From: a virus
DNA length: 64,000 nt
IMG/VR virus record: IMGVR_UViG_3300029258_002856
Strand: one strand, 5' to 3'
Position 1 is the first letter of the stretch; every line of letters begins with the position of its first letter. Below the pieces are notes generated by a model. That model saw only the letters and a program-made list of their open reading frames with translations, was not told the origin of the DNA and ran no database searches. This document shows positions 1 through 64,000 of this stretch, piece after piece. The position numbers were made by a program, and so were the translations under genes.

Positions 1-144
1 ACGTGGCTCACTCCCGACCAGGAAACAGTAGAGCGCCTCAAGAAAGCCGAAGCGTACAAGGAAGAACACGGGGTTTGGCCTCCCAATCTCAAGAAAGCTT
101 TCGAGGACCCGGTAGAGGCCAAAAAAAGGGCAGTGGAGAGCTAG
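1..144 (+). CDS. Partial hypothetical protein (C-terminus; start outside window)
   Basis: Frame 1 is open from base 1 (TWLTPDQETVERLKKAEAYKEEHGVWPPNLKKAFEDPVEAKKRAVES) to TAG at 142-144. It is more protein-like than the 3..191 track ORF. Confidence 0.6.
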   Translation, partial: TWLTPDQETVERLKKAEAYKEEHGVWPPNLKKAFEDPVEAKKRAVES

Positions 145-309
145 CGCTAAGCCTCTCCACTACCAGGACTCGCCGAAGGAGGTCAGCGTAACGGCGCTAC
201 AAGAACGCCAGCAGCACGACGAATGGTCTGATTACCATTGCCGCGGCACCTCCCTCGGATTTACAGTCCGAATTCCATATGGGCCTCCTTTCGTCCGAGT
301 CCTTGCATT

Positions 310-318
310 CTTATACCA
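310..318 (-). promoter_or_regulatory. Class B promoter-like motif TGGTATAAG (leftward)
   Basis: Reverse complement of CTTATACCA. It matches the GGTAyAAG motif before accessory cassettes and is followed by an AGGAGG SD on the minus strand. Confidence 0.5.
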
Positions 319-347
319 TTAAGCCTTTACGTCTTCGTATCTCATCT

Positions 348-356
348 CCTATACTT
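348..356 (+). promoter_or_regulatory. Class A promoter-like motif CCTATACTT upstream of RNAP gene
   Basis: The same motif family lies 20-50 nt upstream of starts at 8657, 10331, 17965, 21580, 25253, 31116 and 36621. Confidence 0.55.
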
Positions 357-379
357 CATTTGACTTTTGGAGGAACTCG

Positions 380-3300
380 ATGCCCGAACTTACGCCCATT
401 CTGGTGGACCCAGAGACCCGGCGCGACATGATTCGTGTCAAGGTCTTAGAGGGGTTGAAAGAGTCGTTTCCCCTCAAGGCCCGGAACCGCACTATCGAAG
501 TCGATAACCTCGAAGTCGATACGAAAGAATTCTCATCGACAGACCAGAAGAATGCTCTCTTGCGGGGGGACTCCCTCTTCGAGCGCGTGAAAGGGACGGT
601 TCGTCTCCGCGACAACAAGGGGAAGGTACTGAGCGAGGCATCGAACTTTACGCTAGCTCGCGTCCCATGGTTCACCCCACGCCACACCCTCATCGTAGGC
701 GGCAACGAGTACTCCATTTCCAACATGGTGCGTCCGAAGCCCGGCGTGTACGCACGAAAGCGTGCCAATGGGATTCTGGAAGCGAACTTCAACGTCGTGG
801 GCGGCGCGAACTTCAACGTGAGTATGGACCCCGAAAAGGGTGAACCGCAACTCGAGTACGGCGCGACGAAGGTACCCCTTTACCCCGTATTGCGGAGGGC
901 CGGGGTCAGCCACGAGCGTATCTCGAAAGCGTGGGGGAAGCAGCTGGCCGAAGCGAACTTCAAGAAGCTGTGGAAAAACTCGGGACGCACTATCGACAAG
1001 CTCTACGGGAAAGTCATTCCCGAGTACCGGCGCACTGCCGGTGCGGATACCGAGGCGAAGACGCGGGAAATATTTGCGCGTTACGCCGAAGCGAAGATGG
1101 ACCCCGACGTCAACCGTCAGACCCTCGGCAAGGGATACCGGGAAGTAACCCCCGACAGCCTGTTAGACGCCTCGGGGAAAGTCTTGCGCATCTTCAAGAA
1201 CGCGGACGAGATTGACGACCGGGATAACCTGGACTTCAAGTCCTTCCACTCCGTCGATGATTTCTTCAAAGAGCGTATCAAACTGGACGCACGAGAGATT
1301 GCGCGGAAGGCAGCAATCAAGTCCGAGTCGACTCCGGACGTGAAGCGTATCATCCCCCCTGGTCCGTTTACATCTGGCCTCGTGAAGTTCATCAATAGCT
1401 CCCAGCTTGCGTCAGTTCCTACGCAGACGAATCCCATGGAGCTCATTGACTCCGCGGTGCGCGTCACTTCCCTCGGGGAGGGTGGCATCTCGAGTGAGCG
1501 TGCGATTCCCATGGAAGCACGACAGGTACATGTCACCCAGATGGGAGCGTTGGACCCTATACGCACTCCTGAGTCTTTCCGGGCCGGGATCGATGTCCGC
1601 GCCGCGATGATGGCAAAGCGCGATGCGCGTGGAAACATCTACGTGCCCGTGCTGGACGCGAAAACGCGCCGGGGTAAGTACATCCGCGCAGGGGATTTGC
1701 AACGCTCGGTCGTCGCTTTTCCGGGACAACAGTTGAGGGGACAAGTAGAAGCCCTTGATAACGGTGAAATCAAACGCCTTGCAGCGTCGCGGGTTCAGTA
1801 CCAGATTCCACATGCTTCGGCACTCTATAGCCCCGCGACAAACCTGGTGCCGTTCCTCGAATCAGCACAAGGTAACCGGGCCATCATGGGTTCGAAGATG
1901 CAGGTTCAGGCCCTCTCTCTGGTGGGCCGAGAAGCTCCCATGGTCCAGGTCAAGTCGCAGACGGGGCCTACCTTCGAGCGCATCATGGGTGGGGTCATTA
2001 ACCCAGTCTCCCCGGTGTCTGGGGTGGTCAAGAAAATCGACAAGGACTACATCTACGTCCAACCGGACGGCGAGAAGACCGGAGCCAAGGGCAACAAGTA
2101 TGTAAAGATTCCGTATGAAACCAACTTTCCTCTCGCAGCCAAAACGTACCTTGACCACAAACTTGGAGTACAGAAAGGTGACAAGGTTTCTGCGGGTCAG
2201 CGCTTGGGCGAGTCCAACTTCACGGATAACGGGGTCCTGGCGCTGGGCAAGAATCTGCGCGTAGGCTTCATGGCTTATGACGGGGCGAACTCCAACGATG
2301 CCGTAGTCGTCAGTGAGGGCGGCGCGAAAAAGCTCACGTCCGAGCGCATGTACAAAATCGTGGTCCCTCGAGACCCGGACTTGACATTCAGCCGGGACAA
2401 GCACCGCACTTACTATGGACACGGATATACCAAGGACCAATACAAGCCTATCGATAAAGAAGGCGTGATTGCGCCGGGTACGCAGATTAATCCAGGTGAC
2501 CCCCTCGTCATGGGACTTCGCAAGACACAGCTCACCGCGGATGACGTACTTCTTGGACGGCTGCACAAGTCACTGGCGCGTCCGTTCCGTGAGAACGTAC
2601 ATGATTGGGACCATGACCACCCTGGCGAAGTCGTGGACGTCGTGAAGACGCCCAAGCGAATCGCCATTACTGTCAAGACACGAGAACCTGCTGGCATCGG
2701 AGACAAGGTTGCTGGGCGCTACGGCAATAAAGGGGTCATCTCGCAAATCGTTCCCGACGACCAGATGGTGCGAGACGAGAAGGATAGGCCTATCGACATC
2801 CTGATGACTCCCGCCGGGGTGGTATCTCGTATCAACCCGAGTCAGATTATCGAGACTGCCGTGGGGAAGGTCGCGGAGAAGACCGGAAAGCCGATTGCCG
2901 TAGAGAACTTCTCTGGGCGCAACAACGTTCAATGGGCCAAGGATTTACTCAAGAAACACGGACTCAAAGACAAGGAAACGGTGTACGACCCGCGTACCGG
3001 GCGCAAGATTCCCGGGGTGCTTGTTGGGCGGCAATATATCATGAAGCTCTTCAAGTCCACGGACACCAACTACTCAGCACGGGGCATCGAGAATTACGAC
3101 GTAAACCAGCAACCAGCTAAGGGGGGTACTCAGAGCGCCAAGGTGCTGGGTCGTATGGAGTTCGACGCGCTCCTCTCCCATGGAGCACGGAACGTCTTAC
3201 GAGAAGCCGCAACTCTGAAGAGCCAAAAGAATGACGAGTGGTGGCGCAACATGCAGCTCGGATACCCTACGCCACCTCCAAAGACCACTTTCGCTACTGA

Positions 3301-4732
3301 CAAGTTCCTTACGATGCTTACCGGGGCCGGAGTGCGCGTCGACCGGGAGAAGAACCAGCTTGCACTTGCCCCTCTCACGGACGCGGACACCTTGAAGCTC
3401 TCCTCAGGAGAAATCAAGGACGCCAAGTTGGTGCGTGCCAAGGACTTGAAGCCCGAGCGTGGCGGACTCTTCGACCCCGCAGTTACCGGGGGCGTTCGCG
3501 GAGGAAAATGGTCCCACGTCGCTTTAGCGGAGCCGGTGGTCAACCCCGTATTCCGTGACCCTGTTCGACGTCTCCTGGGGATGACTAACTCCCAACTAGA
3601 CCAGGCTATCCGGGAGAAGGGTGCGCGGCACATCAAGCGCGAACTCGGAAAGCTGGACCTGGATACCAGGGAAAAAGAACTCTACAAATCTCTCCGGGGA
3701 CGTAAAGGTTCTGCGCTGGATAACGATGTCAAGCAGCTCAAATATATCAAGGCTCTCAAGAAGCAGGGCCTCACTCCAGGTGACGCCTACGTCATTTCCA
3801 AAGTGCCAGTGGTGCCCCCAGTAGTGCGCCCAATCCTTCCCGGTAAAGGCGGCCAGGAACTCATCTACGGGGACATCAACCCTCTCTACCGCGACCTCGT
3901 GTACTTGAACAACCAGTTCAAAGATGTCAAGCAGTCCAAGCTGCTGCCCGACGAAGAGCAGCGTTTACGGCCTGCGTTGCAACAAGCAGTCGGGGCAGTT
4001 TACGGGGTAAATGACCCTATCACTGCCAAGTCCAAAGCGCGGGGGCACAAGGGGTTCCTCACATATATCTCCGGTAAGGGAAGTCCCAAGTTCGGGTACT
4101 TCCACTCTAAACTCATGCGCCGTACACAGGACGTATCTGGCCGCGGCACCATTGTTCCCGATGTAACGCTCGGCATGGATGAAGTGGGCCTCCCTGAAGA
4201 TATGCTGTGGTCCATGTACGGGAAATTCACCACCAAACGTCTGGTGGAGAAGGGTTACCAACCTCTTCAGGCCCAGCAGATGATTCAGGAGAAACATCCG
4301 GCTGCGCGAGAGGCGATGCTGCGAGAGGCCAAAGATAGGCCGGTGATGATTAACCGGGCTCCTACTCTTCACCGCTACAACATGATTGGGGCGTACGCCA
4401 GACCGATTCCGGGCAAGACCATTCGGGTCAATCCGTTCCTTGAGAAAGGAATGAACGCGGACTACGACGGCGATACGATGATGGTTCATGTGCCGGTGCA
4501 GTCCAAAGCTGTTGACGATGTGAAGAAGATGACGCTCTCCAACTTACTCTTCGGAGACAAGTCCCGGGATGAGCTCATGGTCTTCCCGCAGCACGAAGCC
4601 ATCATGGGTATCGCACATGCATCTGAGCAGGATTCCGGAGGCGTAGTTAAAAAATTTAAGACTCGGGGTGAAGCGATGAAGGCGTACCATGAAGGTAAAA
4701 TTGGATTAGGGACGCGAGTGAAAATAGGTTAG
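380..4732 (+). CDS. rpoB-rpoC(N): Phage multisubunit RNA polymerase: beta subunit fused to N-terminal/catalytic part of beta'
   Basis: Beta motifs: SLGEGGIS, GNRAIMGSKMQVQA, GDKVAGRYGNKGVIS, RINPSQ, GRMEFDALLSHGA. Beta' motifs follow: KPERGGLFDP, RTQDVSGRGTIVPD, NRAPTLHR and catalytic NADYDGD (nt 4454-4474). SD GGAGG. Confidence 0.95.
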   Translation: MPELTPILVDPETRRDMIRVKVLEGLKESFPLKARNRTIEVDNLEVDTKEFSSTDQKNALLRGDSLFERVKGTVRLRDNKGKVLSEASNFTLARVPWFTPRHTLIVGGNEYSISNMVRPKPGVYARKRANGILEANFNVVGGANFNVSMDPEKGEPQLEYGATKVPLYPVLRRAGVSHERISKAWGKQLAEANFKKLWKNSGRTIDKLYGKVIPEYRRTAGADTEAKTREIFARYAEAKMDPDVNRQTLGKGYREVTPDSLLDASGKVLRIFKNADEIDDRDNLDFKSFHSVDDFFKERIKLDAREIARKAAIKSESTPDVKRIIPPGPFTSGLVKFINSSQLASVPTQTNPMELIDSAVRVTSLGEGGISSERAIPMEARQVHVTQMGALDPIRTPESFRAGIDVRAAMMAKRDARGNIYVPVLDAKTRRGKYIRAGDLQRSVVAFPGQQLRGQVEALDNGEIKRLAASRVQYQIPHASALYSPATNLVPFLESAQGNRAIMGSKMQVQALSLVGREAPMVQVKSQTGPTFERIMGGVINPVSPVSGVVKKIDKDYIYVQPDGEKTGAKGNKYVKIPYETNFPLAAKTYLDHKLGVQKGDKVSAGQRLGESNFTDNGVLALGKNLRVGFMAYDGANSNDAVVVSEGGAKKLTSERMYKIVVPRDPDLTFSRDKHRTYYGHGYTKDQYKPIDKEGVIAPGTQINPGDPLVMGLRKTQLTADDVLLGRLHKSLARPFRENVHDWDHDHPGEVVDVVKTPKRIAITVKTREPAGIGDKVAGRYGNKGVISQIVPDDQMVRDEKDRPIDILMTPAGVVSRINPSQIIETAVGKVAEKTGKPIAVENFSGRNNVQWAKDLLKKHGLKDKETVYDPRTGRKIPGVLVGRQYIMKLFKSTDTNYSARGIENYDVNQQPAKGGTQSAKVLGRMEFDALLSHGARNVLREAATLKSQKNDEWWRNMQLGYPTPPPKTTFATDKFLTMLTGAGVRVDREKNQLALAPLTDADTLKLSSGEIKDAKLVRAKDLKPERGGLFDPAVTGGVRGGKWSHVALAEPVVNPVFRDPVRRLLGMTNSQLDQAIREKGARHIKRELGKLDLDTREKELYKSLRGRKGSALDNDVKQLKYIKALKKQGLTPGDAYVISKVPVVPPVVRPILPGKGGQELIYGDINPLYRDLVYLNNQFKDVKQSKLLPDEEQRLRPALQQAVGAVYGVNDPITAKSKARGHKGFLTYISGKGSPKFGYFHSKLMRRTQDVSGRGTIVPDVTLGMDEVGLPEDMLWSMYGKFTTKRLVEKGYQPLQAQQMIQEKHPAAREAMLREAKDRPVMINRAPTLHRYNMIGAYARPIPGKTIRVNPFLEKGMNADYDGDTMMVHVPVQSKAVDDVKKMTLSNLLFGDKSRDELMVFPQHEAIMGIAHASEQDSGGVVKKFKTRGEAMKAYHEGKIGLGTRVKIG

Positions 4733-6229
4733 ATGCCTTACGCCTCACCAGCACAACGCGCCGCAGTCTGGGCCAAACGCAATGCGCAAGCAGTCCTGAC
4801 TTCGGGAAACCCTGTCACCAAGCAGGAAGTGCACGATTACTACTCTAACCCGGTCATTAAGCAGCGTGTCTTGGCAGCCCTGGCAAACCGGGACCTTTTG
4901 GCAATCCAGTCAAGAAGCCCGGATGAGCAAATCGTCAGGCGCTACCGCAAGAAGAATGAGCCCATTCGTGTTGAGAACCCCGAGGACCTCGACTGGTATT
5001 CCTCTCGACGCTACACCGAGTTCCATCCTACGGTCGGGGAGAAGACGGATGAGGTCTGGGTGGATATCGACCCGGGCAAAAACAAGAATACCGAGGACAC
5101 CAAGGGTCCTACAAAATTTGTCTATGACCTCCTACGCACCATCCCCGCAGTCAAAGCCGTTGAGCTGGCGTTTTCTGGTGGGCGGGGATTTCATGTGCGT
5201 GGAAAACTAGATAAGCCTCGACCGACCAATGAAGCCCGTGGAATGCTCCAGGAGTATCTGAAACAGCTCCCTGAACGGCATACGGAACTCACGCTCAAGA
5301 CGCCGAGGCCAGATGAGATTCGGTTGGATGTCTCTACCTTGCACCCAAAAGGCTCTATCCGGGCTCCGTATTCTCTCAACGCAGAGACGGGTCTCGTAGC
5401 AGTACCGCTCGTTCCATCTCAGCTCGAGAAGTTCAACCCGCAGAAAGATGCGACACCACAAACGGTGTTGGGCAAGACCGAGTTCGCTCCCGGTATCCCT
5501 CAAGAGCGAAAAACATACCCCCTCCCCGATTTCAAGCGACCGAAAACTTGGACTCTCGCAATCCAAGAACACGATGCGCAACGGGCCGGGAAGCATTGGG
5601 ACCTTCGCCTCGTCGACCCTCGAACAACGCATGCCCACTCCTGGGCAGTGCCAAAGGCGCAGTTCCCGCAAGGCAATAGCCCGCTTCTGGCGGTACAGAC
5701 TCCGACACATACGGCGAGGTACGCTCTCACCTTCGGGGAACGCAAACCCAAGGAGATTCGGAAGGGGTATGGAAAGGGCGTCGTTCAAATTTTGCACAAG
5801 GAACCTGTAAAGGTCTTGTCGTCTTCGCCCGATAAAATTAAATTTGAGAGAGACGTGGACGGAAATCCGGAGAGGTACATGCTGTTCAAGTCAAAAGAAA
5901 ATTCATGGTTGATGCGCCGAATCAAAGAAGCGGGGCGTGCAGCTATGCTCAAGAAGTTGGGCGTCGACAAGAGTAAATTCGTGGGCAAGAAACCCTCTAA
6001 CACCGAGCTGGAAACCCCAATGGATGTCGAGGATGAGGGGCTCCCGGCAGGACAGCTTGCTCGTGCCCTCTCGGATATACCGACGGCTGCGGGGCGAGAG
6101 AACCGTGATGCTCAAGGCACTGATGATGTGGAGGGACGCCTCAACCGCACGACGACTTGGACTGAGCCTGACCACATCCCGATTGACTACGCTCAGGGTC
6201 CGTCGCCGGTTATGCCGGGGAAATTCTAA
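4733..6229 (+). CDS. LigD-like primase-polymerase (AEP) + 3'-phosphoesterase fusion, no ligase domain
   Basis: AEP motifs VWVDIDP, FSGGRGFHV, IRAPYSL. PE motifs EHDAQRAGKHWDLRL, HSWAVPK, LAVQTPTH, GYGKGVV. No KxDG adenylation domain seen. Confidence 0.85.
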   Translation: MPYASPAQRAAVWAKRNAQAVLTSGNPVTKQEVHDYYSNPVIKQRVLAALANRDLLAIQSRSPDEQIVRRYRKKNEPIRVENPEDLDWYSSRRYTEFHPTVGEKTDEVWVDIDPGKNKNTEDTKGPTKFVYDLLRTIPAVKAVELAFSGGRGFHVRGKLDKPRPTNEARGMLQEYLKQLPERHTELTLKTPRPDEIRLDVSTLHPKGSIRAPYSLNAETGLVAVPLVPSQLEKFNPQKDATPQTVLGKTEFAPGIPQERKTYPLPDFKRPKTWTLAIQEHDAQRAGKHWDLRLVDPRTTHAHSWAVPKAQFPQGNSPLLAVQTPTHTARYALTFGERKPKEIRKGYGKGVVQILHKEPVKVLSSSPDKIKFERDVDGNPERYMLFKSKENSWLMRRIKEAGRAAMLKKLGVDKSKFVGKKPSNTELETPMDVEDEGLPAGQLARALSDIPTAAGRENRDAQGTDDVEGRLNRTTTWTEPDHIPIDYAQGPSPVMPGKF

Positions 6230-8028
6230 TGGCTGAAGGTCAACCGTTCGGGCGCTGGCTCTTGAATACCCAGTTGCCTTCTGGGTTCAAGGTCAACTCC
6301 CCCGTGGGAAAGAAGCGCCTCAACCAAATGATGAATGACCTGGCGCGCAAGGACCCTACGCAATACACCACGACTATTGCAGGCCTTAAACGTCTAGGCG
6401 ATGAGCTTGCGACGCAGGAAGGCCTCTCCATCGGGCTGGATGACATCGAGCCTGAATACCGGAAACGGGATGCGCAGATGCGTCCCTTCCGTCAGAAGTT
6501 TCAGGCGGCACGTACAACCGCACAGAAGCGCCAGATACTGGAGCAGCTCCACGGAAAAATTACTGATGCCGCCATGAAGCACCGCGGGAGTCTCACGCAG
6601 CAAGTACAGAGCGGTGCTCGCGGTTCTCCCACTCAGTACATGAAGATTGTCGGTAGCCCGGTATACGCTCGGGATGCCAATGGAAAAGTTACTCCTTGGC
6701 TCATCCCACGTTCCTACAGTGAAGGGTTATCGGCTGCTGACTACTGGGCTGCGGGCAACGAAGCTATCTCGGATACCATCAAGTCGAGCACTGCGGTGTC
6801 CGAGCCCGGAGAGCTGTCCAAGATTCTCATTAACAACATGAACGATATCGTGGTGACCGAACAGGATTGCGGAACGGTCAATGGTATCCTCATGGACCCC
6901 AAAAACCCCGATGTTCAAGACCGTTATCTGGCTCGCAGTGAAGGGGGAGTGCGGAAAGACACCCTCATCAGTCCACAGGTGCAAGCCCGACTGGCCAAGA
7001 GCAAGAAGAAAATCCTGGTGCGTTCGCCGATGACTTGTGAGGCCGGTGATGGGGTCTGCCAGAAGTGCCAGGGTCTCAATGAGCGCGGGAACCTTCACAC
7101 AGTAGGCACCAATGTTGGCATCCGAGCAGCCCAGGCCATGGCGGAACCGCTCACCCAGTTCGCCCTCAATGCGAAGCATGGTGTTCGTACGGCCAAGAGC
7201 GACCGCTTGCAAGTTCACGGCATGCAGGGCTTTCGCCAGATGACAGAATCACCTCGGCAGTTCATGAACAAGGCGACCCTGGCAGGGGAAGAAGGGAAGG
7301 TCACGAAGATTGAGAAGGCCCCGCAAGGAGGACATTTCGTCTACGTCGGCAGCACCAAACATTACGTGACTCCCAACATCAACGTTGTGGCCAAGGTGGG
7401 ACAGAAGGTCGAACGCGGAGACGCGCTGAGCGGTGGGATACCCAAGCCAGATGAGGTGGTAGCCTTCAAAGGTTTGGGAGCTGGACGTCGATATATGGTC
7501 GATACGTTGAAGGAACTCTACAAGAACCAAGGACGTAATCTCGACCAACGACACTTCGAGCTGTTGGCCAAAGGCGAACTCAATCACGTACGTATCGTGG
7601 ATGACCCAGGTAGGAACTTCATTCCCGGCGATATTGTAGATTACAATCACTTCCGTTCGATTTTACGGGGTAATACGAAGACTCTTCCATTGACGCAAGC
7701 GCGCGGGGAGACCCTCGGGAAAGAGCACCTCCACTTCTCCGCCGGGACTCGTGTGACTCCTTCGGTGGAGCGGGCACTCCACAAAGAGAAAATCAAGGAT
7801 GTCATCATTGCACCCCGGGCTCCTGAGGTTGAGTTTGTGATGAAGCCCGCTACTAGAGCCCCGCTTCTTAACCCAGATTGGATGGCTCGTTTGGCGCACC
7901 GGAACCTGAAGACAACGCTTCAACAAGCTGCGCACTTTGGTGATGTTACGAATGTCCACGGAACAAATCCCATCCCGGCCTATGTTTTTGGCGTAGAATT
8001 TGGGCAGGGAGAAGAGGGACGATACTGA
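6229..8028 (+). CDS. rpoC(C): RNA polymerase beta' C-terminal subunit (RpoC2-like)
   Basis: GLSIGLDDI; bridge-helix region YSEGLSAADY...DIVVTEQDCGT; Zn site SPMTCEAGDGVCQKCQG; trigger loop AAQAMAEPLTQ...KHG; WMARLAH. Confidence 0.93.
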   Translation: MAEGQPFGRWLLNTQLPSGFKVNSPVGKKRLNQMMNDLARKDPTQYTTTIAGLKRLGDELATQEGLSIGLDDIEPEYRKRDAQMRPFRQKFQAARTTAQKRQILEQLHGKITDAAMKHRGSLTQQVQSGARGSPTQYMKIVGSPVYARDANGKVTPWLIPRSYSEGLSAADYWAAGNEAISDTIKSSTAVSEPGELSKILINNMNDIVVTEQDCGTVNGILMDPKNPDVQDRYLARSEGGVRKDTLISPQVQARLAKSKKKILVRSPMTCEAGDGVCQKCQGLNERGNLHTVGTNVGIRAAQAMAEPLTQFALNAKHGVRTAKSDRLQVHGMQGFRQMTESPRQFMNKATLAGEEGKVTKIEKAPQGGHFVYVGSTKHYVTPNINVVAKVGQKVERGDALSGGIPKPDEVVAFKGLGAGRRYMVDTLKELYKNQGRNLDQRHFELLAKGELNHVRIVDDPGRNFIPGDIVDYNHFRSILRGNTKTLPLTQARGETLGKEHLHFSAGTRVTPSVERALHKEKIKDVIIAPRAPEVEFVMKPATRAPLLNPDWMARLAHRNLKTTLQQAAHFGDVTNVHGTNPIPAYVFGVEFGQGEEGRY

Positions 8029-8576
8029 TGTCGAATTTCGAAGCAGGCTACAACGCTACACTAGCCTCTCTGGGAATAACCAAGGAGGCTCGCATCTGGC
8101 CCGCACTTCGAGGATTCGGGCAGAGGTTCGCCAAAAACTTCAAGCAAATTGCCGTTGGGAGTCCCCTCCAGGCCACGAAAGAAATCATGGCTGGGAAGGC
8201 TCTGAAGCCCGGAGGACTTATTCGAGCGGGATTCGACCCCGGAAAAGGCAAGATGGGACTTCTGATGGGTGGCCTCTTCTACGGGCTCCCGGCCTATCAA
8301 GCGTACAAGGTATATAAGAGCGATGCTCCGAACAAGGCTGAAGAAATCGGCAAGATTCTCGGGGGGACCGCTGCTGGCCTGGGGACCTGGCGTGCTTACG
8401 GGATGTTGGGGTCTATGTTGGCGACGCCAATAGGCGAGCGTCTCGGTGGGGCAGCAGGACGATTAGGACAAACGCTGGCCGGAAAACCTGTTCCGAAAGA
8501 AGCCCCGCCCCCTCCGCCTCCCCGCACAGGGATGTTGCCAGCGCAACCTCAATATGGGATGTACCCCTATTACTAG
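8028..8576 (+). CDS. Basic Gly-rich putative virion internal/membrane-active protein
   Basis: N-terminal G-x4-L-x3-G motif then KEA, hydrophobic Gly-rich segments and a P/Q/Y-rich tail. Confidence 0.6.
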   Translation: MSNFEAGYNATLASLGITKEARIWPALRGFGQRFAKNFKQIAVGSPLQATKEIMAGKALKPGGLIRAGFDPGKGKMGLLMGGLFYGLPAYQAYKVYKSDAPNKAEEIGKILGGTAAGLGTWRAYGMLGSMLATPIGERLGGAAGRLGQTLAGKPVPKEAPPPPPPRTGMLPAQPQYGMYPYY

Positions 8577-8600
8577 GGGTTGGGTTTTTTACAAAGGCGG

Positions 8601-8609
8601 CATATACTT
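8601..8609 (+). promoter_or_regulatory. Class A promoter-like motif CATATACTT
   Basis: Intergenic, upstream of SD AGGAG and ATG 8657. Confidence 0.45.
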
Positions 8610-8656
8610 CACGGTGAGTTTTAACCGATCACCGGTCAAAAAGGAGAGGTAGACAA

Positions 8657-9208
8657 ATGAATCACCAGCAACTTCTTGAGCAAGTCAAGTTGGCTTACGC
8701 TTACGGCGCAAGCGTGGCGCTTCAGGAAGCTGGCGTGGACCAGGCTACTGCGGAGCAGGCCGGGATCAAGCTGGCTGAGGAAGCCGTTACCCAAGAGAAG
8801 CGAGCCGAAGAAGACGAAGAGGGTATCCACCCGGCGCTCCTGGCTCTCCTGGGTGCCGGTGGCGGCGCGGCCCTCGGCGCAGGCGCGGGGGGACTCGTCG
8901 GCAAGCTGACGGGTAAGAACCTGCTTTCACGGGGCATGCGGCCACTAGGTAAGGCCGTTGACCGTCTCGGTGGTCCCGCGAATGTGCCCAGCGTACCGTC
9001 TGGCGGCCTCATCGACACCAAGAAACTCCAAGCGTTGCAAGAGGCGGCACAACTGTCACCGAAGGAGCAGCTGGCGAACAAGCTGCACGACCTCCTGATG
9101 GGTGCGGGTCGCATGGGCTCCATTCGTGGCAGTGCGGCGGCGGGCGCGGGAATGGGCGGTGTCGCGGGTGGTACGGCGGGCGGCTTGCTCGGCGGATTGC
9201 AGGACTAA
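8657..9208 (+). CDS. Gly/Ala-rich putative virion protein with hydrophobic segments
   Basis: SD AGGAG; KLA motifs; glycine-zipper-like segments (LLGAGGGAALGAGAGG, AAAGAGMGGVAGGTAGG). Confidence 0.6.
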   Translation: MNHQQLLEQVKLAYAYGASVALQEAGVDQATAEQAGIKLAEEAVTQEKRAEEDEEGIHPALLALLGAGGGAALGAGAGGLVGKLTGKNLLSRGMRPLGKAVDRLGGPANVPSVPSGGLIDTKKLQALQEAAQLSPKEQLANKLHDLLMGAGRMGSIRGSAAAGAGMGGVAGGTAGGLLGGLQD

Positions 9209-9225
9209 GGGCGGCTAAAGAGGAG

Positions 9226-10260
9226 TTGAAAATGCATATTTTCAAACGAGCACACTTCCGCGGAATGCTCCACGAGCTTCAGCGACGGGGCTACGTCACG
9301 CTTCCGTCTGAGAAGATTGCGGAGGAAGTGGCGGATGCAGTAGCCGATGAGTACGAGGACGAAGTGATTCCCCCGGTTACTGATGAGTCGGGCTTGACGG
9401 AAGATGAGGCTGCGGAAGCCGTCAATAAGCTTGTCGAAGTCGCCGAAGTCATCGCGGAGAAGTCCGGTGCTGCTGTCGACCCGGCCTACCAGCAGAAGGT
9501 CGCGTCGGTTACCACCGATGAGATGTACAAAGAGGCCGCATCCCAGGCCGCCATCTCTCTCATCGAGAAGGCCGCATTGGAAGGACCCATTATCCCCGGG
9601 CAGAAGCCCCCGGAGGATGGGCTCGACGCCACCAACGAGGCGCAAGTCGACGCGACGGACAACCCCTCGGCGGAGGTCATTGTCCCGAAGGGTGAGTCCT
9701 CGATGGACGCCACCCCCGGCGCGGTGGGACATGAGGCAATCCGTCCAGACCAGCCCGGGGCTAATGACGGTGATACTCCCGTGGAGGTAGCCGATGTGAA
9801 AGTCTCGTCCGTCGATGCCCTCCTGGCTAAACTCGGCATGGGAGCTAGCACCATGGCCGCCCCCTCTCCGGCGGGCGATGGTTCTCCCGGAGCTGCCGGG
9901 GGGAAGGGCGATGGGCGCAAGGACCTCGAGACCAACCTCGGGATGGGCAAGGACATGATTGTCCCGCAGGGGGATACCAAGCAGACTCCTCCGGCAGTCC
10001 CGGTGCCCCTCAAGAGTGCTCCGGCAGCTGCGGGCGTGGACATCACGCAGAAGGACAAGCCGCAGACTGACGTGCAAGCCGACATCAGTAAGGCGGCGTC
10101 TCTTCTTCTGAAGACCGAACGTGGGCGTGCCATCCTGAAGAAGATTGGCGAAGAGCTCAAGGAAGATGAGGAAGAAGAGAAGAAGAAGGACGACGAAGAG
10201 AAGGCCGCTGCTGAAATCCTTCGTCGTGCTCTGGGCCACGCCTCCCAAGCCGTCAGTTAA
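9226..10260 (+). CDS. Acidic putative head scaffold/internal protein
   Basis: SD GAGGAG; acidic and Pro-rich; repeated KxA motifs (EKIA, QKVAS, KEAAS, EKAA, SKAAS). Confidence 0.6.
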   Translation: MKMHIFKRAHFRGMLHELQRRGYVTLPSEKIAEEVADAVADEYEDEVIPPVTDESGLTEDEAAEAVNKLVEVAEVIAEKSGAAVDPAYQQKVASVTTDEMYKEAASQAAISLIEKAALEGPIIPGQKPPEDGLDATNEAQVDATDNPSAEVIVPKGESSMDATPGAVGHEAIRPDQPGANDGDTPVEVADVKVSSVDALLAKLGMGASTMAAPSPAGDGSPGAAGGKGDGRKDLETNLGMGKDMIVPQGDTKQTPPAVPVPLKSAPAAAGVDITQKDKPQTDVQADISKAASLLLKTERGRAILKKIGEELKEDEEEEKKKDDEEKAAAEILRRALGHASQAVS

Positions 10261-10284
10261 GACTTTCCTCCCTAAAATCTCCAC

Positions 10285-10293
10285 AGTATAATT
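10285..10293 (+). promoter_or_regulatory. Class A promoter-like motif AGTATAATT
   Basis: Perfect TATAAT hexamer in intergenic DNA before SD GGAGG and ATG 10331. Confidence 0.55.
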
Positions 10294-10330
10294 CATTTCG
10301 ACTACCCTACTGTAAAGGGAGGATTTACGT

Positions 10331-12982
10331 ATGCCTGGAATGTCAATGTCACCGAACGTAAACGCCTACGGCGAAGTGCCAGCAGCAGAGCAGGCCGAAG
10401 AGCTGTTCAAGCAGGAGTTCGCGAAGGCAGCGTGGGCGGTAATCCTGTCGAAGTTCCCGGACCTCTCACCTTCAGTGGTGACGTTCAAAATTCTGGAGAC
10501 TGACGCAGAGACCGGCAAGGGTGTTGGCGCGTTCATCCTCCTCTATGAGCAAAAACCTATCTACATCCCTGTGGTGATGGTAGACAGCAAGCTCAAACCC
10601 CTGGAGATGTTCTACTACAAAGAGATGAACATCTTCCTGCCGCTCTCTAAGACCTGGCTGGAGGAAGTCTCCAAAATGAGTTTGGATGAGATGGGACGCG
10701 GGGAGGACATTCCAGACAGTGTTCCCCGGGACGTCAACATCCGGGACCTCGTGATGCCCCCGTACACGCAGAGTGGGCGCGTGGGGTTGGCGCATGACCT
10801 GGAGCACGGAGCACAAGCGCTGTTCAAAGAGGCTGAGAACCAGGAGGTGGAGATACACCCCCGGTTCCTTCACGCCATTCGCCGTGCGCCGAAGGTGGCC
10901 CTCGACGGCATCAAGGTGGCGTTCCAGCACAATCCCGCACTACTCCAGAAGATTGCCAAGGTTTACGGAGTAAAAGAACTGACTGCTGCCATCACTGAGG
11001 GCTACCAGAAGGCGCACATGTCTTCGCAGCTCCAAGAGAAGGTGGCGTCGGTACGAGAAGGTGCGCTCGAAGTTTTCACCAAAGAGGCCTCTTCGGACCG
11101 ACTCCGTGAAGTGTTTGGACCCAAGGCCGGTGAAGCCTTCATGGAAATTCTCACCAAGGGTTACGCCGTACAGGACACCCGGCACGTGAAGCACGCGGCC
11201 ATTTCGGTGAAACTCGAGACCGAGGCGAAGCTCCAGGCTCCTGGCCCTGCGCCGGGGTGGTTCAAGCTGTTCTTCGTGGATGGTCCAGCCGGGAACTACC
11301 TGGTCATCCCCCACCCGAAGCGGTCGGAGAAGTATGTCGGGAACGGCGACTACTACTACACTGGCAGTGACTACCGCAACTTCGACAGCTTCAACAAGGA
11401 GCCCGCCCTCGTCGTGGACGTCAATGGCAAAGAGGCATGGCTGGCCAAGGGCGTCTTGGGGATTCCTATTTACGAGGAGGGAGACGTCAACCAGACAAAG
11501 CTCTGGAAGATGCTCAATGCTGCGGGGAAGGGTGACACTCCGCGTCCTTACTCCTATGGCTTTTTCATCTACGCCGGTCCGCAGGGGGTTCAAGCTACGG
11601 AACCCATCGACGTTCGTCAGGTGACGGATACCGGGGACGGGCGTGTTCGTATTCAATCGGATTTTGGGCCGAAGTTCATCTGGGACACGGACCCCACGCG
11701 GCACACCATCGACCACGCCATGAACGGCGAGTTTGTTTTTTTGCCCAAGAACACCAAGTGGGTGGAAATCGGAAAGGTGCCCGAGGAAGCGAATAAACGG
11801 GACTTCGAGAAGATGCGGGATGTCCGGCGTCTAGCTAGCCAGCATCGTCGTGAGACTCTGCTGAGTGACCCGAAGCTCATCTTTCGGTGGATGAACCAGA
11901 TTCTTCAGGAGAGCGGAGCCAAGAAGGTCAACGTCAAACGCGCAGGGGAAGACCTGTGGTGGATTGAAGGTGACTCGAAGCCCTACACTCTGGACGTAGC
12001 CATCGACAAAGTTGCTCGGGAGTACGATGTCACCACGGATGCGGCGCTCGACGTACTGAAGGAAGCTCAGCACCTTGGGGTGGCCGAGGCGTACATCGTT
12101 GACCATGCATCGGGACGAAAAGTTCAAGAGTCGTTCCAGAAGCACGCGCAACCACCAGGACAGGTGGGTGCGGAGATTCCGATGCCTCCGGGTCCGCAAG
12201 CAGGACCGCCTCCGGGCGGCATGCCTGCCCCTCCTGGAGACCCGAGCATGGCGGGAATGGCCCCTCCTCCGATGCCTACCTCTCCGATGACACCCACGGA
12301 CCTGGCTATCGCCGAGGTAGTGGACAACCTGCGCGAGCAAAACAATATGCAAATGCAGCAAGCGCAGGACCACATGATGATGCAGCAACAGCAGATGCAG
12401 ATGGAGGCGGAAAACAACGACCGCCTCATCGGTGTCCTCGAGGGTATTCAACAACGGTCACAAGAAATCTCGGCGGCTACCGGAGGCATGATTCCTGCGG
12501 GGGCAGAACAAGCTCCAGCACAGGCAGCGCAGATGCTCGCCCCTATCCCGCCCGAAGAACCCCCTCCCCCTCCGCAACCAGTGATGGATGAGGCTGGGGC
12601 AGAAGTCACCCCCGACATGGTGGCGCAGCAAATCAACCCCTCGATGATTGAAGATGCCGAGGCTCTTCAGAACGAGGGGGTCTTCGACACTGCGGCGATT
12701 GCAATGTTGGCCGCAGCACCGGTACTCCAAGATATCGTCTCTTCTTACATCCCCAACCTGGAGAAGTGTCTGGACAACGTGGGACGTATTCTCCTCACCC
12801 TTTGGATGCGGGAGGAAGAGACCAAAGAAGCCATCGGGGATGAAGCATTCATCGTCCTGGAGGACAAGCTCCGTACTGTCTTCAAGAACCTGGGCGATAC
12901 CATTCTCGAAATCAACCGCAACGCGGTGAGCACCGAGGACTCTGCACAGGAAATGTCGCAGATGCTTGCTGACCAGCAGTAA
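10331..12982 (+). CDS. Large putative head morphogenesis protein with P/Q/M-rich C-terminal region
   Basis: 883-aa ORF with SD in the head cluster; KxA motifs (FKEA, EKVAS, QKHA). Function not recognised. Confidence 0.6.
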   Translation: MPGMSMSPNVNAYGEVPAAEQAEELFKQEFAKAAWAVILSKFPDLSPSVVTFKILETDAETGKGVGAFILLYEQKPIYIPVVMVDSKLKPLEMFYYKEMNIFLPLSKTWLEEVSKMSLDEMGRGEDIPDSVPRDVNIRDLVMPPYTQSGRVGLAHDLEHGAQALFKEAENQEVEIHPRFLHAIRRAPKVALDGIKVAFQHNPALLQKIAKVYGVKELTAAITEGYQKAHMSSQLQEKVASVREGALEVFTKEASSDRLREVFGPKAGEAFMEILTKGYAVQDTRHVKHAAISVKLETEAKLQAPGPAPGWFKLFFVDGPAGNYLVIPHPKRSEKYVGNGDYYYTGSDYRNFDSFNKEPALVVDVNGKEAWLAKGVLGIPIYEEGDVNQTKLWKMLNAAGKGDTPRPYSYGFFIYAGPQGVQATEPIDVRQVTDTGDGRVRIQSDFGPKFIWDTDPTRHTIDHAMNGEFVFLPKNTKWVEIGKVPEEANKRDFEKMRDVRRLASQHRRETLLSDPKLIFRWMNQILQESGAKKVNVKRAGEDLWWIEGDSKPYTLDVAIDKVAREYDVTTDAALDVLKEAQHLGVAEAYIVDHASGRKVQESFQKHAQPPGQVGAEIPMPPGPQAGPPPGGMPAPPGDPSMAGMAPPPMPTSPMTPTDLAIAEVVDNLREQNNMQMQQAQDHMMMQQQQMQMEAENNDRLIGVLEGIQQRSQEISAATGGMIPAGAEQAPAQAAQMLAPIPPEEPPPPPQPVMDEAGAEVTPDMVAQQINPSMIEDAEALQNEGVFDTAAIAMLAAAPVLQDIVSSYIPNLEKCLDNVGRILLTLWMREEETKEAIGDEAFIVLEDKLRTVFKNLGDTILEINRNAVSTEDSAQEMSQMLADQQ

Positions 12983-13680
12983 TGAAGCGTTGCGTCCCAG
13001 ACCGCAAGTGGAAGATGGTCATGGCGGCTGTTGCGAAGAAGTCTCGGCCAAAAGATTCGCAGCTTGCGAAGGTCTATGACTTCCTCGCGGAGGAGAAAGA
13101 CGACGACCGTGTTGAGTACGTGGTGTCCCTCCTCGATTCACCTATGGCCCGGGACCGCATCGTTGCTTTCTTCTTGAGCGGGGCGACCCTCCCGGAAATC
13201 AGCAAGAGCCTGTGGATTCCGATTGAGGTGCTGGAGCTTTTCCAATGGCTCTATGTCAACAAGGACGAATTTCGGCATAAGCTCGAGATCTATCAGTATG
13301 CTCAGGAGTACATGCGGAACGTCTGCGAAGAGGAGAACGCGGAGTGGCTGAAACTTGGTCTTGAGATTGGACCCCTCGCTCTTATCTACAAACATCTCCA
13401 CGGTCACGAGAATCTCCCCATCGATGCGCGGATGCTTACCCGGGAGATGATTAACCAGGCGTTTCATCTGAGCATGCTGGCTCGGGGCAATCAAATTACT
13501 TCTTCCGTTGCGAAAGAGGCCTACAAGTGGATGGGTAGCGCCTCCCGCATGGCCCTTTCGTACGATAAGCTTGGTTTGGATGACACGGCGGAGGATGAAG
13601 CCCTGGTTGCTATCGAGCGTCGGAAGATGACCCGAACTCCGGAGGAGGCAGAGGTTCCTCCGGATACGATTCTGCACTGA
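12982..13680 (+). CDS. Hypothetical protein
   Basis: 232-aa ORF whose start overlaps the previous stop. Confidence 0.7.
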   Translation: MKRCVPDRKWKMVMAAVAKKSRPKDSQLAKVYDFLAEEKDDDRVEYVVSLLDSPMARDRIVAFFLSGATLPEISKSLWIPIEVLELFQWLYVNKDEFRHKLEIYQYAQEYMRNVCEEENAEWLKLGLEIGPLALIYKHLHGHENLPIDARMLTREMINQAFHLSMLARGNQITSSVAKEAYKWMGSASRMALSYDKLGLDDTAEDEALVAIERRKMTRTPEEAEVPPDTILH

Positions 13681-13693
13681 AAGGACGAGACGA

Positions 13694-14566
13694 ATGTGGC
13701 AGCGCAAACAATACGATAACGCGGCATTGGAGATTGCGAAGAACTACGTTGCGGCGGATGGCCAGTGCAGTATCGAAGACTTAGCTACGAAGGTGGCCAA
13801 CGACAACAACCTGAACCCCGACGGCATCCGTACCCTGGTGCGGCTGGCTAATGTCTGCGCATTCCAGGAACTCTTCGACAAGAAGGCCGGAGACGAGGAC
13901 CGGATGGTGGAGTTCAAATTGGGAGACGCGGAACTCGTCATCAGCAAGCTGCATGAGGATGCCCGGGAGAAAGTGGCCTCTGCTCCTGCTCCGACTGCCC
14001 CCAACTACAATCGACACTTGGACTACTTTGGGGAGTTCGAGAAGGTCGCCAATGGTGATGAGGAGGAAGAGGGAGAAGAGGTTGAGGAGCTTGCCGAGGA
14101 AGAGTTGAAGGAAGAGCAGAAGGCCGATGGGCCGGTGGTGGACAAGCAGAAGACCAAGAAGCTCTTCGAAGCCGCGACGGAGAAGCTCGAGGGAGAGAAG
14201 AAAGAGGCGCAGTATGCGTGGCTGCGGAACATGGAGAACGCAGCCCAATCCGTCCGCGTCCTTTCCGGAACCTCTTCTTTTGGTGACATGTCAACCTTCG
14301 AGAAAGATGCCGTGTGTTCCGTGGGAGAGGACATCATCCCAGAGCTGCGTGCCCTCAACTACATGGTCGGCGGTAGTCTCGACGCTCCGCTCTTCGGGGG
14401 GGAGAAAATTGCGTCGGTGCACAACACTCATGTAGTGCTCCCTCTCACGTCGGAAAAGAAGAATGTGTGCACCGTCTTGAAGAATGCGAGTCAAGCTCGC
14501 TACAATTCTAAGGAATGCGACCGCGGTTTGGTTTTACTGCGTAAAGGGCTGTCGGAATGCCAATAA
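13694..14566 (+). CDS. Putative head protein (acidic linker, KxA motifs)
   Basis: SD AAGGA; EKVAS, EKVA, EKIAS motifs. Confidence 0.65.
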   Translation: MWQRKQYDNAALEIAKNYVAADGQCSIEDLATKVANDNNLNPDGIRTLVRLANVCAFQELFDKKAGDEDRMVEFKLGDAELVISKLHEDAREKVASAPAPTAPNYNRHLDYFGEFEKVANGDEEEEGEEVEELAEEELKEEQKADGPVVDKQKTKKLFEAATEKLEGEKKEAQYAWLRNMENAAQSVRVLSGTSSFGDMSTFEKDAVCSVGEDIIPELRALNYMVGGSLDAPLFGGEKIASVHNTHVVLPLTSEKKNVCTVLKNASQARYNSKECDRGLVLLRKGLSECQ

Positions 14567-15195
14567 TCGGTAACCTCACGGCCAAGGGAATGCTCGGGAC
14601 CGCGCTGCGTCACCCGGCACTTCTCCTTGCGCTCGGTGGAGGAGCCGTAGTAGCGTCTAACCTCAGACAACAGGGCCGTGAATTGGAGAGCGAAATCATG
14701 AAAAACCGTCTAGGCGCACCTGGGGCGAAATTCGTTTACGCGGAGTTCGACAACTTCGCGGGACGTAAACGACACCTGGCGGAGAAGTTGGCGTTCTCCA
14801 AGGAGGCGGATGAGACGGCGGTGGGGGACGTCATCGTCAAGGGGTTAGCTGGAGGTGCCGCCGGAGAATCTGTTCGGGGTCTCCGGGATGTGGTAGGCGG
14901 CGCGGCCCGCAAAGTTAAGGACCGTCTCGTTCTTGAACCACGCCGAGAAAAAATTCTGGAGCAAATCCTTACGGACGACCCGACAGTTTCTGCTTACGAG
15001 GAAGAGAGTCCTGGATCGGCGGCCCAGGCGTACAGCTCCATGAAGCGTGTTGCTCCAGAACTCAGCACTGACCCCAACGTTGTTCTCTCCTATCTCCGGG
15101 AGGCAGCACAGACGGGCGGCAGTACCAACTACATGACCATCAAACAGCTAGCGGAAACCGAAGCCGCAATCAATAAGGCAAAGGGGAGAGGTTAA
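14557..15195 (+). CDS. Putative virion protein with N-terminal hydrophobic segment
   Basis: ALLLALGGGAVVA segment; EKLA and SKEA motifs. Confidence 0.65.
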   Translation: MPIIGNLTAKGMLGTALRHPALLLALGGGAVVASNLRQQGRELESEIMKNRLGAPGAKFVYAEFDNFAGRKRHLAEKLAFSKEADETAVGDVIVKGLAGGAAGESVRGLRDVVGGAARKVKDRLVLEPRREKILEQILTDDPTVSAYEEESPGSAAQAYSSMKRVAPELSTDPNVVLSYLREAAQTGGSTNYMTIKQLAETEAAINKAKGRG

Positions 15196-15196
15196 G

Positions 15197-15415
15197 ATGT
15201 CCATGGAAAAACTGGCAGCACTGGTTCCTGAGCAAGTCAAGGAAGCCGTTACCTCTCACCAGAATCACCGGCTCCTCATGGCTCGGACAGGTCTTGATGA
15301 GGTCACTCTTCAAAAGCTGGGAGCGTACATTGGAGGTCGCGTAGCTGCACGGCGTGCACGCTGGCGTCCGGTCTTTGACGGGTTCCGAGCTTTGAAGAAC
15401 CTGCGGAGGTCATAA
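15197..15415 (+). CDS. Small hypothetical protein
   Basis: Tightly packed operon ORF; EKLAA and QKLG motifs. Confidence 0.6.
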   Translation: MSMEKLAALVPEQVKEAVTSHQNHRLLMARTGLDEVTLQKLGAYIGGRVAARRARWRPVFDGFRALKNLRRS

Positions 15416-15819
15416 TGCGTGCTCTTGCTGCGGAAATTTCGCACACGCTGAGACAGCGTGCGAAGCTGGAGAAAATTGCGGCGGACACGGAGTCGGCAGG
15501 CGTCAGCTACGAAGCCCAGAAGGGTAGTGTTGATGTTTGCAACCGCCTTTACGGCGTACTCCAGAAAGAAGCGTCTTTCAAAGGTGATGGGAAAGACGAC
15601 CTTCGTTTCTGCGAACTCATCACCAAGATGGCGAGTGCTCTTGGGAAAGAGAAGCCTTCCGCGGAGACTCAGCTCAAGTTGGCGGGTGCGGTGATGGTTG
15701 ATTTGGCGCTTCAGCGCGCGCTCAATGACGACATCCCCTACGCAGAGAAGACTAAACTGGCCGCGCAGCAGCTTTACGGGCGGGAATACCTCGCGGACTT
15801 GCTCACCGGAGTTCTGTAG
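15415..15819 (+). CDS. Putative head protein
   Basis: Coupled ORF; EKIAA, QKEAS, LKLAG, TKLAA motifs. Confidence 0.65.
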   Translation: MRALAAEISHTLRQRAKLEKIAADTESAGVSYEAQKGSVDVCNRLYGVLQKEASFKGDGKDDLRFCELITKMASALGKEKPSAETQLKLAGAVMVDLALQRALNDDIPYAEKTKLAAQQLYGREYLADLLTGVL

Positions 15820-17900
15820 TGGATAAGATTATCCGACTCGAGTCACACTTCCCGCAGACGGGAGAGTTGACGGTACAGCCTGTTCTCCTCTGGGCGAACA
15901 ACCGCCCGTGTGTTGAGTCGATAACTAAGCACGCCAGCGTCGGTCACGCCTACTTCAGGACGATACAGCCGATGCCGGGGCACTCCATCGTGTACGTGCT
16001 CGCAGTAAGCAACTGGGAGCACTACGGGGAAAACCGTAACGGCGATGGCTTCCCGGAATTCCCGTACAAGGACCACGAGACTCCTCCTTGGATTGCTCCG
16101 GAGGACGTGCTCCCACTTCACTACAAAACGTTCGAGCAGTTTGGACATAACTACCGTCACCATGCCAACAAGGACCCGAAGAAGGCCGTTGGTAAAGTGA
16201 TGAAGGCGTTCTGGAATCCCAGCATGCACCGCGTGGAGCTGCTGGTTGATTTGGAGGACGAGAAAGCTCCGGACCTGGCTGAGCGCATTGCGAACGGGGA
16301 GTATCCCCCCGTAAGCATGGGTACGAAGGTCCCGTACGATGTTTGCACCATCTGCGGCAACCGTGCACCTACCCGAGCACAGTACTGCGACCACTTGAAG
16401 TTCCAGATGCGCGAAGTCATCAACGGGATGAAGGTGGCGGCCCTCAACCCTCGACCGAAATTTTTTGATATCTCCTGGGTGTTCCGTCCTGCGGACCCAA
16501 CGGCTTTCATGATGAAGAAAGTTGCGGAAGACGCGCCCTACGAGTTACTGAGTGGTTCCCAGGCTGGGGATTACCTGGGCGAGATGCAAGAGCGCAAGTT
16601 GGCCGCGCATAAGCTGGCGGTCATCGACAAAGTAGTCCAAGGCCTCCCCGTTGACGCGAAGACTGACGGTATCGATCCCGCGCAGTTGAACAACGTGCGG
16701 GGAATGCGCACCATCGTCATCATCGCAGGGCAGAACACGCCTTCGTTCCCGGACAATCTACTTCAGAACCTGGCGACGCAGCCTCTCAACCGGGTGCTGT
16801 CTTCTCTCTACGCTTCGGGAATGACGCTCAACACTCCCGAGTTGATGAAGATTGTCGCGTGCAACGCTGCCCCGGGAATGAAGGTGCCTGAGCGAGCACT
16901 CGATAACGGAGTAGCGTTACAGCGCAGCATTATCGAACTGTTCGGCGACGCGCCCCAACTTCTCGACAAGTTCGACAAGAGCGCGGCTCTCGACGTGGGT
17001 GTAGCGCACATAGACAACGCTATCATAGACCTTCTTACTCCGTACCGGGAAAAGCGTGCTGGGATTTCCGAGTACCTCAAGCGCCGTCTTGTTCCCGAGA
17101 AGTATCGAGAGGAGACCCCCTATACGTCCCAAATGACAATCACGGACCCGGCCACAGGCTTCACCTACGGGACCACTCGAGGTGCTGCCATCCGGGCGCA
17201 CGACGAAATAGCCAAACGGAACCTCTACAAAGTTCTGGGTGGTGGTGCACTTCTCGGTGGTGCATACAAGCTCCTCTCTACCGGACTGCGACGTGCAGGT
17301 TACGGGAAGCTTCGACCCCTTGCGGGACTCGCGCTTGGTGCTCTTGGGGCCTATCACTGGCCGTCGATGGGGGCGCACTACATGACAGACCAGGGTATTC
17401 CGGTTCCTATCACCACGGAGCTTGCAAAGGTGGGAGCCTTCAACCCCAAGTCCATCGCTCTGCCCCTCTTCGGAACCTTGGGGACTATGGCGCTTCTCGC
17501 TCACGACTACGGGTCGCGGATGGAGCAAGGTATCCCGATGGGGCACCCGTACCTGCCACTCTCCCGGCGCATACTCGACAAAGTAGAGGCGTTCGCACAA
17601 GAACATCCGCTGTTGGCTACTGGGATTGGGACGCTGGCACTCCATCGTTTGGGGAAGACGCGACCTTTACAGTTTCTGGGAAAAACGGTAATCCCTAAAG
17701 CTACAGATGTTGCACAACGAGGAATGAGTTCAGTGAAGGACCGCGCTTCTGCGGCGATGAAAGCTTTGGCAGGAGGAGAAACCAAATTGTCGGCGTACAT
17801 GGAAGACTTGATTCCTGAACCGACGGACACGGTGATGCTCCCCGAAGTGGACATTGACAAAGTAGCGGAACGCGTCGGATTTTTGATTGTCGAGGGGTAG
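15819..17900 (+). CDS. Prohead (maturation) protease, HK97/assemblin-type serine protease, with hydrophobic C-terminal extension
   Basis: ENRNGDGF; HHANKD (candidate catalytic His); VSMGTKVPYDVCTICGN (candidate catalytic Ser plus CxxC); FFDISWVFRPADPTA. Lies upstream of scaffold-like and capsid genes. GTG start. Confidence 0.8.
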   Translation: MDKIIRLESHFPQTGELTVQPVLLWANNRPCVESITKHASVGHAYFRTIQPMPGHSIVYVLAVSNWEHYGENRNGDGFPEFPYKDHETPPWIAPEDVLPLHYKTFEQFGHNYRHHANKDPKKAVGKVMKAFWNPSMHRVELLVDLEDEKAPDLAERIANGEYPPVSMGTKVPYDVCTICGNRAPTRAQYCDHLKFQMREVINGMKVAALNPRPKFFDISWVFRPADPTAFMMKKVAEDAPYELLSGSQAGDYLGEMQERKLAAHKLAVIDKVVQGLPVDAKTDGIDPAQLNNVRGMRTIVIIAGQNTPSFPDNLLQNLATQPLNRVLSSLYASGMTLNTPELMKIVACNAAPGMKVPERALDNGVALQRSIIELFGDAPQLLDKFDKSAALDVGVAHIDNAIIDLLTPYREKRAGISEYLKRRLVPEKYREETPYTSQMTITDPATGFTYGTTRGAAIRAHDEIAKRNLYKVLGGGALLGGAYKLLSTGLRRAGYGKLRPLAGLALGALGAYHWPSMGAHYMTDQGIPVPITTELAKVGAFNPKSIALPLFGTLGTMALLAHDYGSRMEQGIPMGHPYLPLSRRILDKVEAFAQEHPLLATGIGTLALHRLGKTRPLQFLGKTVIPKATDVAQRGMSSVKDRASAAMKALAGGETKLSAYMEDLIPEPTDTVMLPEVDIDKVAERVGFLIVEG

Positions 17901-17924
17901 TCCTTGTAGAACAAACGTTTGCAC

Positions 17925-17933
17925 CCTATTATT
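17925..17933 (+). promoter_or_regulatory. Class A promoter-like motif CCTATTATT with TTGTAG 17 bp upstream
   Basis: TTGTAG at 17904-17909, 17-bp spacer, then TATTAT. The same -35 hexamer precedes 31068. Confidence 0.6.
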
Positions 17934-17964
17934 GGTTGCGAACAACAAAGCGAGGTAGACTGTC

Positions 17965-18657
17965 ATGGCAACTTTGGACCAACTTCTGGGTGATATCGAA
18001 AACGCGGAGAAAACCGCAAGCGCGCAAGCCGACCCCAAAACCGGGGACCAGGCTGCGGCTCAAACGGCCCTCAAGGATGTTCTCGACGAGGCCCAACAGA
18101 GCAAGACCGCTTCGGCGGGAGGCTCCGAGGACCCGGTGGATGCGCTCATGAAAATGGCCGAAGAGCTTGTCGAGTCTGAGAAGGAAGCCGAAGTCGTGCT
18201 GGCCGCGCAATGTGGTCGCGCCTTCGGGGACGCCTTCCTGGAGCAGATTGCTTCGGCGGACGCGGCGGCCAAGGTCGCGGCGGCACAGTACTCCACTGGC
18301 GTCTCCGACCCGCAAATCAGCGATGCGCAGGCTGCGGATATGCTCAAGCAGGCTGCGGCCACGGGCTATGAGCGTGTCCAGCGCCAGCTGGCCCCGGCCA
18401 ACGACCTCGAGGAGGTCGTCAAGGTGGCTGCCGCCCAAGGTCAGGAAGAAGAGCTGCTCAAGCTGGCCGCGCAGGAAGGCTACGACGCTGCGGTTGCGGC
18501 AATGCAGAAGGAAGCAGCTCCGACCTTTGACACCGGTCAGCAGCAGGCGTTGCAAGAAGTTCATGATGTCTGTGCGGCCGAGTTCATGAAGGGTGCGCAG
18601 GAAGTTGCCATGTTCGCCAACCGTGCGGAAGCGGCGCGGCAACAGCAACAGAGGTAA
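17965..18657 (+). CDS. Putative scaffolding protein
   Basis: Ala/Gln/Glu-rich helical sequence with about seven KxA[AS] motifs, between protease and capsid genes. Confidence 0.65.
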   Translation: MATLDQLLGDIENAEKTASAQADPKTGDQAAAQTALKDVLDEAQQSKTASAGGSEDPVDALMKMAEELVESEKEAEVVLAAQCGRAFGDAFLEQIASADAAAKVAAAQYSTGVSDPQISDAQAADMLKQAAATGYERVQRQLAPANDLEEVVKVAAAQGQEEELLKLAAQEGYDAAVAAMQKEAAPTFDTGQQQALQEVHDVCAAEFMKGAQEVAMFANRAEAARQQQQR

Positions 18658-18660
18658 CCC

Positions 18661-18786
18661 ATGTACGACGCGGCAACGCGCAAGCAGTACGAGAAGCTCC
18701 TCAAGACCGCGATGGAGAGTCTCGCTCCGCGTTACGGAGTAAAACTCCCCGCGCCAAAGAAGAGCAAGGATAAGCGGGATGCCTAG
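18661..18786 (+). CDS. Small basic protein (41 aa, below ORF-track cutoff)
   Basis: MYDAATRKQYEKLLKTAMESLAPRYGVKLPAPKKSKDKRDA; SD GAGG; fills the gap between neighbours. Confidence 0.55.
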   Translation: MYDAATRKQYEKLLKTAMESLAPRYGVKLPAPKKSKDKRDA

Positions 18787-19003
18787 ACTACCGGATGTGA
18801 ACACCCTTATTCGGCGTGTCAAGAAGCTGGCTACGACTTCACCGCCAGAAGCCGAGAAGACTGCGGCTCCCGCCGAGAATTTCACCACGGATGTTGCCAA
18901 GGACCTGGCCAAGTTCGCGCAACGGTTGCGGACCCAGCCGGACTCGGGCGATGTAACCTATAACGACGTGCTGTCGTTTGGACGAGGGTTGCTAGACCGA
19001 TGA
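18779..19003 (+). CDS. Small head-cluster protein
   Basis: Overlaps previous stop; KKLA and EKTAA motifs. Confidence 0.6.
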   Translation: MPRLPDVNTLIRRVKKLATTSPPEAEKTAAPAENFTTDVAKDLAKFAQRLRTQPDSGDVTYNDVLSFGRGLLDR

Positions 19004-19170
19004 TGACACGAGAAGAAGGCTTGAAGCTTGCCGAGAGGATGCGAAACCTCGCCGCAGAATATCGGAAAGACGATGCCAAAAAGAAACAGGAGAAGACCGT
19101 GAAGTGCGCACAGGTTCTCACTGTTGCTCGTGGCGTGTCAGCGTTCAAGAAAATCCTGGCTGGAGGATAG
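19000..19170 (+). CDS. Small basic protein (56 aa, below cutoff)
   Basis: ATGA overlap with the previous stop; MMTREEGLKLAERMRNLAAEY...ILAGG. Confidence 0.55.
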   Translation: MMTREEGLKLAERMRNLAAEYRKDDAKKKQEKTVKCAQVLTVARGVSAFKKILAGG

Positions 19171-19175
19171 TCACC

Positions 19176-19517
19176 ATGGCGCAAGTAACGAATGAAGAAG
19201 CGGCCCTGGTTTTGGAGAAGGCCGCGGAGTTCATTGAGTCTCTCGTTTCCGAGCGGGAGAAGGAGGCTCAAGCGGCGCGGACCAAACGTGCCAGTGCTCT
19301 TGCGGAGTCTATCGCTCAAGCCACGGGCGAAGAGCTCGAAGCTGAGGTTGTCGAGAAGATTGCGGACCTCCCCGAGGTTGCGGGTATCTTCGACAAGCTC
19401 GCAGGGTCCGGACTCGTGGATTCCATGGGGGGTCCCGAAGAGGACAAAGTAGTCAAGACTGCTTCTGGTAGCCTGTCGCCGGAAGACCAGAAGTTCTTGG
19501 ATTGGGTAAACGGCTAA
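19176..19517 (+). CDS. Acidic head-cluster protein
   Basis: SD GGAGG before ATG 19176 (preferred over the track start at 19104); EKIA, DKLAG, VKTAS motifs. Confidence 0.65.
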   Translation: MAQVTNEEAALVLEKAAEFIESLVSEREKEAQAARTKRASALAESIAQATGEELEAEVVEKIADLPEVAGIFDKLAGSGLVDSMGGPEEDKVVKTASGSLSPEDQKFLDWVNG

Positions 19518-19533
19518 GTAGGAGGGATGCGCA

Positions 19534-20046
19534 ATGACATTGCTCAACTCGAAGTTTGATGTCGACACGCACGATCCTCACGCTTGCGCGCTTGCAAGTT
19601 TGATGCTCGTGCTCGACGTCAAGAATCCCCCCGCGCCGAGTGCCAGCGGTACTCCCACTCCCGGGAATATCGGGCCTGGTTCCATCGTCATCATGGACAC
19701 CGACGGGAAAGCGATTTTGGCGGACAACGACGACGCCAAGACCAATGCTCCCGCGATGTTCTTCGTGGCGGTGGACGGTGACCAAGACCTCGACGGTGCC
19801 TTCGTGCACAAAATCACTTGCATCCAGGGTGGGTGCGAGATGACCGTCGAGAACTACGTCACTGGTGCATACCAGCCCGGAGACCTCCTGACGTGTGGGC
19901 ATGCTGGTGGCTCTTCAGTGGGGCAGTGGCGTAAGGCTGCGTCTGGCGAACAGATTTACGGCGTTGTCGGTCCTCGGGGCCTCGACACCGTGAACAACAC
20001 GCTCGACGTGTTTCTCCCCCAGGGTATTTCCCCGGCGGTGCCATAG
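19534..20046 (+). CDS. Putative capsid decoration/cement protein
   Basis: 170-aa beta-rich ORF directly upstream of the candidate MCP; SD AGGAGG. Confidence 0.5.
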   Translation: MTLLNSKFDVDTHDPHACALASLMLVLDVKNPPAPSASGTPTPGNIGPGSIVIMDTDGKAILADNDDAKTNAPAMFFVAVDGDQDLDGAFVHKITCIQGGCEMTVENYVTGAYQPGDLLTCGHAGGSSVGQWRKAASGEQIYGVVGPRGLDTVNNTLDVFLPQGISPAVP

Positions 20047-20056
20047 GAGGTAAGCC

Positions 20057-20977
20057 ATGACACAGCAATACATGGTTGAAAACCCCGAGGTTACCGCGCA
20101 GTACGTCAACTCGAACTTCGTCCGGAAGATCGAGGAAGGGCGTACCAAGGAAGCCGAGGCGGAGAGTTCGGCGTTCATCCGCGACAAGCTGCGCCAGGAG
20201 GCTGCCGTCCGCGAACTTATCATCCCGCAGGGAATCTCCGAGGAAGAGATTGACCGGGACGAGTTTACGGACCAGCCGAAGAAGATCGTGGACAAGGAGC
20301 CCGACTCGGTGGCCACGTTCGTGCAGTTCCAGGGCACGGGCCGTCGCACCTGGTTCCGCGGCAAGCGGTACGCCGTGTACTTCGGCAAAGTGGAGTCGCA
20401 ACGCTTCACCAAGTCGAAGTTCGAGCTGATGACGTACACCAGCGACATTCGCAAGATTCTTTCGGACAACTCCGTCAAGGACATGGCGGACGAGGAAGAC
20501 AAGAAATTCTACGAGCTGGTGAACGACATCATCGTGGCGGCTGCGGGCGCGCAGACCACGACCGGCCCGTTCCAGAGCGCGACGTTCAAGGCTGCTATGC
20601 AGTCCCTGCTGGACCGTCGTCGCCCGGTGGGCAAGCTCCTCATGACGAAATCCCGCTACATGGACGCCATCGACCTTCCGGCGACTACGGTCGGTGACGT
20701 GATTGCTCAGCGGCACTTCGATGAGGGCATCGAGGCTTCCCAGAAGCTGTGGGGTCTCCCCGTGGTGACCACCATCAAGTCCGACATCTATCCGGGGAAC
20801 AAGGCGTGGGTCTTCTCTCCGCAGATGCCGAACAACTTCCTGGGGAACTTCTTCCTGTTGCAGGACGCTACCCTGTACATCAAGCAGGAAGCCGACATCA
20901 TTTCGTTCTGGAGCTACGAGGCTCTGGGCATTGGTATCGGCAACCGGCTGTCGATGCAGGAAATCACCTTCCCGTAG
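20057..20977 (+). CDS. Candidate major capsid protein (HK97 fold)
   Basis: Follows protease, scaffold and decoration genes; strong SD AGGAGG; strongly C/G-ending codons; compact 306 aa. Confidence 0.65.
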   Translation: MTQQYMVENPEVTAQYVNSNFVRKIEEGRTKEAEAESSAFIRDKLRQEAAVRELIIPQGISEEEIDRDEFTDQPKKIVDKEPDSVATFVQFQGTGRRTWFRGKRYAVYFGKVESQRFTKSKFELMTYTSDIRKILSDNSVKDMADEEDKKFYELVNDIIVAAAGAQTTTGPFQSATFKAAMQSLLDRRRPVGKLLMTKSRYMDAIDLPATTVGDVIAQRHFDEGIEASQKLWGLPVVTTIKSDIYPGNKAWVFSPQMPNNFLGNFFLLQDATLYIKQEADIISFWSYEALGIGIGNRLSMQEITFP

Positions 20978-20999
20978 GAAGTGAGGAGGCGCGGCTGTC

Positions 21000-21512
21000 A
21001 TGATGAAGAAGCTACGCAATACATCGGGTAAGCGTCTGAACTTCCCCATCCGGGGGAGTGACGGAAAGCGTCTGCGTTTCGAAGTCGGCGAGGAAAAATT
21101 CGTCACTGCTGCCACGGTCAAGCATCCCGCCGTGTCCACGTACATCGGCAAGGGGCTTCAGCTGGTGGAGGACGACTCGTCAACAGCGCCGAAGACAAAA
21201 GAGCTGGAAGTGGAAGCACCTCCTGCTCCTCCAAAGACCCCGGAACCTGAACCAACCTCGGAGAACGAGCCGAGCACGGATGAGGAGCCGGGTGATACTG
21301 AGGAACCGGCCGATGCAAAGAACGCAGTGACGGATGACCTTCGGGAGCTGTACCTTTCGGCACCCGGAATCACCGATGAGAATGTCGATGCGATTCTCGA
21401 GGCGTTCCCGACGGTAGCTGCTATCGCCGACGCCAGCCGCGACATCCTGGTTGAGGCCGGGGTGACTCTCTCGTACGCGAAGCGTCTCCGCAACTGGGCT
21501 CGCTCCCAGTAA
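21000..21512 (+). CDS. Protein with acidic/Pro linker and C-terminal helix-hairpin-helix DNA-binding domain
   Basis: LSAPGITDENVDAILEAFPTVAAIADASRDILVEAGVTLSYAKRL resembles tandem HhH motifs. Confidence 0.55.
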   Translation: MMKKLRNTSGKRLNFPIRGSDGKRLRFEVGEEKFVTAATVKHPAVSTYIGKGLQLVEDDSSTAPKTKELEVEAPPAPPKTPEPEPTSENEPSTDEEPGDTEEPADAKNAVTDDLRELYLSAPGITDENVDAILEAFPTVAAIADASRDILVEAGVTLSYAKRLRNWARSQ

Positions 21513-21538
21513 GTTCCTTTTCCACACACGTCTCTTCC

Positions 21539-21547
21539 CCTACAATT
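21539..21547 (+). promoter_or_regulatory. Class A promoter-like motif CCTACAATT
   Basis: Intergenic, before SD AAGGAG and ATG 21580. Confidence 0.55.
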
Positions 21548-21579
21548 AGGTAGTTCTACACTCCTGTAAGGAGCTCAAT

Positions 21580-21849
21580 ATGTCTGTAGCTGTAGACCAC
21601 AATTTTCCGCACGATGGCGACATGTTAATCGTGAATGCATCGGGTGATCCGATAGAGGGTGTAGTTATTCGAATATTTGAACATACGAAGTTCTTTCAGA
21701 ATGACGTGGATACCTGGGTGGGAGAAACCATCACCGATGCTAATGGAGAGTGGGTCGACCCCATCTATCTGCCGGAAGCACAAAACTGGGTCGTGCATTT
21801 CCAAAAGGCCGCGGAGTATGGCCCAGACCACGTGGAGATTACGACGTAA
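21580..21849 (+). CDS. Hypothetical beta-rich protein
   Basis: 89 aa with SD. Confidence 0.65.
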   Translation: MSVAVDHNFPHDGDMLIVNASGDPIEGVVIRIFEHTKFFQNDVDTWVGETITDANGEWVDPIYLPEAQNWVVHFQKAAEYGPDHVEITT

Positions 21850-22376
21850 TGTACTCGGCGTTGCTGGTGGGGGCGGGTATCCTCATCATCATCCTCGTGG
21901 TGATGTTTCATTTTCGCATGCTCCTCTACCGTCATACCCAACTCGTGAAAAAGAAGGATAGCATCCCGCCGCCAGTTGAAGACGGAAATTTGGAGAAGCT
22001 CCAAGAGCTGACCTCGAAGCTTGAAAAGAGGGATAGCGCCCTTTACAAGAGTGACTTCCGGTTCAAGGCAGTGGCGGACATCGCGTTCTGTGGGATATTC
22101 ATCCATAAAGATGGGGTCGTGGCCTTTGCTAACGAGACCTTTGCAGAGTTGGTAGGCCTTTCAGTCGGAGAAGTAGTAGGCCGCGATTGCATGGATTGGG
22201 TGCACACCGAAGACGTCTTCAAGGTGGAGAACCACATCCAGCAGAACACCCAACGGGCAATCCACATTCGATTGAAAACTTTCCGGGGGGTCTATGAGCG
22301 CGTACGAACCCGGGGGCAGAACATTTACTACCCGGGAATCGGAGACTGTCGTATTGTAGCTGTAGCGGAGCTGTGA
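21849..22376 (+). CDS. Membrane-anchored standalone PAS-domain protein
   Basis: ATG 21849 is coupled to the previous stop. N-terminal TM (LLVGAGILIIILVVMF), short coiled coil, then PAS-like RFKAVADIAFCGIFIHKDGVVAFANETFAELVGLSVGEVVGRDCMDWVHTED. Confidence 0.7.
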   Translation: MYSALLVGAGILIIILVVMFHFRMLLYRHTQLVKKKDSIPPPVEDGNLEKLQELTSKLEKRDSALYKSDFRFKAVADIAFCGIFIHKDGVVAFANETFAELVGLSVGEVVGRDCMDWVHTEDVFKVENHIQQNTQRAIHIRLKTFRGVYERVRTRGQNIYYPGIGDCRIVAVAEL

Positions 22377-22377
22377 C

Positions 22378-22635
22378 ATGGGTGATGGGCGCGAACTGAC
22401 TGGACCTGTTGACCTCAACCCCGAGAGTTGGGGCGCGTGGAGACACCACATTCTCAAGGAGATAAAACGCCTTGGTGAACGCCAGGAAGCACTTAACACA
22501 ACTCTGACTAAAATTCATATTGAGCTTGCGATGCTCAAAGTGAAGTCCGGGATATGGGGCTTGATTGGTGGGGCGATACCCGTCATCATTGGTCTCGTAT
22601 TTTTCGTTTTGAAAATCTGGACCAAAGCAGAGTGA
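22378..22635 (+). CDS. Holin-like small membrane protein (coiled coil + C-terminal TM)
   Basis: 85 aa; C-terminal TM GIWGLIGGAIPVIIGLVFFVL. Confidence 0.45.
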   Translation: MGDGRELTGPVDLNPESWGAWRHHILKEIKRLGERQEALNTTLTKIHIELAMLKVKSGIWGLIGGAIPVIIGLVFFVLKIWTKAE

Positions 22636-22642
22636 GGGAGCC

Positions 22643-23110
22643 ATGGAAATCATCGTAGGGAACAACCCAATCGCCGTTCGGCAGGAACTCCTTGCCGCAC
22701 AACAACTCCTCGGCGATGCCCCAGAGCTTTCGGGGACCGCGCTGGTCATCGTGGCCAACGACGGGGAGATTTACAAATACGGCGATGAGAGCACGCAGGC
22801 AGTAGTCGCGGGGGATAAGGGCGGCGAATTTGCTTTCGGGTTATCCGAAGCCGTGTTGCTCCTGGAAGTTCACGCAGAGCTTGGAAGTGGAAGTGTCATC
22901 ACCGTCAAGGTAGTTGACTCAGATGACGCACATCCGAGGGTAGAACTTGTGGGACAATCCGGAGACGGGAAGTCTTACCGCTTTTCCGCCCTCGACAAGG
23001 TGTACTTACTCCCGGGCCAGAAGCTTGTTGTGGAAGAAACTACTTCGGGCGTACCAACGGCGGGAGATAAGTACGTCACCGTGTACGTCGCTAAGCAACG
23101 GGCATACTAA
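22643..23110 (+). CDS. Hypothetical structural protein
   Basis: 155 aa, SD GGGAG, in the neck region. Confidence 0.65.
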   Translation: MEIIVGNNPIAVRQELLAAQQLLGDAPELSGTALVIVANDGEIYKYGDESTQAVVAGDKGGEFAFGLSEAVLLLEVHAELGSGSVITVKVVDSDDAHPRVELVGQSGDGKSYRFSALDKVYLLPGQKLVVEETTSGVPTAGDKYVTVYVAKQRAY

Positions 23111-23583
23111 TGGCAGTCACGCTAATCCAGAACCGGGTGCCGTTGACTACCGACGACATCCGCGCGTTCTTGCGTGACCAGCCGAAGTACAACCCTCTTT
23201 TGCTCGACGGGATTGAGTTTACCGACGACGATATCACTAAAGCTATCGGCTTGGCAGTTGCCAAATACGATGCGCTAACGCCCATCAGCCAATCTCCCCG
23301 GAGCGGGGAAACTCTCAACGAGTACGTGCTGCTCTGTGGCGTGTGCGCCATCTTGATGCGCTCGGAGGGTAATCGCCAGCTCCGGAATCAGGTGACCGCA
23401 CAGGACGGCAACATCGCTCCGGTCGGACTTGACGAGAAGCAAGCGCTCTACTCCCAGTGGGCGGATTACTACCAGAAGGAGTTCGACTTCCACGCACGTC
23501 AAATCAAGACTCAGATAAACCTCGAGTCATGCTACGGAGGCTTCAGCTCCGGCTACCGGTACATTGGTAGGTACACCGTATGA
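23110..23583 (+). CDS. Putative head-tail connector/neck protein
   Basis: 157-aa helical ORF in the expected position after head genes. Confidence 0.45.
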   Translation: MAVTLIQNRVPLTTDDIRAFLRDQPKYNPLLLDGIEFTDDDITKAIGLAVAKYDALTPISQSPRSGETLNEYVLLCGVCAILMRSEGNRQLRNQVTAQDGNIAPVGLDEKQALYSQWADYYQKEFDFHARQIKTQINLESCYGGFSSGYRYIGRYTV

Positions 23584-24467
23584 CGCATGGGACTCCCCAT
23601 TCGGTCGTGGCGCATAAACAGTTCTCCCCTGTGGAGACGCGTAATGCTCCTTTGCGCATTGCGTACACCCGCAAGTACATCATGTGGCCGAGGCGCGTAT
23701 TTTTGCAGTGGTTAATCAGGAATCCGAAGCCCGCCACAAATTTCCAATTCCAAGTTTATCGGTCGGGAAGTCCCGAAGGTGAGTGGGAGCACATCGGTGT
23801 CGACCTCGATGATGTTTACTACTTCGTCGATGAGGACTTCGCCGGGGACGCTGAATCCCCCGACCTTTTTTCCATCTTGCGTACTCTCTACTACAAAGTC
23901 ACGGTGGTGGGCTCCGACAGCAGCACTGCGGAAGTCATCGAGAACACCGGTCCTTGGCTAGATAGACGTCGTGCGGGTCTCCATCGAAAGCTCGTACGGG
24001 ATGCTCATCGCGCCCTGCAAGTTGCCAACGGTACTGAAGTAGCAGTCTTTAAAAAGCGCCGATGGGGAGAACTCTGTGACTGCCTGTCCTCCACAGGACA
24101 ACCCACACAGTCGCACTGTTCCACGTGCTACGGAACTAAGTATAAGGGAGGCTACTGGAATCCCGTCTACACCTACGCATGGCGCGGGACACGACCGGTA
24201 AGTGTTCAGGCCGCTCTTCAAGGGGAAGTGGAAATACGCAAGATAAACGTGATAATGCCGAATGTCCCCCAGGTTGAGCCGGGAGACTTCTTGGCCTTCT
24301 TACGTGATGGTAGGCGTTACACCGTAAAGGAAGCATTGCCGACACAGATACATAACGTGGATGTGCACCAGGAGTTGGTGGTCTCGGAACTGAACCCCTC
24401 CTCCGTGGAGTTTGGATTGGACATCGGTCCTTGGGAAGACCCTTGCTGGTGGGTGACCAATGAGTAA
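23580..24467 (+). CDS. Putative neck/head-closure protein (FN3-like N-terminus, Cys cluster)
   Basis: FQVYRSGSPEGEW...YYKVTVV; CDC...CSTCYGT; GDFLAFLRDGRRYTV. Confidence 0.5.
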   Translation: MTHGTPHSVVAHKQFSPVETRNAPLRIAYTRKYIMWPRRVFLQWLIRNPKPATNFQFQVYRSGSPEGEWEHIGVDLDDVYYFVDEDFAGDAESPDLFSILRTLYYKVTVVGSDSSTAEVIENTGPWLDRRRAGLHRKLVRDAHRALQVANGTEVAVFKKRRWGELCDCLSSTGQPTQSHCSTCYGTKYKGGYWNPVYTYAWRGTRPVSVQAALQGEVEIRKINVIMPNVPQVEPGDFLAFLRDGRRYTVKEALPTQIHNVDVHQELVVSELNPSSVEFGLDIGPWEDPCWWVTNE

Positions 24468-25200
24468 CGGCGGCTGTAGAATCATAACGACGCCCGACGA
24501 TTGGCGCGGCCAACCCCTTCCGATACTCGAGGGGGAGAGCCCCCTTATTGCTCCTGGTACTCCTCTGGCAGTCATCGGTCTCTTCATGGCGGCAATCCGC
24601 TATCGCTTTACGGATCCCGGAAATGGTGAACCGCTGCCCTGGTACTGGGACATTGAGTTGACTCCCGAAAGCGAGTGCGAGGAGCCCGTGGACAACCGAC
24701 AGAAGCTCCTCGTCGAAGCCGGATTCAACGTTGATTCTTCCTCTCGAAATTATCGCCCCGCTATTTATGTTGACCGCAATGGAGACGTTATTGCGACGAA
24801 GGTGGTTCTCGACAACCGTGCGGGCCAAGACCTTCCCAGTACCGAGAAGGCCTACTTTGCTCTGGCAGAATTTCCCCTCTTGATTGAATGCGATTCCGAG
24901 ACGCCCGCAGAGTCTGCCATCTTGGCGGACACGGTATGGTTTTTTCTTTTGGCTACCCGGGATGTGTATCGGGAGAACTTCGGACTCTACAACATCAGCG
25001 AGCCGACTCTAGGTCCTACCCGCCATGCGGAGTACGACAAAGAAATCTGGCAGACGACTATTCAATTCACTGTTCAGATTGAATTGCGGTGGGGCACTCG
25101 TCCGATTGCACCTCTCCTCCGGGACATTGCGGCGAAGATTCAAGACAGCGGCAACCCCGACGTATACTACCACCAGATAGCACTACGCGAATTCAGATGA
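24460..25200 (+). CDS. Putative tail completion/terminator protein
   Basis: Directly precedes the sheath gene; 246 aa. Confidence 0.45.
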   Translation: MSNGGCRIITTPDDWRGQPLPILEGESPLIAPGTPLAVIGLFMAAIRYRFTDPGNGEPLPWYWDIELTPESECEEPVDNRQKLLVEAGFNVDSSSRNYRPAIYVDRNGDVIATKVVLDNRAGQDLPSTEKAYFALAEFPLLIECDSETPAESAILADTVWFFLLATRDVYRENFGLYNISEPTLGPTRHAEYDKEIWQTTIQFTVQIELRWGTRPIAPLLRDIAAKIQDSGNPDVYYHQIALREFR

Positions 25201-25204
25201 GGAC

Positions 25205-25213
25205 CCTATAATT
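25205..25213 (+). promoter_or_regulatory. Class A promoter-like motif CCTATAATT
   Basis: Perfect TATAAT immediately upstream of the sheath gene SD AAGGAG. Confidence 0.6.
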
Positions 25214-25252
25214 GGTCAGCGTTGAACGAAAATGACATCAAGGAGTTGACTC

Positions 25253-28027
25253 ATGGCGGTACAGCGACCAAACGTTCTTGTTTTTCAGGAGTACCAGACC
25301 ATCTCGGTAGCTCCGGACATCCCCGACTTGAACGTTCTTATCGTCGGTCCTTGCTATCAGCTTCTGGACTACCTGGACGATAAAGACGACATCTACGCGG
25401 CGGACTACGGTACGCTGGACCAGTCGATGGCGGACTACGGGACTCCAGACCCAGTAGTTATCACTTCGCCACCGGACATCGAGGCCGGTGCTATCCTGGA
25501 TTCGGAAAGCGTGAAGATTTTCTTCGATGAACTCCGCGCTGTACTCCTCCGTAACTCCAGTCCCGGTGTCGACGACGCAACCTTCTTCGCCGGGGACAAC
25601 CTCTTCCTGGCCTGGAACGGGACCACAGGTGTGCACTTCGGTGTGGCCGGTGTCGAACCCGGGGACAAGCTCATCACGGAGAGTGGCCCTTCGTCGGCGG
25701 ACTACATCAAGACCGTCAAGGCGTTGGCATACAAGCTCTGGGACCAGGGGGGCGGCGGTACCACTGTCGACTTCCAGGCTGCCGGAGTCGTAGCCGGGGA
25801 CACCCTCGAGATTTTCGACGACCAGGCTACCAACTCCCGCAACGGTACCTATCCCATCAAGGGTATCTGGCAGCAGGGCAACCCCCTGACGGAAGAGGCT
25901 ACCGCGGTCGAGGTCGAAGGCGGTGCCCTCCTGGTCGGGCAGGTTGATGAGTGTCACATCCGGGTGACCTCTGCCGGGGGTACGGTCAAGATCGATACCT
26001 CCGACGACCCCAGCCCCTCGACGCACCGCGTTGAACTGGGGGATTGGTGCCATGCTCGGATGACCACGGACTTCGGAACCGACAACCATGCTTCAGACCG
26101 CGACTGGCGTGTGGAGCGTGAGCTGGATGACATCGAGATTGACGACAGCTACGTGACCGTGGAGGGACAGGTCGTCACCGTCGATGAGCTCGGTACCGGG
26201 GTTGAGGTTGAGGTGAACGAGACGCTGGGCAACAAACCGGTGTCGTTTGCCGAAGTCTACATGGAGTACCGGGCTCTCCGTCAGGACCTCCAGCGCGTTA
26301 TCGAAATCGATTCGGACCGGGCGATGGAAGATACGCTCGGGAAGCTCGACGCTCGCAATCCGCTGTACGTGGGGGCCTTCCTCGCTGCGCAGAACACCAC
26401 GACTCCCGTGAAGGTTTACGGCGTTAAGTCGGATGACCTCTCGGGCTACAACGACTTCATCGACCGCATCAGCGCCGAGCGTGAAGTCTACGCCATCGTC
26501 CCCCTCACCTACGAGACCAGTGTTCTGGGCGTCTTGAAGGTGATGGCGGAGAACTACGCCGACCCGACCTACGTGCTGGACAACGGCATCCGGCAGAAGT
26601 TCCGGGTCATCCTCGGAGCGGTGGACCTTGTTACCCAGCAGTACGTCACCGCTGAGACAGGTGGGGCGTCCACCCAGCAGATTGCGACCCCCGCGCCGAC
26701 CGGGAAGAAGACCCTTACCGTGGCCCCGGTGGACGGTGGAGGCCCCGTCGACCCGGGCTTCGATACGTTGCCGATGGTCCCGGGCCAGAAGGTACTCATC
26801 ACCGATGTCGGTGGCGCTACGACTTACGGCCCGTACACCGTGGCACATGTGAACGCCAGCGACATACTCGAGACGGACGAGGCGCTCAACGCAGCCATCG
26901 TCTCGGGGCTCGCGCTCTCAGCGGCGGGTGACAAGATCGAAGTATTCGAGGCGGACGGGACCACGCTGGTGACCTCCATCGAGGTCGGAGTGGCGGGCAT
27001 CCTGTCCATTACTTTCACGGGGACGGACCTCGACCAGCTCTACAACACGCTCTACTGCCCGACTGCCACCTTCATCGATGACGGTATTATCCCCGGCGAC
27101 ATCGTGCAGATTCCGGAAGACCCGGACAGCAACATCAGCTGGGACAACTACCAGTCATGGGTGGTTGCGTCTGTCGATTCCCAGACCCGACTCACCATCG
27201 TCAACAACGGGACGAACTCCTCGACGGTGGCGAACGAGCTTCCGCACCTCATCAAGAGGGATGGAACTCCAGTGGACCGGGACGTCACCAACGGTCAAAT
27301 CTGGTTCCGGGTGCAGCGGAACATGACCAAGAGCGAGCAGGTAACCTATATGGTTCAGGTCGCGCAGAGCTTCAGCAGCAAGCGCGTCGTGCTCGCCTAC
27401 CCGGACGAGATCGATGTCACGGACCTGGTGGACGGCAGCAAGGACCGCGGTACGGGGACCACTCCGGTGGCTGCGGACGCTCAGCCCGGGTACTACCTGG
27501 CGTGCTGCATCGGCGGTCAGACTGCTGGTCAGCCCCCGCAACAGGGCTTCACGAATCTGGGCATCAACGGGGTCGACCGCATCTACAACTCGAGCGAATA
27601 TTTCACCGAGGCTCAGCTCACGGACCTGTCCAACGGCGGCGTGTACGTCTTCGTGCAAGACAACCCCGACGCGCTCCCCTACTCCATCCACGAGGTCACC
27701 ACAGATGTGCTGGCGCTGGAGACGGGCGAGTACATGGTGGTGAAGGACTTCGACTTCGTTGCCTGGACGTTCCTCGACACGCTCTATCCGTTCATCGGAC
27801 GGTGGAACATCAACAAGGACACCCTGGAATTCATCCGCAAGGCACTGTACGCGACGATTGCCAACCTGCAATCCCGCTACGTAGCGCGCATCGGCGCTCC
27901 GCTCATCGGGGCTACGGTGGATGACGTGTTCCAGGCGACGGAACTCAGCAAGGACCGCGTGGAAGCGTACGTGAGCGTGGACTTGCCGATGACCTTGAAC
28001 ATCATCGGACTGCACTTGGTGGCGTAA
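25253..28027 (+). CDS. Tail sheath protein with large insertion domains
   Basis: 924 aa. Sheath-like C-terminus: RVVLAYPD, PGYYLACCIGG, QGFTN, QLTDLSNGGVYVFVQ, HEVTTD, EYMVVKDFDFV. Confidence 0.8.
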   Translation: MAVQRPNVLVFQEYQTISVAPDIPDLNVLIVGPCYQLLDYLDDKDDIYAADYGTLDQSMADYGTPDPVVITSPPDIEAGAILDSESVKIFFDELRAVLLRNSSPGVDDATFFAGDNLFLAWNGTTGVHFGVAGVEPGDKLITESGPSSADYIKTVKALAYKLWDQGGGGTTVDFQAAGVVAGDTLEIFDDQATNSRNGTYPIKGIWQQGNPLTEEATAVEVEGGALLVGQVDECHIRVTSAGGTVKIDTSDDPSPSTHRVELGDWCHARMTTDFGTDNHASDRDWRVERELDDIEIDDSYVTVEGQVVTVDELGTGVEVEVNETLGNKPVSFAEVYMEYRALRQDLQRVIEIDSDRAMEDTLGKLDARNPLYVGAFLAAQNTTTPVKVYGVKSDDLSGYNDFIDRISAEREVYAIVPLTYETSVLGVLKVMAENYADPTYVLDNGIRQKFRVILGAVDLVTQQYVTAETGGASTQQIATPAPTGKKTLTVAPVDGGGPVDPGFDTLPMVPGQKVLITDVGGATTYGPYTVAHVNASDILETDEALNAAIVSGLALSAAGDKIEVFEADGTTLVTSIEVGVAGILSITFTGTDLDQLYNTLYCPTATFIDDGIIPGDIVQIPEDPDSNISWDNYQSWVVASVDSQTRLTIVNNGTNSSTVANELPHLIKRDGTPVDRDVTNGQIWFRVQRNMTKSEQVTYMVQVAQSFSSKRVVLAYPDEIDVTDLVDGSKDRGTGTTPVAADAQPGYYLACCIGGQTAGQPPQQGFTNLGINGVDRIYNSSEYFTEAQLTDLSNGGVYVFVQDNPDALPYSIHEVTTDVLALETGEYMVVKDFDFVAWTFLDTLYPFIGRWNINKDTLEFIRKALYATIANLQSRYVARIGAPLIGATVDDVFQATELSKDRVEAYVSVDLPMTLNIIGLHLVA

Positions 28028-28662
28028 TGCACGACCTTTTCACCAAGCTGGGAGAAGCCTACGCGTTGAAAACGTGTGGGTATTCTCCTGCCCAGGTGAA
28101 GCAGGCCTTCATGCTCCGTGGGCTGACAGAAGCAGACGCTGATGGGCTGGTGAAGGAAGCGTGGTGGGGTGCCCTGGCTAAAGGGCTAGCTCGCGGGGCG
28201 GGGATGCTCGCTAAAGCCGTTGGCCGGGGTGGGGCAAAAGCCGTGGCTAAGGGTGCACCGTCGTTGAGTAAAATCAAACCCCTGGCGCAAGGTGCGGGAA
28301 AGATAGTACCGACGGCTAAGGGTGCACCGTCGGTGTTGACCTCCATGTCGACCATGCAGCGTACCGCAGGCCCACAGTCCAAGATGCTCCGTGGGATGTT
28401 ACAGGGCGGCAAGTGGAGTCAGCGGGCTGGAGGAATGCTTCAGCGCGGGGGGCAAGCACTGAGCAGTGCCATGTCCGGGATGGCTCAAGCACCAGGACGT
28501 ACGCTGTGGCGTGGAGGCGGGAACTTCATGCGTGGTATGATGTTCTCACCCCAGGCACGGGGAGTTGGCGGCGCTCTAGGAAAGGGAGTGTCCGCTTATT
28601 CGATGGGAAGCATGCTGCTGCCAGCGGGACAACCGCAAATGCCGCAGCCGCGTTACTACTAG
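28027..28662 (+). CDS. Basic Gly/Ala-rich putative virion internal protein
   Basis: G-x4-L-x3-G motif, KQA and KEA motifs, amphipathic basic body, P/Q/Y-rich tail. Confidence 0.6.
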   Translation: MHDLFTKLGEAYALKTCGYSPAQVKQAFMLRGLTEADADGLVKEAWWGALAKGLARGAGMLAKAVGRGGAKAVAKGAPSLSKIKPLAQGAGKIVPTAKGAPSVLTSMSTMQRTAGPQSKMLRGMLQGGKWSQRAGGMLQRGGQALSSAMSGMAQAPGRTLWRGGGNFMRGMMFSPQARGVGGALGKGVSAYSMGSMLLPAGQPQMPQPRYY

Positions 28663-28674
28663 GAGGATGCGAGG

Positions 28675-29427
28675 ATGACTCTCGGAATTACCAAAGGCGT
28701 AACCACCTGGGACTCGCAGCGCCACAACGTCGAACGACACATGGACAACGCTGCGTACACCTCGGCGCACCCTGATGATACGCTTGTCCTGGCGGGACCT
28801 CCCCGGTTTGATGACGTGAAGCAGGAAGACGTCAGCGGCTGGGCAAGCCTCCTGGCAATCGGAATGCTCCAGACGTTCCAGGTGACAAGCCAAAAGCCTA
28901 CGCAGCCAATGGCCGCGATTGGTTCGGGTCGCTCGTTCTTCGTGAGCGGGAAGAGCCAGACCACATGGCGAATCGGGCGGCTCTTCACCAACGGGCGAAA
29001 CCTGCTGCGAGTGCTCTACCACAACGCAGTAGCCGGAGATGTCCCGGTCGAGAAGTTCGACGACCCACCGGTCCCCATCCCTGAAGGTCGGAACCTCACG
29101 AACTTCTACATCAACTTGGACTCTGAGCTGTACTACGTGCCGTTCGGACTCGGGGTGATGTTCAAGGACAAGATTCATGACATCCTCGGTGCGTTTTACG
29201 CTGAGTTGTGCATGATTAACACCTACACCCTTGGCTTCACCGCCGGTCAGAACATGATTATGGAGGACGTGGGCGGCATGTGCGACCGGCTGTACCCGTT
29301 CGTACCGAGCGTCATCATCGGGGACCGCGTGGACCGCGTGACGGTGGATACCGTCATCGGCTTCGTAGGTGGCGACCCGACCGTCTCCGATTCCTTCGTC
29401 GACAACACCATCACTGACCAGCTCTAG
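28675..29427 (+). CDS. Putative tail tube protein
   Basis: 250 aa following the sheath gene; beta-rich; SD AGGAGG. Confidence 0.6.
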   Translation: MTLGITKGVTTWDSQRHNVERHMDNAAYTSAHPDDTLVLAGPPRFDDVKQEDVSGWASLLAIGMLQTFQVTSQKPTQPMAAIGSGRSFFVSGKSQTTWRIGRLFTNGRNLLRVLYHNAVAGDVPVEKFDDPPVPIPEGRNLTNFYINLDSELYYVPFGLGVMFKDKIHDILGAFYAELCMINTYTLGFTAGQNMIMEDVGGMCDRLYPFVPSVIIGDRVDRVTVDTVIGFVGGDPTVSDSFVDNTITDQL

Positions 29428-29460
29428 TTCTTCCCGGAGCTTCATGGTAATCTTTTCGCC

Positions 29461-31044
29461 ATGACTAACGGCTCCGACGACTACCAACGACTTCTACGTC
29501 TCAGCGGTGTAGCCGCCTCCGGTAACATCTACCCGCGTAGTGGAAGTGTCCTTGGTATCGTGGATTCCTACGACGATGCCACAAAAACGTACGTAGTCAT
29601 TACTCAGGGCTCCAAGCTCGACCCTGCCGATAGAGGACGGCGCAAGCACGAGGGTGTTCCTCGGATGACACAGGAGCCCGGGGATAACTCGGTACTCCCG
29701 GCCGATACCAACGTCGTCATCGACTATTCTCTGGGTATCCCGGTCATCAAGGGTGTCATCGCCGCGAGTGCTAGCAAGTACATCACGGACGGGGCTCCCG
29801 ACATAGCACCCCGCGTGGCAGGCCGCGACCCCGCAGACACCAGCTCTTCTTTTGGCCCGCAGTCCGGGTACTATCGTTCTCCTTCGGACCCGGTAGGACT
29901 CTTTACGGGCGACTGGTGTCGCGCCTCTCCAGACGGGAACTTCATCGCAGCTTTACGCGGTAAACTCTGCAAGGTGTTCGGCAATGAACAAGCCCAAGTC
30001 ATCGTCTCGGGACTGCATAATCTTGTACGGACAGTATGTGAGAATTACCAGCACTTCAGCAGCTTCGGCGAACTACGAATCGAAAACAACAACGGGCGCG
30101 TCAATCTTTCTTTCCGGGGGGCCGCTGACCAGCTCAACGAATCTGGTGGTGACCTCGAAAACTGGACGTTCCACCTCGACATCGGGGACAAGGGCCAGCT
30201 CTTCAATATGCGCATCACGTCGGCGGATGGCCGAATTGAACAGGCGCAGTTCAAGATTACGCCTGACGGGGAGGTCCGGCTCTTTGGCAAGACCGGCTTC
30301 GTTTTTCAGACGCCAGGGCGCAAATCCGAAACTATAGGTGGAGATTCCGTCACTCGCATTACGGGTGGGCGCAGGATGCTGGTCGAACAGACGGAGACCA
30401 AACAGGTTCGTGGGTCACGCGCCACTACCGTCAACGAGTCGGACTATGAGGTCGTAGGTAACGACCAGTCCGTGTCCATCAACCGAAACCAGACGCTGAG
30501 CGTGGGAGGCCAATTTACTGGACAGGTGTCGGGCGGCTCTCCCCTCGAAGCCAAGCCTACTAATGTCGCGTACAACATGCGCGTCTTGAATGGCAGTTAC
30601 CAGCTCATCATCGGGGACATCCTCTCGGGAGCGAATCCTCTTGCGTACGCCAGCTACCATCTCTTCGTGAACAACGGCCATGTTATCATCGGAGAAGACC
30701 CCCAGCACCCAGCTTCCGGACTAGGAGGAGTATGTTCCGTCAATCTCAACACTCTCAGTCCGGGCTCGATTGGACTAGGGTGTATCGTACCTAGTGCAGG
30801 TCCGTTTCTCGGTAATGGCCCTGCGGCAAATTTCAATCCGCAGACTGACAGTGCGATGCTCTACAACAAATGGTTGGCATTTGCCAACACGCTGATTCAG
30901 CTACTGGACTCGCACATTCACCAGACAGCATGGGGTCCTTCGCTTCCGGCGGAGGTACCACCTGGGACACAACAAGGGTTCAAAGCGGCCTTGTCCGGCT
31001 TGACAGCGCCGGTCAAAAGTATCCGGGTTTTCATAGGGGCTTGA
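29461..31044 (+). CDS. Baseplate central spike (gp5/VgrG/gpV-like)
   Basis: N-terminal OB-like region; ~8-residue beta-helix repeats (SETIGGDSVTRITGG...EVVGNDQSVSINRNQTLSVGG); apical HxH motif DSHIH. Confidence 0.7.
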   Translation: MTNGSDDYQRLLRLSGVAASGNIYPRSGSVLGIVDSYDDATKTYVVITQGSKLDPADRGRRKHEGVPRMTQEPGDNSVLPADTNVVIDYSLGIPVIKGVIAASASKYITDGAPDIAPRVAGRDPADTSSSFGPQSGYYRSPSDPVGLFTGDWCRASPDGNFIAALRGKLCKVFGNEQAQVIVSGLHNLVRTVCENYQHFSSFGELRIENNNGRVNLSFRGAADQLNESGGDLENWTFHLDIGDKGQLFNMRITSADGRIEQAQFKITPDGEVRLFGKTGFVFQTPGRKSETIGGDSVTRITGGRRMLVEQTETKQVRGSRATTVNESDYEVVGNDQSVSINRNQTLSVGGQFTGQVSGGSPLEAKPTNVAYNMRVLNGSYQLIIGDILSGANPLAYASYHLFVNNGHVIIGEDPQHPASGLGGVCSVNLNTLSPGSIGLGCIVPSAGPFLGNGPAANFNPQTDSAMLYNKWLAFANTLIQLLDSHIHQTAWGPSLPAEVPPGTQQGFKAALSGLTAPVKSIRVFIGA

Positions 31045-31067
31045 CCTTGTAGTTCCCTGAGGGGCAC

Positions 31068-31076
31068 CCTATACTT
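31068..31076 (+). promoter_or_regulatory. Class A promoter-like motif CCTATACTT with TTGTAG 17 bp upstream
   Basis: TTGTAG at 31047-31052 and TATACT at 31070-31075. Confidence 0.6.
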
Positions 31077-31115
31077 CCTGTGGCGTTTGAACCGTAAACA
31101 ATTGGAGGGTTTGAG

Positions 31116-31949
31116 ATGCCCAAACTCATCATCATGGCGAAAGAAAAAGGCGACGTCATCGTCCAAGACCCGTTCCCGGCAGAAGGTCTGCTCACGCTGA
31201 CCATCCCCAAGGGGACCTCCAAGGAGCTGGTTGTCAGCAAGGGGCAGCATCAGCGGATGAAGTACCAGCTGGCGGCGCTTGAGCTCAACGGCATGCTCAC
31301 GTATGACGTGGAGTTCGAGGACTTCGACACCCGGTCGGAGAACGCGGACTTGGAAGGCCTGCCCAACATCGACTACGTGACCACCAACACGGTCGCGGTA
31401 GCGGGGCAGACGGGAATCGACATGTTCGGGCCGAACATCCAGGGCGAGAATGAGTTCGCGTCCCTGGTCATCGGCGACGCCGCATACCCGGACCGCTCCA
31501 TCGAGGTCACCGCGCTGTTGCCCGGATATCAGGGCAACGAAATCAGCGTGGAGGTCGTCGACACGGGTGGTGGTGGCCTGAGCGTGGCTGTCGCAGCCAA
31601 AAAAATCACCGTCGACCAGGGAGGCTCGGGCTCCGATGCGACGACCGTGAAGGCGGCCATCGACGGGTACGCTGCGGCGGCAGCCCTCGTGACCACCGCA
31701 CTGCTCGGAACGGGCGGCGATGTCGTTGCGACGCAGGACGAGGCCTACCTGGAGGGTGGTCTCGGTGCGGGTATCTTCATCACCTGTGGGGGCTTCCCGT
31801 GCACCATCACGGCGGTTGACCTCACCGTCTCGCCTCCGAAAATCACGTTCGACGTCCCGGCGCTGGCACCCATCGTCGCCTCACAGATGGTGGCACTCCA
31901 GCTGCGGTCAGGCGCGAAGCTCTACACGCTCTCGCTGCCCACGGTCTAA
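31116..31949 (+). CDS. Structural protein with tail-sheath-like subdomain
   Basis: IEVTALLPGYQGNEISVEVVD resembles the sheath TAxxPGxxGNxIxV motif; strongly biased codons. Confidence 0.5.
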   Translation: MPKLIIMAKEKGDVIVQDPFPAEGLLTLTIPKGTSKELVVSKGQHQRMKYQLAALELNGMLTYDVEFEDFDTRSENADLEGLPNIDYVTTNTVAVAGQTGIDMFGPNIQGENEFASLVIGDAAYPDRSIEVTALLPGYQGNEISVEVVDTGGGGLSVAVAAKKITVDQGGSGSDATTVKAAIDGYAAAAALVTTALLGTGGDVVATQDEAYLEGGLGAGIFITCGGFPCTITAVDLTVSPPKITFDVPALAPIVASQMVALQLRSGAKLYTLSLPTV

Positions 31950-31990
31950 GAGCTAAAAGAACCGTTGTTCCCGGTTCTTCTTGCTGCGGG

Positions 31991-32026
31991 CTCTGGCCCC
32001 CCTTCTCGGGGGGCTAGAGTTTTTTT
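31991..32026 (+). terminator. Intrinsic terminator between convergent genes
   Basis: Stem CTCTGGCCCCCC/GGGGGGCTAGAG followed by T7. Confidence 0.8.
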
Positions 32027-32717
32027 AGACCAGACCTCGATGGCTGGCTACCGCCTCGAACTCCTCGAGCTTGTCGCTCGCCACACTCACTCCCACCCGT
32101 AAGGCCGGTGTAGGGTACCGGTACCGCTTCCGGTTCTCGTCAATGAACAATTTCTTGGTCCAGTAGTGTTTTCGGGTGATGCTCTTGTAGTTGGCGTCCC
32201 TCACCGCCAGGACGGAATCTATCAGCTCTCCCGTTGATAGCTTGCGGATGTGGACCACCTCCCCTTCCGCGTTCATCCAGCGGTCGATGTCATCCACGAA
32301 CTCCCAATCCTCTACGGCGTAAACGTATTTGGACTCTTCTTCGACGGGTTCCTGGGCCGGTGGTGCAGGGTCCTGTTGTCGCTGGTACTCAACTCTCAAC
32401 TCATCGAGCCAGGAATAGAACTTGCACTTCTGTTCGAGCCCGGGGGGCTTAATGAACAACTCCTCCATGTCCAGTTCCGGGATGTCGCGTGGGTCCTTCC
32501 CGTCTTCCAGCGCATCTCGGATATCACCGCACATCTCCTTGCACTTCTTCCGACCGCAGATAGGGAGGAAGTACGACGCGCCATCTTCACGGGGAGCCAC
32601 AAGTTCTGCTTTGGCGTCTCCCTGGCACGTCTGTACTTCCCCCTTTATCTCCCGCCGAACACAACACATCTGGTACTTGATGACATCCAGGTACAGATAG
32701 TGACTACGGTCAACCAT
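32025..32717 (-). CDS. Hypothetical protein with Cys-rich N-terminus
   Basis: ATG at 32717 with SD AGGAGG; Cys clusters CC..C and CGRKKCKEMC. Confidence 0.65.
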   Translation of the reverse strand: MVDRSHYLYLDVIKYQMCCVRREIKGEVQTCQGDAKAELVAPREDGASYFLPICGRKKCKEMCGDIRDALEDGKDPRDIPELDMEELFIKPPGLEQKCKFYSWLDELRVEYQRQQDPAPPAQEPVEEESKYVYAVEDWEFVDDIDRWMNAEGEVVHIRKLSTGELIDSVLAVRDANYKSITRKHYWTKKLFIDENRKRYRYPTPALRVGVSVASDKLEEFEAVASHRGLV

Positions 32718-32771
32718 GTTCCCTCCTAGCAAAAAGAGAGCGACGAATGTCACTCTCTCCCGACCGGGACC

Positions 32772-33224
32772 CTAGCCGGTCTTGCGCTGCTTGTCGGCCT
32801 CGATCTGCTCCCGGAGCTGCTTCTCCTTGGCGTACTCCTTGGACGCCTCGAAGATGTACTTGGCGAACTCCGGGTCCGAGGCGAAGAGCTCGAGGACGGC
32901 GACGTTGGTGTCCTCCCCGGCGACCTCTTCCAGGTCGCTGAGGATCTTCTCCATCGCCTTCTCGTTGCGGTCCTTCAGCTCCTTCTGCGCCTTCTCGTAC
33001 GAGGTCGGCAGCTTGACGACGTTGTACTCCGTCGCGTTCTTGTCGGCCTGGAGCTTGGAGTCGGCCCGGACCGCGTGCTGCCGCTCGACGTACGTGCCGC
33101 TGGCGGTCTTCACGAGGTCGTCCTTCTTCCGACCGCGACGCCCGAGAGCGAACCCTCCGGCCCCCGCGCCCACCGCTGTGGCCAACACGCCACCGACGAT
33201 TGCGAGTACTTTTCCTGCGCCCAT
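32772..33224 (-). CDS. Membrane-anchored coiled-coil protein
   Basis: ATG 33224 with SD AGGAGGTG; N-terminal TM; VKTAS motif. Confidence 0.7.
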   Translation of the reverse strand: MGAGKVLAIVGGVLATAVGAGAGGFALGRRGRKKDDLVKTASGTYVERQHAVRADSKLQADKNATEYNVVKLPTSYEKAQKELKDRNEKAMEKILSDLEEVAGEDTNVAVLELFASDPEFAKYIFEASKEYAKEKQLREQIEADKQRKTG

Positions 33225-33298
33225 GTCACACCTCCTGTATTGCCCGCAGAATTGCGGGTCTTTTTGGGTAGCGGAACCGCTTCCCTGTAGCCTATTTT

Positions 33299-33307
33299 CT
33301 TCTACCA
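33299..33307 (-). promoter_or_regulatory. Class B promoter-like motif TGGTAGAAG (leftward)
   Basis: Upstream of the minus-strand gene starting at 33224. Confidence 0.5.
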
Positions 33308-33323
33308 AATTGCACTGTCGTTT

Positions 33324-33506
33324 TTAGCTACTTTTTCGCTTTGTGCTTAGTCGAGTGACGTTTGACCCCCGAGAGGACCCGTCGCCTATCTGTTTCTTTC
33401 CTACTGTCTCGTCCACTGCGATTGTTGCTGCTTCCTTTAATGCTTCGGCGATTGCTACTTTTCCGGCGGCTATCAAAACCCGTTTAAGTGCGTCTCGCCA
33501 ATCCAT
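33324..33506 (-). CDS. Small hypothetical protein
   Basis: 60 aa with SD-like AGGAG upstream. Confidence 0.55.
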   Translation of the reverse strand: MDWRDALKRVLIAAGKVAIAEALKEAATIAVDETVGKKQIGDGSSRGSNVTRLSTKRKSS

Positions 33507-33543
33507 TGTGTGCGACTCCTTTCTTTGTTATCGTTTTGGGGCT

Positions 33544-33792
33544 ATGTGGACGAAGGATGTAAAACCAGGAAGAGACCTGGAACACCTGGGGCTGATAACA
33601 GCCCGTTTGGCGCGTATTGTTTTATACCAAAAAATCGCTCGGGGTGAGGCTCAGCTGCGCGCTGCGGGCATCGATGCGAAGCTCTTGACGGCCTTCCGGG
33701 CGGCTGCCTTGAAAGAAGTACGCTTGAAACGCAAGCCCGTCCGCGTTTCTCCTGACGTAGTATTTACTAGCAGGGGAAAGATGGACTTCTGA
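33544..33792 (+). CDS. Small basic hypothetical protein
   Basis: ATG 33544 lies inside the track ORF 33343..33792. Confidence 0.4.
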   Translation: MWTKDVKPGRDLEHLGLITARLARIVLYQKIARGEAQLRAAGIDAKLLTAFRAAALKEVRLKRKPVRVSPDVVFTSRGKMDF

Positions 33793-33793
33793 G

Positions 33794-34492
33794 ATGACCA
33801 TAACGATTGAACAAGGCCAGGAGACGGCCTTCATAATGGCCGGGAAGATGCGTCCGCGCTACTCCGAGGCCGACCGTTTCTATGGTGCGCACCTCGACCG
33901 GTATCTCGGCGATACCCCCCGTAATATCGCCGTCTCTCACATCTTGCGAATCAACCCACGTCTCCATCGCATCCCCCGGTACCGAAAGGGATATGTCCGG
34001 GGCTTCATGCGCGCGACCATCGAAGCTGCTCGGGAAGCCGGGGTCGAGTGGGACAAGCTCAAGGACCCCAACCTCTGTGCCTACGTCTGGTTGCGCTACT
34101 TCAACAAAGAATCTCTTGAACTCTACCAGAACAACGAAGGCATCTTCTCCTCCTATGGGGAGGAATTTTGGAGGTGTGCATACCTCCTCGATGCCATCGG
34201 GGAGTCCGCATTCAGCTACTTCTGGGCTAAGGCCGCTCCCACCTCCGCAACTCTCGACGTCTACTCGGAGCTGCTTTACGCAGTAAACTCCAACAAGAAA
34301 CAATTCGGGGATGTCACCGCCCAGCAGATGAAGGTGCTTGTGTTCAAGGAGTGTGAGTTCGTCTTCCAATTGGCTAAGATTATTGCAGGACGTATCCAGT
34401 CTGCTGGGCCAGGGAAAGAACCCATTCCGCCAACCGCAGATATTTCGACGTTCTTTACACAGGGGAAGGTGACACGTGGCGAACGTCGGTGA
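33794..34492 (+). CDS. Hypothetical protein
   Basis: 232 aa in the tail/baseplate region. Confidence 0.65.
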   Translation: MTITIEQGQETAFIMAGKMRPRYSEADRFYGAHLDRYLGDTPRNIAVSHILRINPRLHRIPRYRKGYVRGFMRATIEAAREAGVEWDKLKDPNLCAYVWLRYFNKESLELYQNNEGIFSSYGEEFWRCAYLLDAIGESAFSYFWAKAAPTSATLDVYSELLYAVNSNKKQFGDVTAQQMKVLVFKECEFVFQLAKIIAGRIQSAGPGKEPIPPTADISTFFTQGKVTRGERR

Positions 34493-36227
34493 GTGGGGAA
34501 AACTTGAGCTTACGGTTCCGGACTTCAGTGCTCTGGACCCGCTCCTGGAGTTCATTGACCAGCTCAAAGAACTGCTGAAGAAGTTCGCGGACCTCCTCGA
34601 CGCGTTGCTCACCTTCCTGGCGGGAATCCTCGATCCTTTGGCGACGCTCATCCAGAAGCTCATCGACAAGCTCAAAGAGCTAGTTGAAAGTTTCTTGGAA
34701 GACCTGGGGGCGTACACTATTTTGATTCCGAGCGGGAAGCGCTTTATGACTACCTTCATGGGTCTCGGAGACGTCACTCCCCCCGTGAGCACCCACCTCT
34801 TCCCCGAGGGGCCGGACCTCAACGACCCCAACCTCACGCCCGAAGAGCAAGAGTTCCTCATCAACATGAACCGCTACAACGGCGGTAACCCGGCGTTCTA
34901 CCGTACGGTGTTGGACTCCATCCACGATAAGGGGGACCGCAACCGTCCGCAGTTCACCAGCGCCAACGATTGGATTGGCGGCTTGGTGATGATGCTCGGG
35001 ACGAACATCGACCCCTTCGGATTCCTGGACGACTTGTGGTCGCTCAAGGGACTCTTCGGAAGCCTCTTCGACTCCACGTACGTGACTACCATCCCCACTG
35101 CTAAGGGTCTCACCGCTGAAGCTCTCACCCGGCCCAGCACTTCGGGTGGAAAGTTCACGGCGCTGCTGTCGTGGGAGACCATGGACACGCCCTTTGCGCG
35201 ACTTCCTGACCTGGGCAACACGGTGTTGGTGCCGGAGCGTCAGGCGCTCATCATGGTCAAGAACGACATCTCGGCGGCCACAGCCTCCAACGTTGTTCAG
35301 CTCATGGGCACCCGGGAGTTGACCGAGGGCCTGGAGTTCGGCAACGCCAAGGTCATCTACGAAGGCGTCTTCGATATCACGAAAGTCAGCCACCTCTACG
35401 AAATACCGGACGCAGACCCCGACGATACGTACTACTTCGCCCTGGCCTACAAGAACCGCGTCTGGCGCTCTGACGAGAACTGGACGGTCGACCCTGGTTA
35501 TGCACTTGGCTATTGGGACACTTCCAACATCGCGCGTCTCGTGCCGTTCCCGGTGCTGCCAGGCAGCACGCCACCCGACTGGATACGGACGCCCTCCTTC
35601 GGGGATATGTTCCCGGACCTCGCCTACTTCCTGCGTCGTTTGCTCGGAGTAATCGAGGACTACGCGAATCGCCTCCTCGCAGTCAACGACCTCTGGAAGA
35701 AGTACGTAGAGTTCCTTCGCGCCGAAGTCGACCGCTACGAGGCTCTCGTCAACGAGATTCTCGACCGCATCAAGCGCCTCACTGAGATGCTGAAGCTGCC
35801 CAACGCGACCGGCGGTGTGTATGCTCGAGTTTTCAAAGGCGTGGGTGGCAACCAGTTCTTTCTCTCGGACCTTGCCACGTCCCTGTCGCGTTCGTACCCT
35901 AATGCTCCCCCCTTCCACCGGGGAGACGAGTACGTGATGGGCATCATCATGCTGGCCGGAGGGAACGAGGCCCTGGTCGATAGCTTCGTGGGACTGCTGT
36001 CTCTGCTCTTCGGCATCGGCTCGTTTGACGAAGACAACCTGATGGGCTCTATCGGTGACGCACTTACCGCGGCAGAGGCTAAATGCTTCGGCGATGACTT
36101 CAGCGTCATCGAATGTGTGGACGAGCAGTTCACCGAAAGTCTGGACGAGGCTGTCGTATCGTGTTCTACTCCTACACGTACGGCAACAGAGTTCGGAGAC
36201 GACCTTTCACCTCTGGAGGTTTCCTAG
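34476..36227 (+). CDS. Putative baseplate/tail-associated protein
   Basis: 583 aa, GTG start with SD GAAGG; helical termini flank a beta-rich core. Function inferred from context only. Confidence 0.55.
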   Translation: MANVGEWGKLELTVPDFSALDPLLEFIDQLKELLKKFADLLDALLTFLAGILDPLATLIQKLIDKLKELVESFLEDLGAYTILIPSGKRFMTTFMGLGDVTPPVSTHLFPEGPDLNDPNLTPEEQEFLINMNRYNGGNPAFYRTVLDSIHDKGDRNRPQFTSANDWIGGLVMMLGTNIDPFGFLDDLWSLKGLFGSLFDSTYVTTIPTAKGLTAEALTRPSTSGGKFTALLSWETMDTPFARLPDLGNTVLVPERQALIMVKNDISAATASNVVQLMGTRELTEGLEFGNAKVIYEGVFDITKVSHLYEIPDADPDDTYYFALAYKNRVWRSDENWTVDPGYALGYWDTSNIARLVPFPVLPGSTPPDWIRTPSFGDMFPDLAYFLRRLLGVIEDYANRLLAVNDLWKKYVEFLRAEVDRYEALVNEILDRIKRLTEMLKLPNATGGVYARVFKGVGGNQFFLSDLATSLSRSYPNAPPFHRGDEYVMGIIMLAGGNEALVDSFVGLLSLLFGIGSFDEDNLMGSIGDALTAAEAKCFGDDFSVIECVDEQFTESLDEAVVSCSTPTRTATEFGDDLSPLEVS

Positions 36228-36487
36228 TGGCAATACTGAAAGACTTTCGCTGCATCAAGTGCAACACCTTCGAAGAGCAGCTCGTGAGTGACAACTCCGA
36301 AGCGCGGTGCTCTTCTTGTGGGGGCGAGATGGAACGAGTCCTCACCGCTGCTCCCAAACAGTTCCATGTGATTGTCCCGACCCATCCGGGAGCGAAGGCA
36401 AATAAAGCGGGCTACATCCATTCCCATGGCGATAAGCCCGCAACCAAGATACAATCTGGTTACGGAGGTGCGCAGGGACCTAAATAA
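36227..36487 (+). CDS. FmdB-like zinc-ribbon protein
   Basis: GTG 36227 with SD GGAGG; DFRCIKC...RCSSCGGEMERVLTA. Confidence 0.7.
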   Translation: MAILKDFRCIKCNTFEEQLVSDNSEARCSSCGGEMERVLTAAPKQFHVIVPTHPGAKANKAGYIHSHGDKPATKIQSGYGGAQGPK

Positions 36488-36490
36488 ACT

Positions 36491-36539
36491 GGACACCCCG
36501 CAACATGGATGAGGGTGTGCCGCGCACGGCGGGGTGTCC
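36491..36539. other. Intergenic hairpin
   Basis: 10-bp perfect inverted repeat GGACACCCCG/CGGGGTGTCC with no adjacent U tract. Confidence 0.5.
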
Positions 36540-36605
36540 ATCGACAGGAGGTGTGCACGCACACACTCTTTCTTTTACCTCTGCTTTCGTTCAATTTCTG
36601 AGTGA

Positions 36606-36614
36606 ACTATACTT
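36606..36614 (+). promoter_or_regulatory. Class A promoter-like motif ACTATACTT
   Basis: Immediately upstream of ORF 36621. Confidence 0.4.
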
Positions 36615-36620
36615 GTATCG

Positions 36621-37259
36621 ATGCGTAACGGAATGCTGAAAAAAGAAGGCTTCGCGGTGTGGACGAGAGTCCCAGGGACTCCCTTCACGCTTCCGGGGTC
36701 GCTCACGGTCAAAGAACGTCTTCCTGGCATGGTGGACTGGGCACCGCGTGAAGTGGTCACTCGGGTTGCCAAGGGCCTTCGCAGTGGGGACGATGGGCCG
36801 GTGGAGCTTGCCGAAGCCGAAGCTCAACGGGGCCTCCCGCAACACGCCGGGGTCGGAGCAGTTGCTGGGACGACCCTCGGGTCCCTCCTCGGTAGACTGT
36901 TCGGAGGCCAAGCAGCTATCAAACCCTTCCAGGAAATAGGTCAGCGCGGTATCGGCAGCTCCACCCTCCGACAGCTCAAGAATCTTCCGGCCGCCATGAA
37001 GCTCCTTCCTATTCTGGGAGCCCTCGGTGGCGCGGGAGTGGGTGCTAAGGTCTGGGAGCGTGGGCAAGAGGGTCGCCGTCAACAGGCGCTGGACGTTTCC
37101 AAGGGCTTGCTGGCCGAGCGCATTTTGCAGTCCCAAGCAATCCAGGAAGCCCTCCGGTCCAACAACCCATACACGGCCCCCCTTTTACGGGGTATACCCA
37201 TCACCTCGGCCTCGGCCCCCGTGCCGCATGTGATGCGCTACGGACACATAGGAGTCTGA
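36621..37259 (+). CDS. Gly-rich membrane-active putative virion protein
   Basis: Two glycine-zipper hydrophobic segments (AGVGAVAGTTLGSLLG; LLPILGALGGAGVG). Confidence 0.6.
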   Translation: MRNGMLKKEGFAVWTRVPGTPFTLPGSLTVKERLPGMVDWAPREVVTRVAKGLRSGDDGPVELAEAEAQRGLPQHAGVGAVAGTTLGSLLGRLFGGQAAIKPFQEIGQRGIGSSTLRQLKNLPAAMKLLPILGALGGAGVGAKVWERGQEGRRQQALDVSKGLLAERILQSQAIQEALRSNNPYTAPLLRGIPITSASAPVPHVMRYGHIGV

Positions 37260-37260
37260 C

Positions 37261-37641
37261 ATGGCAGGCGTCGCCAACATTACGGGCAAGATTGCGTTCA
37301 TCCTCGGGGCACATGCCAACGACAAAAACCCCGAAATCAACTTCAAGATGGAGGACCTCGCCTACGGGCCGTTGGGTGTTCATCATCTCGAGTGGGGGAG
37401 CGCGGTCACGGACGAAGACATCCTCTACGGAACTATCACGGACGCCAAGGTGGTCTTCATCCGTTCCTACCAGGGCGGTGGCATCGTGAAAGTGAACGGC
37501 GGCACCGGCATCAAGATTGACCCCCCGCCCACCGATGAGGACGGCGGTTGGTTCATCTTCGCCAACCCGAGTGGTGGAATTACATCGCTTACCGTGACAA
37601 CTACCGGCGCGGCCAAGTTCGAGGCGATGCTTTTCCAGTAG
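37261..37641 (+). CDS. Hypothetical beta-rich structural protein
   Basis: 126 aa, SD AGGAG. Confidence 0.65.
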   Translation: MAGVANITGKIAFILGAHANDKNPEINFKMEDLAYGPLGVHHLEWGSAVTDEDILYGTITDAKVVFIRSYQGGGIVKVNGGTGIKIDPPPTDEDGGWFIFANPSGGITSLTVTTTGAAKFEAMLFQ

Positions 37642-37654
37642 GAGTGTAACGGGT

Positions 37655-38419
37655 ATGTACCGCGCAGTGGCAAAAATAGCGGAGACACCGGCTGGGATGA
37701 CCTGGGGTGAGGCCTTGGGTGCCCGGAAGGAAATTCTGAAGCGTTTTCTACAGAAGGCGAAGACGCCAGCGGGAGCTGCGGCGCTCCTCGGAGCCCTCGG
37801 TGCAGCAGGCCTCGGGGTAAAAGCATACCGAGACGAAGTATCCAAGACCGGGGCTACGCTGCCCGATGCTACGGAAACTCCTGAGGCCCCCAAAGTTCCC
37901 AAACTTCCCGGGCCATCGGTAGCTTCCCCCGCAAAAATAAATGTTGCTCCGTTAGCGCCCCCGGGTGGCCCCACTGGAGGGGTCAACATCACGACGCCCA
38001 AACCGCCGGTCTCGGCGACTTCTCAAACCACAAAAACCAAGGAAGTAACTGCTTCCATCTTCGACGAGGGTATGGGTCCCCTCTTGGCCGGTGGCGCGGG
38101 TGGTGTGGGCGGATACCTGCTCGGCTCCAAGGTCATCAATCCGTTGCTGTATGCCAAGGAGCAGGACATCCTCAACAAAATCCGAACCGGCGAAAAAGTC
38201 GTAGCTGGTCTCCAGCGGTCCCAGAAGGTTGCTCCGTTCGTGGCCGGTGCCGTGAGCGCCCTTATCCTCGCTTCTCTCGCAGCCTACAAAGCGCGCCAAA
38301 ATGAAAAACAGAAAATCGAGCGGCAACTCACGTGGGGACAGCTCCCAACTCCTACAGCTCCTGGGTCTGGCTTCAATCCTCTCGAGCAAATCCAGTTCGG
38401 GCAGGCCCCTATCTACTAG
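37655..38419 (+). CDS. Gly/Pro-rich putative virion membrane protein
   Basis: Three hydrophobic segments, Pro-rich linker, KIA and KTG motifs. Confidence 0.6.
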   Translation: MYRAVAKIAETPAGMTWGEALGARKEILKRFLQKAKTPAGAAALLGALGAAGLGVKAYRDEVSKTGATLPDATETPEAPKVPKLPGPSVASPAKINVAPLAPPGGPTGGVNITTPKPPVSATSQTTKTKEVTASIFDEGMGPLLAGGAGGVGGYLLGSKVINPLLYAKEQDILNKIRTGEKVVAGLQRSQKVAPFVAGAVSALILASLAAYKARQNEKQKIERQLTWGQLPTPTAPGSGFNPLEQIQFGQAPIY

Positions 38420-38421
38420 CC

Positions 38422-38562
38422 ATGGGGATGCCGACCAGATACCGCACCCCGCGGAAGAACCTCTCTCCACGCAAGATAGATAAGAAGCATCTCCGGCGCT
38501 GGTTGAAGTATCGTCAGTTACGGGGTAAAGCTGTCCGTCCTCCCAAGCAATTCGGTCATTAA
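38422..38562 (+). CDS. Very basic small protein (46 aa)
   Basis: MGMPTRYRTPRKNLSPRKIDKKHLRRWLKYRQLRGKAVRPPKQFGH directly after the previous stop. Confidence 0.5.
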   Translation: MGMPTRYRTPRKNLSPRKIDKKHLRRWLKYRQLRGKAVRPPKQFGH

Positions 38563-38694
38563 AAAACCCTCGCGTCTGTGGTAAAAGATTCTGTGTTGCC
38601 GATGGGCTCGCTCCAGATGCCCCCCCACATCCGACCGAGTTCACCGGCAACGTTTTTTCTTTGACAACCGATTGCAAGAAGACAGGAGGGAACA

Positions 38695-39354
38695 ATGCCC
38701 GAGGAAAAAGACCAGCCGGTCGAAGAGAAGTACCGAGAGTACACGCTGGACGAGTTACTGTTGCGGCGCAAGGAGCTTTCCGTCAAGGTCCAGCTCCGGC
38801 AGAAGCTGTTCAACACGCCGCACCTCTTCCAGGAGAACCTGCGGCGCACCTCGGCGCGCCACGAGGGCCTGGATGACATCATCGGCACGCTCCCGGTGAT
38901 GGACCGCGTGCAGCTCGAGCACGAGCTCAACTACTACTCGCAGAAGCTTCGCGAAGTCGACGAGGTGGTGCAGGGGGCGAACTTCAACGAAGAAGTCAAC
39001 GGCCCGTCGTCCATCTTCGTGGACTTCTCCGAGGACATGAAGCTCGCCGGAGGCACCATCACCAAGAAGCTCGCGTCCTTCCTCACGCGACGCAAGACTC
39101 TCAACGACATCTGTCGGCGCGTCGACATCGAGGACTCGGAGCTGATTCACTCGGTCAACGAGCGTCTCGAGGCTACCGAGGGGACCGAGAAGCTCAAGGA
39201 GAAGTACGCGAAGAAGAAGGCCAGCGAGGTGCTCGCTCGGATGGAGCACTACCACACCCAGCTCCGCCTCTGCGACGAGCTGATTCACGAGGCCAATTGC
39301 GGCATCCGCCGCGGAGCCTCTCCTTCCCTTCTGGACGACTACCCAGTCGACTAG
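38695..39354 (+). CDS. Hypothetical helical protein
   Basis: 219 aa, SD AGGAGG, strongly C/G-ending codons. Confidence 0.75.
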   Translation: MPEEKDQPVEEKYREYTLDELLLRRKELSVKVQLRQKLFNTPHLFQENLRRTSARHEGLDDIIGTLPVMDRVQLEHELNYYSQKLREVDEVVQGANFNEEVNGPSSIFVDFSEDMKLAGGTITKKLASFLTRRKTLNDICRRVDIEDSELIHSVNERLEATEGTEKLKEKYAKKKASEVLARMEHYHTQLRLCDELIHEANCGIRRGASPSLLDDYPVD

Positions 39355-39560
39355 TAGCTACGTCCCCCCGGGGGCGTTCTACATAGGACAAGCGGTGCGT
39401 GGAACAAGGGTTTGCTCGGCACCCTAAGCCGTAGGCCGGTCCGGAGCGGTCATAGCAATTCATCTGCATCGAAGACGATGTATACCTCTCGACTGCTAAT
39501 CGAGAACTGGACATTTAATCCAGAGAAAAAGTGGGTTTTCCGGGAGCCAAAAAACCGGAC

Positions 39561-39650
39561 GAACTCCGACTAGATGAATTCCGACCTTCCGACTAACCCT
39601 GATTACCCGAATACGCAGAACAGCTGAACTTCGAGTAACAGAACTCCGAC
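39561..39650 (+). repeat. Cluster of short direct repeats GAAyTCCGAC
   Basis: GAACTCCGAC 39561, GAATTCCGAC 39576, TTCCGAC 39587, GAACTTCGAG 39626, GAACTCCGAC 39641. Confidence 0.55.
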
Positions 39651-39683
39651 TCACCACGTTCCGGCCGCTTTGTCCGTCTCTAT

Positions 39684-39719
39684 GCACTCTCTCCTTCACC
39701 GGGGGGAGTGCTCTTTTTT
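39684..39719 (+). terminator. Hairpin plus U-tract just upstream of tRNA-Gln
   Basis: GCACTCTCTCC/GGGGGGAGTGC stem with G-U pairs, followed by TCTTTTTT. Confidence 0.55.
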
Positions 39720-39723
39720 CCTC

Positions 39724-39795
39724 TGGGGCATCGACCAGTGGCCAGGTCACGGGCTTTTGGTGCCCGCTACGAAGGTTCGAGTCCTTCTGCCCCAG
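39724..39795 (+). tRNA. tRNA-Gln(UUG)
   Basis: Acceptor TGGGGCA/TGCCCCA; anticodon arm CGGGC-TTTTGGT-GCCCG; T-loop TTCGAGT; followed by CCG rather than CCA. Confidence 0.9.
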
Positions 39796-39797
39796 CC

Positions 39798-40171
39798 GGA
39801 TGCTAGAGCCTGGAGAGGCAACCGTCAGCTAGCTGACCCAGGTTTGCTGAACAGGCCGGGGAGTAACTCCCCAAAGGGCACAGGAGTCGCCCCAACCGAA
39901 ACACCTTGGAAGGAAGTCCTCTCACCGGGAGGCTCTACCCACTCGGACAATTAGCCATCCCGAGTGAGAAGGACCCCTTCCGGCGTACGCGTAGTAGCAT
40001 CCATGCAGACGTCGGAACTCTCGCACCTCGAGGGTCGGGAAGTAACTTCCCACGAGACGCGCAGCAACTAACTGCGCTTGAACATTGGCGACAGCTTAGG
40101 CTGCGGAGAGGTCCGCTATGCTTCCCTACCTTGCCTCAGCTTCTGCCAAAGTAAACACAGTGACGTCTGCA
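39798..40171 (+). ncRNA. Two-domain structured ncRNA candidate between tRNA-Gln and tRNA-Glu
   Basis: Domain 1 is closed by GGATGCTA/TAGCATCC (39798-40002) and domain 2 by TGCAGACGTC/GACGTCTGCA (40004-40171). Many internal hairpins; no convincing ORF. Confidence 0.6.
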
Positions 40172-40174
40172 CCT

Positions 40175-40248
40175 GACTCCATCGTCTAGTCCGGTCAGGA
40201 CACTGGCCTTTCACGCCAGTAACACGGGTTCAAATCCCGTTGGAGTCA
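40175..40248 (+). tRNA. tRNA-Glu(UUC)
   Basis: Acceptor GACTCCA/TGGAGTC; anticodon arm CTGGC-CTTTCAC-GCCAG; T-loop TTCAAAT; followed by CCG. Confidence 0.9.
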
Positions 40249-40428
40249 CCGCGGCAGTGGGTCATGGAAACGTCAGGCTGGGATGCGGAGCGGGACGGGT
40301 ATACTGCCGCTCAGGGGTTTTCTTCTGTGCCCGTCCCCACCTTTCACGTTGGTCCGCGCTGGGTTTGGGACCTCGGAAACATAATACAATCCCGGTACAC
40401 CCAGCACATTTCCCAACAGGAAAAACCA

Positions 40429-40824
40429 ATGGCCTACATAATCGGAGAACCAATCATCGAGGTCTGTGCCGGAGGGGTGCACGGGGGTACCCTCCTCCGT
40501 GTCCGCTTCCCGGTGAAAGACACCCACGTAGATGAGATTCACTACCGGGGCTGCGAAATCGAACTTCACCCCGAACAACTCTGGATGTTGAACAAGGACG
40601 GGGTGCCCCCACGCTTTGCTCCAAAAGTTCTCCCCCCGATAGCAGTGACAGAAGACATGTACGGTGACACTCTTGTGCTCTCTGCTGACGTTGTTCATGA
40701 GGTCAAACAGCACCTCAATCGTCTAGGGCTCGTCCCGGAAGAAATGGACCAGCATGCCCTCCAAGAGATAAAGAACGCCGTTGCCGAGCGGCTCGTAAAA
40801 GAGAAGTACGGAGAGAAGAAATGA
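40429..40824 (+). CDS. Hypothetical protein
   Basis: ATG 40429 with SD AGGA; the track start at 40240 overlaps tRNA-Glu. Confidence 0.65.
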   Translation: MAYIIGEPIIEVCAGGVHGGTLLRVRFPVKDTHVDEIHYRGCEIELHPEQLWMLNKDGVPPRFAPKVLPPIAVTEDMYGDTLVLSADVVHEVKQHLNRLGLVPEEMDQHALQEIKNAVAERLVKEKYGEKK

Positions 40825-41330
40825 CCAAACACCTCAAGTATCTGAAGTATGTTCTCCGTCACAAATACTACGTGACGCTGGAGTGCTTCAAGGTCGGCCT
40901 CTATCTTCGTGGCGCACTCCACGACATCAGCAAGTTCCACCCGAGTGAGTGGTTCCCCTACGCCGAATTCTTTTACGGCGTTAAACCGCAGAACATCCGG
41001 GATGAGACTGGCTACTACAAACCCACGGACACGGGAGACGCGGACTTCGACTTCGCGTGGCTGCTCCACCAGAAGCGCAACGACCATCACTGGCAGTGGT
41101 GGGTACTCCCCGAGGACGAGGGCGGCGTGAAACTCGTGCCGATGTCGGTGGACGCCGTTGTCGAGATGCTCTGTGATTGGTGCGGCGCTAGCAGGGCGCA
41201 AGGACACGGCGGCTGGGAGGGCGTCTTCAAGTGGTACGAGAAGAATAAGGACAAGATGCAGCTCCATCCTGAGAGCAGGGAGAGGGTCGAAGAAATGCTT
41301 CGGCACATCAAGCTCCATGGCCAGTGGTAA
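40821..41330 (+). CDS. HD-type metal-dependent hydrolase-like protein (DUF5662-like)
   Basis: HK...LHDISKF...AWLLHQKRNDHHWQWW...EMLCDW. Confidence 0.65.
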   Translation: MTKHLKYLKYVLRHKYYVTLECFKVGLYLRGALHDISKFHPSEWFPYAEFFYGVKPQNIRDETGYYKPTDTGDADFDFAWLLHQKRNDHHWQWWVLPEDEGGVKLVPMSVDAVVEMLCDWCGASRAQGHGGWEGVFKWYEKNKDKMQLHPESRERVEEMLRHIKLHGQW

Positions 41331-41595
41331 CCAGCAAGATGCGATTCTAGCAATCAATTTTCACGACGACTTGATTGCTTATCTTGAAGAGAAGATGGTG
41401 GAGGGCGTAAATGTCTCGTTCATTGGAGAGAAGTTCTTGCAGCTCAACGGTGCGGTCCCGACGAAGACCTACCAGGAACTCATCTTCCCGGAAGTCTTGC
41501 GCATCGCACGAGACCATGGATTCAAAGTAACGCGCGGCAGTAACCACAACATCCGGGCTGACTACGTGCGCATCGACCTGGTAGTGAGGTATTGA
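41317..41595 (+). CDS. Small protein, dispersed paralog family
   Basis: AYLEEK...YQELIFPEVLRIARDHGF. Confidence 0.65.
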   Translation: MASGNQQDAILAINFHDDLIAYLEEKMVEGVNVSFIGEKFLQLNGAVPTKTYQELIFPEVLRIARDHGFKVTRGSNHNIRADYVRIDLVVRY

Positions 41596-41873
41596 CGATG
41601 ATTGTCGCATTCCTCGAGGCGTACCTGACCGAGAAAGTAGTGGAGTTCGATATCTGGGCGCGCAAGGAGAAGGGCGGGGGTTGGGTTGTCGACCTCTATG
41701 CGGTGCCGTCGTCATTTTTCGAGGAAGTTCTCCGGCCCACAATGCAGGAGATAATCGAAGAACAAGGATTCAGGATGATGGTGTCTTTCCGTCATCCGTT
41801 GTTCGGAACCGAGGTGACCAGCATGCAGGTCGACGTTCTCCACCCTTCAGCACAGGAGCTTGGATATGTCTAA
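41592..41873 (+). CDS. Small protein, dispersed paralog family
   Basis: AYLTEK...FEEVLRPTMQEIIEEQGF. Confidence 0.65.
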   Translation: MTMIVAFLEAYLTEKVVEFDIWARKEKGGGWVVDLYAVPSSFFEEVLRPTMQEIIEEQGFRMMVSFRHPLFGTEVTSMQVDVLHPSAQELGYV

Positions 41874-42150
41874 AGCCAGCTTCTATCCAATCACTCCTCG
41901 GGTCCAGAAGCTCTACGACTACTTGGCTGAAAAGTTGATAGAATCCTTCTTCGAACGGAGAGTAGGAAACAACGGACTCCCCTACTACGTGGTACGGCTA
42001 CGAATGATTCCCCAAGGCGCGTATGCTGACCTCATTTATCCGGAGGCTGAACGCCTCGCTCAAGACAACGGTTTGATGTTGGGGGGCGGTCCAACCTGCA
42101 TCTGCAATGGCATAGTAACCTCTGCCGACTGGGTTATAATTCCCGCATGA
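41860..42150 (+). CDS. Small protein, dispersed paralog family
   Basis: DYLAEK...YADLIYPEAERLAQDNGL. Confidence 0.65.
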   Translation: MDMSKASFYPITPRVQKLYDYLAEKLIESFFERRVGNNGLPYYVVRLRMIPQGAYADLIYPEAERLAQDNGLMLGGGPTCICNGIVTSADWVIIPA

Positions 42151-42539
42151 ATACAGCAAGCAAACACGTCATCGTCGAACTCTGGAACTGCAACACGGAC
42201 TTTCTCGAGGACGGGGAGTACATCGAGAAGTGCCTCCGCAGCATCGCCGCAGTCATCGACGTCACGCCAATCACCTACACACACCACAACTACGACCCGC
42301 AGGGGTACACGGGGATTCTCGTCATTGAAGAGTCCCACATCGTAATTCACACGTGGCCCGAACATCGCTATGCTACAGTGGATGTCTTCACCTGTGGGGA
42401 GAAAGACCCCAAGGTCGTGGGGCCGGTGCTGAAGGAGTTTTTCGAGGCCAAGGAAGCAGGCGTCCTCAGCCTGACCCGGGGCAACCGCAACGGTATCGGG
42501 ATAGTGTGCCACCATGTGAACGGGCACGGTTTTCTGTAG
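42147..42539 (+). CDS. speD: S-adenosylmethionine decarboxylase proenzyme (pyruvoyl-dependent, class 1B-like)
   Basis: KHVIVELWNC; GYTGILVIEESHIVIHTWPE with ES autocleavage site; VDVFTCG. Confidence 0.9.
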   Translation: MNTASKHVIVELWNCNTDFLEDGEYIEKCLRSIAAVIDVTPITYTHHNYDPQGYTGILVIEESHIVIHTWPEHRYATVDVFTCGEKDPKVVGPVLKEFFEAKEAGVLSLTRGNRNGIGIVCHHVNGHGFL

Positions 42540-42552
42540 AAAGGAACGCAGC

Positions 42553-42846
42553 ATGGCTACGGATACGGCAACCCGTCTTCTCTTGAAAGCAGAGGAGATG
42601 ATAGAACTCGCACAGAAGAACCACGTCGAGCGCAAAGGACGGGCGTGGAACAACCCCGAGCAGATTCGGCTGAGCATCGATGGTACCGAAGTCTTCTACA
42701 TCGGCCCAGATGGAAACTGTCGAGTCGACGGGGAGTCTTGTGACGACCCCAAGAAAATCCTCGCAGCTATCCGCCGTTTCGTGGCTGTCGGCAAGGACCC
42801 CACCAAGCAGAACTTGATGCACATGGCTCCGGCCGGAGAAGCGTAA
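42553..42846 (+). CDS. Hypothetical protein
   Basis: 97 aa, SD AAGGA. Confidence 0.65.
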   Translation: MATDTATRLLLKAEEMIELAQKNHVERKGRAWNNPEQIRLSIDGTEVFYIGPDGNCRVDGESCDDPKKILAAIRRFVAVGKDPTKQNLMHMAPAGEA

Positions 42847-42852
42847 CCCGTA

Positions 42853-43167
42853 ATGGACGCGGCGAAAGACAAGCTCTACCGCATCCTCGACGCCGCGCTC
42901 CAGTCCGAAGACATCGACCTCCGCGACAACGTGGTTTCCTACATTGGTCTGATAGAAGACCCCTACTTCCTTCCGCTGCTGCAAGAACACATCACTCACG
43001 AAGAAGTGGAGTGGCTGAAAAGTTACGCCGTAAAAGTCATCGAGTACCTGAAGGCTCGAGAGGCGGGCGTCGAGCCTCTCCCGCCTGGAGAGTCGGACCC
43101 GGAGGATACACTCGTGAAGAACGTTGCCCGCTGGCGCAAGACGATGCGGGGGATAGGAGACAAATGA
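42853..43167 (+). CDS. HEAT-repeat-like hypothetical protein
   Basis: LQSEDIDLRDNVVSYIGLIEDPYFLPLLQE...EEVEWLKSYAVKVI. Confidence 0.55.
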   Translation: MDAAKDKLYRILDAALQSEDIDLRDNVVSYIGLIEDPYFLPLLQEHITHEEVEWLKSYAVKVIEYLKAREAGVEPLPPGESDPEDTLVKNVARWRKTMRGIGDK

Positions 43168-43170
43168 CAG

Positions 43171-43731
43171 ATGGTTACCCCAGACCAGGTTATCAAACTG
43201 GTCTTCTCTCCCTCTGACATAGCAACCGCCAAACGGAACGCCGGGAAAGCGTCTCTAGGTGGAGTATCGCGTGTACGGGAGGGGGAAGACCGCCAGTACG
43301 CTCTCGCAATTGACCAACTCGTCGGGCAGTTAGGCCAGATTGCGGGGCACCGCTGGCTTTATGGCCACCCGTTCGATTATGCCCGAGGCCGGTGGTACAT
43401 CAATCGACACCCCCACGTAGGAGACGGGGGGAGCGATGTAGCCTGCGGCAACATTGACTTCAAGGCATCGCTCTTGCGGTATCCAGACAAACCCCTGCTG
43501 GACTACCACTTGTTGGTGCGCCCCGCCGAGCGCCACAAAAACTTGGTGTACATCCCTATCATCGTGGACCTGCAAGAAGACAACACCCAAGGATGTGCGT
43601 ACGTGATGGGCTGGGCCACGGATGAAATGCTACCGGAATCTGCGGAGAAAGAAGGCGTCTTTCAAGGGGCATTCGCCCTCTGCTGCGCCGACATCCATCC
43701 GTTGCCGCCGTTCAAATGGAATTGGACGTAG
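43171..43731 (+). CDS. Hypothetical protein (possible restriction-endonuclease-like fold)
   Basis: GQLG...DGGSDV...IDFKAS loosely resembles PD-(D/E)xK. Confidence 0.5.
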   Translation: MVTPDQVIKLVFSPSDIATAKRNAGKASLGGVSRVREGEDRQYALAIDQLVGQLGQIAGHRWLYGHPFDYARGRWYINRHPHVGDGGSDVACGNIDFKASLLRYPDKPLLDYHLLVRPAERHKNLVYIPIIVDLQEDNTQGCAYVMGWATDEMLPESAEKEGVFQGAFALCCADIHPLPPFKWNWT

Positions 43732-43740
43732 TGGTATAAC
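43732..43740 (+). promoter_or_regulatory. Class B promoter-like motif TGGTATAAC
   Basis: Immediately after a stop codon, upstream of 43847. Confidence 0.4.
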
Positions 43741-43846
43741 TAAATACCGCTCTCTGCGGATTTTCTAGTGGAGGTATCCAAGTAGATACAACGCTGCGTG
43801 GATATCCTCGAGGCACGTAACCCCCTCAGTTTTAGGAGTTCAAAAA

Positions 43847-44752
43847 ATGAAGAAATGGGAAAATAGGGTGCAGGTGCGTCCGGCCCCTAACCAAAACTTC
43901 AATATGGATTTTGCCCCTTGCGCGATGACACGAGGAGCCCCCGTACTCTCGAAGGAAATTAATCTGCCCAACACGAAAAACATTAAAATGTACCCGGGAT
44001 TCGTCGTAGACGAGGCGATCTCCTTTATTAAGGAGGTGCACGCGGCAAAAGGAATTCTCTGCTTTCTCTGGTCGATACTGACCCATCCCCGCATTCTTCA
44101 TGAGCTCGCAGAAGGGAATAGCCTTGGGGCAGTAGACAAATTCAGTCCCACTATCCGCCTCGCAGACCAATATAACCGCATCCTTTGTTGTGTTCCGCGC
44201 CATAAGTTCCCGGGTAACCGCATACCTAACTTGGTGCGGCGAGACGGCCAAAATGATTACGGGCTCCCAGACGTCACGCGCGTAGTGGGGCAGGATTTTG
44301 GGAAGAGCGCTCCTTTCCGGGAAAATGAAACCCGCCCCCTGATGCACAAGAAAACGCTAGTGGGGCTAGTGCCGCAGGGAAAGAAGTTCGTGGCACAAAT
44401 GGCATTTCGAGGAAGCGCTAATGGAACTGCGCACGCGGAAAATTCATGGGAAGACGTAGAGCGGGTGGACGACCCCGACTACGCAAAGGTTCTTTACGAC
44501 AGTTTTGCGCACACGTACTCCATGAGTGAGGGGCTTTTTGCTTATGCCCCCGGGCCGATGCCTACGTATGAATGGCGCAAACGACCCCCGAAAACGGTTG
44601 CCGTCCCGCCGTGCCCTGCATGTTCTTCGCACGAGATAGGCTTGATGTGGCAGGCCCAAAAGGGAGAAGCACTCTGCCGAAGACTTTGCTGCACGTCATG
44701 TGGAGAGGTTTTCGGGAAACCACTCTTGTACGCTAACTGGCCGCTGAAATAA
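43847..44752 (+). CDS. Hypothetical protein with C-terminal Zn ribbon
   Basis: SD AGGAG; CPAC...CTSC. The 5' half is shadowed by an in-register antisense ORF (43832..44347). Confidence 0.5.
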   Translation: MKKWENRVQVRPAPNQNFNMDFAPCAMTRGAPVLSKEINLPNTKNIKMYPGFVVDEAISFIKEVHAAKGILCFLWSILTHPRILHELAEGNSLGAVDKFSPTIRLADQYNRILCCVPRHKFPGNRIPNLVRRDGQNDYGLPDVTRVVGQDFGKSAPFRENETRPLMHKKTLVGLVPQGKKFVAQMAFRGSANGTAHAENSWEDVERVDDPDYAKVLYDSFAHTYSMSEGLFAYAPGPMPTYEWRKRPPKTVAVPPCPACSSHEIGLMWQAQKGEALCRRLCCTSCGEVFGKPLLYANWPLK

Positions 44753-44761
44753 GGAGGACGT

Positions 44762-45610
44762 ATGCAGTTACCGAAAAGCATGAAACCGTTGAAAGGAGTC
44801 CAGTACTTCGGCTTAACTGTGGGACCCAAAGAAGCTGCGGCACTGTTGAAGTACAACACTGCGAACTACCGAGAGGCAGCGGAACAGCGAGTGCGGTATT
44901 TAGCTGCGGTCATGCAAGCCGGAAAATGGTTCCGTAACCCCGGAGACCCTTTGATCCTGCAAAAACATGGACGCAGTTACGTTTTTCTAAACGGGCAGCA
45001 TCGACTTCTCGCTATTGTCCGATCTGGATGTTCAGTAGAACTCGTCATTTGCGTCCTCGACGCGGATGTCCACGTTCAACTAGCTGCGTTAGACGGCCAG
45101 CGCCCCCGCAACCTCCAACAATTCATCACCCATCAGGGGTACCCCGGAACGCTCTGCGCCCCCATTGCCCGGCTACTCATCGCGCATGAGCGCACTAAAA
45201 AGAGTAGCAGCCAAGGTCCTATCGACATACAAGATGGGTGGGAAACCTTTCAACGATTTCGGGATGGTATCCTGTTCGTGGCGGACCTCACGAACGAGAA
45301 ATCAGCAGGAGTGAACGCGCTATACCGCACGGCGCTGACACGGGGATACTACCATTACGATAAGCCGCGCCTTCGGGAATTTCATCGACAGTTCACTGAG
45401 AATTTGTGCACAAAGCCTAAGACAGACCGCGGAGCTACCCTACTTCTCAAGCTCTATACCCAAGCGTTAGAAGCCGGGGAAGTGGACCGCAATCTTTATT
45501 ACCTACACTGCGAACGTGCCGTTTACGCCTTTGGAAATTGTGAGCATTTGACGAGTGCGAAACAATTGAAACCGGAAACTGAGCCGGGGGCGCTCCTACC
45601 CCTGACATAG
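44762..45610 (+). CDS. ParB-like (DGQHR-type) N-terminal domain protein
   Basis: LLKYNTANYRE...RVRYLAAVMQAGKW...LNGQHRLLAIV; SD AGGAGG. Confidence 0.65.
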   Translation: MQLPKSMKPLKGVQYFGLTVGPKEAAALLKYNTANYREAAEQRVRYLAAVMQAGKWFRNPGDPLILQKHGRSYVFLNGQHRLLAIVRSGCSVELVICVLDADVHVQLAALDGQRPRNLQQFITHQGYPGTLCAPIARLLIAHERTKKSSSQGPIDIQDGWETFQRFRDGILFVADLTNEKSAGVNALYRTALTRGYYHYDKPRLREFHRQFTENLCTKPKTDRGATLLLKLYTQALEAGEVDRNLYYLHCERAVYAFGNCEHLTSAKQLKPETEPGALLPLT

Positions 45611-45649
45611 CAACTTCCATACCGTTTTCCGCTTGGGGGAGGTATCAGG

Positions 45650-45973
45650 ATGGCCAAGAAGCCCGAGAAGGCTACGCGCAAGCTGGCAATGCTCGCCAAA
45701 TGTCACGACTGTACAGGCGGCTATGCCGACGGAAAATACGACTGCGAGAACCCGAAGTGTCCGCTGTACCAATGGATGCCCTACGCATCCAGCATGCCGG
45801 ACGAGGAGTGGCTCAAGTACAACCCCAAAATGAAGGGACAGGTGACCTGGGAAGAGAGTGGACGCGAGATGTCAGAAGAAGAGCGCGCAGCGGCAGCGGA
45901 ACGGCTTGCCAAGGCACGGGGGAAAAAGAGCAGCAGAGATGAGCTGATGGCCCTCATCAATGACGACGACTAA
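45650..45973 (+). CDS. Cys-rich hypothetical protein
   Basis: AKCHDCTGG...DCENPKCPLYQWMPY. Confidence 0.7.
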   Translation: MAKKPEKATRKLAMLAKCHDCTGGYADGKYDCENPKCPLYQWMPYASSMPDEEWLKYNPKMKGQVTWEESGREMSEEERAAAAERLAKARGKKSSRDELMALINDDD

Positions 45974-46019
45974 CCTTCATCGGTCTCTCGAGAGTACCGA
46001 CGTGAAAGGAGCGGCAAAA

Positions 46020-46379
46020 ATGGACCGCAGCACCGCACTATACAACGAGCTGATGGACGCAGTAAACGCAGAAGACATCGGAATCCTCGAAGGTCTCAAA
46101 ACCAAAGAGGAGCTCGAAGAAATGTGCGTCTATTACCAGAACCACAACCAGGGCCAAACGGCTAGAAAATACGGCGTAAGCAAACCCTTCGTACAGGCTC
46201 GTTTTCAGAAGATGGCGATTGCGTTCCTCGTGGACGAAAAAGATAACCTGATGGAGGAGTTCCTCTACTCGCAATTCTCAGAGGAGAACACGTTTTTCCT
46301 GTACATCCTACATCTCGGGTTGGAGAAATACCGCAAAGAGAAGAAAAACACCAAGCTTCGTACAGTGAAGGAGCGATGA
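46020..46379 (+). CDS. Hypothetical protein (possible HTH)
   Basis: ATG 46020 with SD AAGGAG; QGQTARKYGVSKPFV. Confidence 0.6.
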   Translation: MDRSTALYNELMDAVNAEDIGILEGLKTKEELEEMCVYYQNHNQGQTARKYGVSKPFVQARFQKMAIAFLVDEKDNLMEEFLYSQFSEENTFFLYILHLGLEKYRKEKKNTKLRTVKER

Positions 46380-46594
46380 TGCCGCTGAATGAAGCCGAGA
46401 AGGCCAACTTCGAGACTCTCCAGGGTGCATTCGAAGATGGCAACGTCGCGCTCCTGGAAACGACGAGAATCGACGACGGGAGCCGCGCCGTGCTACTCTG
46501 TGCGATAGGGTACGTAGACGAGGAGTACCTCTTTACCCCGTTCGCGGAAATGGTAGATGGTAACCCGTACGAGATATACACGCCCCCGGCCTAA
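46376..46594 (+). CDS. Small hypothetical protein
   Basis: 72 aa, coupled to the previous ORF. Confidence 0.65.
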   Translation: MMPLNEAEKANFETLQGAFEDGNVALLETTRIDDGSRAVLLCAIGYVDEEYLFTPFAEMVDGNPYEIYTPPA

Positions 46595-46709
46595 GGTCCA
46601 GGCTGTCTGTCGCAACTGCAAGTACTGGAAGGTCTCGTGTTCCCGGTGCAAGAAGAAGCACCTTCGCACTGGCCCGGAGTACTCCTGTAATTTGTTCAAA
46701 CCAAAACGG

Positions 46710-46718
46710 ACTATGATT
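46710..46718 (+). promoter_or_regulatory. Class A-like motif ACTATGATT
   Basis: Upstream of the 46737/47326 gene pair. Confidence 0.35.
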
Positions 46719-46736
46719 ACGTAAAGGAGTAATGCC

Positions 46737-47324
46737 ATGAACAACGTAGCCGACAAAGCGGGCGCAGTCGTGAAACTCAAGAAGGCCGGAGTGCCCACTA
46801 TCATATCGGTTCTCTTTGTTCTGGCGTCTGCCCCAGACTTCTGGGATATCTTCATCGACAGGACGGAAGAGGAAGCGGAAGCGAAGGCGGAAGCGGCCAG
46901 TAAACAAGTTTGGAAAGCAGCATGGGAAGCCTTCGAAGCCGGGGGCAAGACTGAACTCTTTGCGCAACAAGCGACGTTACGGATTCAATATCTCGAACAG
47001 CGACTGACGGTATCAGAACAGAACACGAGAAACCTGCGGGACTTTATCATGCAAGTCCTGCTGCAAGAGCGAGACTACCGCGACGCCCCGTCTCCTCCCC
47101 CAATCAAGACTACAAAAGCTCCTACAGCACTAAAGCCCAGTGAATCCCCCGAATGGGATGCCTCTTCGGAATGTACACAGGAAGACCCTCAGTGTAGTAC
47201 CGAATCGGAAGTTCCAGTACAGCAGCAACTTGCGCCGATGCCGTCGCTGGGTCAGATGTGGCAAGAGCAGAAGGAGCAAAAGAAGGGTGAGTTCAAAGAC
47301 AAATTCAGCGTGAAAGTACACTGA
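46737..47324 (+). CDS. Membrane-anchored coiled-coil protein
   Basis: N-terminal TM (VPTIISVLFVLAS), coiled coil, Pro/Ser-rich tail; SD AAGGAG. Confidence 0.65.
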   Translation: MNNVADKAGAVVKLKKAGVPTIISVLFVLASAPDFWDIFIDRTEEEAEAKAEAASKQVWKAAWEAFEAGGKTELFAQQATLRIQYLEQRLTVSEQNTRNLRDFIMQVLLQERDYRDAPSPPPIKTTKAPTALKPSESPEWDASSECTQEDPQCSTESEVPVQQQLAPMPSLGQMWQEQKEQKKGEFKDKFSVKVH

Positions 47325-47325
47325 G

Positions 47326-47535
47326 ATGTCACACTACGAATTGGGCTACAGGCATACGCTGGTCAAACTGGGAGTTTCCCCGGAACTAGCCAGGGCTGCC
47401 GTCAATAAACATCTCCTTCGTGCGTTGTGGGAATCCATCAAGAGGAACCCGCTTCGTCCTACCCGCCATCTCGGTAGTTCGCTAGACGCTTTGATAAAAA
47501 GATATCCCCGGACTCTCGCTAAGGGTGTAAAGTAA
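47326..47535 (+). CDS. Small basic protein carrying the putative virion-targeting motif
   Basis: MSHYELGYRHTLVKLGVS closely resembles the N-terminus of 8028. Confidence 0.6.
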   Translation: MSHYELGYRHTLVKLGVSPELARAAVNKHLLRALWESIKRNPLRPTRHLGSSLDALIKRYPRTLAKGVK

Positions 47536-47541
47536 CCGGCT

Positions 47542-47618
47542 CGGGGTGTAGCGCAGTCTGGTAGCGCGCCAGCTTTGGGAGCTGGATGCCGAAGGTTCGA
47601 ATCCTTTCGCCCCGACCA
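47542..47618 (+). tRNA. tRNA-Pro(UGG)
   Basis: Acceptor CGGGGTG/CGCCCCG; anticodon arm CCAGC-TTTGGGA-GCTGG; encoded CCA. Confidence 0.92.
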
Positions 47619-47622
47619 TTGA

Positions 47623-47694
47623 GCCTCTATAGTTCAACTGGTAGAGCAGGAGGTTTCAATCTCTTAGTTCCAGGTTCGAGTCCTGGTGGAGGCG
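47623..47694 (+). tRNA. Atypical tRNA-Trp-like gene with TCA triplet in a 6-nt anticodon loop
   Basis: Acceptor GCCTCTA/TGGAGGC; D-arm GTTC-AACTGGTA-GAGC; T-arm CCAGG-TTCGAGT-CCTGG; discriminator G; anticodon stem GGAGG/TCTCT with loop TTTCAA. Confidence 0.7.
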
Positions 47695-47715
47695 CTCAAC
47701 CAAAAGGAGAACACA

Positions 47716-47964
47716 ATGAAGAAATGGTTTTTCCAGACTAAAGACCTGACCAAGGTAGGGTGCTACCACTCTGACGACGATGCTAATCCACTTGAAACAA
47801 TCGAGGATTTCGACCGTGGAGACGCATACTCTATGGATTGCCGAGAGGCGGTTGATGCCCGTTATCCGTTGGACCCTGAAGACGATAGCTTTGTATTGAT
47901 ACCAAAGGCAGACATCCTCCGCGTGTGGTGTGAGCCGTTTGACAATATGAAAACCATTGGCTAG
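47716..47964 (+). CDS. Small acidic hypothetical protein
   Basis: ATG 47716 with SD AAGGAG. Confidence 0.65.
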   Translation: MKKWFFQTKDLTKVGCYHSDDDANPLETIEDFDRGDAYSMDCREAVDARYPLDPEDDSFVLIPKADILRVWCEPFDNMKTIG

Positions 47965-48064
47965 ATTAACGCTATGAGATTCACCTGAAGACAAAGCCGC
48001 TAGAGGCCCACCCCAGTCTTTCTTCTACTGGTCGATTCAATCAACCCCTGTAAGGAGAAAGACA

Positions 48065-48415
48065 ATGCACGAAAGAATTACGCATCTACGGATCAAGATC
48101 AAGAACCTCGCTGACGAGGCGAGAACCATCCGCGAAGAAGCTCGCAAAACCTCAGGTATGGAGAAGTGGGAGCTCAACCATCACCGCACCACAGTGGTGA
48201 GATCCGCAGCTCGACACAACCTCCTGGCGTACGGCCTCCTGCACGGAGTGCCTTACTCCGTGATGGAAAAGAAGTGTGCCAGCACCCCCAGCTTCTCGAC
48301 CGTGGAGAAGCACGCCAAGAAGTTCGGCGGGAGCGAGGAGGACATCGAGGCTTGGGTAGAGGCTGCCCGAACCCACATCAAACGGTGCCTCAAGGCCGCC
48401 AAGCTGGCCGCGTGA
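48065..48415 (+). CDS. Basic hypothetical protein
   Basis: 116 aa, SD AAGGAG. Confidence 0.7.
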   Translation: MHERITHLRIKIKNLADEARTIREEARKTSGMEKWELNHHRTTVVRSAARHNLLAYGLLHGVPYSVMEKKCASTPSFSTVEKHAKKFGGSEEDIEAWVEAARTHIKRCLKAAKLAA

Positions 48416-48489
48416 GAACCCGTAGTTCAGCCAGGTAGAACACAGGACTTTTAATCCTGGTGTCCTGGGTTCGAATCCCAGCGGGTTCA
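48416..48489 (+). tRNA. tRNA-Lys(UUU)
   Basis: Acceptor GAACCCG/CGGGTTC; anticodon arm CAGGA-CTTTTAA-TCCTG; T-loop TTCGAAT. Confidence 0.92.
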
Positions 48490-48536
48490 CAAATACGTAG
48501 CTTTACGCGGTAAAAGAACATCCCACCAAACAGACC

Positions 48537-48950
48537 GAGAAGCCGTGCCCAAAGTTAGACCCCGCAGAGCAATTCGCTGGTCGAATATCTCCCACTCGAC
48601 TCTTGTCGAAGGAATTCGGAAGACCTCCTCTCCCGGAGGTTAGAAGGTTCCAGGGGGCTCTCAACGGGAGCAGTGGCGTAACGTCACGACATTGTGCTTT
48701 ATCTGGCTGCATTATTCAATGCTCGCACCCAGTGTCCCGCGGGAGCTCGAAGGTTTTTATTCCTTCAGACCCCTCGAGATTCCAAGGTACGACCAGGTAG
48801 AACCACACTACGCATGCACGGAGTGCTTCGATTGAACCCGACAAAGGCCGCACCTTGAAACCGTCGAGACGCCTGAAGAAATAAAAACCTTCGAGCTCCC
48901 ACGGGACACTGGGTCACGGCCTCGCATCGAGTAACGTGGCACGGCTTCTC
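48537..48950. ncRNA. Nested inverted-repeat element (13-bp outer IR enclosing a 41-bp stem)
   Basis: GAGAAGCCGTGCC 48537-48549 / GGCACGGCTTCTC 48938-48950; stem 48728-48768 / 48873-48913 pairs at 39 of 41 positions. Confidence 0.65.
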
Positions 48951-49223
48951 TCTTTTAATAAAAAACGCACTAGAGTCTACGCTGTACAGACGCGGAGCGT
49001 AACGCTCCTCAAGACGTGGCCATCTGGACCACGTTAGCCCTCGCTCCTCCTCGAGACCTCTGGCCTTGCGCCCTACGTTCTCGAGGCTCTGCTACCGGGC
49101 AATCCCGTAGTAGCGAGATCAGGCGAAACCATCCGAACAACGAACAATGACTTCTGGTCTCACCTTCCCTGGCTCACTCAGTAGTGCGTTTATTACTACA
49201 ATTCTCTAAACGAGGATTCCGAT

Positions 49224-49454
49224 ATGGAGCAAACAGAAATTCCTGGTTCGCAGCCACTGGAGGAAAAGACCTTCATCGTGGTGAAACACGAAGTGTATCA
49301 TCAGCCGGTGCGCGTGACCGCGCGTACCAAAGAGGAGGCCCGCCAGAAAGCTGTCGACGGCGACTACACGATTCACTCCGACCCGGAGTACTCGTTCGAC
49401 TTGCGCCCCGACAACTGGAACATCGAGGAGGTAGCCGATGACGAAGAAGACTGA
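49224..49454 (+). CDS. Small acidic hypothetical protein
   Basis: 76 aa, SD GAGGA. Confidence 0.65.
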   Translation: MEQTEIPGSQPLEEKTFIVVKHEVYHQPVRVTARTKEEARQKAVDGDYTIHSDPEYSFDLRPDNWNIEEVADDEED

Positions 49455-49833
49455 GAACCCTGTCGCCAAGGCGATAAAGAAGGTCTGGGAGTGGTGGAAG
49501 AAGCTCCCCTGGTACGGGAAGATTCCCGCCGTCATTGTGCTCCTCCTGGTGGTCGTTCTCGCAGTGCTGTGGCTGTTCTCTCTTTTTGCTCCGTCAGGAA
49601 CGGGCAAGAAAGTAGACGCCGCGCACGACGCCGTAGTCGACACTGCGATGGACGGCTATGCAGAGCAGAACAAAATCCTGGACAAAAAAATCAAGGAGAA
49701 GAAGGCCGAGATAGCCAAGAAGCTCAACCAGGCCGGGAACATCGATGCCAAAACCCTGGAAGGCCGGAAGAAAATCGACGAGGCCGAAACGATGGACGAC
49801 CTCGATAGGTTGCAGAAGGAGCTTGGCTTATGA
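49438..49833 (+). CDS. Inner-membrane-anchored coiled-coil protein (i-spanin-like)
   Basis: N-terminal TM (IPAVIVLLLVVVLAVLWLF) plus long coiled coil. Confidence 0.5.
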   Translation: MTKKTENPVAKAIKKVWEWWKKLPWYGKIPAVIVLLLVVVLAVLWLFSLFAPSGTGKKVDAAHDAVVDTAMDGYAEQNKILDKKIKEKKAEIAKKLNQAGNIDAKTLEGRKKIDEAETMDDLDRLQKELGL

Positions 49834-50300
49834 GATACCTGCTGGCGCTAGCTTTCATACTGTCCATTCCGTGCGTCTCGATGGCCGATGAAGATGAAGA
49901 CCCCTACCAGGTACGGCGGCACCTCCCTACCGTGAAGACGACCGTCATCGAAGGGAAGAGCTACAAGTGCTTGGACAAGGACCAGTGGAAGACCGTGATG
50001 CTCATCGCGCTCGACTACCAGGGACTCTTCGACTGGCGGCTCAAGATACGTGGGGTTCTCGAAGCCCACGACCAAATCCTCGAGACCTACGAGTTGAAGA
50101 TTTCCAACTATGAGTCGATGTTGAAGGTCCAAGAAGCGAACGTCGGCTACTACAAAACTCGCCTGAAAGACGTGGAAGACCGACTCGGAATGGGCAACAT
50201 CGAGGACCGCCTGGAAAAGTACGCGCTCTGGGCAGTCGTACTCATCGAAACAGTGACCATCGCGGTAATGGGAATCAAATCCTACGCGGACGCGAACTAG
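49830..50300 (+). CDS. Exported coiled-coil protein with C-terminal TM
   Basis: Signal peptide MRYLLALAFILSIPCVSMA; C-terminal TM YALWAVVLIETVTIAVMGI. Confidence 0.6.
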   Translation: MRYLLALAFILSIPCVSMADEDEDPYQVRRHLPTVKTTVIEGKSYKCLDKDQWKTVMLIALDYQGLFDWRLKIRGVLEAHDQILETYELKISNYESMLKVQEANVGYYKTRLKDVEDRLGMGNIEDRLEKYALWAVVLIETVTIAVMGIKSYADAN

Positions 50301-50896
50301 GGATAACCAGGACCGTAGTACTGCTGGGGATAGGGACTCTCCGGTTGCCCCTTGTTGCCAAGCAGTGCGTACCCGCCGAGACCGGCCGCTCCGAGTCCCA
50401 GTCCCCACTTCAGCTTTCGCCCGAGAGTCCAGGGTGCTCCTTCTTCGGTCTTGGGAGTTTCTGCCAGCATGCCGCCGCCTTGTCGGACTTTCCCTGCGCT
50501 GCCGCCAGGACCTGGGCGGAAGCCGGAGAGACGCGGGTCTCCGACGTTGAGTGTCGCGCCGGAACGGATATGCCGTGTTGCTCGTCCAGGAGTACCCTTG
50601 GCCACGGGCATCTCACCTACCAGGCGGCCTTTCCCGGACAACACACTCTTGGCCTGTGCGAACATTCCGGGTTTACGAACAGCTCCCGCAGCGGGTAGAG
50701 CAACGTTACGCCCTTTGCCAATGAGGCTCCGGAAGAAGTTAGCGGCTTGGCGGCGGAACGCTTCCTTCGTCATCCCGCATTGGGCCGCCACCTTCTCCAA
50801 CTCCGCATCCGGCATCAGCAGCAGCCCTTGAAGCATCGCTATTTTATCTGCTGCGTACTTCTCCAGGCCCAACTGTCGCATAGTTTCGAGATACAT
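50297..50896 (-). CDS. Basic Gly-rich putative virion protein located in the accessory region
   Basis: SD GGAGG; MYLETMRQLGLEKYAA...EKVAA; C-terminal TM and P/Q/Y tail, the same architecture as 8028 and 28027. Confidence 0.7.
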   Translation of the reverse strand: MYLETMRQLGLEKYAADKIAMLQGLLLMPDAELEKVAAQCGMTKEAFRRQAANFFRSLIGKGRNVALPAAGAVRKPGMFAQAKSVLSGKGRLVGEMPVAKGTPGRATRHIRSGATLNVGDPRLSGFRPGPGGSAGKVRQGGGMLAETPKTEEGAPWTLGRKLKWGLGLGAAGLGGYALLGNKGQPESPYPQQYYGPGYP

Positions 50897-50917
50897 CAGT
50901 TCCTCCGTTTACGCCGT

Positions 50918-50926
50918 AATTATATG
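50918..50926 (-). promoter_or_regulatory. Class A promoter-like motif CATATAATT (leftward)
   Basis: Perfect TATAAT upstream of gene 50896, back-to-back with the class B motif at 50935. Confidence 0.55.
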
Positions 50927-50934
50927 CCAAAAGC

Positions 50935-50943
50935 CGGTACAAG
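50935..50943 (+). promoter_or_regulatory. Class B promoter-like motif CGGTACAAG
   Basis: Followed by SD AGGAGGTG. Confidence 0.5.
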
Positions 50944-50976
50944 AGAAAACCCAAACAAGCAACAAGGAGGTGTGTT

Positions 50977-51165
50977 GTGTTGGAACGTAACTGGGACCAA
51001 TTAGTGCTTGAATCCATAGTTACCGTATGGCCCGAGAACACGGTCTTTCAAATGCCCTTTTCGCGGCAGGTTTATTTCGACACTAAGTATCTGCGGGACC
51101 CAGACCTGGACAGTGATGCGCTTATTTGGGAAGATGACTACTCACATGACTGGCAGGACTACTGA
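50977..51165 (+). CDS. Small acidic hypothetical protein
   Basis: Near-cognate start after a strong SD. Confidence 0.5.
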   Translation: MLERNWDQLVLESIVTVWPENTVFQMPFSRQVYFDTKYLRDPDLDSDALIWEDDYSHDWQDY

Positions 51166-51169
51166 GAAG

Positions 51170-51382
51170 ATGGGGCACGTCGCAGAGGAACTGAAAGAAG
51201 CTGAAAAAAGACGAGAATCCAAGATGCTATGGGGAGCCCTCATAGGATTCGTTCTCGGATTTCTGTACGGCTTTGATTTCGTATTCGGCGTGCTCGGAGC
51301 AACAAGTGTCGGGGCAATCATCTACTGGTTGTGCTCCGGGGAAGTTAACAAGCTGAAAGCAGTCCAGGGAGGTAAACAATAA
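51170..51382 (+). CDS. Small two-TM membrane protein
   Basis: LWGALIGFVLGFLYGFDFVFGVLGATSVGAIIYWLC. Confidence 0.6.
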   Translation: MGHVAEELKEAEKRRESKMLWGALIGFVLGFLYGFDFVFGVLGATSVGAIIYWLCSGEVNKLKAVQGGKQ

Positions 51383-51852
51383 TGGCGTTCTCGGAGGAAA
51401 CCAGAAACGTTCTCAACTCTCAAATCGAGAGTTCCCTCAACCTTGTGCGAACATACCGAGACCGTCTCGGCGAGGACACCCCGCCCGACGTAGACACTCG
51501 TCTGCGTATGGCAGAGGAGTCCCTGGAAGCCGCCAAGGGAAAACTCGCACAACAGCGTGACCTGCAAGACATCATGTACTTCTTCGGTCGCGCGCAGAAC
51601 ACGTTAGGGTACGTTCAATGCTGGAACGCACTGAAGAACACATTCCCACAATCGGTTCCGGTTCCGGCCCCGCAGACTGGACCGACGAACCCTTCGCCCA
51701 AGGCCGACCCTACGACGTCGCCTTCCGAGAACTTGAAGCCCGAACCCGCTGCCTCCGAGGAAGAGTCGACCGAATCGAAGACGGAGGAGGAGAAGGAAGA
51801 GCCCACGACCAACGAGCCCGAAAAGAAGTCCAAAAAGTCCGGCAAGGATTAA
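51382..51852 (+). CDS. Hypothetical protein with low-complexity charged tail
   Basis: SD GGAGGT; helical N-terminus. Confidence 0.7.
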   Translation: MAFSEETRNVLNSQIESSLNLVRTYRDRLGEDTPPDVDTRLRMAEESLEAAKGKLAQQRDLQDIMYFFGRAQNTLGYVQCWNALKNTFPQSVPVPAPQTGPTNPSPKADPTTSPSENLKPEPAASEEESTESKTEEEKEEPTTNEPEKKSKKSGKD

Positions 51853-51922
51853 ACGTCAACTCCATCTGTCTCCTCATTCTTTCCCTGGCGGCCATCGCGC
51901 TGGGCGTCGTTAACGCGGTGTC

Positions 51923-52348
51923 GTGATGCGCGGAAACTTCCCAACAAAAGATAAACAACCTCACGAGTTCTTTGGAGGTCAGCTCGCCGAGTATTTCCGC
52001 GGTCTCTTCGAAATCAAGATACCCGAAGAAGATTGGAATTTCGTGGAGGACGGAGATGCCCCAGGAGGTACTAAGAGAGCTATTGGTTTCTGCCTTTACG
52101 ACGTACCGGCCAAGGTGTGGTTCGAGCTCCTGTTGCCCGAGGTGAACCACTACATCGACACCCGGGCGGAGGGGCATCAGGGAGGGGACATCCAACAGTG
52201 GGAGCTGGTCATCAGTCCCAAGAAAGAAACGTACGCGCCGGACGAGATGCTGGACTACGTGGAGGTAGGATTTATCCGGAACAACTCAGACAAGGAGGTG
52301 TGGGGTTTCCGGAGCAAATTACCCTCTTGCCGCGTTAACAAAACTTGA
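51923..52348 (+). CDS. Hypothetical protein (weak paralog-family member)
   Basis: QLAEYF...VWFELLLPEVNHYID. Confidence 0.6.
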   Translation: MMRGNFPTKDKQPHEFFGGQLAEYFRGLFEIKIPEEDWNFVEDGDAPGGTKRAIGFCLYDVPAKVWFELLLPEVNHYIDTRAEGHQGGDIQQWELVISPKKETYAPDEMLDYVEVGFIRNNSDKEVWGFRSKLPSCRVNKT

Positions 52349-52359
52349 GCCCCACTTTT

Positions 52360-52368
52360 GGGTATAAG
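52360..52368 (+). promoter_or_regulatory. Class B promoter-like motif GGGTATAAG
   Basis: Followed by SD AGGAGGTG and ATG 52395. Confidence 0.55.
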
Positions 52369-52394
52369 ACAATGAGGCAAAGGAGGTGTTCGCC

Positions 52395-52574
52395 ATGGCT
52401 CTACTAGAGAAGCTCCAGGAAGCGGAGCATGCGGCCGAGAAGGAGGGGCAATTCGCTATCGCACAGGAACTGCGCGCAATCATCCAGAAGGTCTGGAAGA
52501 AAGCGCAAGGTGACCGCGAGCAGCGTGCTCGTGACCGGGTTCGCGCTGAGATGCGCGACCTCGGCAACTCCTGA
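52395..52574 (+). CDS. Small helical hypothetical protein
   Basis: Strong SD; flanked by a promoter-like motif and a terminator. Confidence 0.65.
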   Translation: MALLEKLQEAEHAAEKEGQFAIAQELRAIIQKVWKKAQGDREQRARDRVRAEMRDLGNS

Positions 52575-52687
52575 ACGTCCGAGTCCTCATCCCCTAGTCG
52601 GAGTCCAGGTAGCTTCGGCTAGGGGCCGCGCCCAACGGGCGCGTTTCGGTCTGAAATGGCCGAAGCAGCGACACCTCCTGCTGCTTC

Positions 52688-52737
52688 AGCTCCCCTCTGG
52701 CTGCTGTGAAAACAGTCAGGGGGGAGCTACTTTTTTT
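52688..52737 (+). terminator. Intrinsic terminator
   Basis: AGCTCCCC.../GGGGAGCT stem followed by ACTTTTTTT. Confidence 0.7.
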
Positions 52738-52772
52738 GGTATCAGAAGACAACGAAAGGAGGTGGAGCTGTA

Positions 52773-52982
52773 ATGGTGCAGAAACCCCACAACAAATCCG
52801 TCCAGAAGTATCTGGAAGCCGGGGGAAGGGTCACCCGTGTGACCTGCCAGCCGCAACCCGAAAACACTCGGCGCGTGGAAAGCCGGGGATTGCAGGGGGA
52901 TTACTGCCGTCTCGGCAGTGGCACGTATTCCTCTGCCGGAGGAATCGGTGTCCTCGGCGATCTCGAACAACTTACCGGATAG
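52773..52982 (+). CDS. Small hypothetical protein
   Basis: SD AGGAGGTG; class B-like TGGTATCAG at 52737-52745. Confidence 0.6.
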   Translation: MVQKPHNKSVQKYLEAGGRVTRVTCQPQPENTRRVESRGLQGDYCRLGSGTYSSAGGIGVLGDLEQLTG

Positions 52983-52997
52983 GAGGTGGAGACAACC

Positions 52998-53231
52998 ATG
53001 TCGCGGAAACCATTCAACGAGCTGTACCCGGAGAAGGTACACTACAAACCCGACGGCGCGGACTGGCCGCTCTGTCACACGTCGGCGCGGGTCAAGACGA
53101 CCACGCACTCCAGGGAGGTGACGTGCAACAGCTGCAAGAAGCGGCTGGCGCGGAAGAACAACCAGGTGAAGGCCCTCCTCAGAAAGGGGCAGCCCGCAGC
53201 GAAGACCGAGGAGGGAAAAAATGGTCACTAA
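52998..53231 (+). CDS. Small Zn-finger-like basic protein
   Basis: H...LC...VTCNSC; SD AGGAGGTG. Confidence 0.6.
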   Translation: MSRKPFNELYPEKVHYKPDGADWPLCHTSARVKTTTHSREVTCNSCKKRLARKNNQVKALLRKGQPAAKTEEGKNGH

Positions 53232-54249
53232 ACAACAGAAAGAGGAAAGGTTGAAGCAGCTGCGCCCCAACCGTCGGAAGCGCGGTATAAAACGCTCGAA
53301 GACGGAATGCATGAAGCTGACCCGGAAACTCGTGAACGAGCTGTATACCCTCCCCGCTTGCCCGGAGATCGAACGGCCTCTAGACCCGAAACGTATTGCC
53401 CACTTGAAAGACATGATTGACGACGACCGCTATCACGCTTTCTACTGGGGACAACTTTGCGTAGGAAAGGACGGAGAGGTCTTTTCCGGGAACGGGCGAC
53501 ACACTCGGTACCTCTTTTACAACTTCCCGGAATACATCGAGCCGGACATGGAAGTCGTCCTGGAAACTGTGTACTGCGATAACCTGGATGACGCCGCAGC
53601 GGTATACACCGGTTGGGACGGGCGGGGGAGCGTCCGCAAGCCGCCAGACGAAGTGCGGGCGATTACAGGTTCACGCTCAGAGTTGGCGCAATTACACCTG
53701 AAACTGCGCGGGGCACTGGCCACTATCTGGTTCATGACCGAGGTGAATGACCACAAGTTCCCTGAGCACGGCGGCTTCAAGAACTACTCCATCATGCGTA
53801 GAGCGGAGAATTTCAGAGACCATCAGGCTCTGGTCGATTTCGCACAGTACTTGGACCAGTTCGTACACAAGAACATGAAACGCGCCAACAAGCTGATGAA
53901 CATCCCGATTCTCGTCGCACTCTACTACATCTGGCAACAAGTCAAGGACCCCAGCCGGGACCTCACTCCGTTCATCATGGAGCTACGGGACGGCGGCGTC
54001 ACTGACGACTACCCCACTGCCCGCTGGCGAGATTGGGTGAACGAGAACGTATGCGTGAGCTCGTCCGCGCTGACAAAGCGCGAGCGCGAAGGACGCGTAC
54101 GTCGCGTACACCAATCCGTCTTCACCTACTTCACGCTCGAGACGTGGAACCGCTGGTGCAAGGGCGGCAAGTCGAAAGCCATCGTGCGCATGGCTCCTAC
54201 CTACGACTTGGCAAAAATCCGAACCAACATCCGGAAGGGTCGCCGGTAA
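53221..54249 (+). CDS. Second ParB-like (DGQHR-type) domain protein
   Basis: ERPLDPKRIAHLKDMIDDDRY...GEVFSGNGRHT. Confidence 0.5.
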   Translation: MVTKQQKEERLKQLRPNRRKRGIKRSKTECMKLTRKLVNELYTLPACPEIERPLDPKRIAHLKDMIDDDRYHAFYWGQLCVGKDGEVFSGNGRHTRYLFYNFPEYIEPDMEVVLETVYCDNLDDAAAVYTGWDGRGSVRKPPDEVRAITGSRSELAQLHLKLRGALATIWFMTEVNDHKFPEHGGFKNYSIMRRAENFRDHQALVDFAQYLDQFVHKNMKRANKLMNIPILVALYYIWQQVKDPSRDLTPFIMELRDGGVTDDYPTARWRDWVNENVCVSSSALTKREREGRVRRVHQSVFTYFTLETWNRWCKGGKSKAIVRMAPTYDLAKIRTNIRKGRR

Positions 54250-54259
54250 CCGACCCGAG

Positions 54260-54288
54260 AAGAGCGCCTACCCGGGCGCTTTTCTTTT
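54260..54288 (+). terminator. Intrinsic terminator
   Basis: AAGAGCGCC/GGCGCTTTT plus CTTTT. Confidence 0.75.
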
Positions 54289-54308
54289 GCTCTTTGCGCG
54301 CATCTCCT

Positions 54309-54317
54309 TGGTACAAG
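54309..54317 (+). promoter_or_regulatory. Class B promoter-like motif TGGTACAAG
   Basis: Between the terminator and SD AGGAGGTG of 54342. Confidence 0.55.
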
Positions 54318-54341
54318 ATAATAGACAAAAGGAGGTGTGTG

Positions 54342-55142
54342 ATGAAACCTTGGATGCTCCCAATAATGGTAGCCATGTTATGTGGCTGCTACGACCTGGG
54401 AATCGATGCGCCCGGGGAACCCGATGCCGGAGGTGACACAGATGTGGATTCAGATACGGATGCGGACAGCGATACAGATGCTGATACGGACGCTGATGGA
54501 GGAACTGACACTGATACCGATGCCGATAGTGACTCTGATTCTGACAGCGACAGCGATAGTGATTCTGACACCGATACTGGACCTGACACGGGGACAGACA
54601 CTGGGACTGGTGATACTGATGAGCCTGATGGTGGTGATGACACCGAGACGGACACTGAGGCAGACGCTGGACCGCCGGAAGAAGTCATCGACCTCACGCC
54701 GGAGGACGGGACCTTCATAGATAACGACGGCATCTCGACCCAGGCTACGAAGGGCTACGTCTTCACAGTGCAAGAGACGGTGGAACTGCTCGCGTTCGAA
54801 TGGCTCATCAACCAGCCCGAGACCGGTTGGTGTTCGGCACGGCTGTACGACTACCCCGAAGGAAACCTCATCGCGTCCGGCACGGAGGTGGACGGTCTAG
54901 GGGAGGAGTCATGGCAGCGCTCCGACATCGAGTACACGCTGGAGGATGGCGAGACCTACACGCTCGCGTTCTACTACACGATGGTGAACTCGTCCGTCTT
55001 CGACTACATGTCCGAGCCCACCGACAACTACGAAGTGTCGCCGTACTTCATCGGGGTCACTCCGCGCGCAGCATCCGCAGACGAATGTCCCGAGGGCACC
55101 AGCTCTTGGGGGTTCTTCATGCGGATGGTCCTGGCAGAGTAG
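54342..55142 (+). CDS. Lipoprotein with long Asp/Thr/Ser repeat linker and C-terminal beta-sandwich (DUF4082-like)
   Basis: Lipobox LCGC; D[TS]D[AS]D repeats at ~54430-54660; GYVFTV...ARLYD...GNLIASG...LEDGETYTLAF. Confidence 0.75.
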   Translation: MKPWMLPIMVAMLCGCYDLGIDAPGEPDAGGDTDVDSDTDADSDTDADTDADGGTDTDTDADSDSDSDSDSDSDSDTDTGPDTGTDTGTGDTDEPDGGDDTETDTEADAGPPEEVIDLTPEDGTFIDNDGISTQATKGYVFTVQETVELLAFEWLINQPETGWCSARLYDYPEGNLIASGTEVDGLGEESWQRSDIEYTLEDGETYTLAFYYTMVNSSVFDYMSEPTDNYEVSPYFIGVTPRAASADECPEGTSSWGFFMRMVLAE

Positions 55143-55146
55143 CTAG

Positions 55147-55175
55147 AGAAGGGGCCTGAGCGCCCCTTTTCTTTT
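55147..55175 (+). terminator. Intrinsic terminator
   Basis: AGAAGGGGC/GCCCCTTTT plus CTTTT; class B motif TGGTACAAG starts at 55175. Confidence 0.75.
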
Positions 55176-55204
55176 GGTACAAGTACGTAACAGGAGGTGT
55201 TGCC

Positions 55205-55603
55205 ATGACTACGTTCATCGTGAAGTACGAGGACCGCTCGTACATCGAGGAGCTTTTCCAGCGTGGAGTCAAGAACACCTGGAAACTCCGTCCGGATGTC
55301 AAGTTCGCTGAAGTGGAAGCGGACAGTCTCACCGAGGCGCAGGAGAAAGCGTACGCGATGATGGAGGAGCACCAGAAGCCGCTCAACATCGAGTCCAAGC
55401 TTCCCGAGGGCTTCGACATCACGTTCGAGGGGTGGTCGCGCCACCTCTACCGGGGCAGCCCGTTCGAGACGTCGACCGATTGCGGCAACTGCGATGGGGG
55501 AGGTTGCGACGATTGCATCAAGGTGTATTCCGTCGCGGAGTTCCCGGGTCGTCGCTTCTACGGTCGGCAGGAGCTGCGGAGATTCCTCGAGATGCAGGAG
55601 TAG
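55205..55603 (+). CDS. Hypothetical protein with CxxCxxxxCxxC
   Basis: SD AGGAGGTG; DCGNCDGGGCDDC. Confidence 0.7.
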   Translation: MTTFIVKYEDRSYIEELFQRGVKNTWKLRPDVKFAEVEADSLTEAQEKAYAMMEEHQKPLNIESKLPEGFDITFEGWSRHLYRGSPFETSTDCGNCDGGGCDDCIKVYSVAEFPGRRFYGRQELRRFLEMQE

Positions 55604-55614
55604 CGCCCGCTACG

Positions 55615-55643
55615 AAAAGAAGGCACTAGGTGTCTTCTTTTTT
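55615..55643 (+). terminator. Intrinsic terminator
   Basis: AAAAGAAGGCAC/GTGTCTTCTTTT; class B motif TGGTAGAAG at 55667-55675. Confidence 0.75.
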
Positions 55644-55702
55644 ACTCCGTAAACCTCCTCTTGAATTGGTAGAAGAACCCAACGACGGGAGGAGGTGTCA
55701 AC

Positions 55703-56002
55703 ATGGAACGAGAGGAGATGGCGCGCTATCTGCGCGAAGATGCGCAGAGCACATTTTTCGCTAGTGCAGAACTCGATATGCTGGAGCGGATGGGGGCCTA
55801 CTGCGCATCGAAGTCCTTGGCGCTCCACCATCATGCGCCCTGGTCTTACGCTATCGAACCGATGGAACCCAGGTTCTTTCGGGAGGTGGTGATGCCGGAA
55901 TTCCAGGACATAGCGTCGAAACATCGAATGGTCGTAAGGCCGGTGCGGTACGACAGGAAAGAGGGTTACGTCGTGTTCGTGCTGAAGGACATGAAGTCAT
56001 GA
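55703..56002 (+). CDS. Small protein, dispersed paralog family
   Basis: FFREVVMPEFQDIASKH. Confidence 0.65.
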   Translation: MEREEMARYLREDAQSTFFASAELDMLERMGAYCASKSLALHHHAPWSYAIEPMEPRFFREVVMPEFQDIASKHRMVVRPVRYDRKEGYVVFVLKDMKS

Positions 56003-56643
56003 GGCTTTTCTACGAAGGCATGGTAGAGCTCGGGCTCTTCCTCGAAGAAAAATTTTTGGGGTTGTCCGAGTTCCACTTCTTGATTGAGAACCCCTGGAAG
56101 ACCTCCGCTCGGGGAGCGTTCATGAGTATCCTGACGCCGCGGGTAAGCCGAAAGTTCCTCGAGGACACGGTGCTCATCGAAATACGTCGGCTGCGCCGTC
56201 GCTACTTCGAACATGTGTGCGATTTCAACTACCAGCTCAAAGGCGGTAAAATCGGCCGCCTCATCGTGTTTCTGACTCTCCGTAAGTTCAAGGAATACGT
56301 ATATGGTCCGAGTTCCCGCTACACGATAGAAGCTGGAAGCAAACCCGCAGACGGCATGGGAGTCGCCAAGCTCTACCAGCAATTTCCGAAGATGCCGCTG
56401 TTGCCGGGAGACCGCGTATTCGTACCGCCAAGCCGAGCACATGTCCGGAAGTATCGCAATAAGGACGCGCTCCCGTCGCAGTGGGTTAGAGCGGTAGTGG
56501 CGGTGACGGACGTTGGATACTTCGCAGACGAACGAACTAACATAAGCGTCGAGTTGGATGACGGTTCCGAACTTCACGCGTACACTCGTGGCGACGTCCT
56601 CGACCACGACGACTACATCTTACTAGGGAGGAAAACCCCATGA
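55999..56643 (+). CDS. Paralog-family domain + SH3-like C-terminal domain
   Basis: MRLFYEGMVELGLFLEEKF; LLPGDRVFV; tandem paralog of 56640. Confidence 0.7.
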   Translation: MRLFYEGMVELGLFLEEKFLGLSEFHFLIENPWKTSARGAFMSILTPRVSRKFLEDTVLIEIRRLRRRYFEHVCDFNYQLKGGKIGRLIVFLTLRKFKEYVYGPSSRYTIEAGSKPADGMGVAKLYQQFPKMPLLPGDRVFVPPSRAHVRKYRNKDALPSQWVRAVVAVTDVGYFADERTNISVELDDGSELHAYTRGDVLDHDDYILLGRKTP

Positions 56644-57296
56644 GAAGATTCTTCGAGGGGATGGTCAAGCTGGGCCGCTTCTTCGACGAGAAATTCATGG
56701 GGACCGAATACGTCGAACTCCAGCGAGACTGTGTACCCGAAAAAAGAAAAAGAGACCGGGGCTCAGGAGTGCTGCTCCAGACCCCGCTTCTGCCGAAGAA
56801 GTATCTCCGCAAACACTTCCAGCCAGAGGTGCTCAACATCTACCGCGAGTATCTCAAGGGGGTTGGGAAAATTTACATACGCGAGCACAGCTACCGGGGC
56901 GGGAAGGCCCGCTTTTGGATTACCCTCCGGATGGTCAAGTGGCGTGGTCTTATTTTCGGACCCACCGGGAGCGGGGTGGTAGGAAATCGCGTAGTCACCG
57001 CCGAGGAACTAGCTACTTATTATGGTTGGAACTTGAGGCTACGGCTCTTGCCGGGAGACAAAGTGCGTCTGATCGACCGGCCAGCTCCGATGTGGGGATT
57101 GGATGATGGGGAATGGCGCAACCGTGCTAAGGGGTCGTTTCGAACAGGTACTCACGAAGTGGTAGAAGTAAAGATACGGCTGGCGAGCGTGGGGCCTGCG
57201 CAATTCTCGGAAGATACCCCGGTCGAAGCCGTGCTCGATAACGGGATGACCCTCGACTCTCGCAAATCCAACTACGAGCGCGTACGGAGGACCTAG
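56640..57296 (+). CDS. Paralog-family domain + SH3-like C-terminal domain
   Basis: MRRFFEGMVKLGRFFDEKF; LLPGDKVRL. Confidence 0.7.
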   Translation: MRRFFEGMVKLGRFFDEKFMGTEYVELQRDCVPEKRKRDRGSGVLLQTPLLPKKYLRKHFQPEVLNIYREYLKGVGKIYIREHSYRGGKARFWITLRMVKWRGLIFGPTGSGVVGNRVVTAEELATYYGWNLRLRLLPGDKVRLIDRPAPMWGLDDGEWRNRAKGSFRTGTHEVVEVKIRLASVGPAQFSEDTPVEAVLDNGMTLDSRKSNYERVRRT

Positions 57297-57298
57297 CC

Positions 57299-57697
57299 AT
57301 GCACATGGAGACCGTTGGCCGCGCTCTCCGCGCGTTCGCAATGTACCTCCAGGAACACCTACCGACCGCGACGTTGCACTGCGCGCCGGAAGGAGCCATC
57401 TTTGGCTTCGTCCTTCACGGCGCAAGCGACCGCTTCATGGAAGAACTGTGCTATCCGGAGATGCGACGCATCCAAGCCGAGACTGGTCTTCATCTCGAAG
57501 TATTTGCGCGCGTGACCGCGTACAATGACGCGCACCGCACACCTTACGTCGAGCTGAACGCCAATTGTCGCGCCATCATCTACGAGCAAATGGTGCAGCG
57601 CAACAAGCGCCAACCAACGCACGCTGCCGAAGTAGCTGTCGAAAAGGCGGCGATTATAGTAGATTCAATCCCCATCGACGAGGCAGACCTCGTGTAA
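57299..57697 (+). CDS. Small protein, dispersed paralog family
   Basis: MYLQEH...FMEELCYPEMRRIQAETGL. Confidence 0.65.
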   Translation: MHMETVGRALRAFAMYLQEHLPTATLHCAPEGAIFGFVLHGASDRFMEELCYPEMRRIQAETGLHLEVFARVTAYNDAHRTPYVELNANCRAIIYEQMVQRNKRQPTHAAEVAVEKAAIIVDSIPIDEADLV

Positions 57698-57719
57698 AAA
57701 ACCGCAAGCAGGAGGAACC

Positions 57720-58259
57720 ATGGGCAAGGAACAATCGATAGAAACCACATTGCAGGGATTCAGCGGCAGGACCCTCCGCCAGGTCCAGGAAATAGCCGCT
57801 AACCTTCTCACCGAACGCCTGAAGAAGTCCTACCTCCGGGCGATGGCGGAGATGCAGGCCATCTTCCCGGACGCCAAGGTGCTGCACGTCCCGTCCAGCG
57901 CCCCCGAGAAGATTCTCGATGAGACCGGCATCAACATCGCTGAGACTACCTGGGAGATGCTCGGGGGAGCTGTCGCCCGGGTCTTCCCCATCCTGCGCGG
58001 TGCGGGCATCCCCGTCGAGCTGAGCGCCAGCGAAATCGACCCTGAGGACGAGAAGGGCCTGGTCCAGGCCTACATCCTCTGCAACTACTTTCCGGTGCAG
58101 CCGCTCGAGTTCGTGACGAAACTCGATGCGCCGGGAGAGGTCGCAATCAAGACCGTGGTCGACGAGCTGAAGAAAGCGTGGGTGCCTGATGGGGAACCGG
58201 AAAAGAAGAAAGAAAAGAAACAAGAAGTTGAAGGGAAAAAGACTCGTAAGAAGAAGTGA
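57720..58259 (+). CDS. Hypothetical protein
   Basis: SD AGGAGG; 179 aa. Confidence 0.7.
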   Translation: MGKEQSIETTLQGFSGRTLRQVQEIAANLLTERLKKSYLRAMAEMQAIFPDAKVLHVPSSAPEKILDETGINIAETTWEMLGGAVARVFPILRGAGIPVELSASEIDPEDEKGLVQAYILCNYFPVQPLEFVTKLDAPGEVAIKTVVDELKKAWVPDGEPEKKKEKKQEVEGKKTRKKK

Positions 58260-58749
58260 CGGCTCCCTCGAAACCCGCAAGAACGTCCGCGGCCACCAGG
58301 AACTCCTCCGCATCCTCGACTACCTCGAAGAGAAATTTCCGACCATGGTGCGAGTCAAAGTCGCCCCCGCCCGGGACCTTTACATCGTAATGGTCGATAC
58401 GACGGACCGTGAATTGGTGCGCGACTTCCTCGCCCCGATGGTGGCGGGATTCAAGCTGCACTCGTTGCGGGTGAAACGTTGGCGGGAGCTGTACATTCAG
58501 GACCGCATGGAGGGCTCGTGGTTCCTGGGGACGGGACACGCGGCGCTTGCGCTCAAGAGCTACTATCCCCTCATCGAACAGTGGGACATGCAAGACCCGT
58601 CGGCGGAAACGGACATGCTCGACGGCGGCGTCGTCTTGCCGGGGGACCGCCTCCGTCCAATGCTGGAGCGTACAATCAACGCCGCGCTCACCCCCTTCAG
58701 CAACGGCTGGCACCGCACCGACACCGTGACCGGGAGATTCAAGTCATGA
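58189..58749 (+). CDS. Paralog-family protein (start uncertain)
   Basis: LDYLEEKF...VRDFLAP; overlaps the previous ORF by ~70 nt. Confidence 0.55.
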   Translation: MGNRKRRKKRNKKLKGKRLVRRSDGSLETRKNVRGHQELLRILDYLEEKFPTMVRVKVAPARDLYIVMVDTTDRELVRDFLAPMVAGFKLHSLRVKRWRELYIQDRMEGSWFLGTGHAALALKSYYPLIEQWDMQDPSAETDMLDGGVVLPGDRLRPMLERTINAALTPFSNGWHRTDTVTGRFKS

Positions 58750-59438
58750 CCAAAGCACCAGACGATCTCAGAGAGGTCGAAGGGCATGCGCTCGTCCGCT
58801 TTTACGAGGAGCTTCGCCACGAGCTACGGTGGCGCTGGCTTACATCACTGTATAAACTCGTACAGTTCCTTGGAGAAAAAGCTCCTTATGTCTCTCGGTT
58901 TGCCTGCGAAGATACTCGGGAAGTCTTCGTCTCGGTGATAGACCTCTCTCCACGCTTCGTGCAGGAAATTCTCAAACCATTCCTGAAACACGTCAACAAG
59001 GACTTCCCCGAATTTGCGCAGCTCTATTGTGTCGATGCTGGGGAGGACACGATAGTGAGCCCGCAGATGGACGAGTATCCTAGTACTCCGGTTCACAACA
59101 TGGTGTGGGTCATCCGTCTGGTTTACCCGCCGGGGGACGGATCGTGGCTCGTTAGCTACTTCCACGGATTGTCGTGTGACGCTCTGCTCGAAGACCCCAT
59201 CGAAACTAAAGACGGTTACAAGACTGCGCTGGGACATTGGCCTCCTCCGACACGAGAAGTGCTCGCACAGAGCACTGAGTGGCCCCTCCAAACATCCGAA
59301 GACCCTGACGCAATGGAACAAATCGTCTGGGTAGGAACCCAGCATTTCGACTCAGAAACCCCACAAGGAGACGAAGATGGACCGACAATCAACGTGGCTG
59401 TGGTTGATTCTGATGGTAAGCCTGTTCTCCGGTCTTAG
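58746..59438 (+). CDS. Paralog-family protein
   Basis: ATGA-coupled start at 58746; VQFLGEK...FVQEILKP. Confidence 0.65.
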   Translation: MTKAPDDLREVEGHALVRFYEELRHELRWRWLTSLYKLVQFLGEKAPYVSRFACEDTREVFVSVIDLSPRFVQEILKPFLKHVNKDFPEFAQLYCVDAGEDTIVSPQMDEYPSTPVHNMVWVIRLVYPPGDGSWLVSYFHGLSCDALLEDPIETKDGYKTALGHWPPPTREVLAQSTEWPLQTSEDPDAMEQIVWVGTQHFDSETPQGDEDGPTINVAVVDSDGKPVLRS

Positions 59439-59850
59439 CTGCGCGGAACTCCCAGCCGACGGCAAGAAGCGCAAGTGCACCGACCAGGACAAGGTGGTCA
59501 AGCAGCTGACGGAACACAATGAAGAACTCACGAGAAAAGCGGACGTTTACCGTGCCGACCTCCAACAAGCCCGAGCCACCCTGGAGCGTGAAGAGGAGGT
59601 ATCAGAGATATGCCGAAGAACTCTCGCGACAATCGACACGATTGTACAACGAGAATCTCCTGTATGGTCGCCCGCACCGCCTCGACAGCCCGGCTACTAT
59701 GACATCCTTCTCGAAACAATGGTTGAGGTCCGATGGTGCGGCAGTGGGGATAAAGGGCTGTGCTATGAAGACCCGGAGGTGGACGGGAGGCTCACACCTG
59801 TCTATTACGCATCTGAAATCCAATGGGGAAGCCGACATGACGACTATTGA
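59377..59850 (+). CDS. Putative exported/lipoprotein with coiled coil
   Basis: Signal WLWLILMVSLFSGLSC; coiled coil; SD GGAG. Confidence 0.55.
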   Translation: MDRQSTWLWLILMVSLFSGLSCAELPADGKKRKCTDQDKVVKQLTEHNEELTRKADVYRADLQQARATLEREEEVSEICRRTLATIDTIVQRESPVWSPAPPRQPGYYDILLETMVEVRWCGSGDKGLCYEDPEVDGRLTPVYYASEIQWGSRHDDY

Positions 59851-60622
59851 CATCGACCCCGACCCAGTAGAAGTCGAGCGCGTCCAGGCCTACCGGGAAG
59901 AAACACTCTACATGACCGAGCAGTGGGTCAAGGGCTTCATCTCCTTCTGCCAGTGGATAGCACAAGCCGTTCCGACGGGGGCGTACTTCACGGGGGTCGC
60001 CGAGGAACACATGCAGCTCATCCTCTTCATCGAGGCCATCACGCCGAAGATGATTAACCAGCTGCTCGTGCCCGTCGCCAGCGAGATTTTTTCGAAGTTC
60101 CCACAGTTCAACGTGCGCTTCGCCTTCGTCGACCCCGAGAAGTCCACGTTGCGCACCCCGAGGAAAGTCTTCGTTCAGGGGGAATCCCGAGACGGAGAGG
60201 TCACGATGGACGTGCTGGACAAAGAGGAAGTGCAGAACAGCAACGCTCCCATCGAGGCTTACGGCGTAATCGAAATCCCTCCGGAGCTGTTCCCCGTGCT
60301 CAACGAACACATGCGCTTCCCTATCCCGGTGGACGAGCTCGCCGGGGGTACCGCGATAATAGACGCCTGGTTCGACGAGCGGTACGGGCGCAGCCGCGCT
60401 CGCATGCAGGCCCTCAAGTTGGGCCGCGAAACAGAAGAGACCCGGGAGCTGGACGGGAACTACTTTCCTTACATCCCGGGACAGACTCCGGGAATCCGGC
60501 GTCTCGTGAACAGCTACGGTCCATACGTAGTAGACCCTGACAAGAAACACCCCGGACAGGGGGTCGGCCAAGAGGTCAAGACCCCCGGGGTCTTCCCCAA
60601 GCCCGATAGTAAAAAGAGGTAA
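59837..60622 (+). CDS. Paralog-family protein
   Basis: ATG 59837; MINQLLVPVASEIFSKF. Confidence 0.6.
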   Translation: MTTIDIDPDPVEVERVQAYREETLYMTEQWVKGFISFCQWIAQAVPTGAYFTGVAEEHMQLILFIEAITPKMINQLLVPVASEIFSKFPQFNVRFAFVDPEKSTLRTPRKVFVQGESRDGEVTMDVLDKEEVQNSNAPIEAYGVIEIPPELFPVLNEHMRFPIPVDELAGGTAIIDAWFDERYGRSRARMQALKLGRETEETRELDGNYFPYIPGQTPGIRRLVNSYGPYVVDPDKKHPGQGVGQEVKTPGVFPKPDSKKR

Positions 60623-60626
60623 AGAC

Positions 60627-61184
60627 ATGGATGCCCAGTTCGACGCGGAAGCGTGGGCCGAAGACGTCCACAAGAAGGAGCAAGCGGTCCGTGAGGCCGC
60701 GCGCTACGTTGCGAAAATGCAGGAGCACGTGAAGAGCGCGCTCGACACCCACAAGCTAAAGCTGGACGCGCTCGAAGAGGTACAGCGGGTAGGGCGGTAC
60801 CTCAAGGAGGAGACGATGCACGCGGTTCTCCGCGCACGCATCGGACTCGACTCTCAAATCTACTACGTGTTGACGGCTTCGGAGCAGACCCCCGAAGAAA
60901 TCTGCGAACAGCTGAACTACACGTACATGCCCCAGAGCCCCCTCAGCCACTACACCCCGCGCACCATCGAGAAGGTGCTCGAGGAGTGGACAAAGGACCG
61001 TGCGCGCCATCCCAAAGGCGTCGGAGATCCCGATGCCCACCGACGAACAAATAGCGTCAGTGCTCACGGAAGAGTTCCTACCCATCCCGGTAATACTCGG
61101 GTGCCTCTATCCGGGGACAGTGCACCCCGAGCAAGCGGACCATGTGCGGAGCCGTTTGGCCGTGTGGCTACGGTCTCCCTTTAA
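60627..61184 (+). CDS. Hypothetical protein; possibly the N-terminal part of a frameshifted gene with 61033
   Basis: SD GAGG; contains the W-x3-x3-P-x-GV repeat found in the downstream ORF. Confidence 0.55.
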   Translation: MDAQFDAEAWAEDVHKKEQAVREAARYVAKMQEHVKSALDTHKLKLDALEEVQRVGRYLKEETMHAVLRARIGLDSQIYYVLTASEQTPEEICEQLNYTYMPQSPLSHYTPRTIEKVLEEWTKDRARHPKGVGDPDAHRRTNSVSAHGRVPTHPGNTRVPLSGDSAPRASGPCAEPFGRVATVSL

Positions 61185-62472
61185 CACGCCCGACGCTCGT
61201 ATCCGGGTCCGGAAGAACGTGGTTACGAATTCGTACGAGGCGAAGCGCAGGGGGGACATCATCCCCATCATTTCGGCCATCCCCACCGTGCTCACCCCGG
61301 GCGAACACTGCAACGACGCAGAAATTGCCCGACGTCTGAAAGAGAAATACCCCGACCAGCAGTACACACTGGCCCACGTCCGTGGGTTGCTCAAGAGCCT
61401 CTCGCTCCCAAAAGCGGAGGAAGCCGGTATCGTCGTGTGCATCCGTGGCGCGGATTATGTGGGCGCGAAGCTGTCCCTCACCCATCTGAAAGCGGACCTC
61501 GACTCGGCCATCTGCTCAGTGCTCGACAGCGGGGAAATCAACACGGATGCCGTGCGTCGGCGCATGGCCGCCCGGGATATTTCCGAGTCCGACTTTTGCA
61601 TGCCGGTTGCTGCGCGGGTTGAAACCTGGCTCCGGGACCCAACCTCTCGCCCGGAGGGTGTCTTCGTGACGAAGAGTCTCCATACGGGGGCTACCGTCGT
61701 GCGCCTCAAGCGCACCACGCAGTTGCCACCCAGCATCAGCGGCCGGGTTCTCCAGACGCTCAAACGCAACAAGTACCTGTCGTGCACCGACGTCACCGAG
61801 GCCTGTGGTCTCAGGGCTGGGGATGTCCAACGCGTGTACGAGCACTGGGATGCGAACCCCAAAGAACGCCCCGCTGGAGTGATACTCCGTAAAGAAGAGA
61901 GTGATGTCGTCGGAGCCCGCTTGATGACGAAGGCCGAAGAGAAGAAGACCGCTCCCAAACAGACGGAGTTGCAGGGGCTGGAATCCAAAGAAGAGAAAAT
62001 CATCTCCGTGCTGAACGCCAAGTCTTACCTGCGGCAGGACCAAATTGCAGTGGCGTCCGGCATTACGCAGAACGAGGTAGCAGACCTTCTCCACTCCTGG
62101 CGGACAGGGACACCCCCCGAGAGCGTCCGGTTACGCATGAAGAATCCCCCGGGGGGAATCATCGAGGCCAAGCTCAAGAAGAAGCCGTACAAGCAACCGT
62201 CCCGCTCCAACCCGTACCTCCAGTGGATTGTCGGCTTCTGTCGTGCCCGCGGCTACACCTCCAAGAGTAAAGCGGTTACGCGGCGGTTCATCTACAACGA
62301 GATGGCAAAGGCCAAGCCCAGCTGGGCACAACGTGTCAAGGGTGGTGACCTCCACGGCACCGTGGGTGGTCGCCTCGACGAAGTGCGCAAGGGCACTCGC
62401 AACGCCACCCCGATTCAGCAATTCAAGAAAGGCCGTCACGTGCGGCTGTGGGTGAAGCCGCTGGAGAATTGA
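61033..62472 (+). CDS. Multi-repeat winged-helix-like putative DNA-binding protein
   Basis: Four or more HTH-like units, each ending W..P..P.GV (e.g. TWLRDPTSRPEGV, HWDANPKERPAGV). Confidence 0.6.
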   Translation: MPTDEQIASVLTEEFLPIPVILGCLYPGTVHPEQADHVRSRLAVWLRSPFNTPDARIRVRKNVVTNSYEAKRRGDIIPIISAIPTVLTPGEHCNDAEIARRLKEKYPDQQYTLAHVRGLLKSLSLPKAEEAGIVVCIRGADYVGAKLSLTHLKADLDSAICSVLDSGEINTDAVRRRMAARDISESDFCMPVAARVETWLRDPTSRPEGVFVTKSLHTGATVVRLKRTTQLPPSISGRVLQTLKRNKYLSCTDVTEACGLRAGDVQRVYEHWDANPKERPAGVILRKEESDVVGARLMTKAEEKKTAPKQTELQGLESKEEKIISVLNAKSYLRQDQIAVASGITQNEVADLLHSWRTGTPPESVRLRMKNPPGGIIEAKLKKKPYKQPSRSNPYLQWIVGFCRARGYTSKSKAVTRRFIYNEMAKAKPSWAQRVKGGDLHGTVGGRLDEVRKGTRNATPIQQFKKGRHVRLWVKPLEN

Positions 62473-62473
62473 G

Positions 62474-62908
62474 ATGAAAAAAGAGGATAAACCCGTCAGC
62501 TGCGGACACTCCTGTGTAGTGGCCCGCCCCACCGGAATGGCTACCAACGGCCCCTGTCATTGTCTCGATGGTCTCCCTCGGGACAAACGAACCCGCGTGC
62601 AGCACGCCCTGGTTTATTACCAGGGGCAGATAGGACATCTGGAACATGTGCTGGACGAAAACATCGATGGAACCGTGGGAGCCCGGGTCCAGTGGATATC
62701 CGAATTCGCGGAGAGAGAGTTCGCAAGAAGCCCCTACCTCTCTCGCCCGCCGGAACTCTTCATCGAAGAGGGTGTGGCGGAGCTGAAGTCGGAGAAAAAC
62801 GTAATCGAGCGCTTCCTGGCGATGTGTGACGAGAGTCTCTCCCCCGACGAGCATGATCGCGCGTTAGCCATTGTCAAAGTGCTCCGGGAGAGACGGAAAG
62901 CGCTATGA
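62474..62908 (+). CDS. Hypothetical protein sharing its C-terminal module with 63464
   Basis: FLAMCDESLSPDEHDRALAIVKVLRERRKA. Confidence 0.65.
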   Translation: MKKEDKPVSCGHSCVVARPTGMATNGPCHCLDGLPRDKRTRVQHALVYYQGQIGHLEHVLDENIDGTVGARVQWISEFAEREFARSPYLSRPPELFIEEGVAELKSEKNVIERFLAMCDESLSPDEHDRALAIVKVLRERRKAL

Positions 62909-63282
62909 AATACAAAGAGTGTCCGGAGTGCGGGGAACCTCACCTGGCCGATGAGTGGCAGCGCGGCCGTAAGTTGCGTCAACGGTGTCACGAGTGCGGC
63001 TGGGTGGGGGAACCCCGTACTCCGGAGAAGCAGAGAGTCAGCAAAGTCAAAACCATCTGCGCCAGCCAGTTCAGCGGTTACTGTTACGAGGTCTTCGACC
63101 AATATGGGCACGCGATTACGTCGTCGAGGTCCTACGGCCGAAGGGACGAAGCCCTCAAAGCGATGTTCGAGGATATCGAGCGGGACGAGCGCATGCCTAA
63201 TGTAGCTCCCTGTCGTGCTGTTCTGTGGCCCGCCACGGTGAAGGTACGCGGGCAGCTATTCTCCAGGAGGAAAAAGAAATGA
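62905..63282 (+). CDS. Zn-ribbon hypothetical protein
   Basis: CPECG...CHECGW. Confidence 0.7.
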   Translation: MKYKECPECGEPHLADEWQRGRKLRQRCHECGWVGEPRTPEKQRVSKVKTICASQFSGYCYEVFDQYGHAITSSRSYGRRDEALKAMFEDIERDERMPNVAPCRAVLWPATVKVRGQLFSRRKKK

Positions 63283-63467
63283 CCGTGAAAGAACTCATCG
63301 AAAAGCTGACGACGTACAACATGGACGCCGAGGTCAGCGTCATCGCCCACAACAAACCCCACGACTTCTCGCTCACCTACGGCGGCGCGGAGGGCTGCGA
63401 CAAGAAGACCGCCCCCCGGGTCAGTTTCTACGTGGACGACCTCTGCACAATCGAGGCGAAGGGATGA
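63279..63467 (+). CDS. Small phage protein (MTVKELIEKL type)
   Basis: ATG 63279, SD AGGAGG. Confidence 0.65.
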   Translation: MTVKELIEKLTTYNMDAEVSVIAHNKPHDFSLTYGGAEGCDKKTAPRVSFYVDDLCTIEAKG

Positions 63468-63856
63468 AAGTCACGATAGGCGAGTTGCGGGAAGAAGCGT
63501 CACCGTTCCTGGAACTGTCCGAACTCTACAACGGCGTGCTTCTCAAGGCCGATGACGGTATCGTGGTCGCCATTTGCCAGCGGGATGGTGCGTTCGAAAT
63601 CCACTACAGCCGGGACAGCGGCGAGAACTGGAGTCCTTGGGAGAAGTATCCCCCGGACGAACAGAACGAAGCTCCTTCCCCGGACCCCAAGTTAGCAGCG
63701 GACCTCACGCTGCTGCGGGAACGTACTACCGTGCGCCACTTCATGGAGATGTGCGACGAGAGCCTCTCACCGGAGGAACACACCCAGGCCATGAGCGCGG
63801 TGCGCGCCTTGAAGCGGCGGCGCAAAGCGTCCCAAGACGAAAGGAAAAAAGAATGA
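63464..63856 (+). CDS. Hypothetical protein sharing its C-terminal module with 62474
   Basis: FMEMCDESLSPEEHTQAMSAVRALKRRRKA. Confidence 0.65.
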   Translation: MKVTIGELREEASPFLELSELYNGVLLKADDGIVVAICQRDGAFEIHYSRDSGENWSPWEKYPPDEQNEAPSPDPKLAADLTLLRERTTVRHFMEMCDESLSPEEHTQAMSAVRALKRRRKASQDERKKE

Positions 63857-64000
63857 AGAAACCACGCTGCCTGGCGTTCCTGCCCCGCAAGAAACACAAG
63901 GACGGTGGCCGGTGCTGCCTGGACCGCGGCCATGACGGGGACCACCGCACCGACGGCGTAGCGGAGTGGGTCACGTTCTCCGACGAACTGGCCGAGTACC
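63853..64000 (+). CDS. Partial hypothetical protein (Cys/His motif), runs off window
   Basis: MKKPRC...RCCLDRGHDGDH. Confidence 0.55.
   Translation, partial: MKKPRCLAFLPRKKHKDGGRCCLDRGHDGDHRTDGVAEWVTFSDELAEY

Follow-up and report, generated by a model that had tools for sequence, protein, structure and literature searches.

A putative family of stalk-closed RNA modules found among the tRNAs and genes of uncultured large phages

What does a phage encode within a non-coding spacer of 377 bases (39798-40174) that separates one of its tRNA genes from the next? Phage tRNA clusters, beginning with that of T4, are known to hide small RNAs of unknown role. The spacer considered here is from a 64,000-nt stretch of viral DNA, referred to as the window, and its flanking genes are, as had been claimed, a tRNA-Gln(UUG) at 39724-39797 and a tRNA-Glu(UUC) at 40175-40250, both on the plus strand and both called by ARAGORN as well as by Rfam. 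Between these the original prediction placed two self-contained structured RNAs, the first of them starting 3 nt after tRNA-Gln and the second closed by a helix that ends 3 nt before tRNA-Glu. The latter spacing is what is seen, with the stalk of the second domain (dom2) extending to 40171. The first domain (dom1) begins instead directly after the encoded CC of tRNA-Gln, i.e., 2 nt after that tRNA's discriminator base, G39795.

The spacer as a whole has a minimum free energy (MFE) of -166.1 kcal/mol versus -127.7 +/- 6.1 kcal/mol in dinucleotide shuffles (z = -6.3), and when z-scores are taken by sliding along 30-52 kb, the segments that cover the spacer are among the most negative. Folded separately, dom1 and dom2 possess z-scores of -6.5 and -3.7, respectively, and the two remain separate domains upon co-folding with both tRNAs. 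The idea of two self-contained structured domains is thus borne out. Every helix that had been listed for these domains is also present where it had been placed, and pairing probability exceeds 0.95 for the closing helices along with GUCAG/CUGAC, GGGGAG/CUCCCC, GGGAAG/CUUCCC, and GCGCAG/CUGCGC. For the CCUGG/CCAGG, CACUCGG/CCGAGUG, and CAGC/GCUG helices, however, as well as for a helix (UAGAGCCU/AGGCUCUA) thought to compete with the dom1 closing stalk, probabilities are about zero, and forcing them costs in the range of +4.6 to +16 kcal/mol. These alternative pairings, that is, are predicted to be thermodynamically non-competitive.

Codon usage in the spacer is non-coding, with log-likelihoods per codon of -0.06 to -0.34 as compared with +0.23 to +0.57 for the training genes and for five of six small genes, which rules out a coding reading. 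Nor is this a catalogued RNA. A cmscan of 39798-40174 against Rfam 15 using lax filters, where the families covered include GOLLD, ROOL, tmRNA, RNase P, Y RNA/YrlA, RtT, and ribozymes, returned no family match even at E<=10, and the novelty with respect to Rfam that had been supposed accordingly held up. Additional identities were considered and then set aside. A resemblance to RNase P RNA is limited to the length of 377 nt and a GGAAGUCC string, and no Rfam RNase P match was obtained. An antisense role was dropped, with complementarity within the window not above chance, as too was a DUF7873-linked double tRNA-mimic RNA, there being no such protein among the 75 open reading frames (ORFs) of the window and no T-loop.

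Both domains instead can be described in terms of a common module plan, consisting of a closing stalk (P1), a P2 hairpin, a P3 hairpin, a P4 hairpin, a long and irregular P5, and then closure, with modules ranging in size from 170 to 250 nt and present in three or four copies per genome. P1 is 7 to 11 bp in length, with a G found right after its 5' strand and an AG right before its 3' strand, and this G...AG junction is present in all nine modules described here. P3, which is second in order among the hairpins, is 15 nt long and consists of 6 bp, the innermost of which is G-C, that are capped by a UWA triloop. That triloop is UAA in all copies found in the window and UUA in all copies found in two relatives.

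In dom1 (39798-40002, plus strand), P1 pairs 39798-39805 with 39995-40002, and its junction reads GGAUGCUA followed by GA (39806-07) and, on the other side, AG (39993-94) followed by UAGCAUCC. P2 (39808-39856) is expanded and branched, P3 (39858-39872, plus strand) is GGGGAG-UAA-CUCCCC, P4 is found at 39876-39892, and P5 extends from approximately 39895 to 39990. Dom2 (40004-40171, plus strand) has a P1 of 40004-40014/40161-40171, and there the junction is UGCAGACGUCG then GA (40015-16), with AG (40159-60) then UGACGUCUGCA. Its P2 is at 40017-40035, its P3, GGGAAG-UAA-CUUCCC, at 40037-40051 (plus strand), its P4 at 40059-40077, and its P5 at 40082-40152. The P4 and long, irregular P5 of dom1 and dom2 are as seen in MFE folds, and their basis in these two modules is thermodynamic. 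Aligning dom1 with dom2 reveals nothing in common beyond P3 and the junctions.

Is the plan found beyond this one spacer? A census of the window's plus strand for N5-GUAAC-N5' hairpins yields four, all of them in two non-coding loci next to tRNAs, versus a chance expectation of about 0.04 as based on the 39 GTAAC sites of the 64-kb window. The second locus supplies a third window member, domY (48963-49191, plus strand), which is located downstream of tRNA-Lys, has a P1 of AAACGCACUA/UAGUGCGUUU, and has as its P3 GGAGCG-UAA-CGCUCC (48994-49008, plus strand). DomX (48537-48950, plus strand; z = -9.7) possesses a 13-bp closing stalk, a 41-bp hairpin, and the hairpin GUGGC-GUAAC-GUCAC with its one G-U pair (48673-48687, plus strand). 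The G/AG junction is missing from domX, the covariance model described below does not match it, and it is considered here as a possible variant of the family.

The window is of a large phage having a fused beta/beta' RNA polymerase (380-4732), the product of which is a single 1450-aa protein with RNA polymerase beta (Rpb2) and beta' (Rpb1) domains. The nearest isolates, Salmonella phage Arash, as described in PMC10585845, and Vibrio phages D69, D148, and D181, are very distant, at about 36% amino-acid identity. A related IMG/VR phage, L001, was reached instead by way of a 131-aa protein that in the window is encoded at 40429-40824 (about 40% identity). The same census in L001 finds three 15-nt hairpins, now with GUUAC, each of them second in order among the hairpins of a domain closed by a stalk, and these domains have z-scores of -5.2, -6.8, and -7.6 (modules L001a to L001c). 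MAFFT alignment of the 5' parts of modules shows recognizable similarity in ACUAGA, in the P3 frame, and in the AGACG that follows P3. A covariance model, R3, was trained on the 5' parts of dom2, domY, and L001a-c, so as to cover the P1 5' strand, P2, and P3, and this model finds three members not used in training, all in the record of a second relative, L002 (34.1, 27, and 25.9 bits). In total there are about nine modules in three related phages, three in the window and six in two related IMG/VR phages. Dom2, itself a training sequence, scores 52.5 bits and is a typical member of the family. With dom1, R3 matches P3 only (13.2 bits, E = 0.5) because dom1 P2 is expanded and branched. Dom1 does show every feature that can be checked by hand, and it is upon these manually checked features that its membership rests.

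Three metagenomic phages, or perhaps four, are known to carry the family, and the route to each of them was a single neighbouring protein. The potential fourth is L035, where the R3 match is weak (15.5 bits) and lacks a clear stalk, so that it is no more than a possible member. No match to R3 is found in phage Arash, in Vibrio phage D69, or in 22 further IMG/VR records. Single-sequence models built from dom2 (R1) and from dom1 (R2) were applied to the window, to eight loci, and to 24 IMG/VR records, and below E = 0.05 they matched their own sequences and nothing else. BLAST of the spacer region against GenBank phages matched a tRNA and nothing else, and against 21 records BLAST of the spacer matched nothing. 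Within IMG/VR, the hairpin pattern CGGGRAGTAACTYCCCA gave five chance matches, none near a tRNA, and an anchor pattern from a conserved upstream element gave zero matches. A metagenome scan using the neighbouring protein recovered the same distant relatives and no others. Closer relatives are found in ENA ERZ234983xx (ERZ23498357, ERZ23498361, and ERZ23498365), with flanking proteins of 79-97% amino-acid identity, and a more distant one in Logan SRR7615342, with flanking proteins of 54% amino-acid identity. The 12-kb contig of the Logan relative has gaps of 0.9 and 2 kb in which no genes are found.

Covariation among homologues, which the original prediction had put forward as a check, is seen across the nine related modules for P1, P2, and P3. 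Particularly, in the alignment of nine sequences 96.6% of cells are paired, versus 78.9% upon shuffling (with 0 of 500 shuffles reaching the observed value) and about 50% with slid partners. Pairing of P3 is complete (100%) across the nine, with compensatory changes in four of its six pairs, and P2 shows double changes in 4/4 pairs. The inner cells of P1 are paired in 63 of 63 cases, versus 62% with deranged partners, and compensatory changes are found at all seven P1 positions. G-U pairs in P1 and P2 fit an RNA of the plus strand only. P1, P2, and P3 thus constitute a conserved, covarying RNA fold that is found on the coding strand. In terms of P5, comparison of orthologous modules between L001 and the L002 record (pairs b/d and c/c2) shows the P5 base to be kept through 11 (b/d) and 4 (c/c2) double changes, even as the distal P5 is replaced in both pairs. 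Covariation of the P5 base is a property seen in these orthologues of the relatives, with P4 and P5 of dom1 and dom2 supported thermodynamically.

What might such modules be? The preferred reading, which is given a probability of roughly one half, is that dom1 and dom2 are paralogous copies belonging to an uncatalogued family of stalk-closed, five-helix RNA modules, one that is multi-copy in a clade of uncultured large phages. Of the one or two possibly novel non-coding RNAs originally envisaged, what stands is that the domains are structured, non-coding, and absent from Rfam. Rather than two unrelated singletons, they are best viewed as two paralogous members of one family. Transcription of the modules would run in the direction of the adjacent tRNAs and genes, with dom1-dom2 being co-transcribed with the tRNAs and then released either as one stable RNA or as two. 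Such release would combine cleavage by RNase P where tRNA-Glu begins with the trimming of tRNA-Gln by tRNA 3'-end processing, and the stalks may shield the resulting RNA ends from exonucleases. P3 could then serve as the docking site of one shared partner, differing between phages and most likely a phage protein. A P3 triloop that is uniform within a phage and different between phages suggests one partner per phage, though inheritance within each lineage could explain that pattern as well.

The settings of these modules are consistent with release in some cases and count against it in others. Dom1, dom2, L001a, and L001b sit 0 to 3 nt from tRNA ends, and in L001 one module begins 0 nt after tRNA-Thr while another ends 1 nt before tRNA-Leu. 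Other modules are found between genes, not adjoining tRNAs, and near stop codons and ribosome-binding sites. Counting against the proposed release are these several members that are located away from tRNAs and, in the window, a hairpin plus U run resembling an intrinsic terminator (39684-39721, plus strand) that ends just upstream of tRNA-Gln. Given that hairpin, transcription of the tRNA-module unit requires either read-through or an unrecognized promoter, and no promoter for that unit was recognized. The modules do not occupy syntenic positions in the window and in its relatives. In L001, for example, tRNA-Gln directly precedes the orthologue of the gene that begins at 40429, so that dom1-dom2-tRNA-Glu represents an insertion or rearrangement in the lineage of the window.

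The main rival to release of free RNAs, itself rather improbable, is that the modules act purely in cis, as processing, stability, or insulation elements of polycistronic transcripts and with no free functional RNA. They would then keep folding units apart, block exonucleases, and in places pair a Shine-Dalgarno sequence into P1 so as to control translation, a role similar to that played in T7 by the RNase III sites that separate its genes, or in rRNA operons by the leader-trailer stalks. Consistent with this, L001b and the d and e modules of the relative G002 start 1 to 5 nt after stop codons and fill whole intergenic gaps. Furthermore, the P1 3' strand of L001c and that of its orthologue c2 overlap the GAAGGAGG / GGGAGG ribosome-binding site of the next small gene (L001 11937-11957; L042 1300-1316, minus strand). 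This arrangement, kept in both phages, suggests that c-type modules control translation of that gene, and a stalk over the next gene's Shine-Dalgarno in these two members fits a cis-acting role better than it does a free RNA. A barrier or cleavage site, however, needs neither five helices nor a conserved junction nor a P3 with the same loop in each copy, and dom1 and dom2, found as they are between two tRNAs, have no mRNA to regulate. Quite unlikely, by comparison, is that a new phage ribonucleoprotein system has the modules as its RNA subunits, or else that they are retron-like templates lacking a linked reverse transcriptase. As ribonucleoprotein subunits they would present variable P5 'cargo' hairpins upon a constant scaffold (the P1 junction plus P3), to be read by one phage-specific protein, and might act as guides or decoys against host defences that target RNA or tRNA. 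If the modules truly are a scaffold plus a variable arm, then they would represent a new class of phage RNA tools.

The remaining readings are less likely. Retron non-coding RNAs possess an inverted-repeat stalk whose 5' strand is directly followed by a G, then short hairpins and one long hairpin, and the modules could be imagined as msr-msd RNAs of this type, i.e., as templates for a reverse transcriptase that is encoded elsewhere, by phage or host, or as decoys against host retron defences. The modules have that textbook layout, a G immediately follows the P1 5' strand in nine of nine, and domX has its 41-bp hairpin. The idea is nevertheless very unlikely to be correct: a search for RVT_1 that encompassed the window, G001, and G002, all three being partial genomes, found no such domain among the 75 ORFs of the window nor in the relatives' 33-kb and 78-kb records, and retron RNAs normally are single-copy and adjacent to their reverse transcriptase, whereas the modules are multi-copy and lie inside tRNA arrays and between genes. 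Boundaries that are flush with tRNA ends, along with a junction that is kept in every module, might point toward a new class of self-cleaving ribozyme, one cutting at the module edge and thereby defining the ends of neighbouring tRNAs or mRNAs. Conserved nucleotides are very few for a catalytic core, however, P5 is freely replaced between orthologues, and no known ribozyme family in Rfam is matched, making this highly improbable. Just as doubtful is that no RNA function exists, with the modules instead being either DNA-level elements (a miniature inverted-repeat mobile element, an origin, or a recombination site) or decayed remnants of a tRNA or tmRNA. The lack of synteny would fit with this, as too would the presence in relatives of a true tmRNA a short way upstream of tRNA-Glu. 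Those tmRNAs, found between tRNA-Met and tRNA-Glu (L001 3490-3875 and L002 3919-4304; Rfam, 114.7 and 110.5 bits), are called with ease by both ARAGORN and Rfam, and at 386 nt they are similar in length to the 377-nt spacer. The same two tools find no tmRNA in the 64-kb window, however, and the spacer contains no tRNA-like domain, T-loop, tag reading frame, or tRNA match; no tmRNA match is obtained for it at E<=10, and by BLAST it resembles nothing in the tmRNA region of the relatives. In addition, the G-U pairs of P1 and P2 work in plus-strand RNA only, the copies are highly diverged, and the stalks vary at their outer ends and are conserved at their inner ends, which is the opposite of transposon terminal repeats.

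Returning to modules as a family of RNAs, these may be compared with what is known of RNAs that are associated with tRNA genes. E. coli RtT RNA and tRNA-spacer small RNAs of the 3'ETS-leuZ type are freed from tRNA operon transcripts by tRNA processing. The Rfam RtT model gives no match here, however, and no common module architecture is seen in these bacterial examples. Among phages, T4 encodes RNAC and RNAD, which are small non-tRNA RNAs of unknown role found within its tRNA cluster and on the tRNA strand (PMC3014915). Dom1 and dom2 likewise are encoded within a tRNA cluster and on the tRNA strand, and the likeness is one of setting. Unlike RNAC and RNAD, the modules are larger (170-250 nt), follow a defined five-helix plan, are found as three or four copies per genome, and are also located away from tRNAs. 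GOLLD and ROOL are structured RNAs of phages and prophages, of unknown function, that often lie near tRNA islands, as the original prediction had stated and as is reported in PMC12286853. Their Rfam models find no match in the spacer, and the modules are three to four times smaller and differ in architecture. That phage tRNA clusters encode RNAs other than tRNAs is a known phenomenon, and within it the modules are regarded here as a new RNA family. One type of RNA from such clusters now has a defined architecture with covariation support and with several copies per genome, and the P3 loop, uniform per phage and different between phages, provides a concrete experimental handle, i.e., with P3 as bait and the stalk as processing site.

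Sequences to either side of the tRNA pair are also conserved. The non-coding stretch upstream of tRNA-Gln (39386-39719) has a counterpart in the relative L040 (900-1290), where the upstream protein is 50% identical. Two blocks, AGCGGUGCGYGGAACAAGG and CCACGUUCCGGCCGC, are common to both. Repeats of UCCGAC/UCCGAU are also found in the stretch, which in the window has the terminator at its end. The L040 counterpart surrounds a remnant that resembles a tRNA and leads directly into a gene, with neither tRNA-Gln nor a module. Downstream, the spacer that follows tRNA-Glu (40251-40428) is homologous to the one following tRNA-Asp in L001 (6545-6711), with GAUGCGGAG, CGUUGGUCCGCNCUGGGU..GGGACC, and CGGUACACCCAG as conserved blocks. 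This element, found once per genome piece, may be a promoter or regulatory element.

Elsewhere in the window, a Pfam tally of the 75 ORFs includes LigD-type primase-polymerase and 3'-phosphoesterase domains, an S-adenosylmethionine decarboxylase (42147-42539), and a PAS-domain protein. A tRNA-like gene at 47623-47695, which Rfam scores at 52.7 bits, contains UCA in an anticodon loop that is abnormal. ARAGORN assigns it no anticodon, and it may be an opal-reading or frameshift-type tRNA. In the relatives, the tmRNA has conserved structured spacers on both sides. Following tRNA-Met, L002 possesses about 225 extra bases that are missing from L001 (L002 3546-3790 versus L001 3344-3360), and these include a domain with a perfect closing stalk of 21 bp, i.e., a structured block that is present in one and absent from the other of two close phages.
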